Assembly (NCBI GenBank): GCA_002633005.1
Contig: NMRA01000001.1
Location: 23,527 to 87,526, forward strand
DNA: 64,000 nt
Direction: 5' to 3'
Source: Phoronis australis
Lineage: Eukaryota > Animalia > Phoronida
Part shown: one piece after another, positions 1 through 64,000 of the stretch
Position numbering within the stretch: the first letter of the stretch is position 1
How the letters are laid out: every line of letters starts with the position of its first letter
Notes under the pieces: model-generated
What the model was told of the DNA's origin: nothing
The model's input: only the letters and a program-made list of their open reading frames with translations
Databases searched by the model: none
Program-made: the position numbers and the translations under genes

Positions 1-469
1 AAAATGGCCCTGTTCTTCAATACTACCATCCCAAACTCTACAGTTATGTACTGTGGAATTTGTAAAAAATGACTAAATACTGCTTCGGATCATCGCAGCA
101 GAGACTATGCAAAATTATAACATACATGACCTAGAATAGGGTCGTCTTGAAGTAACACAACACCACTCCTATTCTAACGTATATACCCACAATGCAACAC
201 ATGTGACAAGAACCTGTCCAGTATTTCACAAGCAAGATTAAGTCACAATCTCTTGTGGCAATGAAGGCAAACTGATGTATTATTGCAGTTTGGGCAGAAA
301 CACCAACACCACGACATTGACTAAAAAGGCAGAAACCAGTCTTCAAAACAACTTCCCTGTTAATGAACTCTGGAGTGCAATTATTCCTTTTCTACTTTTC
401 CAGGCTTCAACGGAAAATTACATGCACAAAAGCACTGAAATGACACACATGTATTTAGCCTGAACTTAC

Positions 470-1056
470 CACCACAACTGATGGGATGCTTTGAGAATCA
501 GATTCTGTAACTTGACTATCCTTAGCAAAGGCAAATTGTAACTTCGGTGGACGGTCCGACTTCTTATCCTCACTCTGTGTCCGCTCAAATGTTGATCGCG
601 GACCATTTGGCTTGTGCCTCAGTGATGGACTGCTGGAGCTGAGTCCCTGCGATCTCTCGGGTGTTTTACGGCTGTCGTTTTGACTGGAATTCATATCGCT
701 TTGTTTCAAAACATCATCAATACATGTCTCTAATGGAATGACGGGCAAAAGGCCATCATGTGTGTCACGCCTGGAACGTTCTGGAAATGACTCATCAGCT
801 GTGCTCGTCTGCTCCTCATCTGCAATGTATCCACTAGTATTCGGGCTCAGAATATTTGGATGGCTCGTTGCCATATAGTTCCCGTTGTCCTTCTTGCTGA
901 TCTTATCACTTTTGCGACCAAGAAATGTTTTTGTTGTACGACGGAAACTCTTCCAGAGGCGTTTCCGACGGCTCATGGATGGAGAAGCAGACGCATGTTC
1001 CACTTGGCGGACGTCACTTGTGCTCTTGGACATTCTGTCATCAAAGGCAAGGTCAT
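470..1056 (-). CDS. Internal coding exon of a minus-strand gene continuing beyond the window start; Ser/basic-rich disordered N-terminal region, tentatively MCTP-like (multiple C2 and transmembrane domain protein)
   Basis: 587-nt open exon bounded by acceptor ttattccaccag|AT (phase 1) and donor GTG|gtaagt (phase 0); covers ORF 455..1033. LWKSFRRTTKTFLG and ATSHPNIL loosely resemble N-terminal motifs of vertebrate MCTP2/MCTP1 (from memory; identity is weak). Confidence 0.6.
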
Positions 1057-3949
1057 CTGGTGGAATAAATTGAAATTATTTAGGGAAAAATTGACAAAAT
1101 ATTAAAAAAATAAAACTTACAAGAACAAAGAATTTACATCACAGCACGGCCAATTTAATTCTGATAAAAAGTAATCTTTCTAGGACACCTTCTACTTGAT
1201 ATAACTATCAAGGCAAATGCTACTTATTTGTGGCCAACAAACCACAGCTATGATCAATTGTTAGCTTTAGAAGCTATGTAAAGTAAGTCTTAACTGAAAA
1301 ATACCATCTTCAAGAAATATCTTGATGCCTCAATTGACAGCAGTTTCTTTGTCATTTAAGGAATATAAGAACGTCAAATTTCTCATTTTTAACTTTGCAA
1401 TTACCCAGCTCACTCAGATTGACGACCAGGCTTAGCTTAACACCCACCTGCGAAATTTCAAAATTATTACACAGTGCTCATACTAGTACGCAGCCTAAAT
1501 ACCCCCCCCCCCAATTCATAGGATTAATGACTTCATTAAATGTGCCTTTGTCTCTGTAAACAGTCATCTCACGCCAGTTATTATAAACTCCAACAATGTA
1601 AGAAACTCATCAAGATAAACTCTCACCAATTTAAGGCACAAAGTGGTCAGAAAGTCACATTTCACCTGTGTTTTTTCCATGTAGCGCCAAACTGAGTGAT
1701 TTTCTCTGCTCAAGTTTTGTACCAAAACTACCAACAAAGTTGCGAAAAAAATGTTTACATTCACAACAAGGTAAGAGATCATAGAAAAATGAAAACAATC
1801 ATTTTTGTACAAATTTGGTGAGATTTACTGTGCTTTGCGTAACCAACATTCAAAATTTCAATGACACCTTGCCAAAACTGGTACTTTCCTGTTATTTTTT
1901 ATTTGACTTTTGCAGTAAATTGTTGCATTTAGATGAAGTTGCCAATAGGATAAATCTCCATCATGTGATTGATAAAATTTTATTTTGTTTCCACAACTAC
2001 TTGCTCAGTTTAATGTGTCCCAAGCGCCAACCCGGACTTCATGGCTACCTACCATTTTCATTGGCCAAGACATAGAGAACAAAACAAACAGAATCAAAAC
2101 AATATAACCATATTTCCATGCAGGTACAGCTAACTTCTCACAGTAAAATTATTCTCTCCTAGAAGTATCACAGAAGGGCTAAAACGCTGCCAAGAATATT
2201 CAACGTGCTCGGCTGGGTCATTTTCCCCAATAGAAAGATTTCTCACCACCTAGAATCACTTAAAACATGTTCACTCTCTGCATGTTTTTAGTTGAGGTGA
2301 GCGGACTAGCTACAAAAGTTACAAAAACGCCAGTAGTTTTGGGGTACCTCTAGCTGCCAGCAAAGCGCAAGTAAAACTGACACTTGCTATCGAAAGTGGA
2401 AGCGAAAGCACTGTGTCCCAGCTAGTGGTGTGAACGGGGCATAACTGAACATTGAAGTTGCATCAGTAACCATGACTATGAAATCGGTATTTTGTTCCTT
2501 ACTCAAAAACGCAGTGATTTCTGGGTTTGTCAAGAACTTTAATGGTTAATCGTACAAATCATGCTCCTCACATCAGTGACATGCTGTGACTAGGCAAAGA
2601 AGAGCCTCACTCAGATCTGGGCAATAAGGTTATGAAATTATCGTCGATTTGATTGATCAGCAATTTCGGACCAATTTTTAAATTATAAGTAGTCCTGATC
2701 AAATTTTTTCTGATGGAAGGTCAGTTAATTGCCACTTAAAGTAATTAATTCACATAAAAACTGTGGGATTTTTAAAAAATGTTATCAGGTACATGCGCAA
2801 AATCACTCCCCTAAACAAAACAAAATCTAGCATGATGTTAAAATTTAAAAAAAAGGAACTCAACAAATACATCTTATTTGAAAACAGGTTTTGTCATAGA
2901 TTTTGACTGACATGTGATCCATCTATACATGAGACGCAAACAAATTGATGATGAGTTTTGAAGTAACATGGTTATCTCACAGAATTAATGCCAACATATG
3001 TAGATTACCGTACCAACCTAATCTAGATTTAATTACACCAAAGGCTTGCATGTCCGCCCTTCCCTGTGACAACGTGCAGGAGATACCAATACCCAAGAAC
3101 AGTTTGGGTACTGGTGTCAAAATACCATGGACGATCTTTACACCAAGCACTCAACTACACTAATGATCACATACATGTAACCTGGCAACAGAAATGTACC
3201 GGTAACTCACGTTCTCCATTTCTCCATGTTTCTTACCTGAGGCTATCAGGTGAAGCGTATTTAGAAATTAATTTCAATGTTTATAAACATGGACATCTGG
3301 CTGTGTGTTAAGTGCACTCCTGCATACTTCTGACATGAGGACTAAAGGCTTGTGAAAGGGATGGGAAAGGGAAGGGAAAGTGTTGACAAAGACTGCTGTT
3401 ACTACGGCAAATATAAAAAGAATCGAATTGAAATGGGCTTTGGCATATCAATATCGAAATCGGTTACTCTCGCATCACATTTCCATTTCAATTGAATTGA
3501 GACAGTCTTCACACTCTATGTCATTACCACAGACAAAAAATAGATGGCATCAAAATGCCCCCGTTTTAGCTTTGTATAACTAACTCCACACCAAAATCCA
3601 AAACGACAGAGCAGGTGTTCAGAATCCTACCAATTTCAATAATCGATGATTGGACACTGCACGGTAACCCATCATGATTACCAAGAATGAACTTACTTTC
3701 AAATACTAAATTTTTGTTCGTGAAACCATAAAAAATTCATGATAAAGAAAGATATCAACACAGAAATCATAAATGGATTGTTTTATGTAAACATCATCAT
3801 CTACGAGGCAATGATTTTTAAGGGAGACCTCGCACACTGCAGGTTTGATTTGCGCGAGGCTTGCAAATCGTTTCTCTATTCTGAAACCTACAAAATAACG
3901 TTCACTACAATCCGTCTTGTCTCCATGCTACAACGAGCAGGCTCAAGAC

Positions 3950-4011
3950 ATGGTCACGTGACTACAAACTATGGTCACATGACTACAAACTATGGTCACA
4001 TGACTACAAAC
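3950..4011. repeat. 21-bp tandem repeat x3
   Basis: atggtcacatgactacaaact repeated. Confidence 0.85.
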
Positions 4012-4229
4012 TTCCATGCATTAAGGACTTTAAAACCATAGTAGTAATCGTAGTAGTAATACACTTCATTCACGTTAAGACAAAATATACAATTAATACA
4101 CCTCAACACTTATGGAGACTCCATGAAGGACCTGAAGTAACCGCTGACCACAGAGCTGCCAGAGAATGAAAATACAACATTACAGGTAATCAAAATTACA
4201 AAATTAGGTGATACTTCAAAACAACGTTC

Positions 4230-4750
4230 TTAATATATATATAATTTATAACAGAGGATAACGAATGGGTAAAAATTTTTGAGAAACACTTTCAGGAAAG
4301 TTATTAATTATTTGAGGTAGGGCATTGCGAACTGAATCTTCAGTAAATGATTTAGTACAACGGGGAATTTGTACAAGATGTCCTTGCCTAGTGTAATGTT
4401 CATGAACAGATTTACGGGTTATTAAATTGAACGTGTTAAAAAATGAAGGTAGTTATTACGAACACATTTGTAGAAAAATTTGATAATAGCAACAACATGC
4501 AAGTCCTTTATTTTAAGTATCTGTGTAGTCCTGAATAAAGGATCTGTATGGGAATTAAAATAACTAGAGGTAATAAATAAATTGCGAATAACATTTTCTG
4601 TAATTTGAATATTCTATGATGTTCACACCCCCATAACAGAATGCCATAATTAAAATGAGGAAGGACAAGGCCATTATATACAGTTTTCAAAGTTTCAAAG
4701 GGCAAGAAATATTTAATGTTATGAAGACCACCACAGAGTCTGCTCATCTC
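4230..4750 (-). mobile_element. Decayed non-LTR retrotransposon (CR1/L2-like) ORF2 3' fragment
   Basis: Translation LPFETLKTVYNGLVLPHFNYGILLWG...IFKLQK matches the typical post-RT region of LINE ORF2; frameshifted downstream. Confidence 0.7.
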
Positions 4751-7700
4751 TCTTTCATACAGTTGTTAAACTGTCCACTAATGAACAACAACAGTCACTT
4801 CAGTTTTCAAAGAAACATCAATAGGTGCATATTTACCAACCATCTGATACTTCAATAGGCAAAAACTTCTATTATGTATTGAAAATTTCAGGTTACAATA
4901 GTTATTTTTTCATTAAAGTTCAAGCACAAATTATATTTAAAAACACAAAGAATAGCCGAGACAGTATACCAATCAGTCTGCACATGCTCGGATATTTCTG
5001 AAGTTTGACTTTTAGTCACTATTTCCTGATTATATATCGATATTTGGCCCATTAACACGCTTCATTCTTTTGAAGGCACACCTACGGAAATTGGTTTCAC
5101 ATTATATCCTGGCCAGACCCGAGAGTGTTTGAAAGCATGGATAGAGTGAGCGCAAAGATATACTACAACAACAGCTTGCGATATTGTGGTTTAAAGATGC
5201 ATTTAACACGTTCAAAATACCTGTCACCTAATCATATTTGGGTTCTTAACCAAAGACTTAAAACAGACACCCGCTCTGCGATCATCTCACGGGAAATGGT
5301 AATTTTTCTTGCATCATTCACTTATATGGGCATCCGTCTGCCACCATTTTTGAATTTCAAGGTTGGCCAACCCCAAAGAAATCAATGATTTTTTGGTCGT
5401 GTTTCTTGACCTGTTGAGGGTTTGTATTGGAAACATAAAACGAGTCCTACCACGGTAGGGGAAATATTGAGACTGATTTCACCTGAGTGAGAGGCTTAAT
5501 GTGATTTACATTTTAGCCAGATAAACTTGGCAAACTGCAGCTCACGTAGTTCAACAATGATAATACTACAAGGTGCTAGGTCAGACCTGAAAAATTATAC
5601 ATTCAAACATTGAGACACACAATTGTCCAAGTTCTAAATAAGGACTCAAGGTATCATGGATACATAGCAATTCTAAGCCATCAAGTACCTGCTTTTGCAA
5701 TCAAGTCTTGACAGGGTCCTCTGTGGACTCAGGGAATAGACCACTGTAGCAAACACTTTGCAATCACGAAAAGCCAACCAAATAACCACAGACAGACTTC
5801 AGTGAAAAAATCCTGCGGACACAATACCTTTCGCCGTTATAATGGAAATTATCATGGCTCGAATGGCGGGATTGGCAACTATACAATTGGCATGACAACA
5901 TGCTGGTAGGAAATATGAACGATTGTAATGCTGGGTAAATTTTCACAGCAAATACCGCACTCGTCCGAGTTGATATCCATGTTCGACTTGATGCCCACTT
6001 GAAAAATTTGAAAATTTTATTTTGTTTAAAAACACCCATGCATGGATTAACAACCACCCCAATATATGCAATTGGCCTTTCCTTGAATGAACTCAACATA
6101 TTTTTGTGAACAACAGGCAAATTTTCCTTCCAAAACGTACTTTTATTGATGCAGTTTGAGAATCAGTTATGGTGATGGTCACTAATACAGTGGTCCCGAA
6201 AATTGTCAGAATCATTTTTCTCCACTGAATAATGGGAATCAAACTTTGGTTCTGGTAAGTAACTACTGTCCATTTACATTTGAGCAACAGAGTTTTCATA
6301 ACAAGCCTTCTAATTATTATTCTTCACAAGTTTGTCTTTTGCACGCGAGTTAAAAGAGTTTACTCAAGTCCACTTTTCAGCTCATTCTCCACCCTCCATT
6401 GCACAAAAACATGGTCATGTGTCATTATATCAAATTTGCTGGATAGATTAAAGTGAATCTGGTACAAAGATACAGAGGGGGAAGAGTATGGTAGACAGTT
6501 GTCACCTCACTTGGTCAAAGTAAATACAGGCAATTCAGAAAGTGTCCAAAACACAAATGCGTGAAATGATCAACTTCCTTCAACCATATCGGAGCATAGA
6601 TATAGTCTCGCTAATTTGGGACAAAAACAATTGTCAAAACTACCTGTTTTTTGTTTTCACTGGCTGCTAACAATATTTGACATATTATACGGTAAAAGCC
6701 AACAGTATTCAGACAAAATGACCGGGAGTTTTCCGCCATCACCTTTGGGCAGGTCAGCAGTCTAATCCCCAATGACCCAGAAGGAAAGAAATTAACAGAA
6801 GAGTTACTAAGGTGGCTAAGGTACTCTGCAATTATAACATTGTGGCCTTAATAGTTGTTAAATGAGTCATTTTTATTTTTAACAGAATTAGTGCTCATGG
6901 CAAAATGTCACTTTGTCTGATTACTTTAATTTGTCTTGAACTGTGTAGCACACATCACAGAGCTTGAAAGTCAGGAAAGACATTCATTTGACATACTAGG
7001 ATACAGAAAAAATGTTTAGAAAAATGAGAAAATAAATTTTGTTTAAGTGCTCCTACTTGAAGATTAGAAATCAGATCATTAAGGTGCATCTGCTGCTGAA
7101 GACTGAGCAGTCAAGGTTAAAGTCTTAAGGATCGTAGAAAAATGTCCGATTGTGGCCATCATTTTTAAACCTGATCAGATTCACATGAATCTTTTCCATA
7201 ACTTATAGGGCTTCATACACCGGATGTTCTCCATTGAAAACTCTACAAGGAATTGGTTTTGAATGTTCCACTTTTGCATGAGGTGCTATCAAAATTGGGC
7301 CTTCTTTAATGAAAACATGTTAAAGTTACACGAGATGAAAACAAAAAGCTAAACTTTAAGAAAACTGCAACAACCCAAATTTTCCTAAGAAAGCGTGGTC
7401 ACATAAATTTCCCTAAAAACATCACGGTCACGTGAGCGGCAGATTTCAGAAAATGAACTTCTGTCCATGCAGTTAAATTCTGTAGATCTATAGATATATG
7501 GTTGAATGCACAGACATTTGGACAAAGTCATTTATAACATAAACATCTCATAATCACGTAGAATTTGCAAAATAGTTGTCAGTCAAACGGAGTACAACAT
7601 GCAGGTCCAATAGCCGAATGCTTCCAGATGCTAACATTACATTGCCACAGTGCATTCTTAAAATCGTAAATGGCCTGTGCACAACTCATTCTGAAACCAA

Positions 7701-7779
7701 AAAGATGCCATCAGTCAACAGAACCTCAACACTAATCCCAGGTGTTATGATGCGACACTTGGGTAAAAAAGCGAAAGAA

Positions 7780-7948
7780 CGTATCCCACTTTTCCTAACA
7801 TCATAACGTGTCCCACTTCTCCTAACATGTCCCACTTCTCCTAACATGTCCCACTTCTCCTAACATCATAACGTGTCCCACTTCTCCTAACATCATATCG
7901 TGTCCCACTTCTCCTAACATCATAACGTGTCCCACTTCTCCTAACATC
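7780..7948. repeat. 27-bp minisatellite (~6 units, some truncated)
   Basis: tcataacgtgtcccacttctcctaaca units. Confidence 0.9.
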
Positions 7949-9629
7949 AGCTGACAACAAGACTTTTTCGGAAATACGGAAAAAACACATCACATTTATT
8001 TTTTGGTTAACAAAGCTTACAGGTGATCTTCCAAGTATTGTACAGTTACAAAATGTTACCTTTGACTCTAAGCAGCTCTGAGCCCAAATAAACCACATCA
8101 AAGTCATCCTTCGACTCCATGACATCACAGAACTTGAGAACATGCTTAGAATTGCTATACATATTTGTAAATGTGATAAATGTTCATGTCCTAAGTGTTC
8201 ACTGCTTCACAGAATGCAGAAATTGTTATCGAGACACCAGTGCCAAACTGTGAACTGGGTACAAGCAGATGTGGTCAGGAAAGCTGATCAATTTCAGATG
8301 GATTGATTTACCAACTCTATCAGAGGTGTAAATTAATTATCATACCCAAGAGGCAGACTTTATGGAGACTTACAATTGCCATCCTCCAAGGAATTTTTAA
8401 ACAAAAATGAAACATACTCCTATTTGTGGTGGACACCCATAGAATGTTAATGCATAATTCACAAGTCAGGTCGGTCACCCTGGATACATTTCCAGTCCTT
8501 TTGACTTTCCTTTACTTCAAATGACAAATTTTGAACATCAATTTTTCGTCTGCACAGTCAGAAAGAATCACCCGATTCCAACAGTTTACACTGGAATATA
8601 TGAGGGAAAGGTGTCTTAGATGTTTTTAGTTTCCAAAACGAAGACCAGAGACATTAATTTAACTGATACAGGTTTAATGAAATATTATACATATATATAA
8701 TATCGTTTAAAAAAAGTTGCTAAATTACAATGAAATTTGCCTTGCTACTTCAAAGTCATGGTCAAAAACCAAACGAAAACCAGGATGAAAATACACAAGA
8801 TTACTTGAATGCGGGGAAATTTTGCTTCGAATTTTCTACCAGAATGAACATTGTGAACTTTTTGAGAACAATTGTTGTGCTCTTTTTTGAGCGTGAATAA
8901 CAAAAAGGAGGCTAAATTCGATGCCAACTGACAGTAAAATATAATTTCCTACAAACATGAATGGACCATAATAGTGAAGACCAAAGTGTTGAGTGCAACT
9001 GTAAAGGTACACAACTGCACTGTACAACCAGAATGAAACCCTTGGCTAATCTATATTATCAGGTACTATCAACATGTGAGATGATTTTACACAACAAAGA
9101 TAAGAGATCAATAAAACAAAACCAGACAGCCAAGGGTTTGAATCTCCAGAATACCTGATATCATTTCCTTATTTGTTCTGATCCCTGTACAAACTAATTG
9201 AGATAACTGCACAGATACTGCACAGCAAACCCCCATAGCAGCAAAGATAAACCTCAAAGAATGTTGAGGTACACAGATTGCAGATATTTTTATGAATAGG
9301 CAGCAGGGAAGTGATACCTTTAGTTGCAGTCAAATGACTGTAGCAGGTAGAGCCTTACTGTCTACAAGGACCATTTGTAAATACCCTAGGTAAACAAATT
9401 ACAAGAGTTTTGAAAATTCACTCTATCATACTGGACTAGGTTGCATAAAACTTCAAAACTATCCATTGGATAAGTTTGGTTGTTGCATGATGCCAGGTGC
9501 ATTATTCAACAATAGCAACATGGCCTGCGATAATGCCAAATCATTGAATGCTATGCAGTGTGAGTTATGTGCAGCCTATAACTTTTGTGCAACTGGGCCC
9601 CCGATGTCCAGCCCCATTTCGACTACTGT

Positions 9630-9867
9630 CAGTGGCAGATCTACGATTTCAGTAAGGGGGGGTTTAGGATTCGAAAGAATCCGAGGTGCGTAGCGCCGCG
9701 GAGAAGGAAGGTCGCGAGAGGGTTTCCCTCCTCCCGTGTAAGATTTTTTGGGATTTTTAGTAGCTAATTTCGTTTTTCTGGCGATTTTTTTTCCAGTTTT
9801 TATTTTTGATCCTGTCCCGAGGGGGGGGGTTTAAACCCCCTGAACCCCCCCTGTAGATCCGCCTCTG
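9630..9867. mobile_element. MITE-like non-autonomous element with terminal inverted repeats and 5-bp TSD
   Basis: Ends cagtggcagatctac / gtagatccgcctctg; flanked by direct ACTGT (9625-9629, 9868-9872); GC-rich relative to flanks. Confidence 0.8.
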
Positions 9868-11011
9868 ACTGTCCATCCAAAGTTTAAAACAATTCACTTT
9901 TAAACAAGGAGCATATTCTGCTTAGTTTGATTTTAACAAAGCACTTCAGTCATTTACTTATTTTACATTTTAATACTTTGGCACTGACAATGGAGTGGGT
10001 TTTAATTTTTAAAACGAAACATTATGAAAAATTTTATTGAAATATTCCCAAGGTTGATTTTGACAAAATTGTTGTTCAGTTCCATAAAACGGAACTGATT
10101 GTGATTTGCACAGCCCATTACTTATCCACACTGAGACAGAAGGTGTCATATTGGATCCAGGACCATGATACCAACTTGGCTCGCACTTCACCAGGGAAAC
10201 AAAACAAATACCAGGCAATAGGCTGCATTCTCAGCATGGACAGAAGAGCCACCTGTAGGTTAAATTAGTGTCCAGCCATGAACAGATCGCGCTCCGTTCC
10301 GGGGCAAACATAAGAAATGGACAATGGCAGTTTCAAGCTTTTACATCGCCAAACTGGAAATATTTTACAGTGTATACTAATCTATGTATTGAGCCTACAA
10401 TGTTTACACAAGATCACACAAGATGAACAAAATGAAGCACACAAGATCATGATGTAGGAAGTCATATTGAAGTCACTATCTGATTGGCCTGCCATCTATT
10501 GACAAAAAGCTCAGGATGGTCTTCGGTCTAGTGAGCTCCTTGTAAAAAGGTTAACGGTTCTGGTGTCACACATCAATATTTGAATTCTAATGAACTTGGG
10601 TCGTTCTTTGAATGAAATACTCCAATAACCACATACCTTGTCATTTATTGATCCAGCATTGTGTAAACAATTTACAAAGAAACAGTGACACAGAGAATAT
10701 TAACATAAGGAACAGTCACAGTAAACTGGTGACATGTTCTATAATGAATGCAGATCACAAACCAGGATTGTTTGCATTCCTAATTCTCAAGATCCAACTA
10801 AAAACCAGATTTATAACATAAAAACAAATTTTGAAAATGGTTCTACTGTCACGCAGATGACCTGCTTTTGACTTACTCTTCTGATTTACAAGACCTTTCA
10901 CTAACTTAAATCTGGTGTGAGAGTAGGGTTGATGTAAATTGCAAAGTTAGTGGAACTATTCATACCTCAGCCTCAGTAGTTAACAGACATTGAAGTAAAC
11001 GGTAGGTGATG

Positions 11012-11429
11012 CAGGCCTTTATCCAGGATTTCGAAAATAGGGTGTCCAAAATGGGGTTCCCAATATTCCGGGGCGTTCATGATTCCGACACATAACCCCC
11101 CGACCCCCAGCAATCCCCCCAAACACACAGATTTTTTTTTACCAAAAATGTGTAGACCAAGGTTTTTACAATGCTATCAACCAAGTGTGAGCATAGCAAC
11201 ATTGTATATACTTTGTATACATTGTATATTTCTTCCTGCTTTGAAAAAAGAGCCTCCACTGTGAGTCTCTAGGCTTCCTAGTAATCATTACAATGTGTGT
11301 GTCCAAACTTGAAAGGTTCCTATTGACAGTGGGCGTCCAAATGATACATTGTGCATCCTTGCCAGGGAGTCCATTTTAGTGCTAGGGCGTTCATTTGGAC
11401 ACCCAGGACGTAGGCTGCATAAAGGCCAG
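11012..11429. mobile_element. MITE-like element; an inverted partial copy lies at ~17010-17292
   Basis: Ends caggcctttatccag / ctgcataaaggccag; 11150-11428 is a close reverse complement of 17010-17292. Confidence 0.75.
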
Positions 11430-11874
11430 AGGTGATGCTGCCGCCTTCAGAAGTAATGGCAAATAAGCAGTGGCCCCTGCTGCATGACACTTCGAGGAGA
11501 CTGAACTTGCCCATTGTCAATGAGGAGTTGTGGTCAGTAAAAGGATAACTGTGAACTTTAACAGGCAAGAATCTCATCCAAATTTGGAAGATTTCATATC
11601 AATCATGAAGGTGTAATCCAATCTGTTTGATCATGGACTCCCTTACCACCCAGGGGGGTACTCTGCTCAAACTATATTTTTGATGGGAGGTGCTCATAAC
11701 TACAAAAACACAGATTTGTCTAAAGTCGATAACATAGTCAGGCAAGAGGAACCCCTCCCCTCCCTCATGCCACCCCTCTCCCCCTCATGGCTACTTGTTT
11801 GCTGATTGGGGGGGGAGTGTGCGTCAGTTAAAGGTGATTCTTTTCAATAAAAAGCGCTTCCCATTTAAAAACGG

Positions 11875-12063
11875 ACTTTCCCACTTTGTCCAAAACTGAA
11901 ATGTAATATTACAATATAGATAAATATCAACATTTTGACTTTAAATTTAGCTTGTAATCGAGAAGGGGAAATGATCAATTACAAACCAAATTTAAAGACA
12001 AAATGTTGATATTTATCTAAATTATAATATTTCATTTCAGTTGGGACAAAGTTAGAAAGTCCC
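11875..12063. repeat. Long imperfect palindrome (~85-bp arms, ~12-nt loop)
   Basis: ggactttcccactttgtccaaaactgaaatg...gataaatatcaacattttgactttaaattt pairs with aaatttaaagacaaaatgttgatatttatc...catttcagttgggacaaagttagaaagtcc. Confidence 0.85.
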
Positions 12064-13552
12064 TTTATAATTGGATGGAAACTGATGAAAAGAATTTTGT
12101 GTGACTTAAAAATGTTTTTCAGAGGGCAATGAAGCAGATATTTGGCTCTCCAAAAATTGAGGGTTCGGGGAGATGAAGACCCTAAAGTACTTTGCGGAAT
12201 ACATGCAGAATATTAAATCACGGATGGAGATGTCTACGATGCATCCTCCTCCTTCTGTAAGTCCAGTAATTGATTTAATTTTCTACATATTATTTACTCA
12301 ACTGAATGACTGAATCATATAAGTTTGTGAAGTAAGTACTAATTATTAGATCAGGACATGTCCCTTTGAACATAATATATCGGTATCTTGTTCATAACAC
12401 AAACTAGTTCTGTTACTAGTGGTGAGTGAGCACATTATATCCCTGGATCCTGGAGAGGGTCCCCCACACAGAATGTTCAGGTTTGTAATAAGGACACTAG
12501 CAATTATGCATCTGGTGTTGTAAGACCTTATTCAATAAATGAATGGAGATTTTCAGCAAGTTAGGAAAATTGAACTGCTTGGGATGACATTCAGACTGGT
12601 GTTAAATCTGGGATGGGTCAAGGGAAGGGGGACCAGACAGTGCTACCGTCTCTACTTAGCAGCTGAGACAGTGATACTTTCTAGGGGGTGGGGTCGCAAC
12701 CTGGAGTGTTGAAGGAATATGTTGGATAACCTATACAGCGGCAAGCCAGTGGCACCCTTGTCCCCCCAAATGTGCCTGCAAAACAACTTGATGTTTTATA
12801 CAAAAAAACAACTTTCAGCAGCCACTGCGTCGAAATAAATTATTTCATTGATAACAAACGTTCGAAAACTTTTGAATTCTCATTCCAAGCCTAAATACTT
12901 GAGCAAAAATTAATAGTTGACATTGTGTTTTAAAGCAAAGCAATGGAATAGGGATTAATCCCTGAATATACCAAGCTGAAGGTTAGTGATAGTTGTGCAA
13001 GCAAGGTGACCACAAAGTTTCATGTAAACTACCTAAACTGTTCTAGGTCACCAGGTTTGAACAGTGACCCAAGAGTTTTCAAAACTGACCTATATTTAGC
13101 ATGCAACTATTTTCATACTGAACATCTTTTGACTTTGATGACAGACTTAAGCACAAACTTGTAAAGTGCAAACTCGTACAGTTGAGTCATCTCCTAATTT
13201 TCGGTATTAAAACCCCGACGACCTACAGCACTTCAGTAAGCTATTTAAAAACAGCGACTTTGATGATTGTTTAATGTGGGCAAAAAAATTTTGACTCCAG
13301 TTTTCAACAGTCACACCGCAGCCCTGGTGGATGCAATGTCAGGTCCCCTCTAAATGAGTGTGACCACTGCATTAAATATGTTCTTTTTCATCATTATCGT
13401 GTGAGATACTCAGACGGCATAATTATTGCCTGGAAACAATATTAATAGCTGTCAAGGGAAAAATAGTCCGTTCCTTATTGTACAAACTGTTAGAGAAATC
13501 TCCATGATAGCAAGTAACAGCATATGTTCACGAAAACAACAACGGATTTAAA

Positions 13553-13598
13553 ACTTGACATGTTTCGGTGTCATATATTAAACACCATCCTCAGAAGT
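13553..13598 (-). ncRNA. Minimal type I hammerhead ribozyme (Penelope-type)
   Basis: Minus strand reads ACUU CUGAGGA U GGUGU uuaauauaug ACACC GAAA CAUG UC AAGU: canonical core, stem I, stem II, palindromic ACAUGU stem III and GUC cleavage triplet. Confidence 0.75.
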
Positions 13599-16250
13599 CA
13601 GAGAAATGAACGTAGATCAATCATAAAATTGTAGATTTTCATTTTGTGAACACTCAGGCTAAGTGCCAATAAAAGCTGTGTCAAAAATCTAGACACCAAC
13701 AGCAGTGTACACTGGTGGCTCCAGTAAACTTAATCTCTGCAACAGCTTAACAGTTTCAAGAAAAAACTAAAATATGTAAATTTAGCCTTTTAACTTCGCT
13801 GCTGTCGCTCAGGGGTTCCCATACAGTCAAATGGTCTGTGTTCTGACTGATGTGTGTATTCCATGACCAATCCACACTCTAAATACATCTACAATTAACT
13901 CAGATGAGCTTTAAAGACTTCCTTCAGACAGAAGGTCAGAAAATGAAAATAAGGAATACTGCCTAGACCAACACATGCTATCATTAGCCATTAGAACAAA
14001 TTCATGGAAGGCAGTAAGGGCCCAGCAACGCAAGAAAACGTGATTGGACTGTGGTCATCGGCAGGAATTTGTGAAATAACGCTTCACTTGGAGAAGATTC
14101 ATCCATTCACAAATAAACAGAATGCAGAAAGTTTTTAGAAAAGGTGGATTTTCTGCATTTTTCATTTCAGAAGATAGGAAATTTCTCACGATAAATACTT
14201 CAATCATTTTCTGCTGAGTTCATGGCATACTGCATGGACTAATCTCTACTATTTCAGTGTTGAAAACTAAAAAACTACCATGTGTATTGGATTTTGTGGA
14301 TAACCACCAATTTTAAAAACACAACATTTTAAAGATGTCCCTAACCTTGTTAAAATATAACCAACTGAAATAAAACTCAAATTAACTAGGTTGCGCATGA
14401 ACATTTCTTTCTTCAGTGTTAAAATGAAATATTGAAACTTACATGTGAGAACAAATCCCTGAAACAAAACCAAATTTGAAGAGTTTCTGTATAGTTTCAA
14501 CATCCCTAATAGTCAGGGCTCAAATGACCACTTGAAACTGACTATCAGAACTGGGGCACATGATGCAAGTTTGAGGATGGCGTCCATATTGCTTAGAACA
14601 AACAGTCACCATCTCTGTGCAAATAAAAAGGCCTGCAATTTGTACCTCTCGGCCCAAAGGGGTGTATGGCCAACAAATCAAAAACTATTCGGGTGTTGCA
14701 ACCTACGCCATCCCCAAAAGTCTCACCCCAAGTTCCCAAGTAAATTGCAAAGATCATCAATACAGTTTATCATTCTCTAATGCGAGGATAGCGCATGGTC
14801 TTCAACAAATCACCGAAATCTCAAAAAAATGAATCTCAGTACAAAAATAAATCAGTTTGTTTTCAGTGTTTTGGTATCACATGACAACCTTCAGACAAAC
14901 GTTTCCGCACCATGATGTGTAGCAAGATTTATTCAAGCTAAAGATTACAACAGCAAGGCATGTACATAAATATGACTCACTGCAAATATGCATTAAGAAG
15001 CTCACCCAAACTGAAACAAATCCAAGCACACGTCAAATTCTTGCAAAACCAGCGTGTTCCAGCGTGTCACGCGCATACACACAGGGATTAAAAAGAAATA
15101 CAAAAACTGCACAAAGATCCATCCAGATAACTGTTTGAAGGTCAGAGACTTGAAATGGGTTGATGGTGATTGTAAACAGGCTAAATGTAGATATAAGTGG
15201 GAGATACTGGGATAGGCAGCGCTGTGGTGATGTTACAGTTAAGTTAAGGGCCACTACATCAGTTGGTTGATGGCTTGCTTTATCTATAAATCAATAGACA
15301 TGAAGCATCATGGTATATTGTACAAGCTGCTTGTTTCCTCAAACATACATAGATATTATTTATTACCCTAGATTAACAAAAATGGGTTCTACCTTGACTG
15401 ATCTCTGGCAGATTTATGATGTCACGAGGGGGCCCACTCAAACTTTCAGAAGGCGCCCTCGAACAGTAAAATGACAACAGTTATATGCTTTGTTGTGTCC
15501 GCTGGCAAACTTTAAACCTTGCTTTCTAACGCTACGAGAAACTCAGAGGCCAACTCTATATTATTCGCTTAAAAGAACACTCATAAAATTATATAAATAA
15601 TCAATTACTTGCCAATGAATATACGTTTGTTGACAGAAACCACTTTTGCAAACCTTTTTCTGTGCAACATGGAACACCAGTGCTAAGATCAATAAAACAT
15701 AACCCTAAACACTTCCAAACTCAATCTGTGACCAACTCACTGATGCATAATTTTAAAAATCCAAATGCCACCTACGAAAACGTACAATTACAACAAAGAA
15801 AATCATTTTGCCAGAGCCTGATGAGTGCACTCAGCTGTTGTATATGCATTTGTATGAAAAACAACAGATTGTCTCAAATAGTTAATGAGTTAATGACCAC
15901 ACAGTAGTTCAAATTTGTTGAACTACTCATCTGAAAACCAAATTGGAAATATTAAAATAACGGTAGCAGATCCAAATTACGTTCATTGAACATATAAATA
16001 TGTGGGTGCATGATATCAAGACCAACATGGAGCATTGAAATGCGCCTACAATTAGGGCTTGAAAAATGACTAATGACAAAAAAGAGGAAATTTTCCAGGT
16101 GACGCATCATTCCACAAATAAATAGGCTTGTGTCAGATAGGAATATTTTTGTGTTGTACAATTTATCTGAAGTTAAGTTTTTGCATGAATAAAGTTATAA
16201 AATAATGATAAAAGTGGAAACTGGAAAACACGTGAGACAAAATCAAAACC

Positions 16251-17906
16251 AACAAGAGCAACGCAGAGCGTTGAAATGCACCCACAATTGCACCATATAC
16301 GGTATCCTTCTAGGGTTGTTTATTGGTACCATAAAGTGGCCAGTAGAGGGCATATATGTAGTATGTTGTACTTTGCAAAATGGAAAGGGATGGTCATTGT
16401 CTCCTCAATAGGCTAGGGGCAAAATGTTACTGATCTTCATAATACAAGCACATCCTATACATCAGTTGCTTAAAGCACCACAGAAACATAGAATTAAAAA
16501 CAAACTTACCAACGTACGAGATTAGTACAGCATTAGAATGCTAGAAACAAATTTCTACTTGGAACTTTTCCTTCATAGTCACGAAGAAACACAAAGTATA
16601 CACCTGAAGACCTATGAAAATACAGAGGTCAATGTAAAATACTAAAATTGCCACTAGAGGCATACCGGTAGTCAGAATCATCCTAAAGTCATCATCGTCC
16701 GTTGTCAACATCACACTAAACACTAAAAATGGCCACTAGGTGGAGCAAACTATGTCGAATCCATCCGAAAACGGGAGGATAGCGTCATCTCACTAATAGG
16801 TGCCTACAAACCAAATTTCATGAAAATCCGTTAAGGACTTTAAAAAAAAGGTAAGCGTAAAAAACTAAAATTGCCACTAGGGGGCACACCGGTAATCGGA
16901 TCTGTTCGAAAGTTCGCACATGCTGTCCCATTCATGAATGGAACATATGTGCCAAATTTCATGAACGTATGTCAAAGGGTTTTGGAGATAGAGCAGCGGA
17001 CGCCGGACGCAGGCCTTCATGCAGCGTACGTCCTGGGCGTCCAAATAGACGCCCCAGCACTAATATGGACGCCCTGGCAAGGACGCCCAATGTATCATTT
17101 GGACACCCACTGTCAATAGGAACCTTTCAAGTTTGTACACACACATTGTAATGATTACTAGGAAGCCTCTGAAGGCTCACAGTGGGGGCTCTTTTTCAAA
17201 GCAGGAAGAAATATACAATGTATATACAAAGTATATACAATGTTGCTATGCTCATACTTGGTTGATAGCATTGTAAAAGTCTTGGTCTACACCAATTTTT
17301 TATTAAAAATGCTCACTACAGAAGGCTGTTTNACTTACACAATTTCGTAAAGATCCTGAGAACGGTTTAGGAGATACAGCCATAGGCGTAAAAAAAACAA
17401 AACTGCCACTAGGAGGCGCCACAGTAGTCGAAATCGTCGGAAAATCATCATCAACTGTCCTCTACATAGTAAGCATATACATGCCAATTTTCACAATCAT
17501 CCTTTGAGCGGTTAGGTTGATAGAGGGGTGGACGCACAAAAACAGACTCGAAAACACTAAAAATGGCCACTAGGTGACGCAAACTATGTCGAATCCATCC
17601 GAAAACGGGAGGATAGCGTCATCTCACAAATAGGTGCCTACAAACCAAATTTCATGAAAATCCGTTAAGGGCTTTAAAAAAAGGTAAGCGTAAAAAACTA
17701 AAATTGCCACTAGCGGGCACACCGGTAGTCGGATCCGTCCGAAAGTTCGCACATGCCGTCCCATTCATGAATGGAACATATGTGCCAAATTTCATGAACG
17801 TATATCAAAGGGTTTTGGAGATAGAGCAGCGGACGCCGGACGCCGCCAGGACGGACAGAGATGACGGCATAATGCGTCCACATATAAATATGTGGGCGCA
17901 TAAAAA
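16251..17906 (+). mobile_element. Helentron/HINE-like non-autonomous element with internal subrepeats, containing a MITE fragment and an assembly join
   Basis: Starts aacaagagc...atgcaccca; repeated aaattgccactagggggc...ccaaatttcatg units; ggac microsatellite; terminal 14-bp hairpin atgcgtccacatat-aa-atatgtgggcgcat followed by an A-run. A related truncated copy lies at ~19559-20030. Confidence 0.6.
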
Positions 17907-20900
17907 AGGGAAAATCCTAACAAAAGAGGAAAATTCCGAGCCATGTGTTATTACCTGTGTGAAAATCACATACCTGGTTGCTTAAGCAGTCATAATAACA
18001 TGAATGTATATTTCAGAAATATTAATTGTGAACTGCTCACAGAAGGGATAGTTTTCAGTTGCAACATTCTTCTTTAGTCACCATTTGATTGGACTTAAAA
18101 CCAATCAAAATTGCTAAATTGCATCGCGCAGTAATTACTCCATTGTTTGAAAACTAGAGGTCTGTTTATTCAAGCAATTATATTCAAATTACAATTCAAA
18201 TTTGACTGGAAATCAAAAAAACAACGTCAAAATGGAGAGATTTATTAATAAAACTTCAACAATTTCTCACTGACTGGTGGCCAGAATCATCCACATAATA
18301 TTTACTAAAGAGCAACTTCACACTTAATTTACTTTTCTATCACCTTTTTTATCATCTTCACCACTATTTTCATCCTTAATCAACTATTTTTATCCTTAAT
18401 CAACAGTAATTACTCGAATTCATGCCGGCCTCGATACCTCGACTGCTGGTTAACTTCAACCAGTGAGGATAAATTCAAGCTGTTTTGGAACCAAAAAACG
18501 ACTGACCAATCTAACACTATTGTCAACAAGTTAATGTTAAAATCCCAGTAACTACTGACTAGATAATCAACATTTCAGTGCTTATCGCCACTCCACTGAC
18601 CACTGACCAGACCACTGACCACTGACCACTGCTCTAGGCAAGATCACATTTGATCTCGTGTTCCATCAATGACATCACATGATGAGAAGCTATAAGTTGG
18701 CAATTTTTACTTCAAAACTACTAGTTCAATTCATTCAACAAGTGTTGATTAAGTTCGATTTTATTTGTATACTAAATTCATTATCTACACAAATCTTCAT
18801 CTCACAGACTAAAACATAGAACAATGGTAGCTCTTTAAACAGAAAATCGTTTTGCATCACAAGCACATCACAAGACACTGACTAAAAAGCTTTTAACTGT
18901 CACAGCTGCTCCATACAATATCAAGGCTAATAGCCTCCACTTGGGGGAGAGCCTCTAAAATTTGAGACACTGAAATTCATGCCCAAATTCAATTTTCTTG
19001 ATTCTGAACTTTAGAACATGTTGCAGTTATTCAAATTTCTCAATTATCAGGCATTTTATTTAGTATCAACAAAGCTGAGATAAAATTGCCGAAAAAAAGC
19101 TGCCAACACAAAATTCATCATTCTTTTGCACCGTGAAAGAGGGACAACCAATATTGTTGATTTCACTGTCACAAACTAGAGAATTTTTAATACCGGAAGG
19201 ATAAGCACAGGATGTCAAGATCAGACCTTAGCTGTGCCAAATATAAACCCCTAGTGTTTAGAGTAAAAAACAAAATTAGGTTCTTCACAAGCACATCTCT
19301 ACTTCTGGCCTTCTTAATTACTCACACTTTCATTGATTAATAAAATAAGTGGCAATAAAACTGCAGGGAGCCCCCTGATAGCCATACTACTTTGGTGGCT
19401 GAGACTAACCTGTAGCCATACAGTAGATAAACCATAGGCCTGGTTAAGCAATAACTTATACTAGAGAGTTCTTGTTTCTAGACAAAGGTAAAACAGGCCA
19501 ATATAAAGATAAGTGACCTAAAACAAACTCTTCTTCTACATAAGGTGATTGTTTTGAAACAAGAACAACGCCAAGCCTTGAAATGCACCCATGATTCGAC
19601 CTCAAATGGTATGTCTTTTGGCACCTTCATCAGTATCATAAAAACGGCTACCACAAGTTGGCAGCACAGAACCGACTAAAACATGAGGGCATCCTCATTT
19701 CTTCAATAGAAACATGTTTGGCTTAAATTCAAGAACTACATCCGGGAACTCTCAAGATACAAAGGCAAACAACCGAAAGTTGTCATCAGTTAGCGTGCAT
19801 ACATCTAAAAAACTTTCCATATTTAATAATGATGTTGAGAAAGGTTCAGGAGCATACGTGTGAACGCAAAAATACAAAATTGATGCTAGAGGGTGCTGCA
19901 GTAGTTCAGCTAGTCCGAAAATTAATGTCAGCAGTGGTCATCTCAACACAAACTCATCTACCAATTTCCATGTTGATCCTTTAAGTGGTTTGACAGACAA
20001 ATCCTGGCAGATTCAAAAAGAAATAATAAAAATGGCAAGACTTCCTAGTCTCCTTAATACAAACCTATTTTGGCAAATTTCACAACACACAGTCAAACGT
20101 AAAATAAGATGCAGAAGCAAACTAACGTATAATAATTAAAGTGCCCCGTTTGTCTGGCAGCAGTTCTCAGATACATCCAAAACTAATCGGCATCTATGTT
20201 CGTCTCTATAGAAACACATAGATCTATCAACATTCAGGAAGATCTTCCTAGTGTAAAAGAATGTAAAATATCGAAGACTGACCGATATTTTGGGGGGAAA
20301 CAGCAGCAGACGCCAAACAGAAGATGCTGGCAACACGCCACAACTGACAACTTAGACAAAAAGCATCAGTAACCTCTGGTCTTGGTTTTTCAGGAAAACC
20401 ACTTCAGTGGTGCGGTTAATTTTGAAGTTAACCACTTTCTAAAAAAAGAAAATCTGCCAGAGACAAGCAATGACGCAGGGCCTATTTTTACTAATCATTT
20501 AGGCAAATGCTGGTACGTCAAACCTTGTTTATGTACCTGAGTGCATATTTCAAAAACAAAAAACTTGGTTGAAAGTGAAGTGAATGTACATTTTTAGTCA
20601 GCAATCAAACTCTCAAAATTACACCAGAACCCATAATCCTTTGGCTTGCAAAATAAGAAAGAGAACGTTATAATAAACTTAATCGCTATATTGCGTTTAA
20701 AATCAATAATATTTTACCTCGGAATTCATGAAGCAAAATATTGAATTATAAAGTGAGTGTGAAACATGAATCATCAGCAGACAAGCTAAGTAAGATTATC
20801 ACAGATAGTGATTCCACTCAAGCCATTTAGTTATGATGGCATCAGATTCGTGATATTGTTTGCGAGCCAAATATTTAAGAGAGCATGATAGAGGACTGAG

Positions 20901-23025
20901 GTTTAAAGCTTAGCGCACAAATTTAGTTGGTCCACCAACACTGCTCTCTATATAATCCTCCATGGCTGTTTTGCCAACTGATATATAGTTCAATCATTGG
21001 GAGGTAGGGATGACTTGTGGGTGAAATATACTGAAGACCAGAAAGTCCAACAAGTTCAGACTAAGTGTCCAACTCTGCCTTTTTGACCATTCTTTTGATC
21101 TTTTATTTTTGCATTTAAGTTAAATTCAGTTACCATAGTTGTTTACTTGGCCGCATGTTACAAATTATCTGTTCACTGCCATGCTTTCTAAAAGTCAACA
21201 TGCAAACTTTTGTGGTTTTTGGTCATGTGACTCGCTGTAATTTGCACGTGCATGGGCGGCGCACATGGTCTACAGGCGTTGCTCCACAGGGGGGCTGAGG
21301 AGGCTTTAGCCCCACCCCCCCCCACTTTTTTCAGTGCTGCACTGCCCATGATGTATATCCACGACCATTGGTCACGTGACTCACTGTAATTTGCATGTAT
21401 ACCCAGGAGCAAAACTGACAGAAAGATAATTGCACTTTCGGTAATACAATCTATTATTCACAGGTGACTGCTTTCATCTAACACGTCATTTTATCAATTG
21501 ATCAAAAAGGAAATCTTTTGAGCCGTTCCATAACAAGATGTCAAAGACACAGGGGCGACGTATTTTGCACAACAAATTCTAACTTTAATTCATGGGCCAA
21601 TGTTGATGTTTCACTAAGAATAAATTGTGTTTGTCTTAAAAATAAAGAGCCAGATTCGCCAACAGAAACACGGAAATAGTAAAAACACTGTTTCAATAAT
21701 TCAAGAAAGGTTGGTTTGTAACACAAACCATCAGAACACTGAAAGGAATACTTTGAGTCCTCCTAACTCTCTCTTCACTTTGAAGAAAACCAGGTTAAGT
21801 TGAGATCAGAGAACCAAATCAAAGAAACTGGTCTGGCAATGACATCCAGTAGTAGTTCACTGAAATTTGATATATCCATCTGATGATAAACTGGGATGAG
21901 CTAGCAAGAAGCACAAATGTATTGAATATTGCAACTTGGACTTAAATCTAGAAAATAATAAAAAGTGGTTGAAATTTAAATGAAAACCTATTTTTTGTGT
22001 TATAAATATATCAAAGCAAAACATTATCTTTGATCCAGGTACAAAAATCCCCTAAGTGCCTACATATGCCCTTGAATACTTGGGAGGAACCACAATACAC
22101 TACACCTTTAGATTAAGAACTTGACAATAAATTTCAGTCTTGTCTCATCTCATTTAGTCCATTCTATTAACTTTTATAAATCAAACAAGGTTTTTGTCTA
22201 TTTTGGTTGACCACATTCACGAAGTGGCCATCAGCTATTAATTATATAGTCTTATCTTGCGAGACCAATTAAAATTAGTTGAAATAGTGAGACATAATGT
22301 TGGGCGATATTCTATGCTAGCTATGTAACAAAACCCAACTTGCAGAGATTTTAATTTACACTTCTTGACAATCACAGACTATAGAAAGCACTCAGGTGTA
22401 AATTGCTGTAAATATTAACAGATTTCAAAATGCAGCTGGTATATGCCAAACTTGTAAAATAAATAGTACTGTCTCAGACGGCGCAAGGGGAGAAAAAAGT
22501 TCATGGAAATCTCACAAACAAAATGCTGGCGTTTTTTAAGTGCCTGAGAAATGTCAGAGAAATATGTGAAATGGTGTGTGAAAAGGGAAGATAAAGGCCT
22601 GAAGGCTGAACAGACAGCCAGGCGGCGTGTCAGATTGTAAACATTGTCACAACATGTGCAGTTGCAGGACGCACAACGAAGTTTCAACCAAAAGGATGGG
22701 CCCCTAAATCCCACAACTTCCAGGGACTGACGAATACGCATTATATCGGAGTCAGTCAACGGTCATTCGACTTTCGTCGGCCTTCACGCAAATCGCAAGG
22801 CCTAGAACTAGGTATGTAGGCTAGGGCCTGGCTAGGCCTACCATGTACCATACAACTATTAACATTGTTGAAAGCTATAGATGCAGACAAGTTTTATTAT
22901 AAAATGTGCAATCGTAGGCTAATCTTCTGCCACTAGTTATTAAAGCCTAATCCTCGCAAAGCATTTAAACAATTGGAAAAGAAGGGATACATAGCAAAAG
23001 GCTTAGCCACGTTACGTTACGTTAC

Positions 23026-23044
23026 CTTCGTTCGATTCATCCAT
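23026..23044 (-). CDS. Candidate first coding exon (MDESNE+G) of the minus-strand gene
   Basis: aacATGG context; ATG GAT GAA TCG AAC GAA G|gtaacg donor; its phase 1 end joins in frame to the 470-1056 exon (MDESNEDDLAFDDRMSKS...). Confidence 0.4.
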
Positions 23045-23362
23045 GTTGATCACTGAATGAAGAAATTAGGTCAAATTGCGAAAATAGGTCAATTTACAGG
23101 TGACTGCAGGNGGAACTGAACAAGGGACTGCTCGAAGAAAAAGCTTCATTATGGAAATATTTGTTTAAGTTGGAAGGAATAAATACATCGGCGACCCCCT
23201 AAGCTGTCGACCCTCTAGCTATGCGCAAACCGCATTTATAACAAGCTTTGACTTTGACGTATTATAGTCAGTGCGAGACATAATTCAACAAAAAGCGTCT
23301 GGCGTATTATACTATTATGCGCCTATAGGCTGAGCTCCACAGTCTCTATTGGCGGTGTCAGT

Positions 23363-23566
23363 CAAGGCTTGGAATTTTCCCCGGAAACATGGATTTCCGC
23401 TTTTTTCAAATGTTCTGTCCGCGCATTTTATTATATTTCTGTGTAAAAAAAAAATCGGATTTGATATAAAATTTCCGCGGCAAATTCCTTTCTTACCGCA
23501 GCGTTGCTGACGACGTTCACCTCGAAAAGCGGAAGTTGCTCTTTATGCTTCAGAGGAACGTAAATT
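23363..23566. mobile_element. Truncated copy of the MITE at 24952-25438
   Basis: About 200 bp closely matching 24952-25152. Confidence 0.8.
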
Positions 23567-23833
23567 ATTTGTGTTGCCCTTCTTTGCAGTCCTTATTTTG
23601 TGTGATGTTTAGCATATAATACAGTTCTGCAAATAGGAAACTGGGTCATGTAGACGGAAGTGCGAAAGTCCTGGCTAAAGCTCAGATACTGTTGAACGAG
23701 GATTGGTCCAAGATTCTAGACTTAGTTGCCTGGCCATAGTATAAGTGTTAAATACTTCCTCGAGCCCCTTATGAGCCCCTTGTGAATGATGGGCCCACCA
23801 AGTCCTGCTTGAGTTGATGTGATTTTATTCTAG

Positions 23834-26800
23834 GAAGCCTGTGGCCTCTTCCATCTTCTTACAAGACAATGACCGAGAGAAGTCAATTGGATGAGCTGAA
23901 TTTTCAGTTCACCACCAATGTGCCTGACTGCGATGTGTTACAAGATGCATTCAAGCGCTATTACAAGTACATTTTCTACGGCCCCACAATTACAAAGTCC
24001 AACTATGCTGATCCAACAATTCAACAGAAGTTAGTTGGCAACGCCAACGGTTACTTGACATCAGTTTCTGTAAAAGTGACCGGGGGTTGTAAGAATGGTG
24101 ATTTGCCGTCATTGGAGTCTGATGAAAGTTGTGAGTATAGGACTGGTTTCAAGTTTGCCTTTGAAACAGAAAATTTGATGCCATTTATCTTTTCCTTAAA
24201 TTTTAAAAGCGAACATATGTTGTTGGCAAAGTCTGCCATACCTTTTGCCTACCCTAAGATTTATATGTTTCCAATTCTTGTGGTGATGGAAACTGGAAAA
24301 TTTCAAGTACTGCTGACCAGCAGAATTTGCATGTTATTGCCAAATGATTATGACAGTTTGGGTGAGTTTAAGAGTTCTGAAAACCGGTAAAATTTCACTA
24401 ACATGGCAGATGGATGATATTTTGTTTTCTCGTTTTGTTATTACACGATACGTAGCACCATATCAATGCTTTATCAATGTTTTATTTGATATATATTATC
24501 TTTTAGACAAAGTTGGTAAGATTTTATTGTACATTCCCAGTCACCGTAATGACTTTGGCAGAAAATTGACAATGCCTTTTTTCCTTTCTGTTGAAGACTC
24601 TCTCGTTGTTAGCCCCAGTGGTGCCATGTTGACAGCCCCTGCTGCTTGGGGTGCCCTCCGAGGCATAGAAACATTCAGTCAACTTGTCTATCGCCAAGGT
24701 GGCTCAGTAAGTGACACGAAGCGTTGTATATTTTTGCCTCATTAGTGTCTGCTTCATGTAGATATTAATGTTTAAGTCTGCCTTCAACCTCTGCATGATT
24801 GTATTTTGGTTGCAGTAATATGTAATATGTTTTGAGCCTCATTCTGAATGCCCCAATATCGTATATTGTCGAATGTAAAGAGCGATTTATGCTTATTCCT
24901 ATACATCACAGCGATAATTCTTATGATGGTGTTCTATTAGGTCCCCTAAATCAAGGCTTGGAATTTTCCGCGGAAACGCGGATTTCCGCTTTTTTCAAAT
25001 GTTCTGTCCGCGTATTTTATTATATTTCCGCGTAAAAAAATCGGATTTGATATAAAATTTCTGCGGCAAATTCCTTTCTTACCGCTGCGTTGCTGACGAC
25101 TTTCACCTCGAAAAACGGAAGTTGCTCTTTATGTTTCGGAGGAACGTAAATTGTCAACATTGCCGGGGCATCTGGGATAGCGTGGTGGATTTTTCAATGG
25201 CGTCTTGTGTGATCATTGTAAAACCGCGGTGACAAATACTACGACTCTGCAGCCAAAAATGTGTGGAGGTGGGAGTGGACGGACGAGCCAAAAAGACGCA
25301 GACACACGCTTCTGGAGGTGGTCCTCCCGATTTTTGTCGGCAAAAGGTCAACATCCCCTATTTCGAGGGCCGGGAAGCGCGCATGTTTTGCACCGTAAAA
25401 GTTTCCGCATTTTTCGTCAATGGTCATTCCAAGCCCTGCTAAATTCAGCACAACTTCTTAATGTCTTTTGTCCTGTATTTTGTGTTCTCATGGTGATGCA
25501 ATAGACTCCACAAGACTACTTCACACATCAGGTGGCAAGCCTTTGTGTGAGTGATTACGTCACATTTTTTAATGTTCCTCAAGTATAACAGAACACTAGA
25601 GCACCTGCCACTGTAAAATAGGTCTCAAAATTCTCGTTACAAGGACGAGAACTGGTGTTTGGGTTTGCAAAGAATTGGGAGTTCGTAATTGCTTGAGACC
25701 ACATCTACAAATAAAATGCCACTCTGTGACAAGTCATGTGGTCTCTAGCAATAACGAGCTGTCTGTTCCATCCAAGCTCAGAACTCATGTTATTTTGACT
25801 CAGGATTTTGGATTAAGTGGATGGTGATTAGTATATGAAATCATCAAGTTCAACGACCCTGTCTGCGACGGGTTACAACAGGTCGTCTTCTGCATACCTA
25901 AGAATCTTGATCCTTTCCGTAATTGCATTGATTTCAACAGTTTGAATAGAGACAACCTGTGCGTTTATTGACAAGGTCATATTTTAGATCAGCAGGCCAT
26001 AGAAATCTTGATTTTCCACGATTTCATTCATGGAAAAATATGTTTCTGCAAAGTTATTCCATTCTTATTCATTTTGGAAACTAACAAATCCGTTTAACAA
26101 TTGCAAAGTGGTAAATGAAGTAAAAATGACAGGAAATTGTCTTTTTCCTTTTCTTTTTTCCACAGAAATTATGCCACAGCTGCATTCAGTGCCGATAACT
26201 GGTTGCACTTCATGTTTATTGTTTCTCAAAATCGAAACAAGAACAGCTGCACCACATTGAGAAAGAATCAACAACTACTTGAGCGCACCCGCTGAAAAAT
26301 TAATACACTTTTACGTAATACACTTCTTCTTACGGATGTCAGGGACTAAATACAGCACTCGGCATATTTTGTCATGGGTTTAAATATCTTGAGTCCATCA
26401 AGAGAGCGAAAAAATGATTACAATTGTCTTGATCCAGTAGGCAACTCTGAGCTAAATTTTTGTAATTGCATTTCATCTACTGAACAGGCTTGTGGTTTTC
26501 TCTGGTCTATTGACAGCTTTCTGGACCAGCTATATTGGTTACTTGGGAGGATTATCGGGACAAAAGTACATTATGTAATTCTAATGAGTCTTAAAATCTC
26601 TGAATAGTCTAATTTGTTACGTCTGCTATGTATAAAAAGTGGGAGTGCTGTCATTGTATGTCTTATGTATTAAATTGTGAGTGTTTCATTTTGTAGTATT
26701 ATGTTAACTCAACTACTGTCTCAGACGTTCCTCGCTTCAAACACCGAGGACTCCTGTTGGACACTTCTCGACACTTCATCTCAGTTGAGATTCTCAAGCA

Positions 26801-29800
26801 AAACTTGGTAGGAAACTCTCTTTAAATTAGAGGACCAAATAATACTTGCAGGCAGTAGTTAAGCTGAAACAGAACTGTTTCTTTGTTACTGTCTGACTAC
26901 ACTCACTCTGAATGGGGACCAGTGTTTAAAGGTGGCTGGGGTGGTACCTTTTGAAGGTATTTTGAACCTTTTTTGTTGGTTTAAGATAGCAAAATTAATA
27001 AATCTTCAAGCAGGAAGTATGATGATGTGAACGAGTCGTACAGGGCAAATACTTTGTCTCAGCAGATAAAGTACAGTTTTAGTAATAAATTCCTTGCCTG
27101 TGTCTTGCATCATTGCTCAGACTAGTCAAATGAGAAATTGTAACCTGCCGGCCATTGACCGCGGCAGGGATTGTTTTAGAAAAACATGGGTATCGTTCAA
27201 TGGAGCCTAAGGTCGTGTTTGGAAGAGCTGTGGCGTTTTAATTTGACCAAACACAAGTCCATTGTAAGTTTGTTTCTGTATTTTTACAGACCCACCGTGT
27301 CATTAGCTCTGCTTGTTTGATCAATAACATTTGTTATGATCAGCTGTTCTACGCTCTATTATGCCTGACAAAATAAAGGCAGGATTGCAATACAATCTTT
27401 AGTGTTCCCTGTGGTTAACTGGAATCAACCACAGTGCATCAGTGAAAATATTGAGTCACTAATGACCTAAGGCGGAAAGGAAAAGCATTAAAAACAAAAT
27501 AGATATCAATATTAGACTTTCACAATGCATAAGTTCTGCTTTTTAGTAATTTTAATTTTTGTGGGCACACAATTATATTTACGTGGGCACATTACTCTGC
27601 AGCCATCTCCATCTCCCCGCCATCCACTGCTGTATTGCTCTATGTCCCAATGTCACCATGGGTATTTGGTGGCACAGTTGTGTTTAGCAATAGACTTTCT
27701 ACTAGGAAATGTACTGAATGTTTGACTCATTCTAGGATGCCATGGCGATGAACAAGATGAACGTCTTCCACTGGCATATTGTCGACGATAACTCGTTTCC
27801 GTATGAGAGCAGAGTGTTCCCTGGTCTGAGCCAAAAGGTAAATAGTGGGTCTGTGTGGACAATTAACGTATGTTGCGAAAACTTTCATGCGTAATGTGCT
27901 TTGTTTCAATCTTATCACTAGTAGATATTAATTACTTCTTACTGGGTCTTTGCCTGTTTGAATAAACGATAACTGTTGGTTAGGCACTCAGATATCACAC
28001 TATTGAATCTTGTCGTAGTTGAACAGACTGCTGTAGTCAAGCCCATCCAGTCCTGCACCCCAATACGTATTTTCGTCTACCTCTTCTCCGTAATTCAACT
28101 TGAAGACTGAGGATACTTTGGTGAATGTGAAATTTTCTGCTCTGTACAGATTCAATGATCTCTGCAAAAACTGACAATAATTATTAATATCCCTTGCCCG
28201 AATTATAACCAATGAAATGAGCATTGAATGCGAGCATGTTGCCGAAGTCACAAGGATGCTATTCAGAAATCCAAGGAAGTATCGTAGCCGACAAGCGAGT
28301 GTGCTAGAGATTAAAGTAACACCTGGCTGGTCGGTGATATTTTCAGTTGAAAAGGTGACTGTGCAAGTTTTGGAGATCAAGTGACTTTGTTCTAAGTTGA
28401 TGTGCGACTGTCATTGGTGTGAAAGGTATTTAACATTATCTGGCTTTGCTGTTTTTCTAGGGAGCATTTGAGCCCTACACCCATGTCTACACTCAGTCTG
28501 ATGTGGCAGAAATCATCGAGTACGCTCGTATCCGCGGCATTCGAGTAGTCCCCGAATTTGACACACCTGGTCACAGTCAATCCTGGGGCAAAAGTCAGCC
28601 AGACCTGCTGACCAAGTGTTACTCTGGAACTAAACCATCGGGTAGCTATGGTCCAATAGACCCCACTGTGAATACAACGTACACCTTCTTGACCTCATTT
28701 TTAAAAGAGCTATTCCAAGTGTTCCCCGATAAGTACATCCATTTAGGAGGTGATGAGGTTTCCTTTAGTTGCTGGTAAGTATATGAGTAATCCGGGTCAC
28801 GGCACCAAAATGATTACGAAATGTCCTACTGGAAGAATCATCTTTGTGGTCGTACTCTCAAAACAATTTTATCAACAATTGTATCGGCAATGTTCCTTGA
28901 CTAGTTTCTATTGCCGTGCAATAGCACAATTCCTAAGTGGCGAGGTTGGCTCTAACATATGTTGGCATACCAAGAACTGCCAAACAACGAATCTTAGAAA
29001 TCGCTGACATCTTTTGAGTTTGCTCAAAATTAATTTGACAAAGAACAAATTTACAAGAATGGGAAGCAGCAGCTATCAAAAATATAAATGGTCGCTGTTA
29101 TTACAAGATGATGTCATGTTATTACAAGATGATGTCATGTTATTACAAGATGATGTCATATTATTACAGGATGATGTCATGTTTTCTTCAACTGAAAGAG
29201 CCCCATTGTATATCATGGAGAGAAAACTCTCATTAAATATCACCCTAGTACTGGTTGTGTTCTTACCCTTGTCTGGCTAACACAAGATGTTGCGTAGTGG
29301 AATGTGTAAATGATTTACGCAAAACTGCTCGAGGTCACATTATCTACTTTTAACCACTTACAGGAAAAGTAACCCCTTAATTACGGCCTTCATGAACAAG
29401 ATGGGTTATGGAACTGACTACTCCAAGCTGGAGGGATTCTACATCGCAAGGTGAGGCTAATGGTAGCGCTTCAAAGTAACACCTGAAAATGTCTTGGACA
29501 TGTGTGTTAGCAATTCACTGGCAATTGAGACAAATCTTGTATGGAGATTGAACAGACATTGTAATCAAATAGTTTTCTGTATATTGCTGCGTGTTCTGTC
29601 TAATTTTCTGCCTCTGTTTTCATTTTTGTTGTATTTAATGCATCTCGGTTTGCTTTTTGGTGTCTTAAAGGAAAAATGTGACTTGGGTATTTGTCACGGA
29701 AGTCATTTGATAATTTCAATAACCATTTTCTGACAGCGGCCACCTGATGATGTTGAGAGGCTGTACGACACCTTGAAGTAATTCTAAAAGTGGCATAAGT

Positions 29801-32800
29801 GCCTATATCAGCTCTACCATTCTCACCTACAACATATTTTTGAAGTAAATTTCACGGTGTTCTCTGTTTTGTGCTACTAACGTTTCAAGCTGTTTCTTTC
29901 TGAATGTTTATTTATTTTTAAAGGCTCGTTCTGTCTGTATTGGGCTGCTTTAAAAGGATAAAATATTTATTGAATAATTAAATTCAGCTTCTGTTATCCA
30001 TTGAATAACACTTTGTGAGACATAATAGTATTTGTTTAATAAGAAAAGTATGGTGCATGTTACTGTTATTGCATCGTTGGTATCCGCCTCAAAACTTTTA
30101 TGTAAATTTGCCTCGGCAAACATAAAAGTTTAATCATGACAGACATAGGCTTGGTATTTTTTTCTACTTTTCTGTTTCCGTGTTGCACATTCTGAAATTT
30201 CTACTTATGCTCCCTGAGTTCTTTTTATGAGAAATGGCAAAGGAATAACAATTTTCAATTTGTTAACTTATGGTTCGCTTTTTGAGTCACCATTTATTTC
30301 TTAGTACAAATTCGTGGATTGAATTACCACAAAATTAAATGATTACTCATGGCAGTTCTTGAGTTTCACTCTAGAAGGTTACCTAAATATAGGGACAACG
30401 CATATCTATGACATTGGTTGATGTGACAATAAATATCCCACAAATAAGTTCTCAATCAAACATCTTAATGACATACCTTCATGTTATTGGGCAAATCATG
30501 TATAATCAAGTGTTTGTCATACAAGTTTATCATTTGCTAGGTAATCGGCAGTCACTGGGCAGTGACACTAACCCCCGTTTGTGTTTTTCCTTGATCATTT
30601 CGTTCAAGGCTTCACAGGAGGTTCTTTCCCATAACATCGTAATGCCCCCAATTGAAAGAATCCTTCTTCATCACTGTTCGACAGATCGCCGAAGCTCATT
30701 TTTGTGACCGGCAATGTAGTTTTGTCTGTCAACAGTCCAGCATCTGATCTCCACTGTGCATCATTGTTGTCGCAGTTACGCTTATTACCCGGAGTGTCAC
30801 AGCCGTCAGTCATGCCGCAACCGCATTTCCCACTTCCTGGCCTGGCTCCGCCCCAGTAGTGCATCGGTGTGCCATCTCGGGAGTACCATGTGGCACTACC
30901 AGTGATGTGCCTGTCTACACACTCATATTTAATGTACTTTTCACAATTTGATGAAATTTCAATTAGTTTGACGATTTGAGGAATCGATGTGGTGTATTTA
31001 ACATCTCATGCTTCGGAATTCCCAGCATTCCTTCTTTGCTCAGAGTCGTGATGTACAATTGTGATTGGTTCCCCATAGTAATTTACCATATCGCACTCGA
31101 CTTCAAAGTGATTAACTCCTCCGGGGCCGTCAGGATCGATGATGTAAACACCATCTGTAGTAAATCCTGCATCGTACCAAGCCTTGCAACTGGACAGAAC
31201 TGGAAAAAGTCACAAGCCTAAGTGAAGTTTACTGAGTTTTGAGATTCAGAGATCTAAGTGCCAATTCCCATATTCCAAACTAGTATTATTCGTTTCCGGA
31301 GGTAGAAAAATGCGTTGTGCATTTGACTTATTTTGTGAAATCTAGGACCAATAGCACACTTCTGGGCTGGATGTAAAAGTGAAGAATGTTCAATCATGCC
31401 TTTAACTTGGCTTTATTGTTTTCAGAATGCCAAATTGCACAGTTATGTAAAAGTAACATTTACTTATTAGCCTGTGTGCATTGTACAACTGTGGACTGAG
31501 TGCATTGTACAACTGTGGACTGAGTGCCCTTCGGCTGCATTGTATTGTGGTTACACCGCAGACTATTTCAGTAAATTCAAAGTTCTTTGTGGTTCCATTT
31601 TTCATCAAGAATTCGCACACAGGCAAGATGTCATCCAAATGTTTCACTTTGCAAAATCTGGAGAATTTTTTAGTTGTCTTTACATCACACCCATTGGCCT
31701 TTAAATCGCAAACTGCAGATGACAATGAAATATTAATTGGGCTTTAAGGAAATGATGATGTTTGTTAAGTGAAAAAGTGCATCCAACAAGCTGTTATCGT
31801 CCGACTCTGTTCTTTAATATATTGTTCAGATTGACTTTACAACTTGTTAATGCAGTCTTGCAGCGATTCAGTTCTCCCAGGTACTTGTCTTTCTCTTGGT
31901 GAGAGATGTTGAGAGTGTGAACATTGACTACAAGGTTTCCCAACAAGCCATTCTTTGTCTTCTCTCAAACGTCCAATTTAGTCTTCAGACGTAGACTTTT
32001 TATGTCAAGTTGAGATTTAACATCAGAACATTTAGCGTGGTCATCCAGCATTGCGTTCAATCGGTTTTCTTTAACTAACCTTTCGGTTTCAAAATTGGAT
32101 AGCTTTGTTTCCAATTCTGCGTTTTCAGCTTTCAGTCGAATAGATTCAATCACTACCTTGCTCAGTGCATTCTGCAGTTGTACCCTGGTGTAATTAACAG
32201 GGGGGCGGTGAGGTTGGAGAAACAGCGTCTAATGCCAGCAACAACAGCAGCACTGTCCACGGAGCCATCATGATGATTTCTTTCAGAAACTAAACTTTGT
32301 TTCAAAAATGGGAGGTANTCCAATTTAGTCTTCAGACCTAGACTTTTTATGTCAAGTTGAGATTTAACATCAGAACATTTAGCGTGGTCATCCAGCATTG
32401 CGTTCAATCGGTTTTCTTTAACTAACCTTTCGGTTTCACAATTGGATAGCTTTGTTTCCAATTCTGCGTTTTCAGCTTTCAGTCGAATAGATTCAATCAC
32501 TACCTTGCTCAGTGCATTCTGCAGTTGTACCCTGGTGTAATTAACAGGGGGGGGGTGAGGTTGGAGAAACAGCGTCTAATGCCAGTAACAACAGCAGCAC
32601 TGTCCACGGAGCCATCATGATGATTTCTTTCAGAAACTAAACTTTATTTCAAAAATGGGAGGTATGCCAAACCATCCACCTTACATCATTTTGTATAAAG
32701 ACCAATGTCTAGTATATTATCAAATGGGTTATCAGATCACAGTTTTAGTGATAAAAAGGTGATTAGTAAATGTTCTTCAGTTTTGGATTGTCTCTAAAAT

Positions 32801-35800
32801 TTGAGTCACCAAAATTTAACCCAACCTTGAACTTTCTTTATTCCTTCAGATTGGCACATGGGGATTTTGGCGTTCTTCATATTTGTCAAATATCAGATGT
32901 AGCATTTTGAAACAAATTGGCATCTGAAAATAAATTTGGCAGTTTGTAAAATCGTAGAATAGAGCCGTCGACGCAACATTTTCAGGTGCCCCCTTAGAAG
33001 TGAATGGCCGTATAACGTTAATCATAATTCTTTGATTTGGAAGAGCCAGTGTAGCCCATTTATAAAATTTAGTACCTGGTCTGACCTTGAGCAAAGTAAT
33101 TAGTGATTTTTTTTCACTGTGAAACGGAAGAATTCCTACTTTACGTCTAGTACTATCCTGTGATCTCAAATCACAGAGTTTCTTATGCCAAAATATACAC
33201 CTTGTAAACAGACCAATGTCCACATGAAAAACAGTTATATCATGAAAAGTTTTGTGATGAGAATATGATTGACACGCAGCCTTGACATTGCAGACCGTGG
33301 TTTGGTATGTTGACCCCAGGGATACAGATACTATATATGTGTGTGTGTGTTTGATTTATCATCTACCATTTCGGAGACCACCTGATTCAATGCGCCCCTG
33401 TACTGGGAAAAACCACAACAAACTGAAAAGTAGCATTGAATCACGTGTTCTCAGGAAATGGGAACAGCGACATGGCAACTGGTCACATAGGATCGTATTA
33501 CCAGGGACTCTAGAGGATGACGAGGTACTTTGTATCTTTAGTTTAAACACATCATGTCTAACCCCATTCATTGTGAAAGGTTCTTTTCACGAACTCCAAT
33601 GTTTCCCTATGCCACCCACTGCAAAAACAAAGTAACTCCTGGTACAGCTAGGTGGCGCTACGATTTACTGGTTCCATGTGATCAACCCACAACCTTCCTT
33701 AAAGTGTCCCATTGTAACCACATTTTATGTGAAATTATTGCTTGGTAAATGAATACCAGCAATAGTAACTTACACGAGTAACATATTTTGGGAACCACTT
33801 CGGTGCCTGCTATTCATGGAAGAAAACTGGTTCTCAAAATTTGAGTCCCTTGGAAGTGACTTTCCCAAATACCAGTAATGCTTATGAAACAGTGGACTTC
33901 AATTCACGAGAGCGTAATCCTTACCAGCCTTTGTCCATCTTCTTATGTCACGTCTGTTCCTGGGATATTTTGGTCTCGGATTTTTCTCAATTCGAGTCTT
34001 CTGATATTTTAAAATTTGCCAAGAAATCCTGTGCATTAGGTATGCTGTATGGAAGAATCCTGTCTTGTTATGGACACGATACTTCTTCACAGCATATTGT
34101 GACTGAGGCTAAATTAACGAAAACAGGAAGTGAAGTCATCTGCTCAATGAAAGTGTTCGCTGAAGTATTGTTGGTGTAATAGTACATGTTGGTCCGTCCT
34201 TTAGTTCATTTGTGTTCCAATTAAGATTCAGTTAGAATGACCTAGTATGTATAACCGTATAGCAATTTGATGCGGTGAGATTTTGGAAACTAGCGATCCT
34301 CACTGCTGAATATTTCCTAATGTTTGATAATTAATAAATTGTTCTTAAACATGAGCATTATTTTCTATTTCAGATTGCTGGAGATCATCAAGTCCTTGTC
34401 TTCTGAGAAGGGTTATATCGTGTGGCAGGAAGTGGTCGATAATGGCGTAAAGGTAGGTATAGTTCAATCCTGTAAGTTAATGTTACTACTGCGTTTTCTT
34501 GACGATAATAATTTAAAGTCTTTTGAAGATGTCTGTAGGAATTTTTCGTAAGACTTTGTCTTTGGTTGCACGAAATTAGCTAATGGACACTGTGAAATGT
34601 CATGAAAAGCAGATTTTTTGCTCATGTGTAAAAAAATCTCACCCAATCTACTTAGAATGAATTTGTATACTAGAAGCTGTGCTCCTTACAGGTTTTAGTT
34701 TACAGTCTGTTATCAATTTTCTGTCATTTTTCTAAACCGTTAAAGAAAATTAGTGCACTTAATAGTGAGATTGACAGTTCAAATAAAAGGACAAAACTCC
34801 TTGTCAACTGAATCAAGAGATACTTGATTGTCCTCTCTATAAGGGCACCGTCTGTGCACCTGTAGCACAATGTATTGTAACAATAATGCAACAGTACCCA
34901 TAATGCAGTAATTCCCATAATTCAACGTCACCTATTCATCAGCACCCATACTGCAGCAATATCCACAACGTAAGTGACCTGTGGTTCAGAAACTTTTCTT
35001 GACTCATGCTGATGTGTCCTTGAGCAAGCAACTGATTCAGTTGTGTTTTCCAGTGATTTTACTTCACAGTTAATGGCTAGCAGTCATTTCTGGGCTATAA
35101 CATATACTGGGCTAGTGTTCCTCTCAGAGAGCTGAAAAAATCCTGACACTCGCACTGTAGGAACAAGAGTTTGTAACTGACAAAGTGAGCTAGATGGCTC
35201 ATGAAAAAATCCCCATGTTACTGCTTTCATGGTTCCACGACTCACACCCCTGTGCACAAGGAAAGAGCCTCAGTAGCAAAATATTCCAGGTTATGATGGT
35301 ACTTCAGTTTCCCATCATGCATTGTTACCCACAATTCTTAGGTTAAAAATGACACAGTGGTATCTGTGTGGAAGTACCATTGGGAGGGGCAGGAGCGACT
35401 TTACAAGGATGAACTGAGTAACGTCACTAGGCAAGGTTACCGGGTTGTTCTGTCCTCATGTTGGTATCTCAACGTGATTGATTACGGTGCCGATTGGCAG
35501 AAGTTTTATGGCTGCGAGCCCACAGGCTTCAATGGTGAGTTAACCAGTACACGCATGCCCCACTGATGCTTAGCGCCCTCTTTAGGCTAATTGTTTAACT
35601 GCTGGATCTTCTATGCAGTAGTCTCCTGCATGCAGTGGTTCCTGGTTTTGGCTGACACATGCAATCGGCTCTGGTAACAAAGATCTCTTCTAGATGATGG
35701 TCTCTCCAATCAAAACAAATAGCTTGATTACAAGAACATCTTCATTGCTTGCAGCATGTGCAATTAAATGTAAAAACCTGAAATCTTTTTTTTGAATTCC

Positions 35801-38800
35801 ATTCTCAAGGATTGAGAGGTCTGCCTGAAAGAGGGTGTTTCTGTCAACTTGGTGCTCGTTTCCGACTCAAGAGCACAGACTTTTCTTATGGGATGTCTGC
35901 AACCTCTGAAACAGATTAGCCACAGTAACGGCATTCTTTTGCAAATGAGTTGTTTGAAGTTGATGCAACTTACTGTCCAGTCTTGATATCAAAGTAAAGA
36001 TCAGTTCATGGTCAACACCGTGTCCAGCATCTGCAAGCTCATTGTCTTCTGTATGACAAACATCATCCTACCATGAGAGGGAGCACATGATTTTCACTGT
36101 TGTTTATATGATAGTATTAATATCCATCGGGTGCCTGACGTCTGTAGAATCCCACCGTCACATGACAGTCACGTATCTGTCACTCCTATAATGTGGCACT
36201 GGCATTTCTATGCCCCAAATTCCCACAGTAGGACGTTGTGTCCTGTCTTTATGTATTATGCATTGGGCGTTGTTGGAGCTAACAGTTGGCGGTCATCATT
36301 AACTGTAACTCTTAAACACACAGACACATGATTCTGGTATGAAAGGGTTAACCATGATCCTTCACAAATGTAAACTACAGGAGGCGCCACTGTCTTAAAC
36401 TGGCAATCATCCTCCCAGCAAAAGATAAACACAATGTAATGGAACACATGACTCTATACATGTCTGTTCAACTGAGTTTGTCCAATTTCTCCATTGTGAA
36501 CCACCATTACTTGTACTCTTCCTCAGGCCAAGGCGGACACAGTTGTGCATGTCTGGAAGGATGGTTCTAATTGGCCGAAGGAGATGTCCAAGGTAGTCAG
36601 CATGGGCTACCAGTCCATTCTGTCCTCGTGTTGGTACCTGAACTATATTGCCTATGGTAACGACTGGAGGCAGTACTACAACTGTGAGCCGTACAACTTT
36701 AACGGTGAGTCTGCTGCTGGAAATGGTCCCATGCTCTAGTCTGTCTCTTATCACACACTTCACAGCATTCATGTGAGAATTAATCAAATTTCAAGTACTG
36801 ACCACAGCAGTAAGTTCACAGAATACGGTTTGAGTTTCCATCTTTTCTTTTCTGTTACATTGCTTGGCTTCCCTGTGATTTTCAGGTTGGTGTTTACTCC
36901 AGCTTGCACATTGTGGTTGCTGCGTTAGCACTTTCTGACTCGTGTATTCATTGTGGTAGGGACTACAACTTAGATGACCAGACCTGTGAACACGGTCACG
37001 TTACAAATCGTCTACTTGTAATTCCCTTCTGTTTCTGTACTTCAGTAACTTGGTTAAGTAGCACAACTTTGTGTTGTGCTACCATTTGGTTGTTGTGCTT
37101 TTGGTTTTCTGCATCGGTCTCCTGTCTGTTGTCATGGATGCTGGTGCATTATGGGATGGGTGAAGGTGCATTATGGGATGGATGAAGGTTTATTATGGGT
37201 ACTGACAAAACAGGATTTGCTTGCCCCACCTGAAATATGACTTTTGGCAAACCAATGAATAAAATTTCTAACAAAATAACTGGTCAAATTTTCCTAACAT
37301 TTTTTTCAGTCCAATCCAGTGGTTCTGTGATACAATGGCAGCAACTTATAGTTTTCAAAAATTGAAAAAAACATAATCAAAGCTGTTTTGTTTGGTCAAA
37401 ACTTGTCGGAAATAAATTGTAAAAACAATCGCAACGAGAAAGGTTTTCTCTGAAATTCTGGCGGTGTTCCTATGATCAGATATTTGACTTTTTTAATCTG
37501 AAAACCACTGTCCTCATTGGCCTTTGAATTCACCCGTGGCACCGATCATCTCTGCCTAGGTGGATCAAGAGAATGTTGTGGTTGAGGCTTGGCTTGGCCA
37601 CGATGGTGGTTTCAAACAGGAACTTGCTAAGCTGACCAAGGCAGGCTACAAGACAATACTGTCAGCTTGTTGGTACCTTGACTACATCTCGTACGGCTCG
37701 GAGTGGTATAAATACTATGACTGTGAGCCGGGAGATTTTGACGGTGAGTGTGTCGGTACCTGCCAGACCCATCTGCCTTGCCCCTTCCCCCCTCTGCTTA
37801 CGTATTGCTTGCCTTTGTTGCTTGTCTGTCAAACTTTCCTCTGCTTTCATGTCTTAAACTTTTGCGTATCTACACCGTATGTGTTTTCTTTTGGGGTAAA
37901 TCGTAAAATTTCTTCACGTCGGATATACAGTATGGAGGATGAGTTTAATTTACCCAAATTTCTTCAAAAAAAGTACAGCTGATGCTGAAATCAAAACATT
38001 TGGAAATTTGGGATCCTTTTTTGTCGACGAAATTTGTTGTTTGATAACAAAAAAACACTTTGAGCTGTTGTTATTTTTCCCCAAATTGAAGACTTTTTAC
38101 TGAACTTAATGATCATTTTTGGATAGTGATAAACTACTTTGCAAGCTATTATGTCTAATTGTACTACTTAAGGTTTTGGGAATTTAAACTGTTTTTTAAT
38201 GACTGTTTATGTGTCACCATTAAATTACCATAGCGTTTTTGTATAACTTTTGTAAAAGTTTAACATGAGGCTGTCTAGCCTATTATTGTGTAGTTATTTT
38301 ATGTAATGAACTTACACTGCAAGTGGTAGTGATTTTGATAATGTGGATGGAGCGACACCTATTGGGATTTTGTCAAAATTTGGCCAGAATTGAACTGGAT
38401 TGTAGTCGATAACGAACTTATTTAATTGTGTAAATGTGGCTTTGTGCATTGAAATGCCAAGTTTCATCATTTTCCAGTTTGTCTTGAAAACAGCTACAAA
38501 TCGCCACCCAGTGTGTTTAAATCTCTTCCATTTTAATTTTCAGGTACAGAAGCACAAAAGAAATTAGTTGTTGGAGGTGAAGCTTGCATGTGGGGCGAAT
38601 ATGTCGATGGTACCAACGTTATTTCTCGCACCTGGTAAGCACTTTCGTTTCATTGAAGTTCATTGGCACATTTTACATTCAATAGCCATCCTAAACAAGA
38701 GTGGAAGGGTCGAATTTTTATTGGATGTTGCTCTTTTGTTGAGCACTCTTTGAAGCAAGCTGGTATCTATGAACAAGAACATTCAGCAGCATTTACTGAA

Positions 38801-39952
38801 TTTTGTTCTGTGCTTTTGAAAGGGACCTTAAACCCAGTGGACTTAATAATTAAATTTACTTAACTTTGGTTTTCATTCATGGATTCGTGGGACTCAAAAT
38901 CTTGGTAATTGACGAGTTGAAATTTCCAGTTACCTTAGTTTGAAAATGCCATAGTGTTTGATCCAAAGTTAGGTGATGAAATTAAGGTTGTCGAATAATT
39001 TTAACCATGTTGGATAAAATGATCCAATATTCCCCATTATTATGGTTGTGCGGAAGCCAAATTCATCGTCATAGTAGTCTTCCATCTTGACTGAGAATGA
39101 TGGGAAATGAACAGGAATGTTATTAACGTGGCCAAGTCATTTCCAGAATGTCCGTCACAAATATGTTGTGAACAAATGCTAATATCGTTTCACCTTTCAG
39201 GCCACGTGCCTCTGCTGTTGCGGAGAGATTGTGGAGTCCGCAGTCAGTCAAAGACTCGACAGCGGCGACGCCTAGGCTGAAGGAACAGCGTTGCCGAATG
39301 TTGAGGTACGTGAGCCGAACACTAAAATTAGGTGAAATATAATGGACATTTGTTCAAATAAATTATTTCTGGTGCTCGTTCTTATTGTGATCTTGGACAG
39401 TCACAACAATTATCTAATTGATAGATCTTGTTTTTGGGGGTTTGCTTTGCAGCAAACTTTCAGCCAGAAGGAACTCTCGATTTCTCCACAATGAGCCAAG
39501 TCTTGTACAGTTGAGTAGGTACCGGTTGGGGCTATGTTGTCATTCTATGCACGTGATCATCATTTAATGCATCGTCCAGCACGATGACTTGACCAGCACC
39601 TTCATTGTCTTGTATGGTCTTATTGTGTAATACGACTTCAATATGACACCACTTTTTTGTTATGTTTTACAACCAAAAGCTTGGAACAGTTATTGTGTTA
39701 ACTAGCACCAGGTGCGTAATCTGACTGCCGAGAATAAGAGACTATTAGCGTAAATGAAATCTTTGTTTTCTGCAGAACATGTCTTAAGAGATACTACTGT
39801 ATACAATGTTTTGAGTGGGTAACAGTTGAAAGCATGAGCTTTAATAGTACACATCACGTCTATTGCATTTGATTACAAGTTGTTCTCTTTTCAGGCGTGG
39901 ACTTCACGCTGAACCAATCAATGGACCAGGTTACTGTGATGTCGAAGTCTGA
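23834..39952 (+). CDS. HEXB: Lysosomal beta-hexosaminidase subunit (GH20, HEXA/HEXB family); first (signal peptide) exon not located
   Basis: Phase-consistent GT-AG exons: 23834-24130, 24597-24706, 26697-26807, 27736-27837, 28461-28774, 29364-29450, 34374-34452, one of [35342-35534 | 36527-36704 | 37560-37743], 38544-38634, 39201-39305, 39895-39952. Motifs [55 protein letters not shown], catalytic [36 protein letters not shown]. Probably co-orthologous to both HEXA and HEXB. Confidence 0.95.
24952..25438. mobile_element. Full-length MITE with TIRs and 6-bp TSD in a hexosaminidase intron
   Basis: Ends caaggcttggaat / attccaagccctg; flanked by direct CTAAAT (24946-24951, 25439-25444). Confidence 0.85.
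29097..29181. repeat. 21-bp tandem repeat x4
   Basis: gttattacaagatgatgtcat units. Confidence 0.9.
30604..32160 (-). pseudogene. Nested antisense disabled gene: coiled-coil region plus CASPR/Neurexin-IV-type fibrinogen-like domain
   Basis: Exon 30604-31199 (acceptor tttttccag) reads [101 protein letters not shown] with an in-frame TGA at 31006-31008. The upstream heptad-rich segment has a TGA at 31965-31967 and frameshifts. Confidence 0.75.
35342..35534 (+). CDS. HEXB: Hexosaminidase alternative exon copy A (193 nt, phase 0 to 1)
   Basis: ttcttag|[65 protein letters not shown]|gtgagt. Confidence 0.85.
36527..36704 (+). CDS. HEXB: Hexosaminidase alternative exon copy B (178 nt, phase 0 to 1)
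   Basis: cttcctcag|[60 protein letters not shown]|gtgagt. Confidence 0.9.
37560..37743 (+). CDS. HEXB: Hexosaminidase alternative exon copy C (184 nt, phase 0 to 1)
   Basis: ctgcctag|[62 protein letters not shown]|gtgagt. Confidence 0.88.
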
Positions 39953-41341
39953 TGCCATGGCAACATGGGATACACTATCAATGCCATCTATTGAAGAATT
40001 TCAAAAGTGACATTGATCTTTTCGCTACTTATTCTACCTTGAAAAATAAGTTCTATACTAAGTAATGTTTGTATTATTCAGAGGGGGTGATTTTCACTTA
40101 GTACTTAGCATTTGACAAAAAATACTCTGTATGTTTCGAGGCGTTTTGTATGAGCAGTCCTGGGTTGAGTTTCTTAGACACATGAATCTAGTCAAAGAAA
40201 CTAGTATGATCGTGACGATATTTTGTGAAGTTCTGCGTTTCTGCAGAGGCTTCATTCCAAAATAGAAGTATCAAACTAGCCTTTTATCTAAACTCTATGT
40301 TTAGTGGTTATAGTTTTCTGAATTCACCGAGTGTGTCAAAGTTTTAGTGTTGGTCCATATTTTGTACGGTAAATCACTCAAGGGATCTTGCGTTTTGAGA
40401 ACCAGTTTACTGCCTGGTATAACGAACTTCAAATCTGGCTGTCGTTGGTCGTACTTGTACCTTCAACACTTATCAGACGTTTTGCATCACACACGAGTAT
40501 GTTTATGTTCATGTGCCTTTATTCGATTTCGTTTTTCCAAAGAGGAACTCGCTTATCTGTTACCAACATTAGGCACATATGCTTAGTAATAACACCATTC
40601 TTGTATATGGGTTACAATACTACAATGTTACGTCCTGTTTTAACAGACTTGATGTTTACACTTATGAAGTCGACTGTTATGATTTCTGTGTTCATGTATA
40701 GTTTATTTGCGATACATTATCGGGTTTAAATCTAAATGGAATGGAATGAATTTTGTTAATTGTACTCGAGCATTTTCTTCCTTGTACCCACCATTGCAGT
40801 TTAAATCTGAATTTTTACCAGTAAGTTTTACGGAGCGCAAATTTGGCAAATCCAAAATGGCTACAAACACGTTCTCCCACAACACAACCATAGAAAACGA
40901 GATGCGTTTTAAGACTAGTTGAAACTGGCTGTGGAATAGCCCAAGGTAATAGTCATATTATTTGCCTGAACAGTTCTCATAGCTTTGTGAAAACACAACA
41001 TAATCTCTTTGAAACTGGAAACTTCTTTCAGCATAAAAAGTACATGGCTGCTTGTATTTTTTTATTTTACTTACATATTACATATTTCACCACACCACAA
41101 TTCCGTGTTTTTTCACAAAAGTTTAATTTCAGTCACAATCACAATCTACTAAAACTACACTGTACAAAAGTCATGAAGTGGCATTAATTATTCTTGAGTG
41201 TCCATATATGTTGAGGTACTTGGAACATCCGTCTTCCCGCACAGACCACAGTCACATAGAGGAAGTCCCAGGTGGCACCTGCTACCACCCATTGGGCTCT
41301 TACAATGGCCTAATAAACTAGGTATACCAGTGTTGCCAGAT

Positions 41342-51800
<10,459 letters not shown>

Positions 51801-52044
51801 GGTGACTTTCAATAGCGAACAGCTTGCGGGTTACGACCCTTGCACCAGCACCGGAAATAGAATTGGGGTAGTCGCAAAGTAGTCTTTCACGACATGTAAA
51901 ACGACTAACGACACCTTTTGTTGAACTTTCAGTACTTGCCGCAGGATGCTGGGGAGGTGGGCACGCGCCAATAATTTGCACACCTCAGTGTTAAACCGTT
52001 GCTTTGGGCCGAAGGCATTCGAGAAAAGAATTACACTGTTACAT

Positions 52045-52134
52045 GAAGAAAGAAAGAAAGAAAGAAGGAAAGAAAGAAAGGAAGCAAGAAAGAAGAAAGA
52101 AAGAAAGAAAGAAAGAAGGAAAGAAAGAAGGAAG

Positions 52135-52168
<34 letters not shown>

Positions 52169-52345
52169 GAGAAAGAAAGAAAGAAAGGATGGAAGGAAGG
52201 AAGGAAGGAAGCAAGCAAAAAAGAAAGAAAGAAAGATAGAAAGAAAGGAAGAAAGAAGGAAGGAAGGAAGGAAGGAAGGAAGGAAGGAAGGAAGGAAGGA
52301 AAGAAAGAAAGAAAGAAAGAAAGAAAGAAAAAAAGAAAGAAAGAA
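52045..52345. repeat. (GAAA)n/(GGAA)n polypurine microsatellite
   Basis: About 300 bp of almost pure purine tetranucleotide repeats. Confidence 0.97.
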
Positions 52346-52349
52346 TTGA

Positions 52350-52535
52350 AAATTGTCTTTCTAATAAAACAGTTTGTGATATTTAATGACGTTAAATCCG
52401 AATTGAGTGAAGTCATATGTGGTGAAGGGTCTATTTTACATGTAATTCCAATTCTTTTTATATCATACATAAATGATCTAAGGAATATAAAAAAGTTTGA
52501 TAAAATCATTATTTTTTGCCGATGACACAAACATA
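52350..52535 (+). mobile_element. LINE reverse transcriptase fragment
   Basis: KQFVIFNDVKS..VICG.GSIL..ILFISYINDL followed by a frameshifted FADDT motif. Confidence 0.75.
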
Positions 52536-53888
52536 TAATTCAGCCACAAAAAGCACCATGTCCCGGTACGTGCATTACGATATGCAGGAATTTTCACCGT
52601 TGGTCCCAAGCGGCTTGTATCGGGCGCCGGAATCAGGTACAGTTGGGATGACCGTATTGCTCGATGCGAGCAAGACCCAATTAAGTGTAATTACTCGACC
52701 ATAAACTGTATTAAACATCTCTGACTGTAGGCTACATAATGGCGAATTTTCATTAAATGCATTAACCACTAGTTTTCGTTAAAAATGAACACCACGGCGG
52801 TATTCAGCTGGAAAAAAACAACCAAGTACGGTTTAAAAATCGATGAACTAATAATCTAAAACTACAACCATTAGATACGATACCGCGCGTATTGATATAC
52901 TCGGTGGATATACAAACGCTGATTAGAGTTAACAATATCACATGGATTCATTTTTTAATATTCTTTCAATCTCGTTTAACCAGATTTTGACCAGGAAAAA
53001 GTTGTACCCACTTTTCATTTTTATTACTGTCAAAGAGCTAGAATAGTTATATAGTCAGTGCCAACGAAATTGTCCATAGATTCCAAATCTTCAGTTTGGT
53101 TATCACCATATTTGCACTTTTGTATAGATTTTATGATTTGAGTTCTAATAAAGATTAAACTTTAATGACAGATGAAATGTTTAGTGTGCCTGTAATGTGG
53201 TACATTCAGGGATGGGCTCACAATGTACTTAACTAATTAAGTTTCGATGGCGATAAAAATCTACCCCTCATGTGTTTTGGTACTTCAGGCAAGTTAAAAG
53301 CTTAGATAAAAGGTTATCAACCCGTTACCGGTAAAAAAACAAGTGGGTAGAATGATTAAAAATTAAATAAAGAAAACCAATATGAAACATATCGTTTCCT
53401 TTTGGTTAGTGTCCCTTTGTGAAGATAAACACAAGTTAACCTTTTTAGTCATTTTGTAATATTCATAATGTACCAAGTTGAAACTACTCTCCAGAGTTGC
53501 AGGCTGTAACTCTGCAAAATGTCACAGGAAACCAAATTGGGGGTACTAACAACAACCATTGTTGAGACAGTAATGCTAGCTATTACCTTTCCACTTCATT
53601 AGCTCAGATCTACATCAATACAAAGGGCCGCGTGTTGAATATTTATGGTAACGGTTGTTTGGGGCTTAGGGAATCAGAGCGGTGACCAGTGTAAGCGAGA
53701 AATTAGTCTCCACGAGGACCTGAACTGTAATGGTCTCATATAGCCACAGTTAAACAGATGGTTTCACTTATCGTTTTCAAAAAAACGTTTTAAAATGCAG
53801 TAATTGCCTCAAATGGCATTTCTCCATTTTCATAGCAAATAAGCACTATGTTGCAGTATAATTATAATCCAAAATTATGTTTCACGTA

Positions 53889-54471
53889 TACGGTATATAG
53901 AATTTGTTAAATGCACGACACTTTTCATTGTTCACAGTCTTTATTCCGTTACGTTCGTACTTTCGGAACAAATCTTCAAAATGGCGCCATTCAAGATCAT
54001 TTTCTGCAAANGTAAAATCACCCGTCAAGAAATTGTGGAAAACACGTCAATTCGCTACGTGGAGCAAGATGTGCTGCGTTTGAAAGTATTAGAGTCCCTT
54101 TTAATTGCTTTTGAGAAGCCTATTTTGAATGAGCAGCAAACAGGGTCGCGCCGCACGTTACACTTGTTTGCGTGACTTTCCTGTTACCCCAATTCATTCA
54201 TTCTTTGCAGTATTTCACACCCGCCGTGTCTCACTGCGTGTGTCGTCAGCTTATACTCTGTGGTGGCATTACTGCGTCATTTTATCTTCACTTGAGAATG
54301 AAACAAGTATGTTTCGAAATATCGTGTGTCATTTTAATTACGTCGCTGGGTCAGTTACTGTATCTATGTTCAGTTGAGAGTAGAGTTTTGTTGGCGAAAG
54401 TACGAACGTATCGGAATAAAGACTGTGAACAGTGAAAAGTGTCGTGCATTTAAAAAATTCTGTATAACCGA
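53889..54471 (+). mobile_element. Penelope-like retroelement 3' end with inverted pLTR segment
   Basis: GIY-YIG-type C-terminus RLKVLESLLIAFEKPILNEQ (54011-54175), followed by a hammerhead motif and AATAAA; 53890-53975 is an inverted copy of 54383-54470. Confidence 0.75.
54289..54326 (+). ncRNA. Minimal hammerhead ribozyme, U3-A8 core variant
   Basis: CAC UUGAGAA UG AAACA agua UGUUU C GAAA UA UC GUG, located in the expected pLTR position of the Penelope element. Confidence 0.6.
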
Positions 54472-55538
54472 AAACTTGCTCCCGAAGTACAGTCAGTATA
54501 CTGTATATATGTAAATACCGGGTATGCTATTTTCAAAGGACAAGCATACACTGTACGTTTTTGACGCGTGTGATTTCTTCTATTCGACTTCTTGCCTTCC
54601 AAGGGTTGACATTTCATGGTGATGATTGAACTATTAATTCAGTGAAGAAATGGAATTGATTCAGGTATCATATATTGAGCTGATGGGTGATTTTGACCCC
54701 CGCTTTTTGGAAGCAAGTCGGGAAATGTATAGAAATCCTTGAAGTGTAACACATCGTATTTGTCGACCAATATTTGTGAGGAATTTATTGAATCAATAGG
54801 GTAACAAGTTTTCTCTATTATTCTAGAAGAAGTAGAAGAATCAAAAAGTATTATTCCATCGGGGACTACAACCTCGGATTTGTCAAATAAACGAGTCGGG
54901 TTCAAATTAAGACAGATTAAGAATCAAGCCGTTTAATAAACCAAATATGGAACCAATTGACTCATCATTTTGATAGCACTGTATACCAGGAAACTGGAAC
55001 ACGTCTCAATTAAAACCGAATGGCAAAACAATCGACTTCGCCAATGAGTTAAACAGATTTTCCAAACCAGTAGGCATAATTACCCAATTACTCGCCTTAC
55101 AGAGCAGTTTAGAATAATTAACAGGTAATATCACGCTGCGCCATTTTCGCCTGCGTGGTTCGTGGTCCTGCCGTTCAAATGACATTTGTTTGATTAACTT
55201 GTAATTTGAAAATCACACATTTCATTGATACTCTTCAAAAATATAACATTGTTGGTTATATGTTTGGACAGTATAGCTGATGAAGTGCCTTGAAAATACA
55301 AAAAAAATTTACAAATATGACAATGGAAGTGCGTTAGTTAATTATGGGATTGTGTATTGAACAAAAAAACCGATATGCAGAAATACTTTTTGAAAAAGGT
55401 AAGCTGAGAAACAATTAATGACGAAATGGGGAAAGGTTTTTCATTTCAGCGCTGAGGTCCACTTTATGCATGTTTATCGACTGATTGCACAACTTGCAAT
55501 ATTCACTTTGTTAAAGACTCGCAAAGCACTTGCACTTA

Positions 55539-55859
55539 ATGAATATGGGTGCGTTTAATTTAATGTGCTTTACTATTTTGCTGCTTCATAAATATGGCTT
55601 TGCCATAAATGCAATGTTCCAGAAAACCCATAATTATAGAGACAAATGTACTGTGACTGCAAGATTTCATGGTGTAGTTTAACTGTATTGCACCTCGACC
55701 TGCTTGATGGAGCGTAATGTCAATCCTAACTTCTGCGTGGGGTTGAACTACCACGCGGAGGAAATGAATTGCGAACTCTGCAACGCGTGTCCTGCAAAAC
55801 CGTCACCATCTACCGGGTGGTCCGTCTGGACAATTTCCGTCAACAACTGAATAACTTCG
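55539..55859 (+). pseudogene. Disabled paralog of the signal peptide plus PAN/Apple exon at 61167
   Basis: Colinear with 61167-61506 (CTVTARFHGVV*LYCTSTCLMERNVNPNFCVGLNY..CELCNACP); in-frame TAA at 55680-55682, 1-nt deletion near 55840, same G|gtaagt donor position. Confidence 0.8.
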
Positions 55860-57734
55860 GTAAGTAATTGTGTAACTATACATTTGCTTATCGACAAGAA
55901 CGTCAGATAGCCATCAACAGCTTGTTACATGAAACAGTCCACATTATGAATAGGCACTCGATGATTACGTTCCCTTACAGAAAATCTTCTGAGCTGTTAG
56001 TCTATTCACGAATTGTCATATTTAGAATGATATATCTCAGAACTTTGTCAGTATTTTAATAATAAAGATTACAGGTGTTTGTTGAGAAATCCCAATTTAT
56101 TATCAAATCATTCAACGAGGAGCTTACCCTCAGCATCTGTCAGCTTTCATTATTGCGTTAGTATTGAAAATAAAACATTTAAACAAATTAGGCAATCGGA
56201 GATACAGCAAAAATTCACAACTGTGCTGAAAAAATAAAGAACATGTAAAACAGTCCCTATCTGCGCGTATTTTGGCTCATGCACCCATCTGAAGGTTTGT
56301 TTTTGAGAGCATTTGAGGGTTTACACATGAGGCTTCAAAATCTCTAGGAAGTCGAAAAAACGATCTACCCGCTTTCTTCGCAGCTTCGTAGTTCGGACAA
56401 GCGGGAAAGATGCACCGCAATATAGCGGCATTAACTTAGCAGACGAACCACTGACGTCGCTGCCTTGTTTCTCACCTTCCTCACAGGTTAACGCGACACC
56501 ATCGGCAAGGTGAGGTCGACCGTATAAGAGGCGATGTGGATATAGACCGATTAAGACGGTAAAAAAGACTAAGTAACTCGGGTGGCATTCTCCTTTAAGT
56601 GTGCAAACATTTGTTTTACGGACAGATCTTATGTTCCGTTTGTGTGCCATTCAGCGACGTGGTAAAAGTGTTGTTACTTGAAGATAGTAGTTTGCACGCG
56701 TTACTTTAGACTTGGAATGCCACCTCCGCGTATGTTCATTTTTGAAGTTCCGGTTGTCTGCTCTATTGTGCTTTGCTCGAGTATTGTAGTTATCACGCTT
56801 AATTTTATTGCTTCATTTTCAATTTTTCATACCTGTTCATCATGCGAGACATTCAGAAGGCACGGTTTCAGACAACCATCGTCTTCTCGGCAACAAACCC
56901 GACAGTTACATTAGTCATTCTGTGTAGACGACACGTGGCCCAAGCTAGGTATTGGGAATAGCCGGGCCTCTAACGTCTGCCGTCTGAGTTTCAATTTCGA
57001 AAACCTATCAAACTACCGTTTAGGAGTTCTAGGCAACAAGACATTTTGAGAGTTAAACTCAAGTCACAGTATTTTTACGGAAAGAAGTGATATTTGGCTT
57101 TTCTTAGGGTATTGTAAATGAAAAACTTATGCACAACCAACATTTTCGTGTATTTATTTGCGTAAGTAAATATGTGTGTTTGCGTGTGTGCGTGCGTGTG
57201 TGTTTGTTTGCACTTAAATTATTTCTTTTTTCAATTGTTTCTTAAATAATTCATTTGTGTAACGCTTATATGTTCTCAAATGCTGTAATGTTTTCTGTTG
57301 CACTTACCTGCCTACCCGTGAAGAAAAATAAAAAATGAAAAGTTTATTTTGTAAAAGAATCCCAATCCAATACTGTGTTACTGATGTCATAAAACATGTA
57401 CTTCCCAATTGTCCCACTATTGGCGACCTGTCCCCATTTTCGAATTCTCCAATCATCTCAACATAAAATGTCCTGCCAGTTTTTGACACCCGTAGCGAAA
57501 TTGACAACTCATTTTTATACAATTTTATAGGGAGGGAGGGAGAGAGAGAGAGAAGAGCGAGAGAGGGAGATAATACATCTATAAACATACATTGGAAATC
57601 AGTGAAATACAATTTAAGAAAATACACAATTGGATATATATGATTATACCAAAATATTAGCGTCGAATGGCAAATGCACACGTGTAATAACCCATTTAGT
57701 TATCTCACTGGTGAGATAACATTTTGGCGGCAAA

Positions 57735-57805
57735 CCGAGGGCGGTTTCGAACCCAGGCCTCAAGAGTTTCGAGTCACCGAATTTACCACTACACCAGTCA
57801 GCGGC
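57735..57805 (-). mobile_element. tRNA-derived SINE head or tRNA pseudogene
   Basis: A box TGGTGTAGTGG and B box GGTTCGAAACC at tRNA spacing; anticodon and T stems do not pair. Confidence 0.45.
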
Positions 57806-60800
57806 TGACGTCATCAATCGTGAAAATAGAATACTTAAATGAGCATGCGCAACAATCGCATGTTCAGCAAAGGACATTGTACCGACATTGATTTATACGC
57901 TATGAAAAATAAGACGCATAGTTTCCATGAAAACGATATTTTAATTCAGTGACATTTTATCTCTCGTGTTCTCTCACTTGTAAATCACCGATCTCCAATT
58001 TGAATGCGGGTATCGTGTGGCCGGGTTCCTTTGACTTGAGCATTATACTCAGTTACTAGTGGTAACCTACTTTTTAACAGACGATATTTTCCCGGTCGAA
58101 GCTTAGCGTGATAAAATGTGTAGTAAGTTATAATAGTTGCTAAACCTTACTTTATATATCCATTTTATTCTTAATTTTGTTTAAATTTTCAATTGGTTTT
58201 GAGTAAAAGCATTATTTGACAAAAAAGCTCGGCTTTTCTTAAAAGGTCACGACCTCCGACCCCGGGCCTGTGACATAGAAAGTAGTTACAAAGCCCAGGC
58301 GAGTCGAGAAAGGTAGATCGATTCATTGCAATGTTTCTCGTTAAGTATGTGTTATAAATAGATTATTATTTGTTCTCAGTCGTTATCCCCCTCGGGCGAC
58401 AATTCTCCAAAATCCACTCGGGCTCTAGATAACGGGGGATAACGACTTGTAATATTCTATATTTATCATACATAGATTATGTTACGGCCGTGAAATAACC
58501 GCGTTATCATACCGCGGAATACGTCAGAACTACTTTTCCGCATTTTCTCTAGAGAAGATAGCAATTAGAATCTTTAGAGAAAATAATCCTGGCAAAGCCT
58601 TACTACGCCAAACACGGAAATCATAACTTCCGGGTCCTAACCGTGTTGTATTTAGTCAATATAAGAAACTAGAATCGTTAATAGTTACACCAAGTTTTGT
58701 TTTGTAATATTCTTTTACTAATTCAACTCTACTTTAACTCAACATGTTGTTTAACTGATCGTCTGCTCAATCTACTGCCGGTCCGGTACTGCGGTGGTAC
58801 AAGTAACTGAAAGATATTTGCCAGTTAATTCGTTATTTGATGTTAATTTTGTTGCGTGTTTTGATTAGTTTTTATTTGATGCTATTTTGCATGGAATAAA
58901 TACACACATGATGAGGTCAAAATTATTTGCAATTCCGCAACGACTTATCAGCAGATGCTGGCGCTTAACCCACTTAAGATTAGTGTAAGTGCGCGTTCAC
59001 ACGAAATGTGATTTTGATAAATATATTCTATTTGCCATTCATGTAAAGTTCAAGAACTGGTAAATAAACAAAGCAGCCGTGTAGTGGTAATTAATAATGT
59101 ATATAAGTTAATTTTCGACATTTACAGACTGCCTGTCTTTGATGCAACCATAATCTATGTATTTTGTGGTCGGACAAGAAGCTTACATAAAGTTTAGCAT
59201 TGTGGCACTAAAGGAATCTGTCAGAACTAACACTGGCCAGAGAATATCAAATACTCTCTCTCTTTAATTCAAGAATATGCATTAGTTGAAACAAATAGGC
59301 ATGTCGCTAGGGTTCCTGTTCAATTTCCATTTTGAATTAAGACTTTAAGTTTTGAACATTTTCAAAGCCTATCTCACAACAAATATTCAGGTATTTCATA
59401 CATTGTGTCCAGCAAGTCGGCCTTTACTGGCGTCACAACTACATTGTCCAAAAACACAACGATTTGCGGATTGCCAAGGATCGCGAGGTAAAAATCGTTA
59501 AGGCGGTTGTGACGTAAGCTTAAGCACGAAAGCGACATCACAAAAATTGCTAATAGTCACAAGTTATATACAACCATAAGTTAACAATTCGCGTATTCAC
59601 CGTTAACATGGTAACCAAAATGACTATTATACTTTGCACACACAATGGAAACATTGACGATTTAACTAAAATGCTGTATTTGCCAACTGTCCAGTCGAAT
59701 GATCCAGCTTGTGTAGCCATACACCGAATTATGGGGCATTGTACCAAAAATGTATTAAGTGAATATCACTGAACACGACATTCACAGTGAGGGCTATTTA
59801 GAATGTGGAAAAAACGTTTTCCTCGGCGGAAAGACTTTCTCCACAGAGAAGAGTTTTTCGGTGAAAAAGTGATTTTTTCGTAATGTCAATTTGTCAATGT
59901 CACCGTATGGCCACCGAAGTCTCCTTTATACAGTTACATGTAGGCTATATCGTCGTCACTGGTGAAGTGGGCAGTAGACGCACGTAGACGCAGTACACAA
60001 CCTTTCACATTCTACGTATCGACAGTTGAGGTGTTGTCGTGTGTAGACGCAAGTAGGTACATTACATCAAGAATTTCGTATAAAATTCTCTATTAATATT
60101 GGCACAAATCTCTGCGAACGCTGACAACAGCGTTAAATTTTCAATACTGAAAAATAGTCGTGGTTTGAGAAAAACAGGGAAATTCGTGGACAGGACTGCA
60201 AAATAGCAAGTTAAAAATTCTGCGGTCACTCAGACTATGCGTTGGCTGGTGCCTGTCATGTTTACTGGCAGGTTTGTCCGATTGACAGTGGAAGAGGCCT
60301 GAAAAATAGAAGAATCAAAGAGGCTCAACCGTTTTTGTCTCATGAAATCGTCTAGCATCTGCCGAAGTTACGAATTCACTTGTGATCATACCAATATTAT
60401 TATTTAGCTCAAGAAACACGTACCACAGTCTGTTTGGGATTCATCAATTTTATTAGTCACGAGAGCCATTCCGTAATGCTTTGTCGTTTGATGATTCACG
60501 CACGCTAGTTGATCATAGAAACAGGATCGCCGTTGATTTCGGTCGCTGGAATAAAATTTGCCCTTGGTAAGAGTCCTTGAAAGTGGTTAGAGGTTTAGAC
60601 TTCAGGTGGCGTGGTATTGGTTAGTGTGCTGTGAGTGGTATTTTGTTTCGCCTTCCTTCAGGGAGAGAATTGAATACTTATGTAAAATGGTAAACGTACA
60701 AACAAAATTCACAACTACTTGGGTTAAACTTTTCAGTTGAAGATTGCCCGAGTGCGCTTCTGTGGAAAGGATTTTGTGCGCGGTAAGAGTTTTTGCGGTG

Positions 60801-61166
60801 TTAACTAAGAGTGGAATTCCACCCCCTGCGGAGCGGAATCAATACTCGTCGGTATACTAGTTAATAAAAATGAAACATCTGAATGTCGGTTTCCCCATCA
60901 AGTGCAGAACTTTCGAGCACGAGCAAATACCAGCAGCAAACATAACACTTTTGTTTCAATTGTAGTGCACCAGAATTTATTTTGAACAAGGATACTGATA
61001 GGAGAAAATAAATTTTGAAACAGGTAAACTGACAAATAATTGATAAGTGGATAGATAAAGAATTTTTTGTTGTTTCATCGCTGTCGTAAGATATTCATGA
61101 GTATCGACTGATTGAAAAACTCGATGCGACAGATTCACTTCGTCATTTCGCCTTAAAGCTTTCAAA

Positions 61167-61506
61167 ATGCCAACGCAAGTAAATGTGTTAGCTTCTAGTT
61201 TAATGTGCTTCACAGCTTTACTGCTTCTTAAGTATTGCTTTGCTGCATGTAAGATTCCAGTGTTCCAGAAAAGCAAGAATTCTAGAGACAATTGTACTGT
61301 AACTGCAAGATACCATGGTGTAGCTTTACTGAATTGCACGTCGATTTGCATGAAGGAGCGTAATGTCAATCCAAGCTTCTGCGTAGGAATGAACTACTTG
61401 GCGGATGAGAAGACATGCGAACTCTGTAACGCGTGTCCTGCGAAGCTGTTACCAGCTCCGGGGTGGTCCCTCTGGACAATTTCTGATCAAGAGCTGAATA
61501 GCTTCT
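61167..61506 (+). CDS. First coding exon of a secreted PAN/Apple-domain protein
   Basis: Hydrophobic leader (LMCFTALLLLKYCFA), then C-x3-C...C-x-G-x-N-Y...C-E-L PAN-like pattern; ends at a phase 1 donor T|gtaagt; no downstream exon identified. Confidence 0.65.
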
Positions 61507-61679
61507 GTAAGTAACTGTGTAACTATATTTTTACTTAAGGACAAGCAGGTCAAATAGTCATCAACAGCCTGTCACACGAAACACTACCATATAGGCACTC
61601 CATTACGTCCCTTTACATCAAATCTTTTGCGCAGTTAGTTTATTCACGAATGCCATTTTTAATGAAATGTCTAATGCTT

Positions 61680-62230
61680 AAATACCTTTTCCTCCACAAA
61701 AGAATTTATACAAACAAGATGTTAAAATTGTTCGTTTTTTCACAAACTGACCAATGTCCCTACTGTGGCGAGGTCCAGACTTTCCAGCATAATTATGTTT
61801 TACAGATGTTTCAGTGTGAAATGTTTCTGGAATTCTTTACATCATTTCATAAGTAAAGTTTTTAACTTACACGCTGAACCATCCATGTACCACTTTTTAG
61901 TTTGCTTCTTTGCCAATTTAAGCGAAATCTTCAATACCATATACACTCATGCTCAACATTATATTTATAAATCATCGAGAGATGGGTCTCAACCTTGTCT
62001 TGATAAGTTCAAATTAATACATTTTGACGCTGTGAATCTTATTGTCTTTAACGCCTCGGATAAAACTTCAGAAAAGTGGAGGGTTTTGCAGGCATCTCTT
62101 TAAAATGATTCAAACAATATACGGTGTCATTTTTATAACCACTTCTATGTTGTATTATAAGAAAACTGACTTTTTCATAAACATACATGTACATGTACAC
62201 CTATGCAAATGTAAACATATATTAAGTTAA
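61680..62230 (+). mobile_element. L1/Tx1-like retrotransposon 3' fragment (zinc knuckle region)
   Basis: FLHKRIYTNKML...CPYCGEVQTFQH...C..VKCFW...HYIYK; this segment is absent from the paralogous region downstream of 55859. Confidence 0.65.
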
Positions 62231-64000
62231 CTAAACCGAGTTAATTTGAGTGTGAATGACTGTATGAAAGTCCTCTTCTCCCCCGTGCCTTCCTTTTAAT
62301 AATAATCTCTACCAATTATCCGCCCAATCAGTATTTTATTAGTTATTTTCTCGATACTTATTTGTGCTATATGTATGACGTAATTTGTTCTTTAGTAAGT
62401 TGTAAAGCTATGTAGCTGGGGCCGCCCAACCCCAGCCGTATCTAGTACTGATATGCTTCCTGGGTTAATGAACGTATTATTCATCGATAAAAAGTTTACT
62501 CACGAATGCCATATTTTCTAATGAAATATCTCCAGTATTTTAATCACAAAAATACAGTCTTATTCCCTAAATTAGGAGTGTTTCTTGAAAGTCCCAATTT
62601 CTTATCAGTCATGTCAAGCATTGAAAATGGAGTTTAAAGGTCTAGTATGGTGTCAATATGACTATTTTTACGTCTAAAGTAATTTATTGATAAAAACATC
62701 AAAATACTGTGTCATAGCATACCCCAGTCGTTAATTAAGTAGGCCTTCGACAATACAGTAGCCCCATCACGAACCACAATTAGTGCCGAAAAAAACTTGA
62801 GACGGCGCTTGCACTAATCGAAGTCTATAACATTATCGTTACAACGAATTTGGCTTCCACAGTATATCCACAGTATTGAAATCACAGATGACTGGCCATT
62901 TAACTTAGTGCAAAATACGTGGAAAATCAAGGAAACACATTAAATTTTCATTTCATGTCAGTTAATATTAAAATCAATCAAAATCACCACCTTTAGAATT
63001 TTTATTCAATTATTTAGCACTCATTCTAATACGGGCCCGTATGGGAATCTCCGGGAGTGTGACTGGGGCCGTCAAAACAGTCGGAAAAACAAAACGCTTC
63101 GTCTGAATTGTTATCAGCAATTTCACAATGTATATTATAAAGTGCAACTTGTTTGATACAAAAACTTTGAGGTTATGAACTTTGCATTCATGTCTTTTTG
63201 AAGCCGGAGGTGTGAACGCTGCGCGATTCCAAAACGGGCGGCTGTCGAGTGTGTGTCCCGTATTGGTAGGCTTATAGACAACAATAGGCCGTTTAATTTA
63301 ATAGCAACCCAACATCGTGCGTGTCTGTAATAAATTAAAACTACGAATTACATGAAAACATACCCAATCATAACAATTTGTAATCAATTGAACGTTTTAA
63401 ATTCAGTATCAGAAATCCGTTAGGCCTACGGAAACGACCCAAATCAGATCGAATATTCCGGATTCGGACCGGATTCCCTATACTCTGAGCCGGTACAGTG
63501 ACATGAAACGTCGGAGTGCACACTGCAGATTTCATTTGTAACCAATCAGCTAACTATTTGAAGACTACCGCCAAAATACAGCTAGGTAACACTGTAACTT
63601 GAGCTCTGTTAAACCATAGACTATAGACTGTAGTCTATCTCGAAATTTCATACAGACCGGGTATGAGTTGCGTTAGTCAACTCATCGTGAAACTGGCGCA
63701 GAGCCAACGACCGACGGCCGGGGTGCATGCAAAATCTGACAATTAACTCGGACACTCACCTTGCCCGTTGACAGTCGTTTAAGGGAAGAACAATCTAATA
63801 AACGTCATATTCTAGCATTACTCCCACCTTTTGAGTTTTGTAACAAAGAAAGTCTGTTGTCGTTTTGAAAACAGTACGGTCGTGACACACGTACTCGCCG
63901 TACTTAAACTTTTCGACTCATACTTTTGGGACTTGATAACAGCTTCGCAGCAGTAAAGTTTGTTCTAAATTCGGTTTCCTGGTCTTAAAAATGCTACTAA

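Follow-up and report, generated by a model that had tools for sequence, protein, structure and literature searches.

Can a single gene equip an enzyme with alternative active sites by exchanging one exon? The question is raised by a 64,000-nt stretch of the Phoronis australis genome (contig NMRA01000001.1, positions 23,527 to 87,526 of the forward strand; hereafter the window), in which an initial annotation proposed that three diverged copies of an active-site exon, A, B and C, are spliced in a mutually exclusive manner. The gene is a predicted GH20 beta-hexosaminidase of the HEXA/HEXB type, both Pfam domains being recovered from its translation, i.e. PF14845 (GH20b, E 6.9e-9) and PF00728 (GH20 catalytic domain, E 3.5e-28). 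Its exons are collected in Table 1. Those of 111, 102, 87, 91 and 105 nt have the sizes of their human HEXA/HEXB counterparts. The catalytic Asp-Glu pair is common to all isoforms, and molecule ends in the RNA place the transcript end at about 40722-40736. At the other extremity, the exon starting at 23834 is the first found, the preceding one lying outside the window: the first coding exon was not found within the window with up to 3 mismatches allowed, and loose read ends were counted before 23833 (133, 143 and 343 reads).

Table 1. Exons of the hexosaminidase gene and candidate intronic elements in the window
Feature	Position	Strand	Size	Evidence
Constitutive exon, N-terminal GH20b domain	23834..24130	+		PF14845; RNA joint to 24597
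Constitutive exon	24597..24706	+		GT..AG joints in RNA; frame
Constitutive exon	26697..26807	+	111 nt	Frame; RNA joints
Constitutive exon	27736..27837	+	102 nt	Frame; RNA joints
Constitutive exon, catalytic Asp-Glu pair	28461..28774	+		PF00728 (E 3.5e-28); translation; RNA joints
Constitutive exon	29364..29450	+	87 nt	Frame; RNA joints
Constitutive exon, upstream neighbour of the cluster, phase-0 donor	34374..34452	+		RNA joints to A, B, C
U1, candidate intronic element complementary to S	34891..34970	+		Duplex -70.3 kcal/mol
Alternative exon A, rare	35342..35534	+	193 nt, 64 codons	Junction reads; pair N-V
U2, candidate, weaker wobble-rich complement of S repeat unit 1	36184..36212	+		Rank 2 of 7,996 windows; duplex
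Alternative exon B, major form	36527..36704	+	178 nt, 59 codons	Junction reads; pair N-Y
S, candidate docking site, three 22-nt repeats complementary to U1 and U2	37127..37205	+		Repeat/duplex analysis
Alternative exon C, minor form	37560..37743	+	184 nt, 61 codons	Junction reads; X1 contig; pair D-Y
Constitutive exon, downstream neighbour of the cluster, phase-1 acceptor	38544..38634	+	91 nt	RNA joints to A, B, C
Constitutive exon	39201..39305	+	105 nt	Frame; RNA joints
Last exon, stop codon and 3' UTR	39895..40736	+		RNA joint to 39893; molecule ends

The architecture described initially was recovered in full. Each copy has an AG acceptor, a G/GTGAGT donor and a length of 1 mod 3, and the flanking exons end at 34452 and begin at 38544 as first placed. 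The neighbouring exons are single-copy (tblastn matched every other exon once in the window), and the four flanking introns share no similarity (blastn, word 7). With one copy, the reading frame from exon 23834 to the stop yields 514, 509 or 511 residues (A, B or C), whereas zero, two or three copies bring a stop at 373-444. Each copy is open in frame 0 only, and a six-frame search of the window with a profile built from all exon versions recovered these three and no other (E 1.8e-30 to 2.4e-26). They are strongly diverged: amino-acid identity is 33/59, 27/61 and 27/58 for the three pairs, 22 of 65 columns are invariant, and nucleotide matches (blastn, word 7) were obtained only for A-B and B-C, at about 70 % over 73-87 nt.

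Usage of the copies was followed in three RNA-seq runs (X2, X3 and X4) chosen by species label, about 18-19 % of each raw run being used. Reads mapped to the junctions with 34452 and 38544 totalled 767, i.e. 675 for B (about 88 %), 78 for C (about 10 %) and 14 for A (1.8 %). Per run (X2/X3/X4), the upstream and downstream junctions were covered by 67/71/175 and 87/90/185 reads for B, 8/11/12 and 22/14/11 for C, and 1/3/3 and 0/2/5 for A. Heterogeneity of the B:C ratio across runs was significant at the downstream junction (p 5e-4) and not significant at the upstream one (p 0.16). All eight joint rows in the table of joints connect a single copy to the common flanks. No copy-to-copy or skip-all joint was listed in X2-X4 at the threshold of at least 3 reads from 2 starts per run, below which rarer double inclusion would fall, and read depth in the introns was about 1, the background level. 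All three copies are thus spliced in, each singly and to the same flanks, and a homologous mutually exclusive exon cluster is confirmed in this gene. The up to six dimers envisaged at the outset are putative; they would require co-expression in one cell, and A represents only 1.8 % of junction reads.

What is exchanged is the equivalent of human exon 11, which accounts for barrel strands 6-7 together with the loop bearing the alpha-N423/R424 versus beta-D452/L453 pair. The residue assignments made initially were correct for both the beta chain (W424, Y450, D452-L453 and Y456, from the 3lmy range and beta-chain alignments) and the alpha chain (W392, Y421 and N423-R424). The predicted structure of Lingula X1 (pLDDT 86.5), used in place of the window protein, assigns to the exon a strand (408-411), a helix (418-430), a second strand (434-437) and the following loop. 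The pair is reported to determine specificity for charged substrates (PMC3587417), and beta Tyr456 to complete the alpha site (PMC4449183). Equivalents of the pocket aromatics W424 and Y450 are invariant across the copies. B retains the usual N-Y pair, C combines an acidic cassette with D-Y, and A combines N-V with a longer loop. N-Y is the common invertebrate state.

We consider it probable that this gene splices exactly one of the three copies into each message, giving three subunits with a common catalytic core and likely different substrate preferences. Barrel strands 6-7, two aromatic residues of the pocket, the pair that selects for charge and the tyrosine completing the site of the partner subunit would all come from the cassette, so that its exchange would retune preference, not chemistry. 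The alpha-type N-R pair (alpha 423-424) was found in none of A, B and C. The alpha/beta switch (MUGS versus MUG) suggested initially was therefore not reproduced here; since all copies lack the arginine and B and C have the tyrosine in common, differences among the window's own subunits may be subtle. Across 14 clusters, which are phylogenetically non-independent, the fraction of comparisons that differ at the R424/L453 column is 0.88 within clusters and 0.22 among nine single-version taxa, which may have unannotated copies; this excess is the largest of 56 columns, whose means are 0.39 and 0.37.

The same cassette could instead serve other ends, the copies being functional but altering dimer partner choice, stability, glycosylation or targeting, not substrate preference. 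In keeping with this, it holds the cross-dimer tyrosine and a loop matching alpha IPV396-398; A, which has the longest loop after the first Trp, carries two internal N-x-T sequons, versus none in B and C; and C is net acidic (5 K/R versus 10 D/E), five charges more so than B. However, the interface tyrosine is invariant in all three copies and the most cluster-divergent column is the specificity position, and we regard this explanation as rather improbable.

The rarity of A raises the alternative that only B, perhaps with C, is functional, A being a fading duplicate included through splicing noise. A is absent from the X1 contigs, which contain B and C, and has the longest branch of the three in the exon tree; its 14 reads out of 767 point the same way. 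Contigs, however, drop rare forms, and A was joined exactly to both flanks in two runs, the third giving the upstream joint. Its frame is still open, its two splice sites are intact and none of the 22 common residues has been lost, despite saturated synonymous sites versus B and C (between copies, pS 0.77-0.79 and pN 0.32-0.36, the reading frames of all copies being open). Four RNA variants fall in A and B, two of them in A, and all are synonymous. A fading A is accordingly quite improbable. Lastly, five single-N gaps in the window and the missing first exon might suggest that A, B and C belong to separate, mis-assembled paralogs, a virtually negligible explanation which is ruled out by reads in which A, B and C are each joined to the same pair of flanking exons, there being no N within 32319-46314 and the remaining exons being single-copy.

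Returning to one-at-a-time splicing, exclusivity would arise mainly from frame incompatibility, messages with zero, two or three copies stopping early and presumably being removed by nonsense-mediated decay. Steric exclusion, through a branch point too near the 5' splice site, may be disfavoured by the introns between copies, which are 992 and 855 nt long and whose AG-free zones measure 50 and 80 nt. Intronic pairing may help to select C, as candidate U1-S pairing would place A and B in a loop. Of the 71 chunk pairs scored, the strongest involved the U1 region, and for the upstream and B-C introns one of 60 shuffles was equally strong; the upstream and C-downstream introns beat 60 of 60 shuffles, which calls for caution on pairing scores. 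Among short windows scored against S, U1 ranks fourth, behind a site at 30841, and U2 was picked post hoc. U1-S is the strongest pairing, yet C is a minor form, and S, lying inside the cluster before the last copy, cannot alone give exclusivity.

The initial annotation had opposed vertebrates, which duplicated the gene, to this animal, which splices. This contrast proved wrong, as teleost hexb, carp hexa and many invertebrate genes swap the exon. Database isoforms identical elsewhere exchange it in Lingula, oysters, clams, snails, sea urchins, amphioxus and teleost hexb/hexa, so that the swap, as shown by predicted isoforms, spans molluscs, brachiopods, echinoderms and chordates and is not special to P. 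australis. With identity of at least 99 % outside the exon, it was found in 15 of 23 species groups, which were chosen largely for having isoform names, database isoforms being gene models. The Lottia, Arion and Pomacea pairs proved to be paralogs, and those of Penaeus, Dermacentor, Tachypleus, Rhinatrema, Mizuhopecten and Acipenser (X2) do not swap this exon.

None of the relatives compared exceeded about 61 % identity. In the exon tree (53 rows, 57 columns), 24 of 50 branches are left open, and holding A, B and C together gave a p-AU of 0.103, a value that neither favours nor rejects their grouping. An odd motif shared by urchin X1 and the carp hexa alternative forms no clade there, and a join of A with Littorina, starred in a tree without 8 rows, is gone from the 53-row tree. 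In a quick gene tree without the exon, the window gene groups with Lineus at 83, unstarred. Certain copies are clearly specific to their lineage, and the exon, as a self-contained module between conserved introns, may be a hotspot of repeated duplication. Splicing might have provided an ancestral gene with subunits for charged and for neutral substrates, both N-R and D-Y subunits still being made by hexb of ray-finned fish and human HEXA and HEXB each having frozen one form after duplication; we consider this scenario unlikely.

In this animal, splicing exchanges the loop with which enzymes of the Tay-Sachs/Sandhoff family select their substrate. The alpha N-R pair, engineered into human beta (5bro; PMC3587417), would occur naturally in a subunit made by fish hexb, a point of interest for fish models of GM2 disease and for how the alpha/beta split arose. 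With many natural cassettes on one scaffold, specificity rules become directly testable.

Human HEXA/HEXB (PDB 2gjx, 2gk1, 1nou, 1o7a) and the beta/alpha hybrid 5bro share the GH20b and GH20 domains with the window gene. Exon B matches PDB HEXB (E 1e-15) over beta residues 418-471, the segment holding W424, Y450, D452-L453 and Y456, and also the alpha chain; the window copies have a Cys pair where human has Pro. Human uses two genes, whereas here one gene carries N-V, N-Y and D-Y, never N-R. HEXA and HEXB are absent from ten supplements of a human catalogue of mutually exclusive exons, and a published GH20 phylogeny, as described, used the longest isoform only and called vertebrate genes universally 14-exon. 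Teleost hexb X1/X2 swap the same exon in the same mode, the isoforms being identical outside it, and their N-R and D-Y copies mirror human alpha and beta. The D-Y copy scores 72.8-74.5 bits to beta versus 51 to alpha; the N-R copy scores 59.6-61.1 versus 59.3-59.4, which does not support a true alpha orthologue. The only earlier published account of the swap that we found is one supplement row for a fish HEXB event in Acanthochromis, with exons of 181 and 175 nt between exons of 73 and 91 nt (FDR 1.6e-3, delta PSI -0.136; PMC8933327, Data S4), the main text, in the portion available, mentioning HEXB only as a differentially spliced gene. Lingula, Magallana, Haliotis and Branchiostoma lanceolatum each have, as here, three exon versions with 100 % identity elsewhere, these being gene models only and several copies lineage-specific. 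Tandem copies and complementary intronic elements, which in the window are candidates, also characterize the docking-site/selector clusters of Dscam1, 14-3-3zeta, Mhc and MRP1 (PMC6071210), from which the window differs in that its common element S lies within the cluster. Finally, the mutually exclusive coq-2a/coq-2e exons, which by the paper's keywords occur in invertebrates including annelids and molluscs, likewise link alternative exons to a changed enzyme substrate (PMC7434440); they concern another enzyme with two forms and tested function, whereas the hexosaminidase has three forms, known from sequence and RNA.

Three diverged exon copies, termed A, B and C, were recovered at the positions, lengths and splice sites proposed by the initial annotation, each with an AG acceptor, a G|GTGAGT donor and frame 0 as its sole open frame. 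A six-frame profile scan found exactly three copies in the window, the other exons were each found once, and no mutual similarity appeared among the four flanking introns compared, as had been claimed. In the A/B/C alignment 22 of 65 columns are invariant. Scripted joining of the exons bore out the anticipated frame logic: any single copy gives a full frame (514, 509 and 511 residues with A, B and C, counted from exon 23834); zero, two or three copies give a stop at 373-444 residues. Synonymous sites are saturated between copies (pS 0.77-0.79) with a lower pN (0.32-0.36), and all seven coding variants examined in RNA, including two in A and two in B, are silent; the copies are thus old and under selection.

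Features of the hexosaminidase locus and of its surroundings (window positions)
Feature	Position	Length (nt)	Strand	Remark
First exon found	23834-24130
Upstream constitutive exon	34374-34452
Exon A	35342-35534	193
Exon B	36527-36704	178
Exon C	37560-37743	184
Downstream constitutive exon	38544-38634
Candidate upstream pairing element	34891-34970			complementary to intronic repeat
Second candidate pairing element	36184-36212			would pair with intronic repeat
Intronic repeat	37127-37205
Dispersed repeat, two copies	23352-23566; 24950-25440			attracts numerous RNA reads that match only in part; a small mobile element is probable
ORF in 4.9-kb intron	30604-31005		minus	little RNA cover; resembles a contactin-associated-protein or fibrinogen-like domain fragment
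Tandem duplicate	31972-32670	347		98% identical; spans N at 32318; likely an assembly overlap
Exon pieces	45949-50989		minus	resemble electron transfer flavoprotein alpha

Splicing was assessed in four sequencing runs (X1, assembled contigs; X2, X3 and X4, reads), about 18-19% of each raw run being read; the full joint table over 34340-38680 comprises eight rows. The upstream exon was joined to A by 1/3/3 reads, to B by 67/71/175 and to C by 8/11/12 (X2/X3/X4), and the downstream exon to A by 0/2/5, to B by 87/90/185 and to C by 22/14/11, the B and C counts being two alleles summed; the X1 contigs contain B and C. A silent allele at 38545, two bases into the downstream exon, divides junction counts between two rows. 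No A-B, A-C, B-C or skip-all joint reached the listing threshold in this interval in these runs. Each copy is joined singly to the common flanking exons; the cluster exists, and its splicing is that proposed by the initial annotation. Junction reads totalled 14 for A, 675 for B and 78 for C (767 overall). The C share varied from 5.9% to 16.2% between runs, but as heterogeneity was significant downstream only (p 5e-4; upstream p 0.16), regulation was not inferred from it.

Since every copy is 1 mod 3 in length, a message with any number of copies other than one meets a premature stop ahead of further junctions. Decay, described as a recognised contributor to mutually exclusive splicing (PMC6071210), would remove such messages here. 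Simple steric blocking is disfavoured by the intron lengths (855-992 nt). Intronic pairing is a lead as a candidate in splice choice: the upstream element and the intronic repeat would pair at -70.3 kcal/mol, their region scored highest among 71 chunk pairs of equal size in the window, with 1 of 60 shuffles reaching the same strength, and the second element ranked 2 of 7,996 windows in a post hoc test. Against it, ranks in short windows were unremarkable, a further intron pair likewise outscored its shuffles, and C, the product that this pairing would favour, is a minor form.

The gene product is a hexosaminidase with GH20b and GH20 domains, with best matches at ~60% identity in Lineus, gastropods and Capitella; a quick tree placed it weakly among spiralians. 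Reads reveal an exon upstream of 23834, absent from the window sequence, hence the unseen signal peptide; this first coding exon may fall in an assembly gap (N at 23111).

The cassette corresponds to human exon 11 (184 nt). Exon B aligns to human beta 418-471, with W424, Y450, D452-L453 and Y456 inside, in agreement with the active-site mapping initially given; the alpha equivalents are W392, IPV396-398, Y421 and N423-R424. A predicted model of Lingula isoform X1 served as proxy, and in it the exon covers two barrel strands, the intervening helix and then a loop; the catalytic pair is encoded by a constitutive exon. The pair N423-R424 versus D452-L453 is reported to determine cleavage of charged substrates (PMC3587417; also PMC3445047), and the alpha site to be completed by beta Tyr456 (PMC4449183). 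This residue pair is N-V in A, N-Y in B and D-Y in C, the alpha-type arginine occurring in none of them. Copy A is further marked by a longer loop with two sequons inside the exon, copy C by its acidic character. A putative functional consequence of the swap is well motivated.

Swapping of the specificity-loop exon is widespread in database annotation, this cluster being one example, but seems to have gone without discussion. Teleost hexb isoforms X1 and X2 are identical outside the exon (e.g. 491/491 positions, against 32/58 inside it), with N-R versus D-Y pairs; two carp hexa versions share 465/468 outside and 20/58 inside. Both copies are present in gene models of sturgeon, several teleosts, Mya, Magallana and Holothuria. 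The exon is swapped with at least 99% identity elsewhere in 15 of 23 species groups, which is not a frequency since groups were chosen mostly for isoform names: Lingula (three versions), three oysters, two Haliotis, Mercenaria, Littorina, Pecten, Bradybaena, two urchins and three Branchiostoma. The other eight, among them all three arthropod groups and Rhinatrema, showed no swap. Mean column difference was 0.39 between copies (14 clusters) versus 0.37 among nine single-version taxa; at the R424/L453 column it was 0.88 versus 0.22, the largest excess of 56 columns.

Several side observations were made. Two-copy ray-finned fish hexb models have the order D-Y then N-R, reproducing the human alpha/beta pair inside one gene. 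Some copies depart strongly from the rest: the carp hexa alternative has the Trp preceding the pocket Tyr replaced and lacks the interface Tyr, and loop insertions occur in urchin X1, amphioxus X1 and the Holothuria copies. In one contig protein, translation continues across a tandem pair of Cys-type exon copies with a short intron between.

The exon tree was mostly unresolved, A+B+C as a clade giving p-AU 0.103, which speaks neither for nor against that grouping. Duplicates confined to a single lineage appeared in amphioxus (100/99), urchins (96/90) and oysters (100/93). Other copies were older and shared: those of Littorina grouped with Haliotis (99/94), and that of sturgeon with the teleost D-Y copy (99/93). 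The swap may be an ancient specificity switch of which human HEXA and HEXB each fixed one splice form; this reading is possible but not favoured, since by score the fish D-Y copy is beta-like and the N-R copy is equally close to both human subunits.

A literature search, mostly outside subscription journals, turned up no paper in which a mutually exclusive exon of a GH20 hexosaminidase is described. Hexb is named as differentially spliced in PMC8933327, and the event appears in its Data S4, classed as MXE and involving exons of 181 and 175 nt. HEXA and HEXB are absent from 10 supplements of PMC5740500 and from the text and six supplements of PMC7954323, though further supplements may list the event; PMC2492878 used longest isoforms and called the vertebrate genes universally 14-exon. 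The hexosaminidase case is apparently undiscussed in print. Mutually exclusive active-site exons are already known, coq-2a/e being the closest functional analogue, and the cluster is therefore a new instance, not a new kind.
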